A DNA stretch of 57,835 nt, from NCBI GenBank assembly GCA_048938025.1, contig JBHLMP010000020.1, positions 1-57,835 of the forward strand, written 5' to 3'. This document shows, piece after piece, positions 1-57,835 of the stretch (position 1 is the stretch's first letter; each line of letters opens with the position of its first letter). The DNA is from Promethearchaeota archaeon (GTDB lineage: Archaea > Asgardarchaeota > Lokiarchaeia > Sigyniarchaeales > SOKP01). A program made the position numbers and the translations under genes. The notes beneath the pieces were generated by a model. The model did no database searches. It was not told the origin of the DNA and was given only the letters and a program-made list of their open reading frames with translations.

Positions 1-346
1 ATGATTATTTTTATAAATTTTTTTTTAACTGTATTTCAACTCTCATTGACAAGACTTTTTGAGATGAGCATATAATCTTTTATTTTCAATTAAAATGAAT
101 TAAAAGATTAAGGGAATTACTTCTACTATTAATACTTTAATAATTGACTCATTACAACCCAATAACTTAGTCCATTTCTAGAATTCAAATAGATGGATTG
201 AAATACTCTTTCATAAAAAAAATTTTTCTTTAATTAAAAGATCTTCAAAATTAATAAAATTTAAATATTTTGGGATTGAAATTGATATTAACACCAATGT
301 TTTAAAAAAAATTATTTCAAAAATATTTAATGAGAGTTGAAAAAAT

Positions 347-796
347 TTGGTAGAATTTAAAAGCAAATGGTTTATGGCCCTTGTTGCTGGTATTCTAGCG
401 TTAATTTCAATTTTGACCCCATGGGGTTCTCTAGACGTAGGTGGTGGTGTTACCGCTTATTCTTGGTTAGGTGGCGCTGTTGTTTATTATGCAGATATGC
501 CCTCACCTTATCCTGAATGGCAAGGCACTGGAGCATCTCTGTGGACTTTTGCAATAGTAATACTTGCTACAACATTGCTTCTATTTGTTAGCATTAATAC
601 TTGGAGAGGAAAAGAATTTAAATGGGATTGGCTAATGTATTTACTATGTGGAATTGGTTTGATTATTTTTCCAATTTTAGCACTTGTATTTGAAGCAACA
701 GAAGATGCTGTTATTGGTTTCGCACCAATTGGTCTTATCATTGCAGGCTGTATCGCAATTGTAGCATTTGTATTTGACAAATTCATGAGCAAATAG
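347..796 (+). CDS. Hypothetical membrane protein (about 4 TM helices)
   Basis: 149-aa ORF with TTG start and four hydrophobic segments; no recognised motif. Confidence 0.7.
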   Translation: MVEFKSKWFMALVAGILALISILTPWGSLDVGGGVTAYSWLGGAVVYYADMPSPYPEWQGTGASLWTFAIVILATTLLLFVSINTWRGKEFKWDWLMYLLCGIGLIIFPILALVFEATEDAVIGFAPIGLIIAGCIAIVAFVFDKFMSK

Positions 797-1046
797 ACCT
801 AAAAAATATATATTAAGTTTAAAAAATTCTCTTTTTTTTTTTATTTTACATTTAACATTTTTCATTTAAAGTTCAATTTCTTCTTCTTTATTTCTTTATC
901 TAGTTTTTTTAGGTGGAATAAAAATATTTATTTCATGCATTAAATGCATATTTCTTTTCTAAAATATTTATAGAAAAGATTTATTATTGTAAATTAAACA
1001 TTTTATTGACTAGATATTGCTTTTTTAGAAAAAATTAGGTGATAAT

Positions 1047-2519
1047 TTGACAAAAACATATTCTGAGATTAATGAAAGAATTAAAAATGGCGATGTTGTA
1101 GTAGTAAATGCTGAAGAAATGATAAAAGTAGTAGAACAGAATGGTATTAAGGTAGCTGCTGAAGAAATTGATGTAGTCACTACAGGAACTTTCGGTCCTA
1201 TGTGTTCAAGTGGAGCATTTTTAAATTTTGGCCATTCTGATCCTCCAATAAAATTTGAACATCTCTGGTTAAATGATGTTCATGCTTATCACGGGAATGC
1301 TGCTGTTGATTGTTATATAGGAGTTACAAGAATGGCAGATATTCGACCTTTTGAATATGGAGGCGGACATGTTATCGAAGATCTAGTGTCTGGAAAGCCT
1401 ATTAGGTTGAGGGGGAACTCGTATACCACTGATTGTTATCCTTTAGGTGAGATAAATACGAACTTCGCAATTAACGATTTAAATCAAGCCATTTTATGCA
1501 ATCCTAGAAATGCATATCAACGATATGCTTGTGCAGTAAATAGCACAGATAGAACTTTATACACTTATATGGGAAAATTATTGCCTAATTTTGGTAATGC
1601 CCATTATTCTGGATCTGGGTGTTTAAATCCATTATGTAATGATCCCAATTATGAGACAATAGGATTGGGCACACGAGTCTTTCTTGGGGGTGGAATTGGA
1701 TATGTGATAGGTGAAGGGACTCAACATAATCCTACAAATAACTATGGAACACTTTTTCTTAAAGGTGATTTAACCCAAATGACTTCTGAATATTTGAAAG
1801 GAGTAAATTATGAGAAGTATGGCACTTCGATGTTTGTTGGAGTAGGAATTCCGATTCCAATTTTAAATGAAAAGTTAGCTAGAAAAACTGCTATTACGGA
1901 TGGTGAAATTTTTACGGATGTAGTTGATTATGGTATCCCTAGGAGAGATAGACCTATAATAAAAAAAGTATCATATAAGGAATTAAAAAGTGGCTATATT
2001 GAATTATATAACAACAAAGTTAAATGTTCTTCATTATCATCTCTTTATTATGCAAGAAGAATCGCAAATGAATTGAAAAAATGGATTGAAGATGGTATTT
2101 TTTTCTTAAGTCCTCCAGCAGAAACATTACCAAAAGAAACTGAATTTAAACCCATGAAACAAACATCTGAATTAAAGTTCGTAAAGGATTTAAAAAGAAA
2201 TGCTATAACATGTTATGAGGATTGTGATATCAAAACAGTTGCAGAAAAGATTATTAAACAAAATATGAATCATATCATCATTATAGACCGGGAAAACCAT
2301 CTGAAAGGCATTGTTACTAGTTTCGATGTAACAAAAGCTATAGCTGAAAATATTACTAACCTAAAAGAAATTATAACAAGAAAAGTGATTATTACAACTG
2401 ATAATGAACCAATTGAAGTTGCATCAAGGAAAATGAAAATAAATGATATTTCAGCCTTACCTGTTATAGATGAGAATAATAAAGTTGTAGGGATAATTAC
2501 TAGTGAGGAGTTGATGTAA
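1047..2519 (+). CDS. Homocysteine biosynthesis protein / L-aspartate semialdehyde sulfurtransferase (MA1821-like, DUF39 plus C-terminal CBS pair)
   Basis: DVVTTGTFGPMCSSGA, YGGGHVIEDL, NPRNAYQ and TYMG motifs; CBS pair at C-terminus; AGGTGA RBS at 1037-1042 before TTG. Confidence 0.9.
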   Translation: MTKTYSEINERIKNGDVVVVNAEEMIKVVEQNGIKVAAEEIDVVTTGTFGPMCSSGAFLNFGHSDPPIKFEHLWLNDVHAYHGNAAVDCYIGVTRMADIRPFEYGGGHVIEDLVSGKPIRLRGNSYTTDCYPLGEINTNFAINDLNQAILCNPRNAYQRYACAVNSTDRTLYTYMGKLLPNFGNAHYSGSGCLNPLCNDPNYETIGLGTRVFLGGGIGYVIGEGTQHNPTNNYGTLFLKGDLTQMTSEYLKGVNYEKYGTSMFVGVGIPIPILNEKLARKTAITDGEIFTDVVDYGIPRRDRPIIKKVSYKELKSGYIELYNNKVKCSSLSSLYYARRIANELKKWIEDGIFFLSPPAETLPKETEFKPMKQTSELKFVKDLKRNAITCYEDCDIKTVAEKIIKQNMNHIIIIDRENHLKGIVTSFDVTKAIAENITNLKEIITRKVIITTDNEPIEVASRKMKINDISALPVIDENNKVVGIITSEELM

Positions 2520-2521
2520 AA

Positions 2522-2917
2522 TTGACAATAATAAATGTCACCTTGCCTTTTGGAGTAATTAAGGATATTAGTGATTATTCAAGATTTATAAATGAAATTT
2601 TGAAATATGATATTTCTTTTAATATTCTAAAATTTTCAACTAGAGCAAGTGGGATTAATCTTTTATTAGATATTCCTGAAGATAAAATAAAAGCTATAAC
2701 TGAATCCTTAAAAAAGAATAAAATAATCGTTAACAAGAAAGGAAGAATCATAATTGATGATGATAAATGCATTGATTGCGGTGCTTGTATCTCATTGTGT
2801 CCTACAGATGCATTACATTTCAATAGTGAAGATAGATTAGAATTTTCTTATGAAAAATGCATTGGTTGTTTATTATGTTTAGACTCATGTCCAAGGTATG
2901 CAATTGAAGAAATGTAA
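2522..2917 (+). CDS. NIL domain plus 2[4Fe-4S] ferredoxin, partner of the homocysteine synthase (MA1822-like)
   Basis: CIDCGACISLCP and CIGCLLCLDSCP motifs; starts 2 nt after the DUF39-CBS gene. Confidence 0.85.
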   Translation: MTIINVTLPFGVIKDISDYSRFINEILKYDISFNILKFSTRASGINLLLDIPEDKIKAITESLKKNKIIVNKKGRIIIDDDKCIDCGACISLCPTDALHFNSEDRLEFSYEKCIGCLLCLDSCPRYAIEEM

Positions 2918-2952
2918 AGAGATCTATTTTAATTTTTTTTAGTATTTAATTA

Positions 2953-3966
2953 TTATTGTTGAGTTATTATTTCAAAAATCTCATCTAATCTAGGTGATTT
3001 TCTTCTTAAACTAATACAGCGTTCTTCTTCACACCCTCTCAATATCGCAATTAATTCATTAAGATGAATTGTAGGAATATCTAATTTTTCGCCATACCAT
3101 TTCTTCATTTTTTCTCTATATTCTGGTTTACTTAAAGTGTATAAACATGTTGGACAAGGCATTAAAATAAAATCAGCATTAACACTCTCTGCGCTTTTTA
3201 ATTTCTTAAAGGTTACCTTTAAGGCTTCTTTAGGATTTATTACTAATTGACTTGCACCCCAACCACAACAACTTTCTTTTTCTTGATAATCTACAGGATT
3301 TCCTCCAAAAAGAGTAATTAATTCATCTAATTTTGTTTTATCTTTCAAATAATTTTCAACAGTTCTTTTATCTCGGCTTAAATTTAAATAGTGACATCCA
3401 TAATGAACCGCAACTTTAAGATTTTTTAAATCAAATTTTAATGAATTAAGAACTTCATTTTTAATTAAATATAAAAAATCCAAATCGTGAACTAATCTTA
3501 GGTTTGGTTTATCTAAAATTTCATATTTACCTGGATAATTTTCAGGATTATTTTTTTCCTTTAACTGATTTAAAATTTTCTGTGCTTTTTTTCTTATTTC
3601 ATGATTATTTAAGAATTCTCGTCCTCTTAAAAGACTATTATAACATCCATTACAACTAAATAGAACAATATCTGCTAATTGGTTCATTTCATTTAGATTT
3701 CTTTCATTTATTGCTGCAAATTGAGCTCTTGTTATTAGATTTCTTTGAAAGAAAGTACCACTGCAACAAGATTGATTAATACAAGTCTCTACTTTTAGCT
3801 GAAGTTCTTCTAATAAATCTTGAATCCCCCATCTTACACCAGGAAAATATTTTTCTAAACAAGCTTTAAATAAGCATAATTTCTTATCTCTGAAAAAATC
3901 TATAGCATTATCGGGAAATTTTTTTTCTATTTCATCCAAATCCAAAGCTAAATTGCTAAATTCCAT
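2953..3966 (-). CDS. hdrB: Heterodisulfide reductase subunit B-like protein (two CCG domains)
   Basis: SCCSG...SCNGC, VHYGCH and SCCGWG...PCPTC motifs; directly downstream of hdrC-like gene. Confidence 0.8.
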   Translation of the reverse strand: MEFSNLALDLDEIEKKFPDNAIDFFRDKKLCLFKACLEKYFPGVRWGIQDLLEELQLKVETCINQSCCSGTFFQRNLITRAQFAAINERNLNEMNQLADIVLFSCNGCYNSLLRGREFLNNHEIRKKAQKILNQLKEKNNPENYPGKYEILDKPNLRLVHDLDFLYLIKNEVLNSLKFDLKNLKVAVHYGCHYLNLSRDKRTVENYLKDKTKLDELITLFGGNPVDYQEKESCCGWGASQLVINPKEALKVTFKKLKSAESVNADFILMPCPTCLYTLSKPEYREKMKKWYGEKLDIPTIHLNELIAILRGCEEERCISLRRKSPRLDEIFEIITQQ

Positions 3967-3981
3967 CGTACTTATCCTATA

Positions 3982-4503
3982 CTACTTTTTCTTCTTACCT
4001 TTATTTTTAGTTGATCTACTTGCTTTAAAGACGTATTTTATACGCGCAAAATTACATATAGTGTTTAATTCATCAATTCTTTCTTGTGGTAGTTTCTCAC
4101 CTAAAGATTCTTCAACAACTACACCACTTGTTAGAAATCTTTCAGACATTTCTACATATTTTCTTAAATCATTGTATTGAGGACCATAACCCTTTTTGAA
4201 ACTCTCATTCCTAAGATTGATAACTAATAATGGAATATTTATGTTATCTTTTGGGCATATTCGTTTACATCTTTCACATAAATAGCAATACCAAATATCA
4301 GAATCTTTTAATACACTTTTGTCTCCTCGAAGAACTTTACTAATTATTTTTCTTATATTAAAATTTGATACTTTAGATGCTGGACAATCACCAACACATT
4401 TTCCGCAAGATATACATTGAATAATATTTTTATTTTCATCTACATCATCTACAAGTTCTTCATAAAAGTCCCAATTCCAGTCTGTATCAGAATATTCATC
4501 CAT
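3982..4503 (-). CDS. hdrC: Heterodisulfide reductase subunit C-like 4Fe-4S protein
   Basis: CISCGKCVGDCP and IWYCYLCERCKRICP motifs; adjacent to hdrB-like gene. Confidence 0.8.
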   Translation of the reverse strand: MDEYSDTDWNWDFYEELVDDVDENKNIIQCISCGKCVGDCPASKVSNFNIRKIISKVLRGDKSVLKDSDIWYCYLCERCKRICPKDNINIPLLVINLRNESFKKGYGPQYNDLRKYVEMSERFLTSGVVVEESLGEKLPQERIDELNTICNFARIKYVFKASRSTKNKGKKKK

Positions 4504-4704
4504 TATTTCAGATTTTAATTATTTTATCTTTATAATACCTCTTTCTATGAGAGATTCATAATTCATTGTAAAAAAATGTAAGGTTTTTTATTCATAAAAC
4601 AAGATTAGAAATCAATTACTAAAATTAACTTTTAAATTTAATTTTTTATTTTATAATCCCTTTGAGAAAAAATACCAAATTAATAATAAAAAAAAATAAG
4701 TAAT

Positions 4705-5463
4705 TTATTCACTTTTTAAAAAGATTTCCTTCATCCATCTTGGTAAAAGAAAACCTCCATAAAATTCAATTGCACTTGTTATTAATAATAACCGAATAAT
4801 AACGACCAATATCGATAAAAGGAGATCGGCAGGATCTTCAAAAATTGCTCCAAGGGAAGAATCTAAAACTGCAGCGACTGTAAAAGTAATGAATGCAGCA
4901 CGGAGTAGTTTTCCTTTCAATCGTACTTCCCGATCGTTTGATTTAACAGATTTTTGAGCGAAAATTACTCCAGTAATTAACATTATTAGGATAATAAGTA
5001 TTAGATAGATTGTTATAAAAATGCCAAAATCTACTGTGAAGGGTCGTGTAGGATTAATTATTCCTATTAAATCAATATCTATGAAAAATAAAATGAAGAA
5101 CGTTACTTCAAATAATATTGAAAATATATAAGTAAGGAGTACTGCCATTAATTGAAGATTTTTATTGATCATATCTGTATAAGCCACTATCCAGCATAGG
5201 AGTGCTATTGGAATAAATACATTACCAATAATGAAGTACCATCTTACCGGTAAAGACTCCCCCACAATCAAATTCATTAAAAAACTAATAGAATCAGGCC
5301 ACCAAGGTAAAGAAACTCCCACCCAAGATAAACCCACTAAAAAATATAACCGAGATTTATATTTAGGATATTTTGATAAAATTATAAATCCTAAAATCAA
5401 TGAAATGATAACAAAGATTAAGCTAAAACTACCTTGTAAAACATCTACTGGTTCAAGGGTCAA
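4705..5463 (-). CDS. Hypothetical membrane protein (about 7 TM helices)
   Basis: 252-aa ORF with about seven hydrophobic segments; TTG start. Confidence 0.7.
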   Translation of the reverse strand: MTLEPVDVLQGSFSLIFVIISLILGFIILSKYPKYKSRLYFLVGLSWVGVSLPWWPDSISFLMNLIVGESLPVRWYFIIGNVFIPIALLCWIVAYTDMINKNLQLMAVLLTYIFSILFEVTFFILFFIDIDLIGIINPTRPFTVDFGIFITIYLILIILIMLITGVIFAQKSVKSNDREVRLKGKLLRAAFITFTVAAVLDSSLGAIFEDPADLLLSILVVIIRLLLITSAIEFYGGFLLPRWMKEIFLKSE

Positions 5464-5543
5464 AAAATTTCACCAATTTTAAAAAATTGAAATTTAATTA
5501 TTGAATTAAAATTAACTTTTTAGCATAAATAGTTTTGCTTAAA

Positions 5544-6632
5544 TTAAATTATTTCATAATTTACATACGATGGGTGCTTCTCTAATTGATCTATTAACAA
5601 CTCAAGATGAGTTAGATACTCATCTGAGGATATCTCTTGATCCTTATACCTATTAACTAGTCTTTCGATAATATAAAAAGGTGTAAATTTAATGAAATGG
5701 ACATCTGAAAAACTATAAACAAAACCCTTTGCTTCATAAATAAATTTTTTCTCAATTAGTTCCGTAAATAGATCATGTTTATTATTTAAAATATTCAAGG
5801 ATTCATCTACAGAAAGTCTCTTTTTTCTTAACATTTTTAATAACGAAAAAACATCTTTATCTAATATTGCCGTTTGTAGAATTGTTTTGTTCTCAATATC
5901 TGTCACAGAATCATAGTTTATAAAAAATTTAATCAACGCTTTCTTATACTTTCTTAAAACTTTTTCTTCTATTTGTTCATTTGGCAAATTCTTAGGAGGA
6001 ATTCGTGTACTAGAAAGATCTTTTATTAAGAAATAACATTCTTTGATTCCAGGGATATTCTCTTTAATAATTAAGTTCTCTTGGATGAAAGAAATTAGTA
6101 ATAAATCAATATTAATAGTCGAAAATCCATATTCTTGTCTTAAAATATTGGTTAATTCCAATTTAGATATTACTCCATTTCTTAGGATCTTTAGAATAGT
6201 GAATTTTATTCTATCTTGGAAAAAGCTAATTAAGTTATCTTCTTCATCTAATTTAGAATAATTAATTATAGTATTAAATGCCTCAGAAATAGCACGAGTA
6301 ATTTTATTAGTATTGATTAATTCTACTAAATTCCTACTAATAATTGCTAATATATCAGGAGAATCTTTTATAATATTTTCACACATATTTTTTTTATTAT
6401 AAACTAAAACTAGAAAGTATATTTCACCTTCAAATTTTTGTATGATTGAAGTAAAATGGTAATTACTCTCTTCATGAAGGAATTCTATTATTGAATTTTC
6501 TTTATTTAATTCATGCTTAGCCCAAATTTTTAAAAATAAATCTTTTGGAGGAAATGACTTTTCTGGTGGATATTGGATTATAGGTTCTGGACCTGTGCTT
6601 TTATTCCAATAAACCAAAATAATTCTTTCCAT
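5544..6632 (-). CDS. Protein with N-terminal longin/uDENN-like domain
   Basis: N-terminus IILVYWNKSTGPEPIIQYP matches the beta-strand-GP-x-QYP start of uDENN/NPR2-type longin domains; recognised by eye only. Confidence 0.55.
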   Translation of the reverse strand: MERIILVYWNKSTGPEPIIQYPPEKSFPPKDLFLKIWAKHELNKENSIIEFLHEESNYHFTSIIQKFEGEIYFLVLVYNKKNMCENIIKDSPDILAIISRNLVELINTNKITRAISEAFNTIINYSKLDEEDNLISFFQDRIKFTILKILRNGVISKLELTNILRQEYGFSTINIDLLLISFIQENLIIKENIPGIKECYFLIKDLSSTRIPPKNLPNEQIEEKVLRKYKKALIKFFINYDSVTDIENKTILQTAILDKDVFSLLKMLRKKRLSVDESLNILNNKHDLFTELIEKKFIYEAKGFVYSFSDVHFIKFTPFYIIERLVNRYKDQEISSDEYLTHLELLIDQLEKHPSYVNYEII

Positions 6633-6782
6633 ATTTAAATTCTAACAATTATTCTATTAATTTTTATGTAATATCCTTAAGATTACAAAGTAATATAGTT
6701 TTGAATTAAATTAACTATTATATTCTAAATTACGTATTTCCAATATTTTAAAAAGAGATATGGCTATCTAATAGAAATGAAT

Positions 6783-7034
6783 TTAAAAAAATTGAGGATA
6801 AGTTTGCTCTATTTTATCTAAAGTCAAAGTTAAGAGATTGAGTAATTCCTTGTTATTAGAAATGTTGATATTATCAATAACATTGTTTAATATTTGATTT
6901 CCCATTTTAATGTCATTATCAGTAAATCCTTCTTTTTTATTTCTAAATAAATAATTGAATTCTTGTTCTAACCATATGAGTTCGTCTTTTATGGTATCTT
7001 CTAAAATTCTATTATAATTTCCACTAACACTCAT
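6783..7034 (-). CDS. Small hypothetical helical protein
   Basis: 83-aa ATG ORF in an otherwise empty interval, plausible composition. Confidence 0.6.
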   Translation of the reverse strand: MSVSGNYNRILEDTIKDELIWLEQEFNYLFRNKKEGFTDNDIKMGNQILNNVIDNINISNNKELLNLLTLTLDKIEQTYPQFF

Positions 7035-7284
7035 TTTAAATCCATTCTGAAAGTATATAATTATTCAATTCTTATTGCTTTATGAATTAAATAGTCTTCT
7101 AACTTATAAAATTTCCATGAATAACGTTTTTTTATAATAATGAAACGAACAAATATCATGAATTATTTAAGCATTAGATCTAATTCTTTAGTTTTCGTCT
7201 TATAATTAGATAGAATTAAATTTATTTATTTTAAACTGGGGAATAATTTTTAGAATTATTACTAATAGAACTCTTTTTATTTTC

Positions 7285-7458
7285 TTAATCTTCTAATTCT
7301 TTAAAATAATATCTCGTGATTATCTTTGAAAGTTCATAGATAGATTGTAAATTATTAGCATTTATTGCATTTTTCAGTTTTTCATATGCATCAGATAAAC
7401 TCATAACAAAATTTTCCCTTACATAATTTAATTTTATTATTTTTTCTTTTTCATTCAT
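7285..7458 (-). CDS. Small hypothetical protein (57 aa, not in ORF track)
   Basis: Hand translation MNEKEKIIKLNYVRENFVMSLSDAYEKLKNAINANNLQSIYELSKIITRYYFKELED*; amphipathic pattern, same strand as neighbours, no clear RBS. Confidence 0.4.
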   Translation of the reverse strand: MNEKEKIIKLNYVRENFVMSLSDAYEKLKNAINANNLQSIYELSKIITRYYFKELED

Positions 7459-7674
7459 ACGCTATGAATTATGATTAAAAATAAAAAATGGAGATAATAT
7501 CTTAGTAATATAGCTTATATTAAAATATCCAAAAATTTACATTTATTAATTATTGAATTCTTTTTGAAATTCATGAGAAATAAAAAAAAACAAACAGTTG
7601 TAAGCAATTTATAACTAATAATATAGTAAAAATTTCTAAAAACTGTTTTTAACTTAGCTTAATACTTTGAAATA

Positions 7675-7917
7675 TTACCGGAAGGTATTTCTCTTCATAC
7701 GTGATCCTTTTTCAGTAATCCGTACATCCTTTGCTTGTTTGCCTTTTTGCCCTTCAACTATTTCAAAATCAACTTTATCTCCTTCATATAATGTTCTAAA
7801 ACCATTTTCATCATCAAGAATGCCACTAAAATGGACAAAAACATCTTCTCCTTTATCGGTAGTAATGAAACCATATCCTTTCCGGCTATTAAACCACTTT
7901 ACAATTCCACTAACCAT
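7675..7917 (-). CDS. cspA: Cold-shock domain protein (CspA family)
   Basis: GIVKWFN, RNP1 KGYGFI, RNP2 VFVHFS, GFRTL...G.KG.QA. Confidence 0.95.
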
Positions 7918-8081
7918 TATTTAAACCTATTAAAATACATATCGCTTGATTTTGTTATTTCAATTTGAAACAACTAAACACATAACATTTTTCATTATAA
8001 ATAACTTTATGGTTTTTTCAATCCAATTCTATTAAATTTAATCTAAAACAGAGAGATCTACTAGATGATTTCTATTTTAAC

Positions 8082-8924
8082 TTATCTTTTTTTCTCTAAA
8101 TATTTAATAAGGAAGTAATAGAGTATAACCATTAATACAAGAACCCCTAGAATGATTAATAATATAATATTGAAATAAATAGATTGCTCCTGAATTGCTC
8201 CAAGAGGTAATGTATCAAAATCAATTGGCAAGGAAAGATCATACTTTATAAAAAATAAAGCTCCTAGTGTTGAATAAAAAAAAGCCCTAAAAATTGAACC
8301 TATTAAAGTTCCTATTGAATATTTCTTTATATCAATATCAACTAAGCCTGAAGTGTAAGATATAACATCAAAAGGTATAAAAGGAATGAATCGAGTAACT
8401 ATAATTGCTTTAGTACCATGCTTTTTAATGAAATCATCTGCGATATTTATTCCTTTTTCTCCAACAAATTTTTCCGCTAATGGTCTTCCACCTTTTCTAC
8501 TGATATAAAAACATAATATACCAGCAGCCATTGAGCCAATAATACCCATAAGACCCCCTAAGTAAATACCCCAAATCATTCCTGCTGCTAGTAAAACAAC
8601 TTCAGAAGGAATTGGGACTATTAAACCTTGAAAAGCCATAATTATAATAAATAATATAATCCCTATAACCTGTAATTTATAAACCGGATTTACAAAATAA
8701 TTTACAACAAATTTGTATAAAATAGTTTCATCTATGAAAAAAATATAATAGAGAAGAAATAAGGAAATTGCCAATAAAAAAATAAATATAATGATATAAA
8801 TTATTGTTTTAGTGTCATATTGAGAAAAATTAATCAAATTTTTGAAATAATTTTTTAATCTAACTGAAAAAGGCTGCTTTTCTTTATACTTATTCTCATT
8901 CTCTCTTTTTTCCATTCTATTCAA
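8082..8924 (-). CDS. TVP38/TMEM64 (DedA/VTT) family membrane protein
   Basis: PIPSEVVLLAAGMIWG, FYISRKGGR and RFIPFIPFDVISYTSG motifs; start may be ATG at 8915. Confidence 0.85.
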   Translation of the reverse strand: MNRMEKRENENKYKEKQPFSVRLKNYFKNLINFSQYDTKTIIYIIIFIFLLAISLFLLYYIFFIDETILYKFVVNYFVNPVYKLQVIGIILFIIIMAFQGLIVPIPSEVVLLAAGMIWGIYLGGLMGIIGSMAAGILCFYISRKGGRPLAEKFVGEKGINIADDFIKKHGTKAIIVTRFIPFIPFDVISYTSGLVDIDIKKYSIGTLIGSIFRAFFYSTLGALFFIKYDLSLPIDFDTLPLGAIQEQSIYFNIILLIILGVLVLMVILYYFLIKYLEKKR

Positions 8925-9064
8925 AACATAAAGTAAAAATTAAGTAAGATAAGTAATTTAGATTTAAATAAAAATTATTTTTTTTCTTTAATTTAAAACA
9001 AATTTATTAGATTCCTTTTCTAAATCTTAATATATATTGATATATTTATTCAAAGGGCTTAAAA

Positions 9065-9709
9065 ATGAAAGAAATTTTTAAGGATATTTACCATATAGGA
9101 AATTCGGGTTGTTCTATTTACCTAGTTGATACTAAAAGTGATGAAGGGTTTATTTTAATAGATTCTGGCATGGATCTTAGTTTAATTAAAAGTATAAGCA
9201 AAATAGGATTAAATCCTATGAATATTAAACACTGTATTTTAACTCATTTCCACATAGATCATATTGCTGCGTGTTATGATCTTAAACAATATAATGAAAA
9301 AGTAAAATTTTATGCGCATGATTTAGATGCTGATGCTATAGAAGAGAAAGGACATGATAGAGAAACAGCAGCTGCATGGTATGGAGTGAATTACAAACCA
9401 ATTACACTTAAAAAAAGACTCAAAGGAGATCTTGAAATTTTAAAATTTGGATCATACGAATTTAAATGTATTCATACTCCAGGGCATACTCCAGGATCTT
9501 TATCGATATTACTGGAGTTAGATAAAAAAATCTTATTTGGCCAAGATATACATGGACCAATAATTCCAGGTGTAAGTGATTTTGAAGATTATCAAAATTC
9601 TCTCAAAAAAATTTTAAGTTTAGAAGTAGATATTCTATGTGAAGGACATTTCGGGATCTTTCAACCCGCTGAAGAAGTACAAAAATATATTAAACAATAT
9701 ATAGAATAA
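9065..9709 (+). CDS. Metallo-beta-lactamase fold hydrolase
   Basis: LIDSG, THFHIDH, HTPGHTPG, FGQD and EGH motifs. Confidence 0.9.
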   Translation: MKEIFKDIYHIGNSGCSIYLVDTKSDEGFILIDSGMDLSLIKSISKIGLNPMNIKHCILTHFHIDHIAACYDLKQYNEKVKFYAHDLDADAIEEKGHDRETAAAWYGVNYKPITLKKRLKGDLEILKFGSYEFKCIHTPGHTPGSLSILLELDKKILFGQDIHGPIIPGVSDFEDYQNSLKKILSLEVDILCEGHFGIFQPAEEVQKYIKQYIE

Positions 9710-9738
9710 AGAAATTAAAAAAAATAAAAATTTGCTTT

Positions 9739-12700
9739 TTATTTTAATTGACTCTTAAGAGTATCTGCATTCTTTTTTATTATACCAGCTAAACTTGACT
9801 GGTTAGCCCCTATCTTCTCTAAAACTTTTAATGCCTCATCAAATTGCTTTAATGCTTTAGGTTTTTTGCCCTGGTTTTTATAAATTAATCCAATACTATG
9901 TAAAACTTCCGCTCGACCCTCTAGATCTCCAAGTATACTAAAATCTTCTATTGCTTCTTCAAAATATTTTAAGGATTTTCGATAAAACTCTTGTTCCATA
10001 TAAAGAGATCCGATTTTATTGAGAAAATTTGCTTTTGCCTTAATATCATTTTGATTTTCAGATAGACTAAGCCCCTCTTCATAATATCTCAATGCTTCTT
10101 CATATGATTTCTGTTCGCTCATAATTAATCCTAAATTCTCAAATGTCTCAATCATTCCTTCATTATTCTCAAGATGTTTAAATATTCGAAGTGCCTCTTC
10201 AGATCTTTCCAAAGCCTCATCAAATCTTCTTTGATTAAAGTAAATCATACCTATATTTTTAATTGAATTAGCCTTTTCTTTCAAGTTACCAATTTGTTCA
10301 TTAATTTTTAATGCTGCTTCATATTGAGTTAATGCTCTTGAATATCTTTTTTGTATTCTATAAATTTCTCCTATATTTATTAATCGTTTTGCTCTTCCCA
10401 GTAAATTACCTAATTCATCATCAATTTCTAATCCTTTTTCATATTGGTTTAGTGCATCATTATATTTTTCTTGATACTGATAAATATTTCCTATAGTTTC
10501 AAGGATATTAGCTTTCATTTCAAGATTTCCTAGTTTTTCAGCAACTTGAAGTATATTTTCATATTGTTTTAGAGCTTCGTCATACCTCTCTTGATATTGA
10601 TAAACATTTCCGATAATTTCTAAGATTTTGGCTTTTTCTTCGAAGTTTTCTAATTCTTCAGTAATAAAGAGTGCTTCATCAAACCATCTTAGGGCTTCAG
10701 GATAATTAACTTGATCTAGATACACATTGCCAATAGTTTTAAGAATTTTCGCTTTCATTGATAAATCTTCTAACTGTTCAGAAATTAATAGTACTTCTTC
10801 AAAATTTTTTATAGCCATATCATAATTTATTTGATAAAGATAATTAAGCCCTATATTAGTAATTGCTATGGTTTTTCCTTCAAGATTTCTCATTTTTTCA
10901 TAAATAGTTAAGGTTTCTTCGAATTTTTTGAAAGCATCGGAATAATTTCCTTGGTCTTGATCAATCAAACCAAGATTTGTAAGAGCTTTGGCTTTTCCCT
11001 TAAGATTTCCTTGTTGTTCATACACATTTAAGGCTTCTTCAAACCGACTCAAAGCTTCAGGGTAATTTCCTTGATCGAGATAAATTACTCCAATATTATT
11101 GATACTATCTGCATATCCAACATCATTCTTTAAATCCAAATAGATAGTTACTGCATCTTCAAATCTTTTTAAAGCTTCCTTATAATTGCCCTGTTCACTA
11201 TAAATTAATCCAATCTTGTTGAGATAAGCGGCTTTATCTCCCAATCTGCTTAGTTTTTCAGAGATCTCTAACATTTTTTCATATCTCCTAATTGCCTTGG
11301 GATAAGCTTTTTGTTTAACATAAATGCTTCCACTCTTTTTAAGAATACTTGCCTTTCCTTCAATGATGCCCAATTCATCTATAATCTGTAAAGCATTTTC
11401 ATATTGTTCTAATGCAGCTGGAAAATTTTTTTGTTTCTTATAAATATTTCCAATATTGAATAATAATCGTGCTTTATCCTCCAAATTACCTGTTTGCTCA
11501 ATGATATTTAGAGCTTCTTGAAATTGGTTTATAGCTTTAGTTAAATTCCATTGATTTGTATAGATTAAGCCATTGTTAAACAGACATTCAGCTTTTCCTT
11601 CTATATTTCCTAATTTTTCAAAAAGAGGAAGCGCTTCTCCAAACTCTTTTAAAGCTTTTCTATGGTAACCTTGCCTTCTAAATATTGTACCTATTTTTAA
11701 TTTAGAATTTGATTTCCCTATTAAATCTCCTAACTCATCATAAATCTTCAACGCCTCTTGAAAAGCATCGAGAGAATCAGAATATTTGTGTTGAATATTA
11801 AGTATATTTCCAATTTTTCGTAGAGTATTAGCTTTTTCTCTTAAATTACCCATTTTATTGTATATTTTAATTAAATCTTCATATTTTAATATTGTTTCAT
11901 CAAAATTCCCCTGCTCCTGATAAATTTGCCCTAAATTATTAAGATCGTGTGCTATCCTTGCAAAATTTTTTAACTTTTCATCAATCTTTAAAGCTTCATT
12001 AAAATATTCTAATGCTTTAATATAATTTCTTTGACTATGATAGATTACTCCGATATTACCCATATTTAATGCTTTAGCTGTAAAATTTTTTGTAGTTTCT
12101 GCAATTTGAAGTGCTCCCTCAAAAGAATTTAGTGCTTCCGGGAATTTTTCTTGATCCTTATAAATTAAACCTATTTTATTTAATAATGTCGCTCTTAGGT
12201 TTAAATTACCTGATTCTTCAGAAACGCTAATTAGTTCTTTGAGGCATCCTAATGCTTCATTATATTCATTAAGAAAAAAATAAATTTTGTAAGAAATAGT
12301 GTTTTTAGTAATATCATCAATAATTTTAAGATTTTCTTTGAACCAATCTAAAATGTCTATAGAGAAGTTTTCTTTACTCATCTCTGGCTTAATATCTAAT
12401 AATTCTTCAAAAAATTTCGTTGTATTTGTATTTATGCGATATATATTTACATCGTAATTTATTTGTTTTATTTCATTTAGTATATAATCGACATTATCCA
12501 ATTTTTCTAAGGATTGAATTCGCTTAGCATCAACTTCATAAATTTCTTCCTTTCCCTTTTCTCCAATATGATTAATCCAAATGATGTTTCTAAGATTCTT
12601 TAAGACTTTAAGTGTAGGAATAATATCATTATCATTCTGACCAGAATAGCCTACAATAATAAGTGAACGTTCATTTGTGATATTATCAAATAAAGGACGT

Positions 12701-13329
12701 TTATATGGTTCTAATTGAAATATATTTAAACTTTCTTTATTAAAACCTAATAATTTAATTGTATCAGATAAATAATCGCTAGTATCTTCCTCAAAAATAA
12801 TATTTTTAGCTGAGCCATGGATCTTATATAGTGAAAATCTTCCACTTTTCAACAATTTAATAGGATCACTATATTTTCTAAAATCTTTTTCAGTAATGAC
12901 AGTAACTATCCTTTTTTTCATCAAATTAGATTGTAATAGAGCATATTCGATTAAAAAATCGAAATTCGTAGTTATTACAAAAGCCCCTTTTTTAATCATT
13001 TCTGCAATAAAATAGTGTTGAATATTTGGTTTATCGCATAATCCATAATAGTCAATAATCATTAGTTCCTCATCTAAACAATCACGAATAATATCTAAAA
13101 TTGTTTCAAGTCTTAAGTTTTTTAATTTTAAGATTTTCTCTATCTCTGATTTAGAACAACTATACTTGACGATGTTTTTTATCATTTCACTGCTGGCTGG
13201 TAGACATGATGGTGGGTCGATTGAACAACCAGCTCCTACTAGGAATGTTAAATTTTCACCTTTTTTCAATAAATCACGTATGTTAAACTTCGATTCATTA
13301 TTTACAGACGTCATTTTTTTCGCACTCAT
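9739..13329 (-). CDS. SIR2-like domain fused to a long TPR array
   Basis: FLVGAGCS, ITTNFD, LYKIHGS and VGYSG SIR2-like motifs in the first ~260 aa, then about 20 repeats of ~40 aa (N.G.IY..QG.Y..AL..FE.AL.I.E.LG). Confidence 0.85.
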   Translation of the reverse strand: MSAKKMTSVNNESKFNIRDLLKKGENLTFLVGAGCSIDPPSCLPASSEMIKNIVKYSCSKSEIEKILKLKNLRLETILDIIRDCLDEELMIIDYYGLCDKPNIQHYFIAEMIKKGAFVITTNFDFLIEYALLQSNLMKKRIVTVITEKDFRKYSDPIKLLKSGRFSLYKIHGSAKNIIFEEDTSDYLSDTIKLLGFNKESLNIFQLEPYKRPLFDNITNERSLIIVGYSGQNDNDIIPTLKVLKNLRNIIWINHIGEKGKEEIYEVDAKRIQSLEKLDNVDYILNEIKQINYDVNIYRINTNTTKFFEELLDIKPEMSKENFSIDILDWFKENLKIIDDITKNTISYKIYFFLNEYNEALGCLKELISVSEESGNLNLRATLLNKIGLIYKDQEKFPEALNSFEGALQIAETTKNFTAKALNMGNIGVIYHSQRNYIKALEYFNEALKIDEKLKNFARIAHDLNNLGQIYQEQGNFDETILKYEDLIKIYNKMGNLREKANTLRKIGNILNIQHKYSDSLDAFQEALKIYDELGDLIGKSNSKLKIGTIFRRQGYHRKALKEFGEALPLFEKLGNIEGKAECLFNNGLIYTNQWNLTKAINQFQEALNIIEQTGNLEDKARLLFNIGNIYKKQKNFPAALEQYENALQIIDELGIIEGKASILKKSGSIYVKQKAYPKAIRRYEKMLEISEKLSRLGDKAAYLNKIGLIYSEQGNYKEALKRFEDAVTIYLDLKNDVGYADSINNIGVIYLDQGNYPEALSRFEEALNVYEQQGNLKGKAKALTNLGLIDQDQGNYSDAFKKFEETLTIYEKMRNLEGKTIAITNIGLNYLYQINYDMAIKNFEEVLLISEQLEDLSMKAKILKTIGNVYLDQVNYPEALRWFDEALFITEELENFEEKAKILEIIGNVYQYQERYDEALKQYENILQVAEKLGNLEMKANILETIGNIYQYQEKYNDALNQYEKGLEIDDELGNLLGRAKRLINIGEIYRIQKRYSRALTQYEAALKINEQIGNLKEKANSIKNIGMIYFNQRRFDEALERSEEALRIFKHLENNEGMIETFENLGLIMSEQKSYEEALRYYEEGLSLSENQNDIKAKANFLNKIGSLYMEQEFYRKSLKYFEEAIEDFSILGDLEGRAEVLHSIGLIYKNQGKKPKALKQFDEALKVLEKIGANQSSLAGIIKKNADTLKSQLK

Positions 13330-13512
13330 TAAAAAATATAAATTTTCAATTAAATTAAGTTAAATGATTCTTTTTATTCTTAAAAAGTTTATTTTAAAAC
13401 TTATATCCTAATTTTTTGAAAGGATTTTGCACAAGTATCCATCTTATTATATTAATTTTGTTGTTTGAAAAAGTAAAATTTTAACTTTTTTCTTATATTT
13501 CCTTAATTTAGA

Positions 13513-14364
13513 ATGAAATTAGAAGATTGGCACACGCACAGTGCTCTTTGTCACCATGCGGTTGGCTCCATTGAAGATTACATAAGAAAAGCTATTGAAC
13601 TTGAATTAAATACAATTGGTATATGCGATCATTTTCCCTTTGAATTCTTAAAGAAAATTGAACGAATTCCATACGAAAATTATGCTATGACTTTAGATGA
13701 GATTAAGAATTATTTATCAACAGTAGAATCTTTAAAAGAGAAATCTAAAAAAACTATAAATGTAAGAATCGCATTTGAAGTAGATTTTGTTGAGAATCAA
13801 GAATCTACTCTTAATATCCACCTTTGCAAATATAAACATCATTTAGATTACATCTTAGGTTCAATTCATCTTTTAAATTTCCATGATGGAAGAGGAGCAT
13901 GGGCTTTTGATGATAGTAGATTTAAAAATGATTATAACTATTATGGTTCTGACAAAGTTTATATGGAGTATTACAAGACTGTACAAAAAATGTTAAATTC
14001 CAATGATTTCGATTTTGATATCATAGCTCATTTTGATTTACCTAAGAAATTCAACGATATCCCTAATAATAAAGAAAAAGTAAATAATGAGGTGATGAAA
14101 ACCTTAGGTCTTATTAAAAAAAGAGATGTTGTAATGGAAATAAATTCAAGTGGATTAAGGAAAGATGCAAAAGAGCAATACCCAAGTAAAGAAATTATTC
14201 AAGAGATGTATGATCTTGATATTCCAATATTATTAGGCTCTGATGCTCATGATCCTATTTATATCGCTTGGGAATTTGAAAATATTATTAATATGTTAAA
14301 AAAGATAGGATATAATCATCTTGTTCACTTTAAGAAAAGAAATAGAACTTATATTGAAATATAA
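13513..14364 (+). CDS. hisK: Histidinol-phosphatase HisK/HisJ family (PHP domain)
   Basis: DWHTHS, ICDHFP, DYILGSIH, AHFDLPK, EINSSG and GSDAH motifs. Confidence 0.8.
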   Translation: MKLEDWHTHSALCHHAVGSIEDYIRKAIELELNTIGICDHFPFEFLKKIERIPYENYAMTLDEIKNYLSTVESLKEKSKKTINVRIAFEVDFVENQESTLNIHLCKYKHHLDYILGSIHLLNFHDGRGAWAFDDSRFKNDYNYYGSDKVYMEYYKTVQKMLNSNDFDFDIIAHFDLPKKFNDIPNNKEKVNNEVMKTLGLIKKRDVVMEINSSGLRKDAKEQYPSKEIIQEMYDLDIPILLGSDAHDPIYIAWEFENIINMLKKIGYNHLVHFKKRNRTYIEI

Positions 14365-14451
14365 TCAATAAAAATTATTACTTTTTCAAATAAATGAAAA
14401 ATAAGTGAAAGAAAAACGCCCTATTTTTAAAAAGTAGCTAGATAGGAATTT

Positions 14452-15375
14452 TTAAATCCCTCTACTCTGCAACCATCCTTCCATAGTTAGCGAATTGAAG
14501 AGACGAATATGTTTTGAATCTTTAGTATGAATTGCTAAATGATTATTCTCAGAATTTCCTTTAACAGCAATGAACATTTCCTCACCATCTCTCACTATGA
14601 CATATCTATCCTCACGTTCATAACTTCTTAGAGTAATATTATCAAGACTAGTAAACTCATCTAATAATTCAGAATGTTCATCTATTCCCGGATTAATTAA
14701 ACAAGAGACCCTCATACTTACAGACGACTTCACTTCATAAAGATATAAATCTTGTAAATCAACAATATTAGGAACAACAATCATGACATTGTGTAAACCT
14801 TTTTCTAGAATCTCCCTCATTTTTTTAAGAATTTCAGATCTTGTAATTTCAGTTTTAGTGAAATCAATGATTTTTGAACCTGATATGCTTGATTGTGCTT
14901 GTCTTAATTTCTCGTTTTCTAATTCTAATGTCTCTAAATCGACATCTGCTTTAGATAATTCATCATTTAAAATTTCTATCTCTTTTTGGAGTTTGTAGAT
15001 TTTTTCATCTTTTTCTTTAAGAATATTTTCGGCAGTCACAGATGATCCATGTGCTTTTAACTCCTCCTCTTTTAATTTAATTGTTTTTCCTAAAGTAACT
15101 ATTTTTTCATCTTTTGCTTTTGATGAATCTTCTAAAGTTTTGATTTGCTGATCTTTTAATTCTAATGAATCATGAATAGTCTTTATTTGATCACCCTTTA
15201 ACTTTATTGAATCTTTGAGAGAATTTATAAGATTATCTTGAGTTTGAAATTTTTCATTTAATTTGTGTATAGATTCTTCAACTTTCCTTAATGTTTCATC
15301 TTTTTTTTCAATTTCAGCTTGTAGTTTATCTATGATTGCGTCTTTAGATTCATCATTTACCATTATGATATTCAC
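14452..15375 (-). CDS. Coiled-coil protein with C-terminal TrmB/PLD-like alpha/beta domain
   Basis: Heptad-rich first ~160 aa; C-terminal pattern (VIVRDGEEM...AIHTKD) like TrmB effector/PLD-like folds, no HKD motif; start may be ATG at 15363. Confidence 0.55.
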   Translation of the reverse strand: MNIIMVNDESKDAIIDKLQAEIEKKDETLRKVEESIHKLNEKFQTQDNLINSLKDSIKLKGDQIKTIHDSLELKDQQIKTLEDSSKAKDEKIVTLGKTIKLKEEELKAHGSSVTAENILKEKDEKIYKLQKEIEILNDELSKADVDLETLELENEKLRQAQSSISGSKIIDFTKTEITRSEILKKMREILEKGLHNVMIVVPNIVDLQDLYLYEVKSSVSMRVSCLINPGIDEHSELLDEFTSLDNITLRSYEREDRYVIVRDGEEMFIAVKGNSENNHLAIHTKDSKHIRLFNSLTMEGWLQSRGI

Positions 15376-15608
15376 GAAATCTTTTATATATATTAATAAA
15401 AAAGTTCAGCTTAAAATATATTTTCTATATTTTTAAAGTATTTAAAATCTTGAAACATTTGAAATTGAACTACATTTTTCATTTTTAATATAAAACTAAA
15501 TTAATAAGATTATCCTAGAAAGTTCAGATAATAATCTATAATAAAGTTTTATGATTATTACTTGATTATTAGAATACATTTTTATTTTTATAAGAAGAAA
15601 ATAACATT

Positions 15609-16346
15609 ATGGAAAAACATGATAATATGATAAAAGATTTAGAATCGGATGTCTCTGAACTGATTGAAAAAGAACTTCAATCAGCACCAGCTATTCTCGG
15701 TATTAATGTTGGAACGCCTGAAGGAACTAAAATTGCGAGTAAGTTCAAAAGAGAGTTAAAAATGTCGATGAGTGAAGTAACGGCCGCTAGTAGTAGCCTT
15801 GTTTTTCTATCATCAAAAATTTTGAAGGATTCATTAAACCAAAAGATTTCTTATCACTTAATTACTGGAAAAGAAAAAATAATCCATTCTATTTTAACAG
15901 AAAACATTACGATGATTTCCTATCTGAATCGAGAATTAGCAGAACTCGAAGGACTAAATACTTACATAAATAATTTATATAAGTTAAGCCTACAGATATC
16001 AGCAATTATAGAAACTTCTGATATCCTCAAAGAACAAGTTTTTGTAGCTATAAAGAGAGCAATTCCTAACGCACTTGTTATAGCTATTATTACAAAAGAT
16101 GGTTTACCAATCAAAATTCAAGCAACTATGCCTGAACCTATACTATCAGCTATTACTTCCGCAATTTACAATCTAGCTGGTGTTTTATTAGAAGAAGGAT
16201 TAGAGTTTTCGATAATTGGAGGAGAAAATGGTTCAATTATTATTCATGAACTAGATGAGAATCGTATATTGGCAATGGCGGTTCCAGAGGCAGATGAAAG
16301 GAAATTAGGTTCTTACATTGCTAAAATAAAAGCAATTATTCAATAA
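15609..16346 (+). CDS. Tandem Roadblock/LC7 domain protein
   Basis: Two repeats of the Roadblock pattern (GINVGTPEGTKIAS; IAIITKDGLPI...LSAITSAI...IIGGENGSIII). Confidence 0.75.
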   Translation: MEKHDNMIKDLESDVSELIEKELQSAPAILGINVGTPEGTKIASKFKRELKMSMSEVTAASSSLVFLSSKILKDSLNQKISYHLITGKEKIIHSILTENITMISYLNRELAELEGLNTYINNLYKLSLQISAIIETSDILKEQVFVAIKRAIPNALVIAIITKDGLPIKIQATMPEPILSAITSAIYNLAGVLLEEGLEFSIIGGENGSIIIHELDENRILAMAVPEADERKLGSYIAKIKAIIQ

Positions 16347-16356
16347 TATTTAAAAT

Positions 16357-17607
16357 TTAATAAATAATATTTTTAATTTTATCTATTATCTTCAACGCGC
16401 CAAAATAAGATTCTGAGAAATTCTTTCCCTTAAATAAGACAGTACATAAAGGTTCTTCTTTTAAGATATTCTTAATAGGCTCAGTTTTATCATGAACAGA
16501 TTCAAGATTATTAACTTTTTTCAATAATTCTTTATCTATTTCTTTTGGAGCAAAAAATATTAATTTTGTAGCAAATCCACTTATTTGTTTTGATCTAATC
16601 TTATTTTTTACATATTCCCATTTTTCTGGATTAAAACTTTGAATATGTAAATCTAAAAGGTTTAAATCTAAAACTTCTTCAGAAGCTCTTATACTCCCTG
16701 GAATTCGTGGATTTATTTCCATTAAATATGGATAATGGTTTTTTAACACAAAATCAAATCCATTAATACCTTTTAAACCTAGTATTTTCGTTAAAATTAA
16801 TGAAATTTCAGAAATTAATTTGTTATCCTCTTTTAATAAATTTGCTGGAACAATATTTCCACAATATACAAAATCTCCTGGGGGATTAAGAAATTTTTCT
16901 CCAATTATTTGACGGTTAATAGAAATAATTTCGCATTCAGCACCATTGGATATAATAGTGCAACTTACAGGTATTCCTTCAATAAATTCTTGAATTAACC
17001 AATCAGATGGATTAAATCCTTTTACTTTTAATATTTTTAAAAGAAAACTTAATTTTTCATTATTTTCAATTTTAAAAACATTTAATCCTCCTGCACTCCT
17101 CTTCTTTTTTAAAATAAAAGGAAAATCAATTCCTATCTTGTTTTTTCCCTTAAATCTCTTATAAGAAACAGATATGGGCACATTAAATTTCTTAGATTTG
17201 AGATATTCATATATATTTTCAATATCTCGAGCATTTTTAATTATTTCTAAATCATTATTAACATTTTGAACTTTTAACTCTTTTTCTTTAATCTCTTTTA
17301 AAATAAATTCCCTTCCGTCATAATTGTCATCTAAACCACTCCCAATTAATAAATAATTGATGTTTTTATGTTTTCTAAGCATTTCTATTGTAAAATGGAC
17401 TAAAAATTCACCATACTGATCTTTCAGAAATTCATAATTAGATTCTAACTCTTTTGTAATGATTATGTAATCCTTAACATAAGGATATAGATCTAAATCT
17501 CCAAAAAAATCTACTGTATAAACACGATAATCAGCTAATTTCAAAGATTTAGCTAAAGGTCGAGTATTAAATCCTACTACCAAAATTGAATTTATTTTTG
17601 CAACCAT
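16357..17607 (-). CDS. ATP-grasp domain protein (COG2232-like, often linked to C1-cofactor biosynthesis)
   Basis: VDFFGDLD, FPFILK...AGG, IQEFIEG, YCGN, GINGFDF and EINPR motifs. Confidence 0.8.
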   Translation of the reverse strand: MVAKINSILVVGFNTRPLAKSLKLADYRVYTVDFFGDLDLYPYVKDYIIITKELESNYEFLKDQYGEFLVHFTIEMLRKHKNINYLLIGSGLDDNYDGREFILKEIKEKELKVQNVNNDLEIIKNARDIENIYEYLKSKKFNVPISVSYKRFKGKNKIGIDFPFILKKKRSAGGLNVFKIENNEKLSFLLKILKVKGFNPSDWLIQEFIEGIPVSCTIISNGAECEIISINRQIIGEKFLNPPGDFVYCGNIVPANLLKEDNKLISEISLILTKILGLKGINGFDFVLKNHYPYLMEINPRIPGSIRASEEVLDLNLLDLHIQSFNPEKWEYVKNKIRSKQISGFATKLIFFAPKEIDKELLKKVNNLESVHDKTEPIKNILKEEPLCTVLFKGKNFSESYFGALKIIDKIKNIIY

Positions 17608-17650
17608 TAATTAGAGATAGTAATAAAATTTCATTGAAATCTATTTCGGT

Positions 17651-19855
17651 TTAAAGAATTTTCTTCAATTCTAAAATCAAAGAAGAAGGATTATACTTAT
17701 CAAATTTATATACTTCTGCATTACCATATTTTTTAAAGTTCTTTTTAATATTATCTGCGGAATAAGTGTGTACTCCCAAAGCCTGAGTAGCATAGGATTT
17801 TTTAGGTTCTAATACAACTAGATGAACTTTCTGTTTTGATAATTTTTTTGTAAGATCCTTCAATTCTTCTGTTATTAGGGCATAATCATTTTCTATTTGT
17901 GCTATTAAATTAGGATATTTTACTGAAATATTTGCACCACAGTCGGAAAATATAAAAATTACGGGGATAATATTTCGATTCTTTAATTTCTCTGCTTTTA
18001 TTAAATCTGAACATTTTTTTAGTGCTGCTGCCATTGGAGTATAAGACTTTCCCTCTATCTTTTTCAATTTAATTACAGCACTTTTGAAATTTACTGTAGG
18101 TTTTTGAAGAACAATTGCTTCTTTACCTCTAAAAACAATTAAAGCAATTTTATCCTTTTTACGATATCCTTCTTTATGGAGAGATAATATAACATCAGTC
18201 ATTTGCTTAATTACGTAATACATTGATGCAGAACTATCAAGAACAAAAAAGAGGATTAATGGAGCACGGTATTCATAAATTTTATCCTTTAAATCATATT
18301 TATTAAAATGTAATGGAAATTCAATGTCACTTTGATTATATATTTTATTTTTCAAATAACTTCTTATAGTTGCATCTAAAGCAATACTTTTGGGAAGCAG
18401 ATTGATTGGCTTCCTATATGAAACATATCTTCCTTTTTGTGAAGAAGATATTTTAATCCGTCTTCCTATACCTCTTCCTCCGTAATCAGAGATTTTTCGA
18501 TCCTTTCTAATATTATCCAATATTGAGGTCATCTTTTTTTCCATTTTATAAATAAATGGCATATTTCTTGATTTGTCCTCAAAAAATTTAAAGTCATTAC
18601 TTTCTCTGGGAATATTTTTTACTTTCCATCCTCCTGCAGGTTTAGGACTCCTTTTTTTGTTATCAGGGTATTTAGGAGGGGGCAATTTCTGTTCTTTTGT
18701 CTCAGGGATATCAACTTTATTTGGATCTACCGACTGTCGTTTAAATTCTTTTTGAGGAGTATCATCATATTTTAAAGGACCTTCTGTATCTTTACTAGGT
18801 TGGTATGCTTTTGGATCCTCATAGGCTTTTTGGATTTTACCATAGACTTCCGCGATTTTTGCTTTCACTTCGACAGGGGTCATCTCATAATGAAGAGAAA
18901 GAATTCTATGTTCAAATACTAAGTCCATCGCAACATCTAAATCTTCTTCGTTAATAATTTTCCTATCATTAAATGCAGCATGAGCTCGAACACACCGGAT
19001 AAATGTTATATCTGCTCTTTGAGAAAAGATCTCTAACTCATTGACAATTTTTGAAACAAATTCATAAACAGAAGCAGGAATCTGAACTTCTTGAAGAATT
19101 TCTCGAGCCCTAACAATTCTATGTTTTAAAATCTCTTGTTCAGTTTCATATTGTTTAATAAACTCTTTAGGATTATCATCAAACTCAATGACTTTTTTTG
19201 TTATTTCTGCTCGAAGTCTATTGTCTCGGGGGGCCGAGATACGAACTTCTAATCCTAACCTGTCCGCTATTTGGGGTCTTAATTCCCCCTCTTCAGGATT
19301 CATTGATCCGACAAGAACAAATCTTGAAGGATGTGTTACAGATATCCCTTCTCGCTCAATGATATTTATACCTGAGGCTGAAGCATCTAAAAGTGTATCG
19401 ACGATATGATCTTGAAGTAAATTAATTTCGTCAATATATAAAATTCCTCTATTTGCTTTAGCTAATAACCCAGGATGAAGTTCTGATGTTCCCTCTGTTA
19501 ATACTCTATCAATTGATAGTGAACCACAAACCATATCTTCTGTAACACCAAGAGGGAGATTAACGATTCGCATCTCTCGAAATTCAGTTTCAATTTCTTT
19601 TTTCTTTTTTAATCTGCAATCTTCACAGAGATCATCAATATTTGACTTAGGATCACAGGAAAACGGACAATCTTTAATAACTTCAATATCTGGCATAACT
19701 TCAACCAAAGATCTTACAGCTGTAGATTTTCCCGTACCTTGATGTCCTGTTAAAAGTACTCCTCCAATTTGAGGATCGATGACATTTAGTATTAATGCCA
19801 TCTTCATCTTATCTTGTCCTAATATAGCCGTAAAAGGATAATTTATTTTTCTCAT
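17651..19855 (-). CDS. Mg/Co-chelatase ChlI/ChlD-like AAA+ ATPase with C-terminal vWA domain
   Basis: YPFTAILGQD, Walker A GHQGTGKS, YIDEINLL, GSMNPEEGELRPQ, Pro-rich linker, MIDAS DSSASM. Confidence 0.9.
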   Translation of the reverse strand: MRKINYPFTAILGQDKMKMALILNVIDPQIGGVLLTGHQGTGKSTAVRSLVEVMPDIEVIKDCPFSCDPKSNIDDLCEDCRLKKKKEIETEFREMRIVNLPLGVTEDMVCGSLSIDRVLTEGTSELHPGLLAKANRGILYIDEINLLQDHIVDTLLDASASGINIIEREGISVTHPSRFVLVGSMNPEEGELRPQIADRLGLEVRISAPRDNRLRAEITKKVIEFDDNPKEFIKQYETEQEILKHRIVRAREILQEVQIPASVYEFVSKIVNELEIFSQRADITFIRCVRAHAAFNDRKIINEEDLDVAMDLVFEHRILSLHYEMTPVEVKAKIAEVYGKIQKAYEDPKAYQPSKDTEGPLKYDDTPQKEFKRQSVDPNKVDIPETKEQKLPPPKYPDNKKRSPKPAGGWKVKNIPRESNDFKFFEDKSRNMPFIYKMEKKMTSILDNIRKDRKISDYGGRGIGRRIKISSSQKGRYVSYRKPINLLPKSIALDATIRSYLKNKIYNQSDIEFPLHFNKYDLKDKIYEYRAPLILFFVLDSSASMYYVIKQMTDVILSLHKEGYRKKDKIALIVFRGKEAIVLQKPTVNFKSAVIKLKKIEGKSYTPMAAALKKCSDLIKAEKLKNRNIIPVIFIFSDCGANISVKYPNLIAQIENDYALITEELKDLTKKLSKQKVHLVVLEPKKSYATQALGVHTYSADNIKKNFKKYGNAEVYKFDKYNPSSLILELKKIL

Positions 19856-20012
19856 TAATATGACTGTTATTTTTGGAGTTTAATTGATTTAATTTTTTAC
19901 TTAGAAACTCTTCTAATTAAAGAAAATATCAAATTAAATAAAGATTTTCCTATAAACCATAGATTAATATTAGGTTTAGGTTAATTTTTATTAAGAATTT
20001 ATTATAATTGTT

Positions 20013-20997
20013 CTAAAATTTTGATAAGTTATCTATTCTCTGGTCTAATTTAGAAATAACTTCATCCCATTTAGATAAGATTTCTTCTACTTTAGGAATA
20101 ACTATATCTCTTTCCTTATATTCTAAATAATCTAAGAATTCTTTAATATTTTCAATTTTCATAAAAGTTTCTGCAACATACTTCCGAATCTCGGATTTTT
20201 GATTATTTAAAACTTCAGGAATTCTATTGTGTTCTCCACGTCGTATTAATGTCGCTAAATATTCTTCTGTCCCTTGCAATAGGGAATTTAATTGATTTAT
20301 CCGTTCCATAATAAAGTTTTCATAAGTCTCAAAAATTCTATCTTTTGGAAAAAAATTAGTGATATCTATGATAAATTTCTGGGTTAGCTTAACTAATTGC
20401 TCCATGCTTTCATATCCTTCAATTACATAATCAACAGTATGATAAGATGCTTCAATACCTTTATTAACATCATTCAATCTAAAAATTTTAAAACCAGGGT
20501 CATTTTTTAATCGCTTTTCGGGATCCCCTTTTTTGTCTGCTACCTCGATTTGACGTATTAACCTTGTTGGATTAAATACGAGAGAAATTGCTAATGGATT
20601 ATTAGTTTGATAAGACAATGTAGTTTTAATATCTATGTGGCTCATCATCACTTTTTAGCTAAAACGGTGGAAATCAAACGTTTTTGAAGCCAGGATGAGA
20701 ATGCCACCAGCCAACCGTGAATTCAGGTGGTTGATTTGAAAACGCTTTGTCATCAATGATATATAAAGCTTCATAATCTTCATCTGACCATTTATATTGG
20801 TCTATAACTGCATCCTTATCGAGCTTTTGATGCATTATAGGATATACTTCAGTGATATGTACATCATCACCTTCATTTTTTCCGATAAAAATCCCACTAA
20901 CTTCAAGCCAATCGTCTTTTGGGACTTTCTGGTTTGCAAATCTCACAGAGGCAGCAACAATTGTCAAATAGACCTTTTTCGGAATAATAATAGTCAT
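20013..20997 (-). CDS. JAB/MPN+ (JAMM) metalloprotease, predicted two-exon gene join(20997..20686, 20654..20013), 317 aa
   Basis: Track ORFs 20674..20997 and 20013..20651 are the two halves of one MPN domain (EVSG...VGWWHSHPGF and KVMMSHID...NPLAISLVFNP); removing 31 nt restores HSHPGFKVMMSHID. Confidence 0.85.
20655..20685 (-). other. Candidate 31-nt bulge-helix-bulge (BHB) mRNA intron
   Basis: Minus-strand RNA: GGCU, bulge UC^A, AAAACG, 12-nt loop, CGUUUU, AGCU, bulge AA^A; 4-bp central helix GGCU/AGCU with two 3-nt bulges; canonical cuts excise exactly 31 nt and restore the frame. Confidence 0.8.
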
Positions 20998-21163
20998 GTT
21001 CCTAAATCAATTTTTTAATTATTCAAATTGAATTATATTGATTAATACTAATTTTACTATTTATGTTTTAGTTTGAATATAAAATTATATAACTATGAAA
21101 TTTATATTATAATATTATTACAATATTCAATTCTCAAAATTATATACATTTTTAAAGATAATT

Positions 21164-21820
21164 ATGTCATTAAATTTCGAAGTTCTTACAAGTCAATTAG
21201 GTGTTCCTGGGACTTCCTATAGACTTCAATTGGGATTAATTAATGGGAAATGGGCTTCTAGATTATTGAAGGGAAAAGAAGTAATTGATTCATATGTATT
21301 CAAAGATGAAGATGTGCAAGGTGATATTCCTAATCAAAATCGAATTGTCTCATGGGTCTTAATGACTGTGGCTATTCCAAATATAAACCCTCATCAAATT
21401 ATGAAAACAACGCAGGCTTTGGTCAAACAAGCACTCCAAAAGAAGGAAGAAAGAAAAGTAGTAGCGCCCATTTCCGAAACAAAAAAAGTAGAGTTAGAAA
21501 GAGTTCCTGAAAGTGAATTGAAACGATCTAAAGTGACAGGATGGGTTAAAGAAGAAGGAATGAAAACAATTCAGGAATTAGAAGAAGAAAAACGACAAGC
21601 GTTTAAAGAAAGGATGATCCATAAAAGAGAAGAAGAAAAAGCTCGAGAAGCTTCTACTTTAAAAACTTCAAGAGCATTACCATCTATTCCTACAGGAACA
21701 AGTGGAACAAATATATCTACTGTTGCTGCTGAGGTATCAAAATTTTGTCCATTTTGTGGAAAAGATTTAGATTGGAAATTTTGTCCTTATTGTGGGAAAC
21801 CTCTACCACATGATGATTAA
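21164..21820 (+). CDS. Hypothetical protein with C-terminal double zinc ribbon
   Basis: C-terminal FCPFCGKDLDWKFCPYCGKPL; charged helical middle region. Confidence 0.75.
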   Translation: MSLNFEVLTSQLGVPGTSYRLQLGLINGKWASRLLKGKEVIDSYVFKDEDVQGDIPNQNRIVSWVLMTVAIPNINPHQIMKTTQALVKQALQKKEERKVVAPISETKKVELERVPESELKRSKVTGWVKEEGMKTIQELEEEKRQAFKERMIHKREEEKAREASTLKTSRALPSIPTGTSGTNISTVAAEVSKFCPFCGKDLDWKFCPYCGKPLPHDD

Positions 21821-22020
21821 TTCATTTGATCTTTTTTTTTTAATGTTTTTTATATAAAATTTATTCTTTAAACAATATCCTATCAATTAAATTGCACAAA
21901 CAAAAAAATGAATAAATCATAATTAATTTCTAAAATTCGGTTCAAAAATTTAAAACATTTAAATTATATATAGATTAAAACACTAACTATATCTAAAACT
22001 TATAAAAATCGTGATTAAAT

Positions 22021-23496
22021 TTGACATCTGATAAAACTGTAATCATTAAACCCCTGGCATATTATAAGATGCTTATTCATATTCTTCGATTTGGTAACAA
22101 AGTGATTGATCGTAAACAATACCGGGAATGTATGGGTGTTCTTATTGGCCGTCTTCTCGAAGGAGAACCTGATAAAAAAGGGATCAATGATGTAATTGTG
22201 GAAGATGCAGTACCCATTTCCCATGGCGGCTCAATAGAAGTTGCTTTTGCCCCAGAAGATTATGTAACATTCTCTATGGTAGATGCTGAATTTGCAGAAA
22301 AAGGATGGTTTAGTGTAGGATGGTACCATTCTCACCCTGGTTTGAAGATTTTCTTTTCGGGTACAGATATAAAAAACATGCTTGGTTGGCAGACTCCTAA
22401 TCCAAGCGCTATTGGAATTGTTTTTGACCATACCTTCTTAGAGAAACCTGGAGATATGGGATTTCGCACATTTAGATTAGATGACCCCTCTAAAGGTCAA
22501 ACAACAGGGTATCATGAAGTAAAAACAGTAGTTGAACCTCCAGATAATCTTGAATATTACCAAAAACTTATAGAATTAATTAACGGTGTTCACTCTAAAG
22601 AACCACCAATCTTAGAAATTAATGAAATGCCTGATTTATTTGGTGATATTGCTATTCCTAGTCAAGATCTATTAATAGCAAAGAAACCAGAATTAGAATT
22701 AACTACAATTTTTTCTGCTATCCAGAATGGAATCTCAAGTTTTTTAAAGTTGACAATTGAGCCATTTGTAACATTTCTTAATGTATGGAGTCAAGAAATA
22801 ATTAGAAAAACAATTGAATCCAATTTAGAAATGAGAAATAATATTTTAGTTATAAAGGAAAAGATTGGAAATGGTATCTCTAATATACAAAAAGATTTTA
22901 AATTTTCCTTAAAAGATAAATTGAATCAATTAGACACATATATCGATGATAAATTTGATGAATTTGATTATAACAATGAAAGTCTTAAAAAAATTATAAG
23001 TCAAATTAAAATTGAACTTAATGATAAATTGAAGGTTATATTTGAAGAAAAGCTAAAGGTTTCTCTAGATCAAGGTATAAACTCGTTTAAAGAAACTCTA
23101 GAAAATTTATCAAAAATAAATCAAGAAAGTTCTAAAGTTTTTGAAAAATTAGAGAGTGAACAAAATTCTCTAAATAGTTTATCAGAGAAAATTGATTCCA
23201 TTGAAGATTCAATCAATAATAAATTAAAGAATCTACAAGACGAAGTTATAAATAAACTGTCCAAAAACATCAATAAAATTGTAGGAAATTTTATTAATTT
23301 AAATAAAGACACAAAGAGTTTCTTATCAGATTTAAAAGCCGCAATTATATTACTGGAAAGTTCAAAGAATCCCATACAAAGTAAAATAAAAACCCTAGAA
23401 ACCGAAAATAAGAATCTCCAAAAAGATTTATTAGAGTTAAAAACTATAAATCAAGATTTATTGAATAAATTAAAAAAATTAGAAGGAGGAGAATAA
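22021..23496 (+). CDS. JAB/MPN+ metalloprotease with long C-terminal coiled coil
   Basis: ECMGVLIG and VGWYHSHPGLKIFFSGTD (intact E...HxH-x7-S-x2-D); ~250 aa heptad-rich tail. Confidence 0.9.
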   Translation: MTSDKTVIIKPLAYYKMLIHILRFGNKVIDRKQYRECMGVLIGRLLEGEPDKKGINDVIVEDAVPISHGGSIEVAFAPEDYVTFSMVDAEFAEKGWFSVGWYHSHPGLKIFFSGTDIKNMLGWQTPNPSAIGIVFDHTFLEKPGDMGFRTFRLDDPSKGQTTGYHEVKTVVEPPDNLEYYQKLIELINGVHSKEPPILEINEMPDLFGDIAIPSQDLLIAKKPELELTTIFSAIQNGISSFLKLTIEPFVTFLNVWSQEIIRKTIESNLEMRNNILVIKEKIGNGISNIQKDFKFSLKDKLNQLDTYIDDKFDEFDYNNESLKKIISQIKIELNDKLKVIFEEKLKVSLDQGINSFKETLENLSKINQESSKVFEKLESEQNSLNSLSEKIDSIEDSINNKLKNLQDEVINKLSKNINKIVGNFINLNKDTKSFLSDLKAAIILLESSKNPIQSKIKTLETENKNLQKDLLELKTINQDLLNKLKKLEGGE

Positions 23497-24906
23497 TTGA
23501 AAATGCCCGAAAATAAGAAAAATAACAATCAAGACAAAAGTGAGAAAGATCAAAGCATTTCAGCGGAAAAAGGCAGAATATTAATAAAAAAAGAAGCTTT
23601 CAGAAATATGATAACCCATGTTTTAAGATTTGGAAGCAATGCATTAGAAAAGAGTGTGGAAGTTATGGGCATTTGCTTAGGAGAATTAACTGAGAATGGG
23701 AAAGACATTGTTTTAATCAATGCTATTCCGATCACTCATGGAAAAAAGGTATCAGCAGGGTTTACTAAAGAGGATTATGATTTATTAACACAACTCGAAA
23801 AGCAATATCAAAAGAAGAATCTTAATATCGTAGGATGGTATAGTTCGCACCCCGGGTGGGGTCTTTATTTTTCTGACATAGAGATAAAAACTCATCAATT
23901 TTTTCAAAAGGAAAGTAATCCTAACGGATTTTGTATTGTTTTTGATCATACTTTAATGGATAAAGATAAGTCTTTTGGTTTTGAGATTTATAGATTTGAT
24001 GATTTTAAAAAAGCAGATAAATATAATACTGTAGTATTTGAAATTGAAGAACCAGCAGACCTAGATTACTTTAAATGGGTTCAGAAATTTGTAGAAGATT
24101 TCCAAAAACAGACACCTATCTTAATTAAAGAGATTAACGAATCAAAAGAATCAATTCCGGGAGAATTACAAGAAATACCTATATCAGAAGAGATATCACC
24201 AGAAGAAGAATTAGATGACTATTCACATATTTCACCGATAATTTTAGGATTTCAAACAGGAGTGTCTAAATTTTCTGAATCGGTAATAGATATTTTCAAG
24301 TCTCAATTTGGAGATTGGACTAATAATCTTAAAGAAGGATCTTCGAAAGGTTCAGAATATTTACGTAATAGCATAAATAAAATGAAAGAAGCAGCCTCTC
24401 AAAGTCTTATTAAAGTAGAGAATTGGTTTAACAGAAGTATGGATAGTATGTTAAATGGATTTAAAGAAACTGTTGTTAAATATGTAGACCAAAGAGTTGA
24501 AGCTCAAACTCAGTTAAGAAATGATCTCAATAATATAAAAGAAGATCAATTTAATGATTTAGACAGAATTACTGATGATAATTTAAAATATATTAAAAGT
24601 GAAATAGCATCTGTTGTTAAATTAACAACTGAAAAAGTAAATAATATCACTGAAATGAATTCTAAGATTGAAAAGATGATTGGCAGTATTTCTAACGTAA
24701 TCTTAACAATTGAAAGTGAATCAAATAATCTTAGTAATAAAATAGAAAAAAATATTGAAACAACAATTAATCAATTTGAAATAAGTATTAATGAAAAAAT
24801 TGAAAAAATGAGTTCAGAATTACAACCATTTAAAGAATATTACTCAGAAATTAGTGAATTGTTAGAAAAGTTACAAAAAATAATCACAGATTTTCGCAAT
24901 ATTTAA
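23497..24906 (+). CDS. JAB/MPN domain protein with degenerate JAMM motif and long coiled coil
   Basis: EVMGICLG and VGWYSSHPGWGLYFSDIE (first His to Ser, Asp to Glu); abuts the preceding gene; GGAGG RBS upstream. Confidence 0.85.
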   Translation: MKMPENKKNNNQDKSEKDQSISAEKGRILIKKEAFRNMITHVLRFGSNALEKSVEVMGICLGELTENGKDIVLINAIPITHGKKVSAGFTKEDYDLLTQLEKQYQKKNLNIVGWYSSHPGWGLYFSDIEIKTHQFFQKESNPNGFCIVFDHTLMDKDKSFGFEIYRFDDFKKADKYNTVVFEIEEPADLDYFKWVQKFVEDFQKQTPILIKEINESKESIPGELQEIPISEEISPEEELDDYSHISPIILGFQTGVSKFSESVIDIFKSQFGDWTNNLKEGSSKGSEYLRNSINKMKEAASQSLIKVENWFNRSMDSMLNGFKETVVKYVDQRVEAQTQLRNDLNNIKEDQFNDLDRITDDNLKYIKSEIASVVKLTTEKVNNITEMNSKIEKMIGSISNVILTIESESNNLSNKIEKNIETTINQFEISINEKIEKMSSELQPFKEYYSEISELLEKLQKIITDFRNI

Positions 24907-24966
24907 CTATGTAAAACTATAACTTTTTTCCTAAAAGCTTATTATTAATTATAATCTAAAAATGGT

Positions 24967-25251
24967 TTAGAAAAACTGTAAACTTGAAACTCTAGAAATA
25001 TGTAATCTATATTTAGGAATGTTAGTACTCAATCGCTTTAATTGATTCAATTTAGCAATTTTACCTAAAAGTCTTCCTATTTTATCGACTTTAATGTCAA
25101 CTCCAAAATTTTCCTTTAGAACTGAATTAATTTTATAGGATGATAAAATAACTACACTTGAGATATTTTTTTCGCATAGCAACTCAATTGCCTTTCTTAC
25201 TAAGCGAATTAGAGTTTCTTTATTATCAATCTTAGTTTTTTCCATTCTCAA
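24967..25251 (-). CDS. Small basic hypothetical protein, possibly winged helix
   Basis: 94-aa Lys/Arg-rich ORF with helix-helix-helix-strand pattern. Confidence 0.55.
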   Translation of the reverse strand: MRMEKTKIDNKETLIRLVRKAIELLCEKNISSVVILSSYKINSVLKENFGVDIKVDKIGRLLGKIAKLNQLKRLSTNIPKYRLHISRVSSLQFF

Positions 25252-25531
25252 GAATTTTAAAAAAATTTGTTATAATTAAATTTATTATTAACTATTTTTA
25301 AAACTTTCATCTAAGTTTGATTCTTATTTTGTTTTTAACATTATAATTAGGTTTAAATTAAAAAAAATGATTTATTAATATAATGTCTATTAAGCAATCT
25401 AATTCTGTTATTTCTCCAAAAAATTTGGGCTCACTTGGAGTACAAAAAAGTTCAGAAGCAGAAATAAAATTACTGAAATTAAAGCGTTATATTTATCACA
25501 TAATTCAAATATAGGGAAAAGCAGGTTCAGA

Positions 25532-27880
25532 ATGAAAAAAAAAGAGTTTATATCAAACCTTCGAACAAAGATTGCAGCCTTTAAGTCAAGAACAGGTGAA
25601 AAATTAAAGGATTATGCTGATAAACTTGTTCACAAGGAAGTTTATGTTGATGGGCAAGAACCTCCAAAATTTTATTCATTTGAAAAAAAATTTCTTGGCT
25701 TGTATATTATTTTTATAATATCATCTTTAGTTTTAATATTAGCAATTAACTTTTCACAAAATAGTTTTATTGATACAATAATTTTTACTGTTTCAAATGC
25801 AATTGTTGCATTCTTTTTGCTACTATCTGGAGTATTAAGTATAGATAAGTTAAGGTTATTTTTATTTGAAGAACGAACTTTAATTAAACAATTTATTTTT
25901 TATATAGCTTTATTTACTTTACTTATTCCAATTTCTTTTTATATCTCAACAGATATTAACTTCATAACTTATTTATCGATTTTTGCAATGATATGGTTAT
26001 TTCTTCTAAGCAGCAGATTCTATATTTATTCTAGGAAATTTGCTACAAAAATTGAAGCAAAATTTATTAAAAAATATTCAATCCCTAGATATCTTATCGC
26101 CATTATTATTCCCTTTTTGATATTAATTGTTCTTGTTATTCTTTCCCTATTTTATAGGAGTTTCTTAGTGTTTCTTTCATTAGATATTTTTGGCAAGATT
26201 GATCCTAGTGCCGCTGTTAAAGTATATAATCTAGAAATGCGTGTTGTTATGCCGTTAATTTATTTTAGTTTGGTATTGACCTTGGTATTTATAATATTTG
26301 AATTCGTTTTTACTAGAAGGCGCGCAGAAACAAAAAGAGCTGGAACCTTTGACAATTTTACTTTTTCTTTAATTGTTTTATTCATCTTTTTCTTTCAAAT
26401 TTTGGAAATCAGCATCTTTATGTTATTAAGACCAGAGACAATAGATGCATTTAAAGCAACGGTAGGAGCTACTGCCTCGCCCCTTGGCTTTATTTTAATT
26501 CTTGAGTTTATTATTTCTATGTATTTTCTATATAGGGTTGTTAAAAAGACTGGTAGAACATTAGGTTGGCGTATCTTTATATTTAAGAAAGACGGATTAA
26601 TTTTATTCTTTTTAGCATGTGTGCTCGCTCAAACTATGACACGTTTTGCTCTAACAAATGAAATAACAAATCAAGAAGTAACTCCAATTGGGATTTGGTT
26701 AATGGCGGATAAATATGTAATTTCAGTATTGATGATTTTTCTATTAGGGAGTACTTTATTAGTCTATTATATAAAACCTCATGAGACTTCAATGTTTATG
26801 AGACTTCAAAAAGAATTGGTATATGATGAAGAAAAGAATATTGAAAAAATTTATAAGATTATAAGAAGTGAATACATCCGGAGGGGAGAGACTTTTCCAA
26901 TTGAAATACTTGAACGTGAATTAATTAAAGCGACTCGATTATCAAAAACTAATGTTTACAATCTAATTGAGCAATTAGCAAGTAAAGATATGAACATTCT
27001 TATAACAGAAAGAAAAGAGGAATTTGGAAAACCCGTAAAATTTTTAGATTTTACCTCCGTTACCGAAAGATTCGATAGAAAAGGAAAAGCACAAGAAAAA
27101 GCAAAAAAATTTCTTGCTCAAAGATTATATGAAACAAGTTTAGCAAAAAAGAGTAGAAAAAGTAGATTAAAAACTATTAGTGAATCCGAAAAAGCATCAG
27201 ATCAACTTATTGCCTCTCTTACTACAAATTATATAAAAAAGCAAGTAGATGAAAAAAAAATTGAAAAAGTAAAAGAAGAAGCAAAGTTAACCGCTGATTT
27301 GAAAGTAAACTTAACAGATACTTTACAAAATCAACTATTAGAAATGATTAAAACTGAATATTTCTATAGAATAGAAAACAATGATAAATTCTTAGATTTT
27401 TCTATCCCTATCTCAGAAATTTCAGATCAAATTGAATTAAATACGAGAATTACTCCTGGAGAATTATATCCCATCTTAGAAAATCTTAGTAATATTGATG
27501 TGGAATTTACTTTAATTGATAATCCTGATGAACCTGAAGATAAAAAAATCAAATTCTTACCCTTTGCTGATGATAATATGAACTTCTCTTTAGCTAATTT
27601 TCGACCTGAAGAGTATGCTAAATTTAGAATTCATGTATCTAAAAATTTTTATAGAGCTCTCAAAGCAAAGAAAGAAAAAAGAACCCTTTTTCAATTGAAA
27701 AAAGAAATTTCAGATAAAACCGAAGGTCAAAAATCTTGGTATAATCTAGTAGATAATTTATATAAATATTATCCTTTATATGTTGAAAGATTAATTTCTA
27801 TTCCGAATAGAACAAAATTAAATAACCAAATAAGGAAAATGATAAAAACAGATGAAAAGAAAAATAGTATGAATAATTAA
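25532..27880 (+). CDS. Multi-pass membrane protein with large cytoplasmic C-terminal region
   Basis: About 10 hydrophobic segments in the first ~415 aa; soluble tail with two similar IYKII/LLEMI...EY...PI.....Y..(I/L)E.L segments, possibly winged helices. Confidence 0.75.
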   Translation: MKKKEFISNLRTKIAAFKSRTGEKLKDYADKLVHKEVYVDGQEPPKFYSFEKKFLGLYIIFIISSLVLILAINFSQNSFIDTIIFTVSNAIVAFFLLLSGVLSIDKLRLFLFEERTLIKQFIFYIALFTLLIPISFYISTDINFITYLSIFAMIWLFLLSSRFYIYSRKFATKIEAKFIKKYSIPRYLIAIIIPFLILIVLVILSLFYRSFLVFLSLDIFGKIDPSAAVKVYNLEMRVVMPLIYFSLVLTLVFIIFEFVFTRRRAETKRAGTFDNFTFSLIVLFIFFFQILEISIFMLLRPETIDAFKATVGATASPLGFILILEFIISMYFLYRVVKKTGRTLGWRIFIFKKDGLILFFLACVLAQTMTRFALTNEITNQEVTPIGIWLMADKYVISVLMIFLLGSTLLVYYIKPHETSMFMRLQKELVYDEEKNIEKIYKIIRSEYIRRGETFPIEILERELIKATRLSKTNVYNLIEQLASKDMNILITERKEEFGKPVKFLDFTSVTERFDRKGKAQEKAKKFLAQRLYETSLAKKSRKSRLKTISESEKASDQLIASLTTNYIKKQVDEKKIEKVKEEAKLTADLKVNLTDTLQNQLLEMIKTEYFYRIENNDKFLDFSIPISEISDQIELNTRITPGELYPILENLSNIDVEFTLIDNPDEPEDKKIKFLPFADDNMNFSLANFRPEEYAKFRIHVSKNFYRALKAKKEKRTLFQLKKEISDKTEGQKSWYNLVDNLYKYYPLYVERLISIPNRTKLNNQIRKMIKTDEKKNSMNN

Positions 27881-28044
27881 AGTTTATACTACTTTAGAAG
27901 CAGTATTGAGAATATTACAATTATAATCCCCTATTTTTTAGATATCTATTTCCTAAAAATTAAAACAAATTTAAAAGAAAAAGAAAAAGAAAAGTTTAGA
28001 AAATTCCTTTCTTTCGATTATTTAAAAAAAGATAACATTGAATC

Positions 28045-29358
28045 TTGAAAGATTTATCTATGAAAACAACAATAAAATCATCTTCTCGTGTTTTTATTGG
28101 GTTATCCTCATTTCAAATGCTAGCTATGTTTAGAAGAGGATTGTTTTATACTTTTCTATCAATTTACTTAAGAATCTATTTGAACTTGTCAGTTACAGAA
28201 ACAACATTATACGCTACTTTACCAATGATAATGAGTGTGTTGTTTCAGAATTTAGTATGGGGTCCTATAAGTGATAAATTTCAACGTCGTCGCACGTTAA
28301 TAATTTTAGGAGAAATTATTGCTGGTGTTGGTACAATAATCGTTTGGGGTATACATTTCTCCTTTACTAATTTCAAAATAGCTGGATATGTAGTAATTAT
28401 TGGTCTCACTTGTATTGAAATGTTTTGGTCAATGTCTAATATAGGATGGAGTGCATTAGTAAGTGATATATATCCATCTAAAAAACGGAGTAAAATTATG
28501 GGGCATTTGACCAGTATAGGGGGTTCCGGACGAATTATAGGAGTCTTCATTGGTGGATTTCTATATAAAGATGGATTAGGTTTTCATAACGGGTCATTAT
28601 TTTTTATAGCATCATTTGTTATGTTTATTTCAACTATTCCAATGCTCCTTGCTCCTGAAGGTGGTATAGCCTTAAGAAACAAATTAGAAGAGAATTCTGA
28701 TAAAAGCATAGAAAATAATCAAAACAGCATTATTATTTTTATTATCTTTATTATTGCTTTAATTTTTATAAACTTCGGAAGAAATTCTATTGCTATACCC
28801 TTCCCACAATTTTTAAAATTGGAATCTGGTTTTAATGTTGATGATTTAATGCTCAGTTTTATTGCGAATACATCTTCATTTTCTGTTATTTTAATTGGAT
28901 TTTCCGCAGGAATATTAAGTAAAAAATTAGGGCATGCGCTGACCTTAATATTTGGAACGACTATTGGGATCATTGCTTTAATCATTATAGCAACTACAAC
29001 CTATCTACCAATGATTTTCCTTGGAAATTTCCTAATAGGTGCGGCTGAAGTAATAATATATGCCTCATCTTATGCTTTTGCGTCAACTTTAATTCCAGCA
29101 AGAATTCGAGCAAAGTTATTTAGTGTATATAATACTGCATTCTTTTTATCTTGGGGTTTAGCTTGTACTCTTGTATCTGGACCTTTAATTGATCTCTTAA
29201 TAAATGCAGGAAAAAGTGATATCTTTGCGTATCAAGTGTCATTTTTGGTGGGGGCGTTGATTTGCTTAATTGGTTTATTAATATTCACATTTTTAGAAAT
29301 TTGGCTGACTTTAAATAAGAGAAAGTTAAAAATAGCTTTAAAAAGTCTAAGGAATTAA
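28045..29358 (+). CDS. MFS transporter
   Basis: About 12 TM segments; motif A-like WGPISDKFQRR and GILSKKLG. Confidence 0.9.
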   Translation: MKDLSMKTTIKSSSRVFIGLSSFQMLAMFRRGLFYTFLSIYLRIYLNLSVTETTLYATLPMIMSVLFQNLVWGPISDKFQRRRTLIILGEIIAGVGTIIVWGIHFSFTNFKIAGYVVIIGLTCIEMFWSMSNIGWSALVSDIYPSKKRSKIMGHLTSIGGSGRIIGVFIGGFLYKDGLGFHNGSLFFIASFVMFISTIPMLLAPEGGIALRNKLEENSDKSIENNQNSIIIFIIFIIALIFINFGRNSIAIPFPQFLKLESGFNVDDLMLSFIANTSSFSVILIGFSAGILSKKLGHALTLIFGTTIGIIALIIIATTTYLPMIFLGNFLIGAAEVIIYASSYAFASTLIPARIRAKLFSVYNTAFFLSWGLACTLVSGPLIDLLINAGKSDIFAYQVSFLVGALICLIGLLIFTFLEIWLTLNKRKLKIALKSLRN

Positions 29359-29386
29359 TTTAATCTAATATATTAACTCAAATTAC

Positions 29387-29542
29387 TTATTTCTTATTTA
29401 AATTTTTTTTCTTTAGTTGAAATTCACTACACACATTTATTGCTTTATAATCATTACAATTCAAATTCTTAGGCAAAATACAAGAATCATAGAAAGGACA
29501 AATAATTCTCATTTTGGGGCTTTGATTTGATTGCTCACTCAT
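29387..29542 (-). CDS. Small four-Cys protein (51 aa, not in ORF track)
   Basis: MSEQSNQSPKMRIICPFYDSCILPKNLNCNDYKAINVCSEFQLKKKNLNKK*; AGGTGA RBS just upstream of the ATG. Confidence 0.6.
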   Translation of the reverse strand: MSEQSNQSPKMRIICPFYDSCILPKNLNCNDYKAINVCSEFQLKKKNLNKK

Positions 29543-29659
29543 ATTATCACCTAAACCCTTAAAGATCGTAGTGTAAAGATTCGTTAATTTATCTTTTTGT
29601 TTACCAGTTAATATAATTTTTTGTATGATAAATAAATAAAAGATAAAAAATAAAATTTA

Positions 29660-29827
29660 TTATTTACAACAATTTTCACAGACAAATTCATTCAAATCTA
29701 TATAACCACAAGACTCTCCCATATAACACTCCAATGCTCCAGTTTCTTCATTAAAAATCATATCCTGACCACAATGTTTTGGAAGTGTCTCAATAACATT
29801 TCCACATTTAATACATTTTAATTCCAT
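29660..29827 (-). CDS. Small Cys/His metal-binding protein (55 aa, not in ORF track), homologous to the CopA C-terminal repeats
   Basis: MELKCIKCGNVIETLPKHCGQDMIFNEETGALECYMGESCGYIDLNEFVCENCCK*; AGGTGA upstream; directly follows copA. Confidence 0.8.
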   Translation of the reverse strand: MELKCIKCGNVIETLPKHCGQDMIFNEETGALECYMGESCGYIDLNEFVCENCCK

Positions 29828-29874
29828 AGTTTACATTTTCACCTTTTTTTAAATTTATATTAATATTTTTTTCT

Positions 29875-32800
29875 TTACTCAATCACTTCCATAGGTTTTC
29901 CGTGATGTTCTGGGATTGGCTGAGCACCACAAGATGCACCCATCCAACAGACTAACTGGTCACCTTCTCTATGCATAGGTTTTCCACAGTGCATCGGAAG
30001 TTCTTGTTCTACACCACATTCCACACATTTTAATTTACCCATTTTTCTATCATCCTCTTTATTATTTTTTCTTTCTTTAATTTTACTTTTAACAATTTCC
30101 ATGGTTTTCCCATGATGTTTTGGAATTGGCTGAGCATCACAGTTAGCACCCATCCAACATACTAATTGATCATCTTCTTTATGCATGGGTTTTCCACAAT
30201 GCTCTGGGAATTCCATTTCATAACCACACTCTGAACATTTTAAGATCTCTATTATTTCTTCGGATAAATCCTTTGATTCCTCTTGATTCTCTTTTTCGAT
30301 ATATTTCTCGGGATTATTTTTAAAATCTTTAATACAATTTTCACTGCAGAAATAATATTTTTTTCCATTGTATTTATGCTCAATCCACTCTTCTGCACGG
30401 CCCTTCATACCACAGACGGGATCAGTGACTAATTCTGAGGAATTCGCTTGTTGTTGCATCAGTTTCGGATCAATATTTTGAAAATTAGCATATTTTTCAG
30501 GATTTAATTTAAATTCTTTTTCACAAGCAACACTACAGAAATAATAATTCTTTCCTTTGAATTTATATTCAATCGATTGACTGGGAATAATTTCCATTCC
30601 ACATATAGGATCAATTACTCTCTGTTCAGTTAAGAGTTTCATTTCTTGGATCTGTTTTTCTGTTTTTGGTTCATATCTTTTCAAGAATAATGCATTCGTA
30701 ACAACTGAAACGGAGCTTGAAGCCATAAATATCGCAGCCAAGTATGGTGGAAGAAAATATCCTGTAAAGGCATATAATAAACCAGCTGCTAAAGGAATTC
30801 CAATAATATTGTAAATAAATGCCCAGAAAAGGTTAGTAATCATCTTTCTATATGTTTTCTGGGATAAATTGATTGCTGCAACAACATTTCTTAAATCTCC
30901 TCGCATAAGAACAATATCAGCTGTTTCAATAGCTACATCTGTTCCAGACCCAATTGCGATTCCAACGTTTGCTTGTGCTAATGCAGGAGCATCATTTATT
31001 CCATCACCGACCATAGCAACATATCTCTTTTCTACAGAATCTTGAAGTCTCTTGATCGTAAGTGCTTTCTCATTAGGTAATACTTCTGCTAATATATGAT
31101 TTTCATCAAAATTCAAATCCTTTCCAATACTTAACGCAGTTTGTTTATTATCACCAGTTAACATATATATTTCCAATCCACTCTCACGCAGCTTTTCAAG
31201 AGCGTAGGGAGCTTGATCTTTCACTTTATCAGCAATACCGATGATTCCTTTGATGTGATCATCAACACTTATTAATACTGTTGTATTTCCTTTTTCTTGG
31301 GATTCAATGAATTTCAAATTGAATTCATTAAAATCTATTTTATTTGCTAAGAACAATTTTTCATTGCCAATTAAAACTCGTTTACTATTTATTTTTGTTA
31401 TTAGCCCTTTTCCCGGTATTGCATCAAATTCACTAGGAGAAACTAATTTCAAACCCTCTTGATTTGCTTCTTCAATTATGGCTTGACCAAGAGGATGTTC
31501 AGAACCCATTTCGGCACTTCCCGCAAAATAAAGAACGTCTTTTTTACCTAATCCTTTTCCGATTAAATCCCTTTCAGAATAAATCACTGTTACCTTTGGT
31601 TTTCCAACAGTTAAAGTTCCTGTCTTATCAAAAACGATTGTATTGATATCATTTACAGCTTCTAAAGAGTCCCCTCCTTTCATAAGGATACCGTTTTCAG
31701 CACCTTTCCCCGTTCCAACCATAATTGCTGTGGGAATCGCTAACCCTAAAGCGCAAGGACAAGAAATTACAACTACAGATGTAAAAACTAATAGTGCAAT
31801 CTCAAAACCTAAATTGGCAATAAAATACCAATACAAAAATGCAAGAGTAGCGGTTATAATTACGATAGGTACAAAATAACTACTTACTTTATCTGCCAAA
31901 CGTTGTCTTGAACCCTTTCGAGCTTGTGCATCTTTAACAAAATCAATGATTTGAAAAAGAAGAGTATCTTTCCCGATTTTTTCGGTCATCATTTTGATTA
32001 ATCCCGTTTGATTAACAGTAGCACCTATAACAATATCATCCACCTCTTTTTTAACATACTTGCTTTCACCTGTTATCATAGATTCGTCGATTTTTGTTTT
32101 ACCTTCAAGAACTTTTCCATCTACGGGTACTTTTTCACCGGGTCTAACTAATAGTATATCACCGATCTCTATCTCTTCAATAGGAATTTCAATTTCTTTG
32201 TCATCTTTTAATAATGTTGCTGTTTTAGGTTGTAAACCAATAAGCTTCTTTATTGCCTCAGAAGCTTGTCCCTTTGTTTTATGTTCTAAATATTTTCCTA
32301 TCAAAATAAAGGCAAAAATCATACTCATTGCATCATAAAAAACTTCACCCGATATAAAAAACGTAGTCAGTACAGAATAAACATAGGCAGTTGTTGTTCC
32401 TAGCACAATCAGCACGTCCATATTTGTTGTTTTATTCTTAAGCGATTTATATGCTCCACCTAAGAAGAAAGAACCTGATAAAGCAAAGTTACCAGTTGCC
32501 AAAATAGTTAGTATTAAATTTCGAGTGAAAGTAGGAGGGACAACAAAATTAATAGGGGTGATAATAGCTGCAAATGCTAATGAAATTATGAGAAGGATTA
32601 AGCGATATCTCATTTCTTTTTTATGTTTTTCAATCTCCTTATCCACAGCACCAGCTACCTTCTCAATTTTGTATCCAAAATTCTTTACGAGTGAATAAAC
32701 TTCATTTTCACTTAATTTTAATTCATTAAATTCAATGAAAAATTTTAAAGCCTCAAAATTGCTCCTGACATTTTGTACACCATTAATTTGCCTAATTTTA

Positions 32801-33078
32801 TTTTCTAAGATATCAAACTCATTTTTTTGCAGAGAATCAATTACTTTAAGATCCATCTTAGCAAGTGATGCTTTATACCCTAAATTTCGTATTGCATCAT
32901 CAAAAACTTTATAATTTGCTACTTTAGGATTATATTCAACGGTTGCTTCTTCATTTGCAAAATTAACAACAGAACTTTCAACCCCTTCTAGCCCTTTTAA
33001 TTTCGTTTCTATTTTCAATGCACAAGAGGCACATGTCATACCACTAAGTTTGATTTTAATTTTTTCTTTTGATTCCAT
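29875..33078 (-). CDS. copA: Copper-translocating P1B-type ATPase with HMA, two YHS/TRASH domains and two extra Cys/His repeats
   Basis: [33 protein letters not shown] and MASSS motifs; DPICGM/DPVCGM...YYFCS. Confidence 0.95.
29878..30243 (-). repeat. Tandem ~50-aa Cys/His coding repeat at the CopA C-terminus
   Basis: LKCSECG...PEHCGKPMH...[21 protein letters not shown] and LKCVECG...PMHCGKPMH...[21 protein letters not shown]; similarity also visible in the DNA. Confidence 0.85.
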
Positions 33079-33216
33079 ATATATTTACCATATAGAAGTA
33101 ATCCTATTCATTAGAAATCAAATGAATTAAATATAACTATTGGTTATAAATTGTAAATAAAAGTAAAGATTTGGTAGATATTAATTGCTAAAAATTCTAA
33201 AAAAGTCTATATAATA

Positions 33217-33597
33217 TTATTTTTTCTTTTCATGATATTTTTTTATAGCATCCTTCAATCCGTCGGCTGCTAAATTGCTACAATGCAGCTTAATAGGAGG
33301 TAAACCATCCAATGAGTCAGCTACATTGTCTCGACTTATTTTCGACGCTTCATCAAGGTTTTTACCTTTAGCTAATTCTGTTATCATTGATGATGTTGCA
33401 ATAGCAGCAGCACAACCAAATGTTTGAAAAGAAATATCCTCAATGATCTCTTTTCCATCTTTTTCTTTCACTTTAATATAAATGAACATAAGATCTCCAC
33501 ATACAGGATTACCCACTTCACCTATAGCATCAGCGTCTTTCATTTCACCCATATTTCGTGGGTTTCTAAAGTGATCCATAACTTTTTCCGAATAAAT
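33217..33597 (-). CDS. iscU: Fe-S scaffold IscU/NifU-type (MisU); start extended to ATT at 33597
   Basis: YSEKVMDHFRNPRN, GNPVCGD, FGCAAAIA and KLHCSNLA motifs; AGGTGA 6 nt before ATT. Confidence 0.9.
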   Translation of the reverse strand: MYSEKVMDHFRNPRNMGEMKDADAIGEVGNPVCGDLMFIYIKVKEKDGKEIIEDISFQTFGCAAAIATSSMITELAKGKNLDEASKISRDNVADSLDGLPPIKLHCSNLAADGLKDAIKKYHEKKK

Positions 33598-33716
33598 AGC
33601 TAATCACCTAATAAAAACTGCTATTATATAATAATAAAGCTTCTTAGTTTAAAGTGTTAATGGTTGTTATCTAATAAGTTCAAACAGATAAATGTGGAAC
33701 ATTAATATGTTTAACA

Positions 33717-36032
33717 TTAATTTAAGATTAAGAGTTTTCTCTTAATTGGGATTGAAACTTTTTCTACACCCAAACTTTTTACATATTCTGCTGCTTCCTC
33801 TAATCTCTTAGGACTTTGATGGAAAAAGCAAACTTCCTTTGGCTCAAGGCTTTTTATCATTTCAGCCAACTGATTTTTATCAGCATGTAATTTAATTTTA
33901 AGTTGAGGAGCAAATGTATTTATTAATAATGCACGAAATGGCATTTTCCATGTTTCTGATAATTCAATTTCTTCATTTCCAGAAATTAAATCCATTCCCG
34001 GCTGTTCATGAATTGAACCTGCCAAAAACACAAGATTGTGAGGGTTACGTCCAATAATATTAATAATATTTCTAATAATACCATATGAAAGATCAGGAGG
34101 ATGTGAGATAATTATATTATTTTTCTCCCTTAAAAAATCTAAAGTATCATGATCAAACCATCGAAATTTAATGCTATTAAATGGATTTGCTTTATCACGA
34201 ATTAATCTTGAGATAGGACCATAAATATATTCATATCGATGATTAATAACCTGAATATTTTTCCTTACCATCATGTCTACATAAATATTAGGCCGTTTTT
34301 TGAAGCCACGTCTTAGTTGCAACTTCCTAAAATAGCGCCAAAATATCAACATGAAAGTAATTGCTAAACTCGAGGGGTCGGCGCCAATAAGGACATTATC
34401 TTCATATTCTGCTTTTTGTTCTAAAAATAGAATTAAACTGTGAAATTGATCGGAAATATTACCAAAATCTTCTCCTGCACTTGTTCCATCAATTAAAAGA
34501 TAATCAATCGGTCGAGAAATTTGTTCTAAAAATCTTCTAGTTCCTGCAAAGGGAGTTATATCATGATAGGTATAATCTCCTGTATATAAAAATCGAAAAT
34601 TGTTAACCTTTGCCAATAACATCAAAGCTCCTGGCATATGTCCTCCATGAAAGAAAGAAAGATAACAATTTTTTTCTTTAAAATCTATTTTATCACCATT
34701 TTCAACATAAATTACATTTCTTACAATATTTTTATATTCTTCTTCTTCAATTTCTTCATGAGTCTCCTGCTTTAAAAAGTTAGAATCCCGTAATAGAAAT
34801 AGATCTAATGTAATTCTTGAGCATAATATCGGAATATCTGGATTTAATTCAATCAATTTTTTAAGTCCTGAAATATGATCAAAATGACTATGTGAAATAA
34901 AAATTGCATCAATTTTTGGTTTGTATAATGAAGAATTTTGGATTATTTCATGTTCAGAGTTAATTTTCTCTTCTATTTTTTTTTCTTCTAGGATTAATTT
35001 TGGAAGGTTCTCAAGATATTCTTCAATATGTTTAAAGTCATCTACTTTTTTAGATACATCAATTTTTTCTTCTTCTTCACCTTCTTGAGAAACAGTTTCA
35101 TAAATTCCGCAATCTAATAAAATATTTAGGCTTCCTATCCCTAAAATATGACAATTATGATTTGGTTTAAGTACTATGGGATAAATAGTTACTCTAGTTT
35201 CGGTATGGTTATTCTGAGAAACTGATAAACCTTTAAAATAATATTGGTTATATCTTTTTTCAATTCTATCAATTGCTAATGAAATTTCACTAGGTCCGAC
35301 AGGAACTCCTGTTATATAAAAGTACCATCCATAATTTTTAACCAAATTTTCCAAATTTTCATACATCTTATCCCCAATAAGAGATTTTACAACAATAACT
35401 TTCTCTTTATTGTAATATATTAATTTTCTAATTGACTTCTTTTCTTTTAAAGGTATATCTTCATATTTATGAAAAAAATCTTCTAAGACTTCTTTAATGG
35501 GTGTTTGTGGAATATTTTCTGATTTAATTAGCTTAATATACTGGAAATATTCTTTAGTATAATACAATGAACGCATATTTTCTTTTTGTTTAATTGAAAA
35601 AACTAGATTTTCAAATTGAAAATTTTCTTTACTTATCGTGCTTTCTTGTTTAATCTCTTGTTTTACTCTTTTCTTTTTGGATTTTTCTTTCTCAGGTTCA
35701 GGTTTAGCTATAAAAAAAAACCAACCATAATCTTGAATGAGTTTATCTCTATTCCAAATAATATCCTTTCCAGATTTTGTAATAGTAATGATTATTCTAT
35801 CTTTTTGACAGTAGACAATTTTTTTTATTAACTTTTTTGACTTTTCAGAAATGTATTTATTTTTCAAAAAAAAATGATTTAAGACTTCAGAAATTAATTT
35901 CTGAGGAATTTTTCTATCTTCCATAAACTTAAGTTTTTGATTATATGACTTAATTTTATAGGAAGAATCAATATCTTCTTTTTTTTTAAGTATAATTTTT
36001 TTATCTAAAAATGAAAATTCCTCATTATTCAT
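33717..36032 (-). CDS. Divergent beta-CASP/MBL-fold ribonuclease with duplicated N-terminal domain
   Basis: LLDCG, ISHSHFDH, GHMPG, YTGD, LHAD and FFH motifs; two N-terminal repeats each ending YGW(F/Y)F.I. Confidence 0.8.
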   Translation of the reverse strand: MNNEEFSFLDKKIILKKKEDIDSSYKIKSYNQKLKFMEDRKIPQKLISEVLNHFFLKNKYISEKSKKLIKKIVYCQKDRIIITITKSGKDIIWNRDKLIQDYGWFFFIAKPEPEKEKSKKKRVKQEIKQESTISKENFQFENLVFSIKQKENMRSLYYTKEYFQYIKLIKSENIPQTPIKEVLEDFFHKYEDIPLKEKKSIRKLIYYNKEKVIVVKSLIGDKMYENLENLVKNYGWYFYITGVPVGPSEISLAIDRIEKRYNQYYFKGLSVSQNNHTETRVTIYPIVLKPNHNCHILGIGSLNILLDCGIYETVSQEGEEEEKIDVSKKVDDFKHIEEYLENLPKLILEEKKIEEKINSEHEIIQNSSLYKPKIDAIFISHSHFDHISGLKKLIELNPDIPILCSRITLDLFLLRDSNFLKQETHEEIEEEEYKNIVRNVIYVENGDKIDFKEKNCYLSFFHGGHMPGALMLLAKVNNFRFLYTGDYTYHDITPFAGTRRFLEQISRPIDYLLIDGTSAGEDFGNISDQFHSLILFLEQKAEYEDNVLIGADPSSLAITFMLIFWRYFRKLQLRRGFKKRPNIYVDMMVRKNIQVINHRYEYIYGPISRLIRDKANPFNSIKFRWFDHDTLDFLREKNNIIISHPPDLSYGIIRNIINIIGRNPHNLVFLAGSIHEQPGMDLISGNEEIELSETWKMPFRALLINTFAPQLKIKLHADKNQLAEMIKSLEPKEVCFFHQSPKRLEEAAEYVKSLGVEKVSIPIKRKLLILN

Positions 36033-36151
36033 TATTTAATCATATTTAACAATTAAAAAAATAGTTGCGATTTCTAACAAACTAGAAATATAATAAATTT
36101 AAATTTTATTCCGCTAAAACAACTCCGGGATGTCTAATCGTTCATCTTTCT

Positions 36152-36225
36152 GCGAATTTTAAAGAAAGTTCTTTCTTTAAATCAGCAAGTTTATTTTCAT
36201 TTAAAAATGGTTTTTAAATGTTCGC
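36152..36225. other. Intergenic double-hairpin / three-way-junction element
   Basis: GCGAA(36152-56)/TTCGC(36221-25) encloses perfect inverted repeats TTTAAAGAAAG-tt-CTTTCTTTAAA (36158-36181) and CATTTAAAAA-tgg-TTTTTAAATG (36198-36220). Confidence 0.55.
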
Positions 36226-36402
36226 TCCGTTTCCTTTTAATTAAAGTAATAATGGTGCTTCTTATTTATGATTTTGGTGTTTATTCCTTAATACTACTTA
36301 ATTTATTTTTTTTAAGAATCCCAAAAAATTTATTATCTTTCATTGATATTTCTTATAAGTAAATTGGTACAACTTTGAAATATTTTTATAGGAAATAAAT
36401 CT

Positions 36403-37038
36403 TCAGATTTTTTGTTCTTTCTCAATCTCTTGTTTTAACTCTGCGATTTCAAGATTTTTATGTTCAATACCTTGTTTTAATTTAATAAATTCATCCTCAA
36501 GTTGATTTAATTCTTTTGTAATTTTTTTAATTTCTTCTTCAGAAGCAATTGAATCCATAATTTCCAATTTTTCTCTTAAATCATTGATCATTTTTTCTTT
36601 AATTTGGATGGTTTCTTGCAAATCGTTTAGCTCCTCTTCTTTGGATATTATTTTGTGTAAAATTATCTCTTTTTTATCCATATCGATTAAATCTTCAATC
36701 CTAGTAATATATCTTCTTATAGCTGTTAATTTTAATTCTTTATCTTCTTCCTTTTTGAAAAATAAAGCGATATTACTATCTTCTCCAAGCTTTAAAACAA
36801 TAATAGAAATTTCATCAGTTTCAAAAATAAGTTTTTTATAATTATCAAAACTATAATTACAAATTTCATAAACTTTTTTAATATGATTTAAGAAATCTGC
36901 TAGATTTTCACCCAATTTGGGGATATTGATTTCTTGTTCAAAAGTAGTTTGAAAAATTGTTCCATTATTGTAGAACATTACAATGTGGATAACTTCTGGT
37001 AAAGCTGTTTTTATACGAGCTATATTTTTAAATACTAT
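36403..37038 (-). CDS. Roadblock/profilin-like N-terminal domain plus coiled coil; start probably ATA at 37038
   Basis: Frame stays open upstream of track ATG 36978 (VFKNIARIKTALPEVIHIVMFYNNG); AGGTGA at 37051-37046; heptad-rich tail. Confidence 0.6.
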   Translation of the reverse strand: MVFKNIARIKTALPEVIHIVMFYNNGTIFQTTFEQEINIPKLGENLADFLNHIKKVYEICNYSFDNYKKLIFETDEISIIVLKLGEDSNIALFFKKEEDKELKLTAIRRYITRIEDLIDMDKKEIILHKIISKEEELNDLQETIQIKEKMINDLREKLEIMDSIASEEEIKKITKELNQLEDEFIKLKQGIEHKNLEIAELKQEIEKEQKI

Positions 37039-37045
37039 TTTAATA

Positions 37046-38491
37046 TCACCTAATAATAATATTCCTAACTTTAATTAAAATACTTCCGATTCCTAATCTA
37101 ACTTTTTGAGAACCAAATTTGTGTAAACAATAGAATGTAATTATTACGCAAGTAATTATTCCAATAATAATAATACCAATTTGAAAATTAAATATTAAAG
37201 TGTAATAAATTGAAAGAATCATTAATTGATAATTAGTTGTAACAAAACCTAATTTAAAAAATGATTTAAAGCTAATAGGACGTTTATTTTGTTCAGCAAT
37301 GTTAACTACAAGAATATTATCCCCCAATGGAGTTAAATTATCACCCCAATTTGCTCCAAATGCCATACTATAAAAAATCTGTTTTCTATCAATTAATAAA
37401 GCGTTTTCTGTCATTTTATCTGCAACAGGAATTAATACTTTTGTAATTGGAATATTGTCAATACAACTACTTAAATATGCTGAGAACCATAGAATTAGTA
37501 ATAATTGTAAGAAAAGGTTGTTCCCCCCCAAATTTAACAAGGCATTTCCAATAGCACCAGTAACTCCAGTTATTTCAAGACCACCTACTATTATAAAAAT
37601 GCCTAATAAGTAGAACAATAATTCAAAATCTATTTTATATATTATTACTTTGGGATCTATTTTAGTAATTATAAGTAAAATAATAGCAATGGTTATAGCA
37701 ATAATATCTGCTGATATCAAGGAGGATGGTATTATTGCTAGTAGTGATAGTAAAATTATCAAAGCGGCTAATGATTCAACTAATAATCGTTTATTTTGAA
37801 CAACATTCCACACATTAAATTCTCTTAATACTCTTATACCTTCTTCAGGCATTATTAATTCATTTTTATAGATTAAGATAAAAAATAATATAGTAAATAT
37901 GAAAAGTACTATAGAAATTAATCCAACATTTATAAAAAACTCCAAAAATTCTATTCCTGCAAATGTTGTGATTAATATATTAGGTATAGAAGAAATAGAA
38001 AAAATAGTCCCTCCAATATTCACTAAAATTGCCTGTGTTAATATATAAGGAGATGGATTGATATTTAAAATTCTTGATACGGTAATTGTTAGGGGAATAA
38101 TTATAATGACCGTTAAAATGTTATTTAAGATTGCTGATATGAATACTGTTACACAACAAAATATTACCATTAAAAGGATGGGTTTTCCTCTTGATAATTT
38201 GATTAATTTTATTGCGATCAATTGGAAAGTACCTGCCTCGTGAGAAATGTGAACAACCATCATCATTCCAATAATTAAAATTAAGGAATGCAAATTCACA
38301 AAATCATCATCTTTAGAACTGAACATTAAATCAACAACTATTGAAAAATCGAAACCTTCTATAAATATCAGCACAAAATACGTAATTATTGCCGCTGTTA
38401 ATGAAGCAATTGCTCGATTTAATCGTTCACTGATAATAAGAATAATTATAACAATAAATGATATTAGGATTATTATTGCACTTACGAACAA
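37046..38491 (-). CDS. ArsB/NhaD/SLC13 (ion transporter superfamily) permease
   Basis: ISAILNNI, NIGGT..IS..PNI, SSCIDNIP and GANWGDNLTPLG...N motifs; 12 or more TM segments. Confidence 0.85.
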   Translation of the reverse strand: MFVSAIIILISFIVIIILIISERLNRAIASLTAAIITYFVLIFIEGFDFSIVVDLMFSSKDDDFVNLHSLILIIGMMMVVHISHEAGTFQLIAIKLIKLSRGKPILLMVIFCCVTVFISAILNNILTVIIIIPLTITVSRILNINPSPYILTQAILVNIGGTIFSISSIPNILITTFAGIEFLEFFINVGLISIVLFIFTILFFILIYKNELIMPEEGIRVLREFNVWNVVQNKRLLVESLAALIILLSLLAIIPSSLISADIIAITIAIILLIITKIDPKVIIYKIDFELLFYLLGIFIIVGGLEITGVTGAIGNALLNLGGNNLFLQLLLILWFSAYLSSCIDNIPITKVLIPVADKMTENALLIDRKQIFYSMAFGANWGDNLTPLGDNILVVNIAEQNKRPISFKSFFKLGFVTTNYQLMILSIYYTLIFNFQIGIIIIGIITCVIITFYCLHKFGSQKVRLGIGSILIKVRNIIIR

Positions 38492-38557
38492 ATTTGCTCA
38501 ACTTTCCTAATTCAACTGTAGTAAAATTTTAAAACTTACTTAAAATAATAATTTTAC

Positions 38558-38731
38558 TCAGTCATATATCTGATCCTTATTATCCCCTTCTAAACCATTG
38601 TACTCAAAATCCTTACTAATTTCATTGTCTTCCATATTATGTTCTTCTTCATTATTCACTTCGAACTCATCACCATATACTTCTGAGTTGATTTTCTTTT
38701 TTTTTTTGTTTTTCTTAGTATTTTTTTTCAT
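38558..38731 (-). CDS. Micro-protein (57 aa, not in ORF track), basic N-terminus and acidic C-terminus
   Basis: MKKNTKKNKKKKKINSEVYGDEFEVNNEEEHNMEDNEISKDFEYNGLEGDNKDQIYD*; GAGGCGG RBS-like sequence upstream. Confidence 0.6.
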   Translation of the reverse strand: MKKNTKKNKKKKKINSEVYGDEFEVNNEEEHNMEDNEISKDFEYNGLEGDNKDQIYD

Positions 38732-38918
38732 AATACCGCCTCATCAAAATAAGAATTGCTAGGTATTTTCGATTTTCCACCTCAGAAAGCACACATATTA
38801 TTACATTTAAAATATGTAATTGATATAGAAATAACTATTTCTAAAAAAACTCATTTCAATTTTTATCTTTTTACTGGAAGATTTTAAGGAATTTAGATTT
38901 TATAATTACATATTAAAT

Positions 38919-39053
38919 TTAATATTCTTCCCAGTCTTCATCCATGTCTTCCCAATCTTCCTCCTCATCTTCCTCCTCCTCGTCCCAATCATCCTCTTCC
39001 TCATCCTTTTTTTTCCCATAAGCATATTCCATTTCCATATTCTCCATCTCCAT
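38919..39053 (-). CDS. Highly acidic micro-protein (44 aa, not in ORF track) with three (D/E)DW(D/E) repeats
   Basis: MEMENMEMEYAYGKKKDEEEDDWDEEEEDEEEDWEDMDEDWEEY*; purine-rich codon-periodic island in AT-rich flanks. Confidence 0.65.
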   Translation of the reverse strand: MEMENMEMEYAYGKKKDEEEDDWDEEEEDEEEDWEDMDEDWEEY

Positions 39054-39834
39054 TAATATCTCAATTTAAATTAAATTAAAATATATATATTTTATCAATT
39101 ACGTAAAAAATCAAAATACATATTTAAATGTTTCTAATTTATATAATAATTGCTAAAAGTTAACTTATGAATAGAAATATGGTAAAATTTAAATAGAATT
39201 ATAAAAATTAACGATAATTAGTTTTCTCAATCCTTACAAATAATAAAATAATGCAGATATTCTTAGTCAAAAAATTCATGAAGTAGGTAGAAAATTAACA
39301 ATAACTCTTAAATTCTAAAAATTTTGTTTTATAATTTGAGAAAATACTAATTATAATAAATCTATAAATTTAATAATCTTTCTTTTGGATTTCTTGGATT
39401 AATTTAAAGAAAGCCTATTTATTTAAAAGTGAATTGATTCTATTTCAAATTTATAATTCAATCAATTAAATAAAAAGCAAAATGGCTTATAATTAAAACT
39501 TTTTAGTCCATAAAGTAATATTAGTTTTCATAAAATCTTCTTTATAATGAGAATTCCCAGTATAGAGCTCTTGAGTTATTTTTTATTAACAAGATGTATA
39601 GCGAAATATTTATAAATAAGTTAATGTATATATGTCATCAATATTCAAATTTAATTTATAAGAAAGAAAGTCAAATTTATATAAAATTAGAAAGGAAATA
39701 ATAAATTTAGCTAACGTAAAAGTTAAAAACTAAATAAGATTTTTAATAAAATAATAAAATATCAGAAGAAATATAAGATCATTTGACTCAAAATAAAAAT
39801 TAAATAAAATGAATAAGAAACTCAAAAAAAAAAG

Positions 39835-41775
39835 ATGAATGTTAAACCAGATTATCTTAATAAAAAAAAAAGTAATTTGAAAAAAAAAGAGGATAACATT
39901 CCACTCTGCTTTGGTCCTGTTGCTAACTTAGAAGAATTTGTTAGAAAAGATTGGTGGAAAAAAATTTTTAATGCTTATTATTTGAAGACAGATGGTGATG
40001 TAGTTGAAGATCAGAAGATTACCTCTTATGAAGTAGATATTTTTTCAGAAATATTAGATTTTAGACCTGAACATCACATCCTTGATCTTTGTTGTGGACA
40101 AGGCAGGCATTCCATTGAATTTGCAAAAAGAGGTTTTGAAAATATTGAAGGATTAGATCGATCACGATATTTAATTCAAAAAGCAAGAATCAATGCTAAA
40201 AAAGAGGGTGTAATATGTAAATTTCATGAAGGGGATGCTAGAAAACTGTCCTATCCTGCAGATAGCTTTGATAAAATTATAATTTTAGGGAATAGTTTTG
40301 GATATTTCGAGTCTATAAACGATGATTTTAATGTTTTAAGGGAAGTATATCGCATATTAAAACCCTGGGGTGGTGTATTAATCGATTTAACAGATGGAGA
40401 ATATCTAAAACACAATTTTCAACAACGTTCATGGGAATGGATTGATAAAAACCTCTTTGTATGTCGAGAAAGATCATTATCATTAGATAAGCAAAGATTA
40501 ATCTCTCGTGAAGTAATTACTGATGTAAATAAAGGGGTGCTTGTAGATCAATTTTACTCTGAAAGATTATATTCAAGAAATAAAATTTCAGAGATCTTAG
40601 AAAAAGCTGGTTTTAGTGATATAAAATTTCATGGCACAATTAAGCCTGAATCTCAAAGAGATCAGGATTTAGGTATGATGGAGAGAAGAATTATTGTTAG
40701 TGCAATTGTTAAAAAAGAATGGACACAAATTACAAGAAAAACAACTTTACAGGATAAAAATATCGTTGTTTTATTCGGGGATCCAAATAAACCTGATAAT
40801 CTTAAACCATCGACTATTTTTGATGACGATGATTTTTATACTATCGATCAATTAAAATCTGCTTTAAGAGATCTTGAAGGATACAATTTTGTTTATCTAA
40901 ACAATCACGATACTTTAATCAAAGATTTACAAAATTTAAAGGGAAAAACCGATTTTATTTTAAATTTATGTGATGAAGGATATTACAATGATCCAAGAAA
41001 AGAATTACATATCCCTGCTCTTCTAGAAATTCTTAAAATTCCATATTCTGGTTCAGGACCGCAATGTTTAGCATTTTGTTATGATAAATCATTAGTGAGA
41101 GGTATTGCAAAGCTATTAGAAATTCCTGTACCTGAAGCGATAATTATTAAACCTGAAGATAAAATTATTGACCTACCTTTATATTTTCCTGCCATTGTAA
41201 AGCCTAATTTTGGAGATTCAAGTTTTGGTATTACTCAAAGAAGTGTGGTGAATGATGGAGAGGAATTATTAAATGCAATAACAGAAATTAGAGAAAAATT
41301 TGGTTATGATAAACCTATAATTATTGAACAATTCCTCCCTGGGAAAGATCTAACAATAGGCGTTATTGGAAATCCTCCTAACGATTATATAATTCTACCG
41401 ATAATCCAAGAAGATTATTCAAGTTTACCGCCAGATCTACCAAAAATTTGTGGATATGAGGCTAAATGGCTACCAAATTCTCCTTATTGGAATATTAGGT
41501 CAATAGCTGCTGAACTTCCAGAAGTAACAGTACAGTTAATTGAATCATGTTCTTTAAAATTATTTGAAAGATTAGAATGCAATGATTATGCAAGATTTGA
41601 CTGGAGACTTGATGCTAATGGAAATCCAAAATTATTAGAAGTTAATCCGAATCCTGGCTGGTGTTGGGATGGACATTTAGCTAAAATGGCTAAATTTGCT
41701 GGTTATTCATATAAAGAAATGTTAACAAAAATAATTAATACTGCTGAAAGGAGATTAAAAGCATTTCAAGTTTAA
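39835..41775 (+). CDS. Class I SAM methyltransferase fused to a D-Ala-D-Ala ligase-like ATP-grasp domain
   Basis: ILDLCCGQGRH and GNSFGYF in N-terminal half; IPYSGS, FPAIVKP...SSFGI, IEQFLPG, YARFDWR and LEVNPNPG in C-terminal half. Confidence 0.9.
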   Translation: MNVKPDYLNKKKSNLKKKEDNIPLCFGPVANLEEFVRKDWWKKIFNAYYLKTDGDVVEDQKITSYEVDIFSEILDFRPEHHILDLCCGQGRHSIEFAKRGFENIEGLDRSRYLIQKARINAKKEGVICKFHEGDARKLSYPADSFDKIIILGNSFGYFESINDDFNVLREVYRILKPWGGVLIDLTDGEYLKHNFQQRSWEWIDKNLFVCRERSLSLDKQRLISREVITDVNKGVLVDQFYSERLYSRNKISEILEKAGFSDIKFHGTIKPESQRDQDLGMMERRIIVSAIVKKEWTQITRKTTLQDKNIVVLFGDPNKPDNLKPSTIFDDDDFYTIDQLKSALRDLEGYNFVYLNNHDTLIKDLQNLKGKTDFILNLCDEGYYNDPRKELHIPALLEILKIPYSGSGPQCLAFCYDKSLVRGIAKLLEIPVPEAIIIKPEDKIIDLPLYFPAIVKPNFGDSSFGITQRSVVNDGEELLNAITEIREKFGYDKPIIIEQFLPGKDLTIGVIGNPPNDYIILPIIQEDYSSLPPDLPKICGYEAKWLPNSPYWNIRSIAAELPEVTVQLIESCSLKLFERLECNDYARFDWRLDANGNPKLLEVNPNPGWCWDGHLAKMAKFAGYSYKEMLTKIINTAERRLKAFQV

Positions 41776-41784
41776 TTTTTTTTT

Positions 41785-42894
41785 TTACTTGAAAAAATCT
41801 AGAATTAAAAACACAAATTCCATTATAAATATAAAACATAATAAAATCTCAACATAAAGTAAAATTCTTTCATTTATGTTTGTTTGAGCAATATTATAAA
41901 TATCACCTAAAGTTTCAATTCGATGGCGGATACTATCACTCCATTGTTTTAATTGAAATAAATTTGCTAAACATGAATAAATTTGAGATAAATAATAATC
42001 ACCAATTAATTTTGAAACATTTTCAACATTTTCTAGTAAAAATGTTAAATCATGACGTAATCTAAGTAAGTTTCCTACCCTTTTTTTTAATCTTTTTAAT
42101 AATCCACGACCCTTAAAGTAAATTTTTTGTATATCACCTTCTGCTAGGTTTATTCTTTTGTCTAATAAATAATCTAATACACGCAATTCAAGTAATTGAA
42201 AATTAGCAATCTCAATAATTAGTAATATATCTTCATAATCATAATTTGGATCAATAATCAAGCACCTATCAAAATCAAAAATTATCAAATCGTTTTTTAG
42301 AAAAGAAAAAGAATGCTCTAATGTCTGATTTACTTGATTTTGATGTAAATTTAAAGAGGGATTCTCACCCATTAGTAGAGCAGTAAAATAAGCTTTATTT
42401 TTTTCAAGAAAATCATTAGGATTTTCAATTTGGTCGGTTAAACAAAAGATTGTGTATTTCTCATAATGTAGTGAACCGCAAATATAATTTTCTTCATAAA
42501 TATACTTTTTTATTTGCTCATAAACTTTGTTAGAATGAAATTTTAGAAATTTATTTATTTCAAATTCACCATCTTGAGTAAGAAATCGGGCTCTTTTTAC
42601 ATTATGTAACTCTTCTAAAGGAAGATTGGTGAAATATAATCTTCCTATGAGAGATATAACGCCATCTTCATAAATTTTAACAATAAATTTTATATCTCTA
42701 ACAAAATCTGTTTTTATTGAAATATTTTGTTCTAGTTCAATAACTAGAGGTTTAGGAAAATCTACATAAGAAGGTGTGTCTTTAGTTTTAACAATCCTCT
42801 TATCTGGAATTTGAGGAAAAATAGAAGCAAGTTGCCCCAAATTTATACTCCTTCCTATATCAAGTAATCTAAGAAATATAACTTCTCCATTCAA
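41785..42894 (-). CDS. RMD1/DUF155-like (CorA-related) protein with C-terminal TM helix
   Basis: IYEDGVIS, QLLELRVLD..LD, LIGDYYLSQIY...LFQL..W...I..RIETL, C-terminal VEILL hydrophobic helix. Confidence 0.6.
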   Translation of the reverse strand: MNGEVIFLRLLDIGRSINLGQLASIFPQIPDKRIVKTKDTPSYVDFPKPLVIELEQNISIKTDFVRDIKFIVKIYEDGVISLIGRLYFTNLPLEELHNVKRARFLTQDGEFEINKFLKFHSNKVYEQIKKYIYEENYICGSLHYEKYTIFCLTDQIENPNDFLEKNKAYFTALLMGENPSLNLHQNQVNQTLEHSFSFLKNDLIIFDFDRCLIIDPNYDYEDILLIIEIANFQLLELRVLDYLLDKRINLAEGDIQKIYFKGRGLLKRLKKRVGNLLRLRHDLTFLLENVENVSKLIGDYYLSQIYSCLANLFQLKQWSDSIRHRIETLGDIYNIAQTNINERILLYVEILLCFIFIMEFVFLILDFFK

Positions 42895-43048
42895 ATCTAA
42901 ATACCTAACTTTTATAGTTCGATAGAAATTATTAGTAAGATTATATATAATTTTTTAATTTTCTTATGTCATTAAGAAGGAAGTAAGCAATCTATAGGAT
43001 ATTTATTTATAGTAGTTCTATTTTTTGGATGAATTTTCATAATTTATT

Positions 43049-44281
43049 TTAATATTTATGATTTGTAGATTTTTCATCAAACATATACTTTGTTCCTTTC
43101 TTAAGGGGAGATATCTTTCTTAGTCTTTCTATTATTGAAGGCAATTTTTCTAAGAAATAATTAACCTCTTCCTCTGTTGTAAACCTTCCTAATGAAATCC
43201 TTAAAGAACCATGAGCTTCTTCCGGTTTTAAACCTATAGCTAACAACACATGCGATGGATCAAGTGATTTTGAGGAACACGCAGATCCTGTTGATGTTCC
43301 AATACCTTCCATATCTAAATCTAAAACAATAGATTCTCCCTCAATATATTTAAATCCCAAATTTATATTATTGGGGAGTCTTATTGAAGGATGTCCATTA
43401 AGATATGTATCTTCAATGTTCTCTAACACAAATTTAATAATTTTATCTCTTAATCTTACTTGCCTTTCAGCCTCTTTATCCATTTCTCCTTTTGCTATTT
43501 CCACTGCTTTAGCAAAACCAGCGATAAGTGGCACTGCTACTGTACTTGGTCGCATGTCTTTTTCATGCCCACCACCAAACATTAAAGGTTGAATATATTT
43601 ACCCCATCCTTCCTTTTTCCCTTTATTTCTTATATATAACAATCCTATACCTTTTGGACCATAAATCTTATGAGCAGAAGCAGATAAAAGGTCAATATTT
43701 AATTCATTCACATCTATGGGTAGTTTACCAAATGCTTGTACGGCATCAGTATGAAAAATGATGTTATATTTCTTAGCAATTTCTCCGATTTCCTTAATTG
43801 GTTCAATTGTGCCTATTTCATTATTTGCAAACATTATGGTTATAAGAATAGTCTTTTTAGTTATTGCTCTTTCCAGTTCATTAACATCTATTAAACCAAA
43901 ATTATCAACTGGTAAGAAAGTAACTTCAAAGCCTCTCTTCTGTAATTCTTTACATGGATTTTCAACAGCATGGTGCTCTATAGAAGAGGTTATGATGTGA
44001 TTCCCCTTTTCTTGATTCTTTAAAGTCACTCCCATTATTGCTATATTATCAGCTTCTGTACCTGATGAAGTAAAATAAATATCCTCTGATTTTGCTTTAA
44101 TCAAAGAAGCTATTGTTTCACGAGATCTCTCTAGCAATTGACCCGCTTTTTGACCTATTGAGTGCAAGCTAGAAGAATTTCCGTAGGTTTCTTTAAAATG
44201 TTTCCCCACTTCTTCAATTACTTGTGGATCCATTGGAGTTGTAGCGGCATTATCCAGATAAACATATTTAGAATCATTCAT
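43049..44281 (-). CDS. iscS: Cysteine desulfurase IscS/NifS-type (MisS)
   Basis: YLDNAATT, FHTDAVQA, SAHKIYGPKG (PLP Lys) and STGSACSS (catalytic Cys). Confidence 0.95.
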   Translation of the reverse strand: MNDSKYVYLDNAATTPMDPQVIEEVGKHFKETYGNSSSLHSIGQKAGQLLERSRETIASLIKAKSEDIYFTSSGTEADNIAIMGVTLKNQEKGNHIITSSIEHHAVENPCKELQKRGFEVTFLPVDNFGLIDVNELERAITKKTILITIMFANNEIGTIEPIKEIGEIAKKYNIIFHTDAVQAFGKLPIDVNELNIDLLSASAHKIYGPKGIGLLYIRNKGKKEGWGKYIQPLMFGGGHEKDMRPSTVAVPLIAGFAKAVEIAKGEMDKEAERQVRLRDKIIKFVLENIEDTYLNGHPSIRLPNNINLGFKYIEGESIVLDLDMEGIGTSTGSACSSKSLDPSHVLLAIGLKPEEAHGSLRISLGRFTTEEEVNYFLEKLPSIIERLRKISPLKKGTKYMFDEKSTNHKY

Positions 44282-44417
44282 ATTAGAACAAATGTTAAAT
44301 TTTAGTACTCTAAATAAATATTTATCATACTTAATTTTAATACTTTTAATTGGAATTTATAAACTAAGTTTAATTTTTGATAACTTAAGATTTATCTATA
44401 CTTTTATAATCGAAAAA

Positions 44418-44975
44418 ATGCCCTTTAAATTAATGTGGGGAATCACTGGAACTGGATTTGTGCTTCAAGAATCAATAGATTTAATGAAAGAACTCCAAGA
44501 GAATTATAATGTGGATTTAACAGTAATTTTGACAAAAGAAGGGGCAGCAGTAGTAAAATGGTATAAAAAATGGCTTCCATTGACAGAGACCGTTAAAAAA
44601 GTTAAAGTAGAAAAAACACCAAATATTCCCTTTTATGCTGGCCCTCTACAACTTGGACAATATGATATGTTCTTAGTATGTCCAGTTTCTGCTAATAGTG
44701 TAGCCAAGATTGCCAATGGAATCGCTGATTCATTAATTACTAATTGTGTAGCTCAAGCGATAAAAGGGGGTGTTACAGTATACCTCTTTCCCTCAGATCA
44801 AGATTTAGAACCAATTGTCACATCAAGACCAGATGGAAGTCCTTTAATTCTAAAAATTAGAGACATCGAAATCGAAAATATTAAAAAATTAAAAAAGATG
44901 GAAGGTATCCAGGTTATTTCAGATTTTTCTCAGATTAAAGCTCTTACTTTAGAAAAAATTAAAGAAAAAAGTTAG
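44418..44975 (+). CDS. Archaeoflavoprotein AfpA / dihydromethanopterin reductase-like flavoprotein
   Basis: LMWGITGTG, PVSANSVAKIANGIADSLITN and PSD motifs; start set to ATG 44418 instead of track 44292. Confidence 0.8.
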   Translation: MPFKLMWGITGTGFVLQESIDLMKELQENYNVDLTVILTKEGAAVVKWYKKWLPLTETVKKVKVEKTPNIPFYAGPLQLGQYDMFLVCPVSANSVAKIANGIADSLITNCVAQAIKGGVTVYLFPSDQDLEPIVTSRPDGSPLILKIRDIEIENIKKLKKMEGIQVISDFSQIKALTLEKIKEKS

Positions 44976-44988
44976 TATAATACATTTT

Positions 44989-45429
44989 TTAAGCTTCATA
45001 TTTAACAGGTTGGATTGCCCCCTCTGGGCATAATAGTTCACACTTCAAGCAACCTTGGCATTTTGCAATCTCCTTAAATTTATATCTTATTCCTTCTTTT
45101 TCTCGTCCCTCTTTTTTCACAATATCTTTAAAAAATAAATTTTTTGGGCAAAATTTTCCATCCAAATCAAGACACTCTTCACACATCGAGCATTTTTCAT
45201 GGTCTACTTTAATGCTTACTATTTGTTGAGGATGAGTAATTGATGTAACTTCAATAGCGTTCCTTGGACAAACTTGAACGCAATTCAAACAGGCTTTGCA
45301 CTTAACATAATCTACTTTTCTTATTCCATGTTCGAAATATATTGCTTTAGCCTTACAAGCTCTTAAACAACGTTCACACCTTAAACATAATTCTTGATCA
45401 ATTTGAACTGGAATAAACTTTTCTTTAAT
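44989..45429 (-). CDS. Polyferredoxin with four 4Fe-4S motifs; start probably ATT at 45429 (146 aa)
   Basis: Frame open upstream of the track start, adding CLRCERCLRAC and completing CKACLNCVQVCP; GAGGT 8 nt before ATT; in-frame TAA three codons upstream of the ATT. Confidence 0.85.
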   Translation of the reverse strand: MKEKFIPVQIDQELCLRCERCLRACKAKAIYFEHGIRKVDYVKCKACLNCVQVCPRNAIEVTSITHPQQIVSIKVDHEKCSMCEECLDLDGKFCPKNLFFKDIVKKEGREKEGIRYKFKEIAKCQGCLKCELLCPEGAIQPVKYEA

Positions 45430-45590
45430 ATAAGATTACCTCAATATTCTACGTAGAAATTAATATATTACTTATGTAATTTGTCTAAGTTGAGGTGAAT
45501 TTTAAAATTACTTTTTATAAATTATCAATAAGATTAACCCTAATAAAATTAATAAAAAAATAAAGGAGAAATCAAAAATAAAATATTTAA

Positions 45591-46403
45591 TTATTGAAAA
45601 TATTGAGTGTATCCCTCTTTTGGAGACGAAGGTAGTTGTTGTTGTCTTTGATATTCTTGTGCCTTCTGTGCCAATTCTAACATTTTGGCTTTAATCTCTT
45701 TCCCTTGTTCCATTAATTGGGCAGTATCAATCTTTAATTTATAAATTTTATTCAAAACTGTAATAATACTAGCTGCTCCTTCAGGTGTGGGAATTTCCAA
45801 TACTGGAGTAAATAAAGCATAAGCATCTAATTTATTAGATAATGCCTCATTCAGAACTGTTGCTTCAGGTCCAACGATAATCCCTTTCTCAACAGGTTCG
45901 ATTTCAAGGTTTAAATCCTTTAACTTTTTAATCATATTCTCTTCTGCCGCGAAATAAACTGGATACTCATCAATTACACCTAGCTGTTGAGGTATACCTT
46001 GGAAAATTAATATTTCTTTAGCTTTTACATCTTCACTAAGAGCCCAGTTGCATATGGTTTTAGAAAGGTCGTTGTAAGCAGTGGAAACCTGAAACGGAAC
46101 TTCTGATATTCCAACAATTATGTTTTTTGAGGGTGTATAATATAATCTAAATGGATGTTTAAGTACTCCCTTATAAAAGACGCTAATAGGTGGTAAATAT
46201 TCAGAAGTTAAAAATCCAATTTCGCGAATATCTGGAAGCTGATCTATTAGAGTGTTAGCAATAATTGGTCCTATTAAACCAATTCCGGCAAAACCTAATA
46301 TGAATGTAGAACCCGGTTTAATTTCAAATGAAAGATCTTCTATAACGATTGAACTTTTTTTACCTTTGTTGCACACATACTCTTTTTTAACCATTAATAA
46401 CAC
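45591..46403 (-). CDS. Proteasome assembly chaperone PAC2/PbaA-B family protein
   Basis: GFAGIGLIGPIIANTLIDQL, HPFRLY, PTPEGAA and IDTAQL..QG.EI motifs; C-terminus YFQ; start probably ATG 46394. Confidence 0.85.
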   Translation of the reverse strand: MLLMVKKEYVCNKGKKSSIVIEDLSFEIKPGSTFILGFAGIGLIGPIIANTLIDQLPDIREIGFLTSEYLPPISVFYKGVLKHPFRLYYTPSKNIIVGISEVPFQVSTAYNDLSKTICNWALSEDVKAKEILIFQGIPQQLGVIDEYPVYFAAEENMIKKLKDLNLEIEPVEKGIIVGPEATVLNEALSNKLDAYALFTPVLEIPTPEGAASIITVLNKIYKLKIDTAQLMEQGKEIKAKMLELAQKAQEYQRQQQLPSSPKEGYTQYFQ

Positions 46404-46621
46404 TTCATAATATATTGTTTTAATTTTTTAATTTGATTCTATATAATTTTATGAACATTTCAATATTAAAATTAGTCTATTATTATTTGTCAATGCAAAT
46501 ATTTTCTTCTATTTGATAATGAATGATTTCAACATGGAATCTAATTTTTTATAACTAAAGTATTAAAAATTAGGTGTATTATACTAATTAGTAATTGAAC
46601 AACCAATTTGAGTAGTTTGAA

Positions 46622-47419
46622 ATGCTTTTAGAAGTAAAGAATCTAACAATACCAACATTAGACCAAAAATGTGTAATTCTTAATAAAGTATCATTTGAGG
46701 TCAAAGAAGGGTCAATTCACGCGATAATCGGTCCAAATGGGTCTGGTAAATCAACGTTAGCATACACTATTATGGGTCTTGATAATTATAAACCTTCTGA
46801 AGGTAAAATATATTATGATGGCATAGACATAACTAATATGAATATAACTGAACGAGCAAATTTAGGTATAACTTTAGCATGGCAAGAACCTGCAAGAATT
46901 GATGGATTATCCATTCCTAAATATATATCACTTGGTATCAAAGACAAGGCAAATATGAAAGAAGAAATAATTGGAGCTTTAAAAATTGTAAATTTAGAAC
47001 CGGAGAGATTTATGAATCGTATTATTGATGAATTCTTAAGCGGAGGAGAGCGAAAAAGAGTTGAATTAGCTGCTGCTGTTGCTATGAAACCAAGGTTAAT
47101 TATTCTTGATGAACCTGATAGCGGTTTAGATATGATTGTTATTGAGGATTTCATGAATATATTTAATAAAATAAAAGAGTTAGATATGACAATCCTTTTA
47201 ATAACACATAGAGAGGATATTGGAATGGTTGCGGATTATGGAACTTTATTATGGAGAGGAGATGCTTTAATAACAGATGAATTTCCAAAGGTTATGCTAA
47301 GGTATTGTGCTAAAGCGGGTTTAAAAGAGTTTTGTAAACGTACCTTGTTTAAAAATGGAGGCTTTTGTGTTGATGAGGATTATATTGACAGAATCTTTAG
47401 AGAGGAAGGACAATCATGA
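46622..47419 (+). CDS. sufC: Fe-S assembly ATPase SufC/SmsC
   Basis: GPNGSGKST, LAWQEP, LSGGERKRVELA and LDEPDSGLD motifs; C-terminal Cys residues; overlaps sufB (ATGA). Confidence 0.9.
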   Translation: MLLEVKNLTIPTLDQKCVILNKVSFEVKEGSIHAIIGPNGSGKSTLAYTIMGLDNYKPSEGKIYYDGIDITNMNITERANLGITLAWQEPARIDGLSIPKYISLGIKDKANMKEEIIGALKIVNLEPERFMNRIIDEFLSGGERKRVELAAAVAMKPRLIILDEPDSGLDMIVIEDFMNIFNKIKELDMTILLITHREDIGMVADYGTLLWRGDALITDEFPKVMLRYCAKAGLKEFCKRTLFKNGGFCVDEDYIDRIFREEGQS

Positions 47420-48381
47420 GTAATGTTGAGTATCCGAGAGAGATTTTAGAAAGTCTGGAGGATTATAATATTGATATTAGAGATTTTTTGCCAGGACATG
47501 GAAAAGGTGCTAAACTTCTCTTAGATTTTAATAAAATTAGAGGAATGGAGGATGTAGATGGTGTAATTCTGAAAGGTAGAGAGATTGAAAATGGAATTAT
47601 AGCTGATGTTATAATAAAAGAAGGGACTAAGATAGAAGAACCCATTCATTTATGCTTCGGAGTAAATAAAGAAACAGGAATTCAAGAAATATTTCCAAGA
47701 ATCATTGCTGAAGATAATACAGACGCTACTGTACAAGCCCATTGTAGTTTTCCTAAAGCAAATGGTCTAATACATAAAATGTTTGGACATTTTTACATTG
47801 GAAAAAATTGTAACTTCACATATAGCGAAACTCATTATCATGGTGAGAATTCTGGTGCATTAGTTGCGCCAGTAGCTTATGTGTATGTTGGTGAAAATAG
47901 TGTATTTGAAAATACTTTTTATCTTACACGAGGAACTCCTGGTAAAGTAAAAATCATGATTGATATATATGCTATGAAAAATAGTGTTATTAAATCTAAC
48001 ATAAAAGCTTTTGGAAAATGCAAAAATGATTCTGTCAGAATAAGAGATTCTGTATTTCTTGAAGGCAAAAACGCAAGAAGTGTTATTAAAATGAAAGCAG
48101 TCGCTAAAGATGGCGGTGAAGTGTTAATGTTTGGCATTACTGAAGGAAATGCACCACGATGTAATGGTCATGTTGAATGTAGTGAAATTGTATTAGGGAA
48201 AGGATCTATTTGTAGAGCACGTCCATTTATTAGAGCTATAGATCCTACATCCAGTGTTTCACATGAGGCATCTTTGGGGAGGTTTCCACAGAAATGGCTC
48301 GATGAGCTTCAAGCAAAAGGCTTAACCGAGGAAGAAGCTACTCAAATTCTTATTGAAGCAATGCTTCAAGAGGAGAGATGA
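47416..48381 (+). CDS. sufB: Fe-S assembly scaffold SufB/SmsB
   Basis: PIHLCFG, AHCSFP, GHVECSEI and VSHEASLG...L.AKGLTEEEA motifs; coupled to sufC. Confidence 0.9.
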   Translation: MSNVEYPREILESLEDYNIDIRDFLPGHGKGAKLLLDFNKIRGMEDVDGVILKGREIENGIIADVIIKEGTKIEEPIHLCFGVNKETGIQEIFPRIIAEDNTDATVQAHCSFPKANGLIHKMFGHFYIGKNCNFTYSETHYHGENSGALVAPVAYVYVGENSVFENTFYLTRGTPGKVKIMIDIYAMKNSVIKSNIKAFGKCKNDSVRIRDSVFLEGKNARSVIKMKAVAKDGGEVLMFGITEGNAPRCNGHVECSEIVLGKGSICRARPFIRAIDPTSSVSHEASLGRFPQKWLDELQAKGLTEEEATQILIEAMLQEER

Positions 48382-48451
48382 AAAATCTTAAGTTAATATG
48401 ATAATAATATAAAAAATCAAGTATATGATTAATAAAAAGGTGAATAAATAA

Positions 48452-48970
48452 ATGGGAGAAAATAAAATAAATGTAGGAGATAAAGCACCCTTATTTAAAT
48501 TGGAATCTTTTAATGCTGGATCAATTGATCTAGCAGAATTATTAGGAGATCAAAAGGTGGTATTAATTTTTTCACGATATTTTGGTTGTCCTCTTTGCCA
48601 ATTAGATTTAAAAGAATTAATGGAACGTCATTCTGAGATTGAAAAAAAAGGAGCTAAGATATTATATATAACTCAATCTGGTGAAAAAGTGGCAAATGAG
48701 TTCATAAAAAAGGAAAATATTAAATTTCCCATAATTCCAAGCTCAAAAGATGATCTATATGCTGAATATGGTTTAGGTGTAATGGAAGCTGAAGCAATAA
48801 AGCAAGTTAAGGTAAGATTTAAAGAGTCTATAAAAGCAGGAATTAAACACGGTGAATATGAAGGATGGGAAAAACAAGGACCTGGCCAATTCATAATAAA
48901 TCAAGAAGGTAAGATAATTCATGTAAAAAAAGGATGGCTTGATATCAACAGTATACTCGCAGATTTATAG
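48452..48970 (+). CDS. Peroxiredoxin-like (AhpC/TSA, PRXL2-type) protein
   Basis: VGDKAPLF, FSRYFGCPLC and QGPGQFII motifs; AGGTGA RBS. Confidence 0.85.
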   Translation: MGENKINVGDKAPLFKLESFNAGSIDLAELLGDQKVVLIFSRYFGCPLCQLDLKELMERHSEIEKKGAKILYITQSGEKVANEFIKKENIKFPIIPSSKDDLYAEYGLGVMEAEAIKQVKVRFKESIKAGIKHGEYEGWEKQGPGQFIINQEGKIIHVKKGWLDINSILADL

Positions 48971-49006
48971 TCTTGAATGATTAAAAAATAAATTTAAACA
49001 TCAAAA

Positions 49007-49663
49007 TTGAGAGAAAATATGAAGGAAAACACCAAATATCATAATTATCGTTTCATAGGAAAAATAAATGTGGATGAAATTCAACCTTGGTTTGATTTTA
49101 CTACAACAAAACCATGGGATGATCCAGAAGTTCCTTGGATTTTGGATAATAAAGTTAGACGTGAAATATTAATCAAATTAGCAGAAGGTTCAAAAGATTT
49201 CCAAGAACTCTATGATATTATTAATTTTTCTCCTAAACCTTTATTAATTTCAAAAGAGGAATATGATTGTAAAGTATCTTACCAATGGACGAAAGAAACA
49301 ATAGAAAATCATTTAATGACCCTAGAGTGGTATAAATTAATCAATTTAAAAGGAAATCAATTTGAATTGGCAATACCAATTTTTTCAATGGAAAAATCAG
49401 CTAAAATAGAAAAATATATTATACAATTTGCAGAACATTGGATAAACATTATAAAGCTCTTAAAAAATGAGATTAAAAGCAATTTAGGAGAGATAGAAAA
49501 TAAAGCACCATTATATGAAATATTAATTGAGAACGCTGTAGAAAAATTATATGATCTTCTTAAGAAGGAAAATTTACTTCCTGATGAGCCAAATGTTAAA
49601 GCTTTATGGGCAGAACAACTTAGAAAAGTTAAATTTGAGGAATGGATTGAAAAGAATTTTTAA
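49007..49663 (+). CDS. Hypothetical protein, possible ArsR-like winged helix
   Basis: LDNKVRREILIKLAEG...TIENHLMTLEWYKLI pattern; start may be ATG 49019. Confidence 0.6.
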   Translation: MRENMKENTKYHNYRFIGKINVDEIQPWFDFTTTKPWDDPEVPWILDNKVRREILIKLAEGSKDFQELYDIINFSPKPLLISKEEYDCKVSYQWTKETIENHLMTLEWYKLINLKGNQFELAIPIFSMEKSAKIEKYIIQFAEHWINIIKLLKNEIKSNLGEIENKAPLYEILIENAVEKLYDLLKKENLLPDEPNVKALWAEQLRKVKFEEWIEKNF

Positions 49664-49984
49664 ATAATTTTATTAGATTATAGATTAAAAAAAAAAATAT
49701 ATCCATTTTAATATCTTAATGAACATTAGAGATTTAATATGAACATGAATATGAGACGGTTATAATATTTTCTTTTTCTTAGCAATTTTATATACCGGAT
49801 TTATCATTTCATTGTTTATTTTATCATTATAGACCTCTCAAAATTAATTGATAATACCTATGTATTACTTAGTTTCAAAAGAAAAAATTATATGATTATC
49901 TTATATATGTGGATATTTTGCTCCTATCACCGAGATATTCATAAAACAATAAAAGCCCAAAAATATATAATAAGAATCTAAAAA

Positions 49985-50293
49985 ATGATGAGTTCAAATA
50001 TAGGTGAATCGGAACCCGTCCTCAAGATTAACGATTTGTTCTATGAAGTTGAAATCGACAATAATGAAAATGAAACTATTAAACAAAATTCCGATACTCC
50101 TATAGATGAAAATTTAGTGATTCTTGAAGAAATTGGTGAAATTTTAAAAAATTGTACCATGCTCACTGAAAAGCAAAAATTAGATTATTGTGAAAGCCAG
50201 CGATTTTTCATGAAATTGTACTTAAAGGAAGTTAATAGGGAATTCAACAAGAAAAATAGTATAAATATAAGGATTAAAAATTCATCTCAATAA
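49985..50293 (+). CDS. Hypothetical protein
   Basis: 102-aa ATG ORF in an otherwise empty interval. Confidence 0.55.
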   Translation: MMSSNIGESEPVLKINDLFYEVEIDNNENETIKQNSDTPIDENLVILEEIGEILKNCTMLTEKQKLDYCESQRFFMKLYLKEVNREFNKKNSINIRIKNSSQ

Positions 50294-50487
50294 TTAGTAC
50301 AATATCTGCTTTTTACTAATTTTAAAGCTACTTTGATTTGTCAAATTGTAAAAATTCTAAACGAGCAGTCTAAATAATTTACAATCTTGTCTATACTCTA
50401 ATAAAAAATCAAAAATTAATAAGCAAAGCTATGAAATATTAATAATACACATAAACTTAATTATTAAATTAAAAGGTGTTGTTTTAA

Positions 50488-52185
50488 ATGAGTAAAGAAA
50501 AATTTTGGATTAAATCTTATGACGATCATGTACCACCAACGTTAACATATCCAACAGAGGATCTTGGAACTATTTTAACTAAAACAATGGAAAAATTTGC
50601 AGATAAAGTCGGTTTTTATTTCATGGAACGTACTTTTCTTTTTGGAGAAATACTAGAATATTCTCAGAAACTTGCAACTTTTTTACAAAAAAATGGCTTT
50701 AAAAAAGGTGATATATTAGCAATTTGCTTGCCAAATTCTCCACAATATTTATTTTCTGCTTATGCTACTTATATAGCGGGGGGGACTGTCACAGGTTGTT
50801 CACCATTATTAAGTGCCGATGAAATAGCATATCAAATGAGTGATTCAGGGGCAAAATTTTTAGTGACTATGGATATACTTTATGAAAAAGTCTTTTCAAA
50901 GATTTTAGATGGGTTACCAAATATTAAAGTAATCATACCTACAAATATTTCAGAATTTATGGGTTTTGGCGGTTTTAAAGTATTCATGGGAAAATTACTT
51001 AAGAAGATTCCAAAAGGTAAAATTGAACCTTGGCCCGGTAAAACAGTTGTCCCATTTCTAGAAGCAATTGATATTAATATTGATTTAAAGAAGGTTAGTG
51101 TTGATCCAAAAAATGATTTAGCCCTCATTCAGTATACTGGTGGAACCACAGGACGCCCGAAAGGAACGAGAATTGTACATTCTAATTTAGTATCAAATTG
51201 TCATCAATTTGATGTCTGGGTCAATAGAGACAAAGGAAAAGAAATAGTGCTTTCAGCCTTTCCTTTCTTTCATATAGCAGGATATTTTATTGGGCTTTTT
51301 TTAAATTATATTGGAGGAGCACAAGTCTTAATAGCTAACCCTAGAGACACTGATCATATAATAGCCGAGCTTATTGATAAGAAACCAACCAGTTTTGGAA
51401 ATGTTCCCACATTATTTTTAATGGTTCAAAAAAATCCTAAATCTAAGAAAATTCCTCCAGATGTCTTAGATAATATATCTTTATACGTAAGTGGTGCTGC
51501 TCCTTTTCCGCCAGAAGCAATAAGAGAATTTGAAAAGCAATTCCACACAGAAAATAAATTTGTTGAAGTTTATGGAATGACAGAAACGGCGGTACTTGCA
51601 ACAGTGAATCCTATGTTTGGTAAAAAAAAAATTGGGACCGTAGGATTGCCATTACCAGATACGGATATTAAATTAATAGATACAGAAACGGGAAAAGAAG
51701 TAGGACTCGGAGAACCTGGAGAAATTCTAATCAAAGGTCCTCAAGTAGCTAAAGGCTATCATAATAAACCTGATGAAACTGCTAAAGCTTTCGATAAAGA
51801 CGATTATATTCATACAGGTGATGTGGGAGTTTTTGATGAAGAAGGGTATTTAAAAATTGTCGATCGAACCAAGGATATGTTAATTGTTAGCGGATTTAAG
51901 GTTTATAGTGTTCACGTTGAAGAAGTCATGACAAAACACCCGGATATTAGCATAATCGCCATTATTGGAATTCCAAATCCAGAGCGACCTGGTGCTGAAA
52001 TCGTTAAAGCAGTTATACAATTAAAGGAGGGTGTTTCTGCTACTGAAGATGTAAAAAACAGTATTAAGAAATATGCTGAAGAAAATCTTTCAAAATATGA
52101 AGCCCCAAAAATTTGGGAATTCCGTGAAGAACTTCCGTTAACGCTTGTAGGAAAGGTCTTAAAGAAAGCATTAAGGGAGGAATAA
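50488..52185 (+). CDS. fadD: Long-chain fatty acid--CoA ligase (AMP-binding family)
   Basis: QYTGGTTGRPKG, YGMTE, GEILIKGPQV, HTGD, DRTKDM and LP.T.VGKVLK motifs. Confidence 0.9.
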   Translation: MSKEKFWIKSYDDHVPPTLTYPTEDLGTILTKTMEKFADKVGFYFMERTFLFGEILEYSQKLATFLQKNGFKKGDILAICLPNSPQYLFSAYATYIAGGTVTGCSPLLSADEIAYQMSDSGAKFLVTMDILYEKVFSKILDGLPNIKVIIPTNISEFMGFGGFKVFMGKLLKKIPKGKIEPWPGKTVVPFLEAIDINIDLKKVSVDPKNDLALIQYTGGTTGRPKGTRIVHSNLVSNCHQFDVWVNRDKGKEIVLSAFPFFHIAGYFIGLFLNYIGGAQVLIANPRDTDHIIAELIDKKPTSFGNVPTLFLMVQKNPKSKKIPPDVLDNISLYVSGAAPFPPEAIREFEKQFHTENKFVEVYGMTETAVLATVNPMFGKKKIGTVGLPLPDTDIKLIDTETGKEVGLGEPGEILIKGPQVAKGYHNKPDETAKAFDKDDYIHTGDVGVFDEEGYLKIVDRTKDMLIVSGFKVYSVHVEEVMTKHPDISIIAIIGIPNPERPGAEIVKAVIQLKEGVSATEDVKNSIKKYAEENLSKYEAPKIWEFREELPLTLVGKVLKKALREE

Positions 52186-52265
52186 TTCCGAGAATTTTTA
52201 ATTTTTGAATATTTTTTTTAAAAATTTTTTTAAAAATTTTATATTCATAATCAATAGCTTTTATT

Positions 52266-53984
52266 TTAAGAGTAGTTCTTTTTGACTTCTTTGATTACTA
52301 AATTGATCAAATCTTTAGCATTTTTTATTCCATAGAAGGTTACCTTATCAAATAAGCTTTTAAATTTATCTTTTGGAATTCTTGTCGACCCAATGAAAAA
52401 ACCAATAATATTATGTCCTTTTTGAGCTAAGTCCAACATTATTTTCTTTGTATTGCTCCAATTATATATACCAAAATCAGTTATGATAAAAACAAGTACA
52501 TTTCTATCAGCTTTAGCACATTGTTCTGCTATTTGTTTTATGGGTAAAAATGTTCCACCTCCCTGATATCTTAGTAAGGTACGTTCAGCTTTTTTATAGT
52601 CTGCTGTCCATTGGCAGATATCTGCTCGATTTGAAAAATTAATTACACTAAATTTTGCACCCTTACTTGCTGCATAATGAAGTGAAGCAAATGAAGCTAC
52701 TAGAGCAGTATGATAAGGTCCTTTACCTCTATCTGTTCTTGAAGTATAATTCCAACCCATAGAACCAGAAGAATCCAAAACAATTAATAAGTCAGGGATT
52801 TGTTGTTCGACGAGTTGTCCTGGTCCTTCTCTAAATGCCCATTTTCTAGTAGTCATATTCGGAATAATAACAGGACTAGTTAGTAGAGTTTGTACAATAT
52901 CTAATTCTTCTAATCGGTCTCCAATTCTCCATACTTCAGGATAAATGGGTAATTGTCCTCCTGGTTTTTCCTCGTAAATTTTGATTTCTATGAGATTTTT
53001 AGCCAATCCTCTATACCAAGTTGCTACCGGATATCCATCTATCAATATCCCTGCTTGCCCTGCAGGAGCCCCAAATTCTGAAAAGGGGATATCTTTTGCG
53101 AATTCTTCTGCTTTAGTTCTTAAATCATCTTCATTGCCTTCTTTTAATTTATCTGAATTTTTATTCTCAAGAGGATTATCCATCACTTCTAAAATATCTT
53201 TAGGGATTTCGATCATCGCCCCTCCGGGGCTCCTCCTTTTTTCTTTCCCTTTACTTAAGATCCCACCTGTTCCAATTAAGGTAAAGGTATCTTGAATCAA
53301 ATTGTTTAAATAACTAGCAATTATACTTACTTTTTTCTCCCAAGTTGATTCATCCTCGAAATTTTTTAAAATAACTTTAGTAACTCTTTCTGCTAAGGAA
53401 TCCATTTCTTTAAGCGTATCATCATTTAAGATATCAACATCCCACATTCTTTCATAAGCTCGAAATAAAAATTTTGTGAAGTTACTAATTGAACCCTTTC
53501 TTTTAATATGTTTATAGGTGATTTTTAGCTCCCACATTATAATGCTAGGATATTTTTTGTATAATTTCGTATCAATTATTAAATCTGCAAAAATATTTAC
53601 AATAATTGGAGCATAATTCTGATTTACCTTTTCCATTGCTGCCCTAAGTAATTTTGCATTAATTAAACCATCATAGGGAATAATCTGATAATGTGAAACC
53701 TCATGGAGAGAGATAATATGGAAATAATCAATATATTCGTTGTCATCTTTTAAAATCGGTGTATTTGCAAGATTCATTGTTATTTGCCATTTATGTTCAG
53801 GATCTATATAAAAACCTTCTAAATGTGTATAATCAAATATATAGTTTGGGTCATTAAGAGGAGGATAATAAAATTCTGCTAAAGTTTTAGCCCAAGCTAT
53901 TTTAGCTAATTCAATTAATTTCTCTTGTTTTAATTCTAATCCTTTATTAATGAGTTTTGATTTAATTCGTTTAGATTGTGGCAT
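52266..53984 (-). CDS. vWA domain protein with N-terminal HExxH metallopeptidase-like domain
   Basis: LHEVSH...NIFADLIID; MIDAS DSSGSM, GGGT and ITD motifs. Confidence 0.85.
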   Translation of the reverse strand: MPQSKRIKSKLINKGLELKQEKLIELAKIAWAKTLAEFYYPPLNDPNYIFDYTHLEGFYIDPEHKWQITMNLANTPILKDDNEYIDYFHIISLHEVSHYQIIPYDGLINAKLLRAAMEKVNQNYAPIIVNIFADLIIDTKLYKKYPSIIMWELKITYKHIKRKGSISNFTKFLFRAYERMWDVDILNDDTLKEMDSLAERVTKVILKNFEDESTWEKKVSIIASYLNNLIQDTFTLIGTGGILSKGKEKRRSPGGAMIEIPKDILEVMDNPLENKNSDKLKEGNEDDLRTKAEEFAKDIPFSEFGAPAGQAGILIDGYPVATWYRGLAKNLIEIKIYEEKPGGQLPIYPEVWRIGDRLEELDIVQTLLTSPVIIPNMTTRKWAFREGPGQLVEQQIPDLLIVLDSSGSMGWNYTSRTDRGKGPYHTALVASFASLHYAASKGAKFSVINFSNRADICQWTADYKKAERTLLRYQGGGTFLPIKQIAEQCAKADRNVLVFIITDFGIYNWSNTKKIMLDLAQKGHNIIGFFIGSTRIPKDKFKSLFDKVTFYGIKNAKDLINLVIKEVKKNYS

Positions 53985-54001
53985 ATTTCATACTTATATC
54001 T

Positions 54002-55729
54002 TTATTCTTGTTTTTGTATATAATCTAAATTATCTAGAATAGATCTTAATTTTAAAGCATCTGATCCTCCAGAAATTTGAATATTTACAAGTGAATCATC
54101 ATTAGTTCCAGTAACATTGATTTCAATTAATATATCTTCAGTTCTAATCTGTTTTGTCTGTCTTTGATTAAATGCTTCTCTTATTGGTTGATCTAAATTT
54201 GAAAATTCAGACGCAATGTCTGCCCATAACTCTTTCCAATAAGAATATTTAATAATATAATCAGTTACAGTTTGTTTATATAGTTCTCTATTACACCATT
54301 CAATTAAATCGCCTCTATTTGGAAAATCAATATTTTCCATCAGAGTATTTCTGATTTCCGCAAGGTTATCAATATCCCCCTTTTTAGCAGCATCATTAAT
54401 TTGTCGAGCAAGGGGAGGATATGTTTTATTATTAACTGAATTAACAAATGGAATTAAATCAAATTTAACTATTAAATCATTTTTCTCAAATTTTTTTAAC
54501 TCAATGAGATCATTTTCTTTAGGGCTCCCTTTTCGATATCTTTCAGTAATTTGATAACAGATCTCACGATTTTTATATCGCTTTTGAATAAAACTTAAAA
54601 TATTATTAGTGAATTCGAATTTGTTTCCATAATATGGAGGTTTATCCAATTCTCGTTTAACATATTCTACCCTATGTGAAATAACATATGGAGCAATAGT
54701 ATTAACAACATTAATATCAACTATAGGTAAATTTAGTAACCATGCAACTGCCTTTGAATATCGAAGGAGATCTTTAGCTACTCTAACACTTAAAATCGAA
54801 TCTATTTTATTACAAATATTTTGAACTGTGTTAAAATGACATCCTGAGCATAATCCTGCGCTAGGTTTAAGATCTTCAGTATTACCCTTATCAACTCGAG
54901 CACATAATGTAAATTCTCTAATTATTGCATGTATATAATTATTAACTTCAGATGAGAATGATAATCTATTGACATAATACCAAATTTCCATAAGATCGTC
55001 AATTGTTAAAACTTTTGGTACTTGAGTAAGTTCATCCCATCCGCTATATTTCTCATCTTTTCCAGATAAAATTAACTGCAGATCATGACTCGCAGGCATA
55101 GAAATTGGAACGGATATGCCAAATCTATCTAAAAATGGTTGTGATAATTCAAATGTACCAACATCATGAGGATTTATCGTAGAAAATAAACAAAATTTAT
55201 TAACTGATGTGATAGAATCATAATACTTAACAGTTCCTTCAGCAAGCAGAGAAAGTAATATATCTTGAGCATATGGTGTAAGACGATTTACCTCATCAAT
55301 AATTTTCCAGAAGTTTGTGACAAATTGTCGCCATACTACTTCTTCCTCTCCATCTTTCATTAACTTCCCTAGCTTTAATGTACCTATAAGTTTCTCTTCA
55401 GTTAATTGAGGATGACCTCTTATAATTGAGTTCTCGATTTCATTAAGGGAATAGGCAGTAAACATTCTTCCTAATAATTTTACTAATGTAGTCTTACCTC
55501 CACCATGACCACCAATTAATAACATAGCAGAATTGGGTACTAACGCATTTATTACACATAATGATAATATTTCCGGTAAAACTCGAGTTTTTACTTTTTT
55601 GCCCTTCTCATCATAATGTTTAATCGTTATATCCTTATAATGTACAAATAATTGATTTGCTTGAATTAGATTGATAATTCTCCAAACTTTTTTCCTGAGT
55701 TGGTCTTCTTCTCCTAAATTTGTCGACAT
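54002..55729 (-). CDS. MoxR-like AAA+ ATPase
   Basis: Walker A GGHGGGKTT, Walker B IIDEVNR, STINP.D.GTF and FLDRF motifs; upstream of the vWA gene. Confidence 0.85.
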   Translation of the reverse strand: MSTNLGEEDQLRKKVWRIINLIQANQLFVHYKDITIKHYDEKGKKVKTRVLPEILSLCVINALVPNSAMLLIGGHGGGKTTLVKLLGRMFTAYSLNEIENSIIRGHPQLTEEKLIGTLKLGKLMKDGEEEVVWRQFVTNFWKIIDEVNRLTPYAQDILLSLLAEGTVKYYDSITSVNKFCLFSTINPHDVGTFELSQPFLDRFGISVPISMPASHDLQLILSGKDEKYSGWDELTQVPKVLTIDDLMEIWYYVNRLSFSSEVNNYIHAIIREFTLCARVDKGNTEDLKPSAGLCSGCHFNTVQNICNKIDSILSVRVAKDLLRYSKAVAWLLNLPIVDINVVNTIAPYVISHRVEYVKRELDKPPYYGNKFEFTNNILSFIQKRYKNREICYQITERYRKGSPKENDLIELKKFEKNDLIVKFDLIPFVNSVNNKTYPPLARQINDAAKKGDIDNLAEIRNTLMENIDFPNRGDLIEWCNRELYKQTVTDYIIKYSYWKELWADIASEFSNLDQPIREAFNQRQTKQIRTEDILIEINVTGTNDDSLVNIQISGGSDALKLRSILDNLDYIQKQE

Positions 55730-56078
55730 ACTGATTGTTCTCTTCAGATTTTCAATATTAAATAAAAATCAGTTCAATTATTTAATTTTATTCATTCCCA
55801 TATTATTGTTTTAATAGTTTAAGAGGTAAAGGTTAAGAATATGGAAAATTTCTTAACTCTAAATCAATAAGTTCATTTAAATGCTCAATAATATAATCTG
55901 GATGGACATCTCATTTTTTGTAATGTTAATAAAATTGCCTATATAGAAAATGTATAAATAAAATGAGGAAAAGAAAATATCTTCTTATGATAAAAAGCTT
56001 TTATATAATAATTACCTAATTTACTAAATTAAGCTAAATCTAAAATATGATTTTAAAAAGAAGTTATATCAATCTTAA

Positions 56079-57835
56079 ATGTCATCTAAAGATTTAAAAC
56101 GAGCAGAAATCCTTATAAAAGAAGGAAAGTTTAATGAAGCTCAAATAGCTTTAAACGAAATTGAACAAAAAGGCGATTTATCTTCATCTGATTTGCTTTC
56201 TTTTTATCTTTTTAAAGGCTCCATTCTAAATATCGTAGGGAGTTATTCTAATGCTCGTAAATATGGTGAACTGGCGTATCGAAAAAGTCAAGAATTAATG
56301 AGAAAACTTCAATCAATAGATGCACTACTAATTATGGCTTATGCTTTAACACATATGGGGGATATAGAAAAAGGTATGGATGTAATAGTACAATGTGAAG
56401 AATTATTGAAAACTCTTAAAGTAGAAGATCAAAGAGAAATCACTAAGAGAAAGGGAGCTTTAGCAGCATATAAAGGTTTAGCTTATTTTTTTATGAGTAA
56501 ACCTGAATTATCACTGAATAATGTGCTATTGAGCTTAAAACTACGCGAGGAAGTTGGTGATAAAAATGAGATTGCTCAGAGTCTTATGATGTTGGGAACG
56601 GGTTATCTCTATCTTGAAGGTAATTTTGAAGAGTCTTTAAAGTATTCAGAGCGTTGTCAGGGGATGGCAGATGAGGTTACCGACAGAACTATTATGGCAT
56701 ATAACTTAATTAATCTTGGAAGTATATCTCTTATGAAGGGAGATTTAAAACAGAGTTTGGATGAATATCACCAAGCTTTAGAGATACTTGAAGAATTTAA
56801 CAATATGCAATATATTGGAGCCTGTCTAAACAATATTGGAGAAATATATCGAAAACAGGGCAAAATTCATGAAGCTTTAAAATATTATGATGAAGCCCTA
56901 ACTTTGACTGAAAAAATTGGAAATGTATGGATGATTTCCACCCAGCTAAATAATTTGCTTTTATTGGCTTTAGAGATAGGCGATATTAAGTTAGCAAAAG
57001 ATTACTTAGGACGTATGGAGAAGCTAAGTAATCAATCAGAAAGTAAAAGGGTTAAAGGAAATTATCAGTTATGTAAAGCATTAATTTTAAAAACGAGTCC
57101 AAGAGCACATAATCGATCAGAATCAGAAGAAATCTTAAGAAATATTGTAAATGAGGAAATGGTTGATTTCGAATTAACTACAGATGCTCTTATTAATCTT
57201 TGCGATCTTCTCCTTATTGAATTGAAAATTACTAACGATCCTGAATTGTTAGAAGAAATACAAAACTTTATAACCCAATTATTAAATATTAGTGAAAGTC
57301 AAAATTCTTATTTTCTTTTAGCTGAAACCTACTTACTACAATCTCAAATCTCACTTTTAACTCTTGAAATAAAAAAAGCTCAGCGTTACTTAATACAAGC
57401 CCAACAAATAGCCGAAAGATTTAATCTCAATCACTTAAAGGAAAAAATTGCCTATCAAAATGAAGATTTACAAAGAAACTTAAATTTATGGGACAAATTA
57501 AAAGAAGTTGGAGCACCTCTGGCGGATCGTTTGGAACTAGCTCGTTTAGAAGAACAAATTGGAGGAATGCTTCAAAGTCGTTCTGTATTAACAAGTCAAG
57601 TTAAAGAAGAAGAAGTGACAATTCAAAAAGAAAAGAAAATCTGCTTAGTATGTAGAGGCGTAGTGTTAAGATTCTCATATATATGTGAGTGTGGAGCAAT
57701 ATATTGCGAAGATTGTGCACGAGCAGTATCTAATTTGGAAAATGTCTGTTGGGCTTGTGAAACTGCAATTGATTATAATAAACCTGTCAAACAATTTAAA
57801 GAAGAACAAGAAGGTGCAAAATTCAAAGATAAAGG
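56079..57835 (+). CDS. TPR protein with C-terminal eight-Cys RING-like zinc finger; runs off the window end (not in ORF track)
   Basis: ATG 56079 MSSKDLKRAEILIKEGKFNEA..., TPR-like repeats; the same frame at 57642-57758 reads CLVC-x10-CEC-x4-CEDC-x10-CWAC; both ends hand-translated, middle not fully checked. Confidence 0.8.
   Translation, partial: MSSKDLKRAEILIKEGKFNEAQIALNEIEQKGDLSSSDLLSFYLFKGSILNIVGSYSNARKYGELAYRKSQELMRKLQSIDALLIMAYALTHMGDIEKGMDVIVQCEELLKTLKVEDQREITKRKGALAAYKGLAYFFMSKPELSLNNVLLSLKLREEVGDKNEIAQSLMMLGTGYLYLEGNFEESLKYSERCQGMADEVTDRTIMAYNLINLGSISLMKGDLKQSLDEYHQALEILEEFNNMQYIGACLNNIGEIYRKQGKIHEALKYYDEALTLTEKIGNVWMISTQLNNLLLLALEIGDIKLAKDYLGRMEKLSNQSESKRVKGNYQLCKALILKTSPRAHNRSESEEILRNIVNEEMVDFELTTDALINLCDLLLIELKITNDPELLEEIQNFITQLLNISESQNSYFLLAETYLLQSQISLLTLEIKKAQRYLIQAQQIAERFNLNHLKEKIAYQNEDLQRNLNLWDKLKEVGAPLADRLELARLEEQIGGMLQSRSVLTSQVKEEEVTIQKEKKICLVCRGVVLRFSYICECGAIYCEDCARAVSNLENVCWACETAIDYNKPVKQFKEEQEGAKFKDK

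Follow-up and report, generated by a model that had tools for sequence, protein, structure and literature searches.

Our analysis suggests that a 31-nt insert, which interrupts a protease gene in an uncultured Asgard archaeon, is very probably a bulge-helix-bulge (BHB) intron in a JAMM/MPN+ pre-mRNA. This was the inference of an original prediction made from the DNA, and it is now supported by recurrence of the insert in 12 of 51 orthologs, by covariation within the motif, by selection on the gene and by the presence of EndA and RtcB; the splicing itself is predicted from sequence. In the proposed mechanism, GGCU of exon 1 would pair in the transcript with AGCU of the intron, leaving a 3-nt bulge on each strand, with an intron hairpin to one side and a short exon-exon helix to the other. 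An (alpha-beta)2-type EndA would cut after the second base of each bulge, and RtcB would then ligate the exons and probably circularise the intron. The mature mRNA, reading ...HSHPGF-KVMMSHID..., would be translated into 317 aa in which the E...HxH-x7-S-xx-D site is complete; without splicing, translation would end after 107 aa, before the Ser/Asp half of this site.

The interrupted JAMM gene and its product

The insert lies in a JAB/MPN (JAMM) gene on the minus strand, at positions 20997-20013 of the window, by which we mean the whole 57,835-nt stretch of DNA that was analysed. The minus strand reads TGG TGG CAT TCT CAT CCT GGC TTC, then the 31 nt of the insert (20685-20655), then AAA GTG ATG ATG AGC CAC ATA GAT, which places the insert between the Phe and Lys codons of HSHPGF/KVMMSHID. 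The gene is divided as follows:

20686-20997, minus strand: exon 1, from the ATG at 20997 to the Phe codon TTC at 20688-20686, 104 codons
20655-20685, minus strand: intervening sequence, a predicted BHB intron in phase 0 (from orthologs, metagenome contigs and covariance model R1)
20016-20654, minus strand: exon 2, from the Lys codon AAA at 20654 to the last sense codon, 213 codons, with the stop at 20015-20013

Exon 1 carries the catalytic Glu (within WLEVSG) and the HSH of the JAMM/MPN+ motif, which we take to be defined as E ... H-x-H-x7-S-x2-D, and exon 2, opening with KVMMSHID, holds the Ser and Asp; the C-terminal part of the exon 2 product is helical and has no Pfam match. The frame of exon 1 is closed inside the insert by a TGA (20676-20674), giving an upstream open frame of 107 aa (20997-20674) that matches Pfam JAB with an E-value of 9.1e-12. 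The last stop of the exon-2 frame, a TAA at 20657-20655, also lies inside the insert, directly before exon 2, and a Pfam search with the downstream open frame (213 codons from 20654) returned no match. The exon-1-frame stop is thus located upstream of the last exon-2-frame stop, so that no stretch has both frames open, which excludes one ribosomal frameshift.

Excision of the 31 nt gives HSHPGF-KVMMSHID, with the spacing found in CSN5 of solved structures and in two JAB/MPN paralogs within 3.5 kb, whose uninterrupted motifs are at window positions 22327 and 23842. On re-reading, the letters and coordinates that the original prediction had given for the insert were exact; the stops it had reported in both relevant frames are in place, and both of the paralog motifs to which it had likened the excised product are present. 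The DNA of this host is AT-rich (28% GC).

Among solved proteins, the nearest to an intact, 95%-identical ortholog of 315 aa are CSN5 (E 3.2e-11) and Rpn11 (E 1.5e-8), and a Caldiarchaeum Rpn11-like protein, BRCC36 and AMSH are also near. Its alignments to CSN5 and Rpn11 cover the Glu, HSH, Ser and Asp, and that to CSN5 (GWYHSHPGYGCWLSGID) has no gap across the insert site. Based on these comparisons, the gene is a JAMM/MPN+ metalloprotease of Rpn11/CSN5-like type with predicted activity. An Rpn11/CSN5-family gene in an Asgard-type host, as first proposed, agrees with these matches and with the records of the relatives, which are Promethearchaeota or Promethearchaeia MAGs, some labelled Loki; we take these to be the current names of the Asgard/Loki lineage.

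Fold, recurrence and covariation of the insert

In archaeal tRNA introns at position 37/38, exon 1 pairs with the intron to make the central helix. The elements predicted for the window transcript are listed below from 5' to 3', with cut positions placed after the second bulge base, which we presume to be the rule of the tRNA 37/38 geometry:

20692-20694, minus strand: weak exon-exon helix, 5' strand CCU (the Pro codon), partner 20653-20651; two of three pairs form in the window
20688-20691, minus strand: central 4-bp helix, 5' strand GGCU (exon 1, the Gly codon and the first Phe base), from folds and covariation
20685-20687, minus strand: 5' bulge UCA, predicted cut after the second base, between 20686 and 20685, from folds
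20661-20684, minus strand: inner intron hairpin, stem AAAACG (20684-20679)/CGUUUU (20666-20661) with a 12-nt loop (20678-20667), from folds and covariation
20657-20660, minus strand: central helix, 3' strand AGCU, within the intron, from folds and covariation
20654-20656, minus strand: 3' bulge AAA, predicted cut after the second base, between 20655 and 20654, from sequence, contigs and folds
20651-20653, minus strand: weak exon-exon helix, 3' strand AAG, from pair counts and folds

Unconstrained RNAfold of 86 nt recovers the GGCU/AGCU helix, the 5' bulge UCA and the AAAACG/CGUUUU stem, and to this extent the BHB fold originally proposed stands; the 3' bulge departs from it, being drawn in the minimum-energy structure as four A and not three. 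The exon-exon helix is weaker than had been described, consisting, with a 3-nt bulge, of U-A, a C.A mismatch and C-G. The energy of this 86-nt fold is ordinary (z -1.43, with 19 of 200 shuffles at least equally stable). When the insert was shuffled at its fixed site, the central helix and at least three inner pairs appeared in 196 of 200,000 trials, and a looser version of the motif, requiring 4 bp and three or more inner bp, can be found 10 times in the surrounding 151 nt. As the motif is common by chance, a single sequence is insufficient for the claim, and its significance comes from the orthologs.

A six-frame search with the exon-2 protein detected an ortholog in 51 of the 54 genomes of the genus, comprising 12 with the insert, 38 uninterrupted and one truncated copy without its N-terminal half (G069). 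The open frame measures 317-357 codons in the 38 uninterrupted genomes and 213-214 in the 12, the window genome included. All 12 inserts, as read from the DNA, are 29-32 nt long and fall at the same codon boundary, after the Phe codon. They comprise 11 distinct sequences, which are homologous and form two sequence types: the first (seven sequences) starts A/C-A/G-A/G-A and has a long inner stem, and the second (four distinct sequences) starts A/G-TTTGAACTGG. Each of the 11 allows a 4-bp pairing between the exon bases that precede the 5' bulge and the intron bases that precede the 3' bulge, with GGCU, GGUU or GACU on the exon side and AGCU, AGUU or AACU on the intron side. The bulges are 3 nt throughout, reading UCA, UUA, UUC or UUG at the 5' site and AAA or AGA at the 3' site. 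Canonical cuts restore GF/KV, and with it the JAMM spacing of the uninterrupted orthologs and CSN5, in 12 of 12 orthologs; in two of these (G054 and G048) the borders of the insert against uninterrupted orthologs are unambiguous, sharing no letters, and coincide with the predicted cuts.

In an alignment of the 11 distinct sequences (A1), the central helix is paired in 100% of cells, with pair 17-50 as GC in nine sequences, AU in one and GU in one, and pair 18-49 as CG in nine and UA in two. Inserts at the same site with compensatory changes, which the original prediction had proposed to seek among orthologs, are therefore present: double changes affect 2 of 4 central pairs, 6 of 9 inner pairs and 8 of 19 pairs overall. 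The whole structure is 87% paired, against 21-46% when the partners are slid by one to three columns, and none of 500 shuffles reached the observed covariation values, a test that the relatedness of the sequences can inflate. The RNAalifold consensus of the alignment lacks the central helix, pairing columns 17-20 instead with 55-58, where there are no double changes. Folded singly, 6 of the 11 sequences have the central helix in their minimum-energy structure, and for the other five the motif-constrained structure is 1.3-4.0 kcal/mol worse. The exon-exon helix is weak across the orthologs: two or three of its first three pairs form in the folds of the 11, pair 15-55 fails in four and pair 14-56 in three. 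The inner helix has 3-7 contiguous bp in the seven sequences of the first type and 0-1 bp in the four of the second, which by these models would be a relaxed motif, with its 5' site inside a larger internal loop. An Rfam search gave a chance-level sR5 match (14.4 bits against a gathering score of 40 bits, E 0.78), which we rejected, and a promoter scan performed no better than on shuffles.

The same insert could in principle be crossed by the ribosome. Gene 60 of phage T4 has within its coding sequence an untranslated gap that contains a hairpin and a stop, and bypassing of this gap requires take-off and landing codons that match. The JAMM insert is comparable in size, at tens of bases, and likewise includes a hairpin and a stop; in the window an AAA follows the Phe codon and another AAA, 31 nt away, starts exon 2, and the protein product would be the same as after splicing. 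Such matched codons are however absent in most orthologs: the two are identical in 3 of 11 sequences, or in 5 of 11 if AAA/AAG is allowed, and the remaining six read AGA, ATT, GTT or CAG against AAG. Moreover, exon 2 is preceded in every case by a stop codon, which leaves Phe no codon to re-pair with there, and bypassing does not predict the covariation of the central helix; we regard it as extremely unlikely.

Authenticity, selection and distribution

The genome is a draft in 88 contigs, assembled from a metagenome and 5.14% contaminated, and this might favour an artefact of assembly or sequencing. A search for sequencing runs listed 20, all of DNA and none of RNA. The proposed check of the 31 nt in sequencing data was informative here: a 501-nt contig from run X1, which may be the source sample, spans 20297-20797 and passes through the insert with zero differences to the window. 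Searching metagenomes with a pattern made of the 3' end of the insert and exon 2 returned five contigs, all of this gene and all with the insert, of which two are new insert variants. In contigs from two other studies (X4 and X5, approximately 93% alike), exon-1 codons adjoin exon 2 with nothing between them, and the match to the window breaks off exactly at 20654/20655. With twelve assemblies that bear different inserts at the same site, five metagenome contigs and an exact contig in X1, and with the order of stops described above standing against a single programmed frameshift, an artefact or such a frameshift has a negligible probability.

Both exons are, by sequence comparison, under purifying selection in the insert-bearing lineages. 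The dN/dS of the two exons is 0.00-0.19 in 16 exon comparisons, from the eight insert-insert pairs where dS could be estimated, synonymous sites between these lineages being near saturation; it is 0.03-0.19 between genes with and without insert, and 0.01-0.10 between genes without. No stops or frameshifts were found in either exon of the 12 insert-bearing genes. Relaxed selection on both halves, which the original prediction had named as the mark of a pseudogene with a chance hairpin, is therefore not seen. A decaying or tolerated pseudogene, with its function covered by the paralogs in the window, would be in keeping with the two JAB/MPN genes within 3.5 kb, with closest relatives (92-96% identical) that have no insert, with the one truncated copy in the genus, and with a 1-nt frameshift elsewhere in the gene of one named MAG. 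Against this reading stand the intact exons, the low dN/dS at near-saturated synonymous divergence and an insert that is itself conserved and covarying, and we consider it highly improbable.

Purifying selection on both halves fits a split gene as well as it fits splicing. In a split gene the insert would stay in the RNA, and the 107-aa N-terminal fragment and a C-terminal fragment starting at the conserved Met-Met would together form a two-chain MPN domain. In every one of the 11 sequences, an in-frame stop is closely followed by GTG ATG ATG at the opening of the exon-2 frame, and an AGGU-like stretch lies ahead of this start in 8 of 11. Yet AGGU and ATGATG simply spell Lys-Val-Met-Met, and uninterrupted orthologs contain them just as well; moreover, a single nucleotide separates the GGU from the ATG, a gap too short, by usual spacing, for a ribosome-binding site. 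The break would also fall inside the metal-binding motif, and a split gene predicts neither a helix of 4 bp that joins exon 1 to the insert's end, nor fixed 3-nt bulges, nor compensatory changes, all of which are seen. These data make two separate chains very unlikely, and the BHB intron remains the reading that we follow below.

At the family level, the gene was found in 122 of 135 genomes. The short open frame that marks the insert is confined to 12 genomes of the genus of the window and occurs in 0 of 71 matched genomes of other genera. Covariance model R1 scores 58.3 bits (E 2.2e-11) at 20651-20694, its one hit in the genome (the next best has E 2.3), and across the 54 genomes of the genus, as across the 151 sampled from the order, it finds 12 carriers, in this gene only. 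In 98 genomes of 23 other genera R1 gave no hits, a result to be read with the inclusion of exon bases in the model, through which unrelated introns would escape it. To look for more mRNA introns, the genome was scanned for a 4-bp helix with three or more inner bp and two of three outer bp, where removal of the candidate intron would fuse two open frames, each 60 codons or longer. The scan recovered the window intron among 6068 hits, compared with 6269 in a control whose partners were shifted by one base. Under tighter filters the counts were 6 (control 4) and 7 (control 8), and the 14 strictest hits besides the intron resembled ordinary neighbouring genes. As hits and control are so similar the scan is powerless, and further mRNA introns are neither found nor excluded by it.

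On a tree of 50 genes, from which 8 codons either side of the site were excluded, presence and absence of the insert require at least 9 changes, 7 of which are forced by well-supported branches. Presence is hardly more clustered on the tree than shuffled labels (35 and 47 of 500 shuffles were as low). Such patchiness would likewise be consistent with an insert that does mild harm and is purged again and again. In 43 of 55 pairs, similarity is higher in the intron than at synonymous third positions; within each type, introns are 0.84-0.90 identical, compared with 0.56-0.65 at synonymous positions. Next to the window's intron, on its upstream side, approximately 60 nt are 70% like the sister genome, compared with 97% in exon 2, and this patch includes a 6-nt indel common to distant members. 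The local mosaic hints at import by recombination, in a patch of 60 nt that is too short for testing it. As a general pattern, lateral import together with the flanks was rejected, as the flanks of carriers are not more alike: over 20 codons on each side, synonymous third-position identity is 0.58/0.56 between two genes with the insert, 0.57/0.55 between one with and one without, and 0.60/0.57 between two without.

Splicing machinery and relation to known introns

The genome encodes two EndA paralogs and one RtcB (E 4.5e-170). Over residues 26-201, the best solved match of the catalytic EndA paralog is that of Aeropyrum pernix (3p1z_B, E 2.4e-35); it keeps the Tyr/His/Lys residues and a Lys-Pro-Arg aligned with K44/R46 of the Aeropyrum loop, and the second paralog has a Ser at the position of the catalytic His. 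From their sequences the pair fits the (alpha-beta)2 type, a subunit assembly that we infer. In the published account of the Aeropyrum enzyme, K44 is located in the loop (CSL) that gives this EndA its broad substrate specificity, and is described as an RNA recognition site (PMC3241643). Asgard archaea have been assigned an (alpha-beta)2 EndA with that loop (PMC5829648), and a preprint on Asgard tRNA introns reports two EndA paralogs in 44 of 60 genomes, as well as repeated intron gains (10.64898/2026.10.13.758758). EndA and RtcB are required for tRNA splicing anyway, so their presence is necessary for the proposed mechanism without being discriminating.

The closest known case is the intron of crenarchaeal cbf5, whose pre-mRNA was reportedly found to hold a BHB intron by Watanabe in 2002 and Yoshinari in 2006. 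Both are short, non-spliceosomal introns in coding sequence, bounded by a BHB, patchily present and in hosts with a two-subunit EndA. They differ in that cbf5 encodes a pseudouridine synthase of Crenarchaeota, whereas the JAMM intron splits the catalytic metal-binding motif of a protease in an Asgard archaeon, and its splicing is predicted. The 2009 survey of the cbf5 intron describes a relaxed BHB in some species and a patchy presence among relatives, read as gain and loss (PMC2738675, Yokobori 2009). The JAMM intron is also like the BHB introns of archaeal tRNA genes, which abound in Asgard archaea, in its motif geometry and presumed enzymes, but it resides in an mRNA, where coding constrains the exon flanks. 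Another mRNA substrate of an archaeal splicing endonuclease, as is here predicted for the JAMM gene, is Haloferax volcanii HVO_1309 (Schwarz 2020, PMC7714728); there the intron lies in the 5' UTR and the EndA is of a different type, and here it lies in coding sequence.

A working likeness, not membership, connects the JAMM intron to eukaryotic HAC1/XBP1, in which a short mRNA intron is removed without the spliceosome, with a change of frame and an RtcB-type ligase. In HAC1/XBP1, Ire1 cuts two stem-loops and splicing is stress-regulated; the JAMM intron would instead depend on EndA acting on a BHB. The link between RtcB and XBP1 has been described (PMC8718801). The position of the intron in the catalytic motif, intron identity of 0.84-0.90 despite synonymous saturation, the changes required on the tree and the local mosaic together allow two bolder readings: that the intron is a switch, a counterpart of HAC1/XBP1 through which cytoplasmic EndA/RtcB splicing would control production of the JAMM protease, or that it is a self-moving mini-intron passing between species. 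We hold this pair of readings to be unlikely, and against mobility in particular stand the result that R1 found no second copy in any of 151 genomes and the flanks of carriers, which are no more similar than others.

Introns of the tRNA-splicing type are almost unknown in protein-coding sequence. A passage of the 2009 article states that no gene other than cbf5 had been confirmed to contain one (PMC2738675), and a passage of the 2020 article names cbf5 as the only other reported mRNA case beside the 5'-UTR intron of HVO_1309 (PMC7714728). Our literature searches on BHB introns in mRNA or protein-coding genes found no Asgard mRNA case, and the term mRNA occurs 0 times in the main text of the preprint on Asgard tRNA introns (10.64898/2026.10.13.758758). 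Within the literature searched, the JAMM intron would join that of crenarchaeal cbf5 as the second BHB intron in a coding region, and would be the first from an Asgard archaeon.

If this reading is true, EndA and RtcB would splice the mRNA of one more gene family beside cbf5, and would do so in the archaea most closely related to eukaryotes, which likewise use RtcB-type ligation of mRNA. The 11 natural variants of two types, together with the 38 intron-free orthologs, would then be a mutational series for the substrate range of the Asgard enzyme outside tRNA. It would also be a warning for annotation, as gene callers will report the protease as two fragments or as a pseudogene. Elsewhere in the genome, cbf5 is uninterrupted, with an open frame of 337 aa, and ARAGORN detects 32 tRNAs, calling introns in 18 of them.

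The end of exon 1

The three closest relatives of the split JAB/MPN gene in the window (loci L023, L004 and L024) differ markedly in their resemblance to its two halves. Across exon 2 they are 89-97% identical to the window's gene; over approximately the last 60 nt of exon 1 (20686-20745, minus strand) the identity is only 68-72%. Relative to these three loci, this stretch also carries 6 additional bases, encoding Pro-Pro, which recur in distant members of the genus. Judged from these sequence comparisons, the divergent patch may represent a recombination tract that introduced the intron.

The JAB/MPN cluster and its neighbors

Three JAB/MPN genes are clustered in the window, comprising the split gene and two paralogs, amongst the following features:

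Features around the split gene
17651-19855, minus strand: AAA+/vWA protein, 734 aa, immediately 3' of the split gene and on the same strand
20013-20997, minus strand: split JAB/MPN gene, HSHPG-type, interrupted by the predicted intron
21164-21820, plus strand: zinc-ribbon protein, 218 aa (C-terminal Pfam Zn_Ribbon_1, E 4.7e-7)
22021-23496, plus strand: second JAB/MPN gene, 491 aa, reading HSHPG
about 23842, plus strand: third JAB/MPN gene, open frame of 469 aa, reading SSHPG

The third gene has Ser in place of the first His of HSHPG. Rpn11-Rpn8 and CSN5-CSN6 are MPN+/MPN- pairs, and the occurrence of both HSHPG and SSHPG genes here is reminiscent of them. The zinc-ribbon gene occupies the interval that separates the split gene from its paralog and is encoded on the other strand from the split gene. 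The AAA+/vWA protein resembles putative cobaltochelatase/Mg-chelatase I-D fusions (TIGR02442, E 1e-174), with a score of 582.6 bits that lies under the 779-bit cut-off of that model.

Atypical orthologs and host tRNA genes

In L042 (G069:C2:11972-13344), from one member of the genus, the gene is reduced to its C-terminal portion, matching query residues 22-212 with one TAA, and no N-terminal half of the JAB domain was seen within 700 nt upstream. L069, an uninterrupted ortholog on a named MAG contig, has a small frameshifting deletion in the N-terminal portion of its JAB domain; either misassembly or a defective gene could account for this deletion, which has nothing to do with the intron site. 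Two loci that match the exon-2 protein less strongly fall within open frames of 1181 codons (G059:C86:3068-3448) and 1008 codons (G132:C9:8086-8472), which may be fused forms of this family.

Across the whole 96.7%-complete genome holding the window, ARAGORN detected only 32 tRNA genes and called introns in 18 of them. These figures fit the heavy interruption and under-calling of Asgard tRNA genes reported in a preprint (10.64898/2026.10.13.758758).

Follow-up and report, generated by a model that had tools for sequence, protein, structure and literature searches.

An interrupted JAMM protease gene

The minus strand of the window (the whole 57.8-kb stretch of DNA analyzed) carries an MPN/JAMM gene whose two halves lie in separate open reading frames, ORF1 and ORF2 (Table 1). 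ORF1 matches the Pfam family JAB/MPN (PF01398, E = 9.1e-12), and the C-terminal part of exon 2, about 200 aa, is without a Pfam match. Excision of the 31 nt 20685..20655 fuses 104 and 213 codons into a single frame of 317, and the resulting junction, in which HSHPGFK runs into VMMSHID, is the exact reading of uninterrupted orthologues (315-318 aa). The JAMM/MPN+ metal site consists of an upstream Glu and the motif HxHx7Sx2D. Here the Glu (in WLEVSG) and HSH are encoded by exon 1 and the Ser and Asp by exon 2; HxHx7Sx2D is whole only after excision. An intronless orthologue, P0003, matches CSN5 at 3e-11 and Rpn11 at 1.3e-8, and the host gene is, to judge by homology, a CSN5/Rpn11-like JAMM (MPN+) metalloprotease gene of predicted activity; it belongs to an archaeon of the Lokiarchaeia/Promethearchaeota. 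These readings agree with a preliminary description of the locus, which had given the unspliced product as 107 aa ending in HSHPGFKNV and without the Ser and Asp of the metal site, the spliced protein as 317 aa, and the intron length as not a multiple of three; the unspliced product is a truncated MPN fragment.

Table 1. Features of the JAMM locus and its surroundings in the window
Feature	Position	Strand	Remarks
Exon 1 of MPN/JAMM gene	20686..20997	-	104 codons, ATG 20997 to TTC 20688-20686
Exon 2	20013..20654	-	213 codons + stop; begins AAA GTG ATG ATG AGC (K V M M S)
ORF1	20674..20997	-	107 aa, C-terminal end WWHSHPGFKNV
ORF2	20013..20651	-	212 aa, N-terminal VMMSHID
Predicted 31-nt BHB intron (AAAAACGUUUGAUUUCCACCGUUUUAGCUAA)	20655..20685	-	Homologous inserts, covariance model, fold
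Central helix H, 5' strand, GGCU	20688..20691	-	Exon; Gly codon and first Phe base
Central helix H', 3' strand, AGCU	20657..20660	-	Intron; pairs with 20688..20691
5' bulge B1, UCA	20685..20687	-	Unpaired in MFE; predicted cut between C20686 and A20685
3' bulge B2, AAA	20654..20656	-	Predicted cut between A20655 and A20654
Intron helix h2, 5' strand, AAAACG	20679..20684	-	Pairs with 20661-20666; compensatory changes in relatives
Intron helix h2, 3' strand, CGUUUU	20661..20666	-	6-bp helix with 20679..20684
TGA closing unspliced exon 1 frame	20674..20676	-	Product 107 aa
TAA in exon 2 frame	20655..20657	-	Last three intron bases, one codon ahead of exon 2
AAA+ (Mg-chelatase-like) + VWA protein, 734 aa	17651..19855	-	Downstream, same strand
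Zinc-ribbon protein, 218 aa	21164..21820	+	Upstream, divergent
Two more MPN-domain genes in tandem	22021..24906	+	

In the 80 related loci that were compared, an AAA+/VWA homologue follows the gene in the same orientation in 73, and the zinc-ribbon gene is divergent in 77. Of the two tandem MPN genes in the window, the first (22021-23496) keeps the motif intact as HSHPG...SGTD (MPN+), and in the second (23497-24906) it is degenerate, SSHPG...SDIE (MPN-like). The window was also scanned for Rfam families and tRNAs, with no matches.

A plain +1 or -1 frameshift was rejected because stops shut both relevant frames. A decaying gene inactivated by the insertion, or a truly split gene whose halves are separate polypeptides that reassemble, would accord with the separate annotation of the halves by gene callers and with the ATG ATG near the start of exon 2. 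Such halves also stand as separate annotated proteins in public sets: among the best 120 C-terminal matches in a large protein set, nine are 210-212 aa long and start at M(M)SHID, and 13 of 19 N-terminal matches end in HSHPGF plus a short tail. This recurrence of split forms also speaks for the intron reading given below. Against both of these readings, each half evolves under constraint. In comparisons with relatives, dN/dS is 0.05-0.26 for exon 1 and 0.06-0.17 for exon 2, giving purifying selection on both exons in intron-bearing lineages (overall 0.05-0.26, 12 pairs); they are therefore not pseudogenes. Met-Met is found in uninterrupted orthologues as well, and the Val codon ahead of it varies (GTG/GTA/GTT), hence there is no conserved ribosome-binding site. 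It is the zinc-binding motif itself that the break interrupts, and a decaying or split gene would leave the conserved bulge-helix-bulge (BHB) geometry and exact phase described below without explanation. Either reading is very improbable.

BHB geometry and its conservation

Homologous inserts of 29-32 nt occupy the identical codon boundary in 11 of the 80 related loci, giving 12 inserts with that of the window; the intron is present in about one in seven related species. The L064 locus is uninterrupted. The inserts measure 29, 30, 31, or 32 nt, each length being represented, and therefore only excision, and no fixed frameshift, explains conservation of the downstream frame. Canonical BHB excision, performed in silico, yields an open frame of 308-322 codons in 12/12 inserts, each with the junction (G/D)F K V M M S of uninterrupted orthologues.

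In the window, the MFE includes helix H, both bulges and h2. The 4 bp of the central helix have pair probabilities of 0.95-0.98, and the 3' bulge comprises 4 nt (AAAA) in this fold. Predicted cuts follow the rule, given in PMC2738675, that cleavage falls between the second and third bulge base. Two intron subtypes, a and b, are distinguished. The intron-side helix of subtype a is good, at 5-6 bp. The exon-side helix, which had earlier been called weak, indeed has three pairs only, with 80.6% of cells paired across the 12 sequences, and the motif fits a relaxed BHB better than the strict hBHBh' form. In the five subtype b inserts there are U-U mismatches or a 5' bulge of 6-7 nt, and the 5' bulge lacks a clean 3-nt form, so that an enzyme of relaxed specificity would be needed.

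Fold energy by itself is not beyond chance (z = -1.43 for the window; 19 of 200 shuffles fold as well or better). It is the comparison across loci, and not fold energy, that puts the insert beyond chance. BHB pairing was tested explicitly on the 12 sequences, with shuffled and slid-partner controls. The central helix pairs without exception (48 of 48 cells, 100%) and shows compensatory changes in two of its four pairs, GGCU/AGCU being swapped for GGUU/AACU in L014 and L057 and for GACU/AGUU in L036. Over the whole BHB structure 84.7% of cells are paired, versus 77.8% after shuffling, a value reached by 0/500 shuffles; slid partners gave 18.9-54.7%. Pairs changed on both sides number eight versus 2.9 expected. 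Further pair types were not significantly enriched (11 vs. 9.7, matched by 110/500 shuffles). Helix H is part of the MFE in seven of the 12 sequences, and a competing fold without it is the MFE in L014, L036, L039, L057, and L065, where pair probabilities are 0.01-0.58. RNAalifold, run on the 12 sequences, returned another consensus, with long exon-exon helices instead of the BHB.

The intron is conserved well above neutral. Its mean pairwise identity is 0.70, and that of four-fold sites in the genes that carry it is 0.435; in 64 of 66 pairs the intron has the higher value. A covariance model of the intron scores 53.8-66.8 bits, at known insert sites only.

We consider 20685..20655 (minus strand) to be a BHB intron within the coding region of the CSN5/Rpn11-like JAMM protease gene, with splicing predicted, at a probability of about 0.8. 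Removal by the tRNA splicing endonuclease and a ligase is the best reading; from the geometry, the restored frame, the conservation with covariation and the selection on both exons, all of them observed, we infer cleavage and ligation themselves. In the pre-mRNA, exon GGCU would pair with intron AGCU to form the 4-bp helix, flanked by a 3-nt bulge on each strand and closed on one side by the 6-bp intron helix. Archaeal EndA would then cut each bulge between its second and third base, and an RtcB-type ligase would join ...GGC UUC to AAA GUG AUG AUG..., so that the ligated message would encode the 317-aa protein, its HSHPGFKVMMSHID zinc site intact. A scan of 35 ORFs in the window found no EndA or RtcB, and their presence in the genome is assumed from the literature. 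Asgard archaea have an (alpha-beta)2 EndA with an L1 loop, a type associated with broad specificity (PMC5829648), and an EndA homologue occurs in 58 of 60 Asgard genomes (bioRxiv 10.64898/2026.10.13.758758).

As an alternative, the preliminary description had proposed translational bypassing, in which the ribosome would take off at AAA 20685-83, skip 31 nt and land at AAA 20654-52. Both triplets are present, a hairpin lies within the gap, and matched Lys codons recur in L014, L041, L048, and L066. Bypassing is nevertheless disfavored because these make only five of 12 inserts; in the other seven the match is missing, as Phe is followed by AGA, CAG, AUU, or GUU. The triplet ahead of the landing Lys is always UAA or UAG, and therefore re-pairing on Phe is impossible too. 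Moreover, compensatory changes keep the exon-intron helix, for which bypassing has no need. A known case of bypassing is phage T4 gene 60, where a stop codon directly follows the take-off codon. The JAMM insert resembles that system in its short untranslated gap, its hairpin and, in the window, its matched end codons, but differs in that matched codons are not general among the inserts and in that no stop directly follows take-off in the window (AAA AAC GTT TGA). Bypassing is barely credible here.

Occurrence of the intron and the question of regulation

The intron is missing from 69 of the 80 orthologous loci, including L001-L003, which are among the closest to the window (92-96% identity in the C-terminal part). 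Its presence costs at least nine changes on the gene tree, and carriers as one clade are rejected (p-AU 5.8e-56). A single clade of subtype b carriers is likewise rejected by the AU test; lateral transfer does not follow from this alone, since loss may leave intron-free rows nested among the carriers. A Mantel test on all 12 sequences gave r = 0.417 (p = 0.006); with the near-identical L037 and L039 left out, r was 0.19 (p = 0.13). The distribution of the two intron subtypes does not track the host gene. It looks as though the intron appears in and disappears from lineages, on some occasions at least along with flanking DNA through homologous recombination.

This pattern bears on the proposal, made by analogy with HAC1/XBP1, that splicing is regulated: the unspliced message would yield an inactive 107-aa fragment, and conditional splicing would tie the JAMM protease to EndA/RtcB activity. 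In keeping with such a switch, the unspliced product has neither the Ser nor the Asp; every read-through path is stopped, TAA or TAG being kept as the last intron triplet in 12/12 inserts; the intron is conserved far above synonymous sites; and the competing fold that is the MFE in five of the 12 sequences means that BHB formation could in principle be modulated. However, absence of the intron from most orthologues, the nearest included, and its repeated changes on the tree argue against a switch, as does the lack of conservation in the unspliced tails (KNV, I, V, KSFGVSKL, and others). That the intron must stay spliceable is enough to account for its constraint. In HAC1/XBP1 the regulated component is IRE1 and not the tRNA endonuclease, and we know of no regulated EndA. 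The comparative pattern leans against a conserved regulatory role for the intron, and regulated splicing is decidedly unlikely. From the preliminary description, the intron-like insert and the canonical BHB excision that restores the frame stand; the conditional switch, a purely inferential proposal there, finds no support.

We take splicing to be obligatory housekeeping for the intron allele, not a dedicated switch, and the intron looks like a dispensable passenger obliged to stay spliceable. There is a modest outside chance that it is more than this, in that EndA/RtcB-dependent splicing efficiency may set the protease level, the excised 31-mer, which is probably circular, may be functional, or the intron may spread site-specifically. 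Behind this thought lie a sequence constraint that would exceed the demands of spliceability, the constant final stop in the exon 2 frame, subtypes out of step and, in some alleles, a competing fold that hides the BHB. If true, control through splicing efficiency would give archaea a counterpart to unconventional regulated mRNA splicing.

Relation to known introns and further candidates

In archaeal protein genes, introns of the BHB type are rare. The one in cbf5 pre-mRNA was reportedly described by Watanabe in 2002. As of 2020, archaeal mRNA BHB introns comprised those of the cbf5 coding region in Crenarchaeota and of the HVO_1309 5' UTR in Haloferax, according to PMC7714728, in which both are stated to be without known specific function, a further point against a switch. 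Among coding-region BHB introns, only that of crenarchaeal cbf5 was found in the literature searched, and a full-text search found no report of BHB introns in Asgard protein genes.

The cbf5 (pseudouridine synthase) intron of Desulfurococcales and Sulfolobales, for which a pattern of gain and loss is described (Yokobori 2009, PMC2738675), is close in kind. Both are short coding-region introns with BHB or relaxed-BHB borders and a predicted cut between the second and third bulge base, both belong to hosts with hetero-oligomeric endonucleases, and both are patchy, with lineage-specific loss and some intron conservation pointing to a common origin. The JAMM intron differs in lying in an MPN+ protease gene of the Asgard phylum, inside a catalytic metal-binding motif, in varying in presence even between genomes about 95% identical in protein, and in having two subtypes. 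Its interior is conserved, whereas the internal region of the cbf5 intron is highly variable (PMC2738675). The HVO_1309 message of Haloferax volcanii is likewise an mRNA on which the tRNA splicing endonuclease acts, beyond tRNA and rRNA, but its intron lies in the 5' UTR and was shown experimentally (PMC7714728), whereas the JAMM intron is a predicted coding-region one. Non-canonical tRNA introns of Asgard archaea share with it the phylum, the motif, the predicted machinery and repeated gains and losses, and differ in being located in tRNA genes; the accessible text of the two sources makes no mention of protein-gene introns (PMC11291895; bioRxiv 10.64898/2026.10.13.758758).

The XBP1 intron is non-spliceosomal, and RTCB acts in the unfolded protein response (PMC5435141 and PMC13247085). 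The JAMM intron is similarly small and non-spliceosomal on the reading preferred here, and its removal would shift the frame, with 107 aa unspliced and 317 aa spliced. Joining in HAC1/XBP1 is by a tRNA ligase, as predicted for the JAMM message. Stress-activated IRE1 cuts after a conserved G in the 7-nt loops of twin hairpins; the JAMM cuts, attributed to EndA, are predicted after C20686 and A20655, in 3-nt BHB bulges, and no IRE1-type domain was found among the window ORFs scanned. Regulation is established for HAC1/XBP1 and is a proposal for the JAMM intron.

With so few cases on record, a second host gene would matter. Its archaeal group is the nearest to eukaryotes, and the intron interrupts the catalytic motif of a eukaryote-like homologue of deubiquitinases or deneddylases. 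If the splicing reading is true, the Asgard tRNA splicing machinery also services protein genes, and "frameshifted" or split genes in Asgard MAGs may be intact. The natural polymorphism amounts to a built-in experiment: alleles with and without the intron, about 95% identical in protein, can be compared to learn whether introns of this kind carry a cost, have a regulatory role or are without effect.

The preliminary description had suggested that Asgard genomes may hide more such introns; no second case was found in the window or the 80 loci. With filters off, the covariance model found no second copy in the window; its next match there, 26281-26320 at 18.2 bits, sits within an intact 782-aa ORF and was discarded. 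Past the 11 known sites it found no further copies in the 80 loci, matches in L032 (16.8 bits) and L077 (15.8 bits) being weak. About 560 kb of sequence thus gives no hint of a dispersed mobile family. A generic scan for BHB motifs that join ORFs, which is unspecific in AT-rich DNA, gave 24 matches at about 10 places in the window. A 22-nt candidate (37048/37025) was set aside as it joins two unrelated genes, and the remaining places have spacers of at least 52 nt at gene junctions; only the JAMM site falls within one gene family. A recombination-like patch was also observed, ending at the intron.

An interrupted JAMM gene with homologous inserts in its relatives

The JAMM/MPN gene is read on the reverse strand as two pieces in different frames (see table). 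The first matches the Pfam JAB/MPN family (PF01398, E 9.1e-12), and a Pfam search with the second gave no match. JAMM proteases bind metal through an HxHx7Sx2D site; here the ligands are divided, the first piece having both His and the second Ser and Asp. Since uninterrupted orthologous proteins read ...GWWHSHPGFKVMMSHID..., deletion of the 31 bases 20685..20655 restores exactly the orthologous protein (104 + 213 = 317 codons). The preliminary description had stated, among other things, that the unspliced product of 107 aa lacks Ser and Asp and that excision yields a 317-aa protein, and all of its statements of fact hold. Read-through or a simple frameshift was rejected as the source of the full protein, given that TGA 20676-74 shuts the exon-1 frame and TAA 20657-55 the exon-2 frame.

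Features of the window and of related loci
Feature	Position	Strand	Remarks
First frame	ATG 20997 to TGA 20676-20674	-	107 codons, ends ...GWWHSHPGFKNV
Second frame	20651..20013	-	212 codons, starts VMMSHIDIKTTLS
AAA+ (Mg-chelatase-like)/VWA gene	17651-19855	-	downstream, same strand; so placed in 73 of best 80 loci
Zinc-ribbon gene	21164-21820	+	divergent, upstream; so placed in 77 of best 80 loci
MPN gene, intact motif	22021-23496	+	HSHPG...SGTD, long C-terminal region
MPN gene, degenerate motif	23497-24906	+	SSHPG...SDIE, long C-terminal region
PAC2-family protein (proteasome assembly chaperone family)	45591-46403	-	Pfam E 4.1e-30; same window as three MPN genes
1196-aa protein	9739-13329	-	SIR2-like domain (PF13289), very long TPR array
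Raised-divergence patch	20655-21100	-	exon 1 and upstream edge vs nearest relatives; ends exactly at intron
Insert-bearing loci			L014, L031, L036, L037, L039, L041, L046, L048, L057, L065, L066
Subtype a/b introns	about 2966-2998 of each locus

Searching with the second piece as query returned 435 relatives, and those named all come from Promethearchaeota/Lokiarchaeia-type Asgard MAGs. Among the best 120, 111 are 301–321 aa long and carry a JAB domain; the other nine, the window's own included, have 210–212 aa and begin M(M)SHID. One scan of species-representative genomes gave 90 confirmed loci, of which the best 80 were kept. An insert of 29–32 nt is present at the identical codon boundary in 11 of these, and 69 are uninterrupted (L064 by hand check). 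Together with the window, this provides n = 12 homologous inserts for comparison. Lengths of 29, 30, 31, and 32 all occur, and therefore no fixed frameshift can account for the inserts. Canonical excision leaves an open frame of 308–322 codons with the junction (G/D)F-K-V-M-M-S in every case (12/12).

Ratios of dN/dS in 12 pairs with intron-bearing genes (exon 1, 0.05–0.26; exon 2, 0.06–0.17; one dS saturated) show that the interrupted gene is alive. A pseudogene, or an enzyme made as two polypeptides, is at odds with the selection acting on both halves and with a break inside the zinc site. The two-polypeptide reading is also without a conserved start signal: Met-Met occurs in uninterrupted orthologues too, and the Val codon preceding it varies.

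Two relatives show other forms. P0136 (161 aa; ...AFSRDPFKVMMSHID...) is without the GWWHSHPG stretch, and is either a deletion variant from which both His ligands are gone or an artefact of assembly or gene calling. P0124 (118 aa, N-terminal half) ends HSHPGFKNFFSVISTVLAKK, an unspliced tail longer than in any of the 12 inserts, and may hold a further intron variant.

A predicted bulge-helix-bulge intron

In the minimum-energy fold of 20715..20630 (same strand), exon GGCU (20691-88) pairs with intron AGCU (20660-57), UCA (20687-85) forms a 3-nt bulge, and AAAACG (20684-79) pairs with CGUUUU (20666-61); A's are bulged on the 3' side, followed by a broken exon-exon helix. As modeled, this layout is that of a bulge-helix-bulge (BHB). 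Introns of cbf5 are described as cut between the second and third base of each bulge (PMC2738675, section 8), and the same rule applied to the window joins ...GGC UUC / AAA GUG AUG..., in frame.

The fold energy of the region is ordinary (z = −1.43; 19 of 200 shuffles fold equally well). In the 12-insert alignment, the named structure pairs 84.7% of cells vs 77.8% for column shuffles, none of 500 reaching the former value, and sliding the partners as a control gives 18.9–54.7%. The central helix is paired in 12/12 sequences, with compensatory replacements of GGCU/AGCU by GGUU/AACU (L014, L057) and by GACU/AGUU (L036). Changes on both sides affect 8 of 16 BHB pairs vs 2.9 expected (12 sequences); a covariation measure based on further pair types is not significant (110 of 500 shuffles). 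The exon-side helix is weak, as the preliminary description had noted, with 80.6% of cells paired. Unconstrained RNAalifold chose a consensus other than the BHB for the 12 sequences, and the central helix lies within the minimum-energy fold of seven, a competing fold winning in L014, L036, L039, L057, and L065. We give the prediction that 20685..20655 is a BHB intron a probability of about 0.8; it is well supported by comparison of homologous sequences.

Translational bypassing of the 31 nt, raised earlier as an alternative, is highly improbable. It requires matched take-off and landing codons; AAA matches in the window but follows Phe in just 5/12 inserts (window, L014, L041, L048, L066), the others having AGA, CAG, AUU, or GUU. 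Across the 12 inserts, a stop triplet precedes the landing Lys in every case, and bypassing offers no reason for the exon-intron compensatory pairs. This final intron triplet, in the exon-2 frame, is TAA (TAG in L066) in 12/12 inserts (window 20655-20657). It consists of the U of the G-U pair closing the central helix and two bulge A's, and depends on that pair being G-U rather than G-C; the G-U is kept in 12/12. The stop could be a fail-safe for unspliced mRNA, or simply inherited.

The predicted introns are of two kinds. In subtype a (window, L014, L036, L041, L046, L048, L066), the 5' bulge is a clean 3 nt and the intron helix is 5–6 bp long; in subtype b (L031, L037, L039, L057, L065; AUUUGAACUGGAUUUACCAGACUU...), there are U-U mismatches or the 5' bulge is larger. 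Excision of subtype b would need an enzyme of relaxed specificity, and Asgard archaea are credited, in the part of PMC5829648 considered, with a relaxed-specificity (alpha-beta)2 EndA carrying an L1 loop. No gene for EndA, the splicing endonuclease, or for the ligase RtcB lies within the window.

The nearest precedent comes from Crenarchaeota: the cbf5 intron, as described in sections of PMC2738675, shares its motif, cut rule, and gain-and-loss history with the JAMM-gene intron. According to a passage of PMC7714728, cbf5 had been the sole further BHB intron on record for archaea before that paper's own Haloferax 5'-UTR case. The Asgard intron papers found concern, in the portions considered, tRNA genes, and searches in the main text of openly accessible papers turned up no BHB intron described for a protein-coding gene of Asgard archaea.

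Intron constraint, gain and loss, and a proposed switch

The intron itself is constrained: its mean pairwise identity is 0.70 vs 0.435 for four-fold degenerate sites in its host genes, the intron being higher in 64 of 66 pairs. The need to stay spliceable explains much of this constraint. Subtype b introns are 87–100% identical among carriers with four-fold sites only ~40% identical, reflecting either strong sequence constraint or intron exchange between lineages.

A quick maximum-likelihood tree built from the C-terminal part (81 rows) requires at least nine changes in intron presence, at least three of them forced by well-supported branches; as few changes suffice in 7 of 500 shuffles of the labels. 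Constraining the 12 carriers to one clade costs 413 log-likelihood units (p-AU 5.8e-56). Intron similarity follows host-gene similarity weakly (Mantel r = 0.417, p = 0.006 for all 12; r = 0.19, p = 0.13 once the near-identical pair L037 and L039 is removed). By host gene, the L031 group (subtype b) has its closest relative in L046, a carrier of subtype a, and subtype b is also found in distant L057 and L065. A single clade for subtype b is rejected (p-AU 3.2e-4), a result compatible with loss or transfer. On the same tree, L026 (DATKTW010000008.1), titled as a Nanopelagicaceae bacterium MAG yet bearing an Asgard-type gene, groups with L022 and is probably a mis-binned contig.

The window's nearest relatives, L001–L003 (92–96% identity in the C-terminal part), are without the intron. 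Exon 1 of the window has a nucleotide identity of 0.841 to L001, and exon 2 one of 0.956; between L001 and L002 the values are 0.959 and 0.939. A sliding comparison gives 0.83–0.86 from ~21100 as far as the intron, with a jump directly after it to 0.97–0.98, and the final 60–90 nt of exon 1 are 0.76–0.80 identical to L001/L002, no nearer than to distant loci. From these comparisons, the raised-divergence patch resembles a recombination tract that brought in or took out the intron; since it ends at the intron, the difference among near relatives would have arisen by exchange of a DNA segment, as either a gain in the window or a loss in L001–L003. With a covariance model of the intron, neither the window nor the best 80 loci showed any further copy, and nothing points to a dispersed element.

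It was proposed previously that conditional splicing switches the JAMM protease on and off. Such a switch could draw on the competing fold of some alleles and on intron sequence conserved beyond structure (L031 and L057 share 28 of 30 bases, with four-fold sites 41% identical), but it is unlikely considering the absence of the intron from 69 of the best 80 orthologues, L001–L003 included, its repeated changes on the tree, and the lack of conservation in peptide tails from the unspliced frame. For HAC1/XBP1, the analogy offered with the proposal, regulation acts on the IRE1 nuclease; no counterpart is indicated for the JAMM-gene intron. Across these sequences, the comparative pattern does not favor a conserved regulatory device.

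Protein family and gene neighborhood

Among solved structures, the intronless orthologue P0003 is closest to CSN5 (E 3e-11), then Rpn11 (1.3e-8), BRCC36, and AMSH, and because of these matches the label 'deubiquitinase-like' is fair. Beyond the zinc-ribbon gene, the two further MPN genes lie in tandem, in a layout that recalls eukaryotic MPN+/MPN- pairs.
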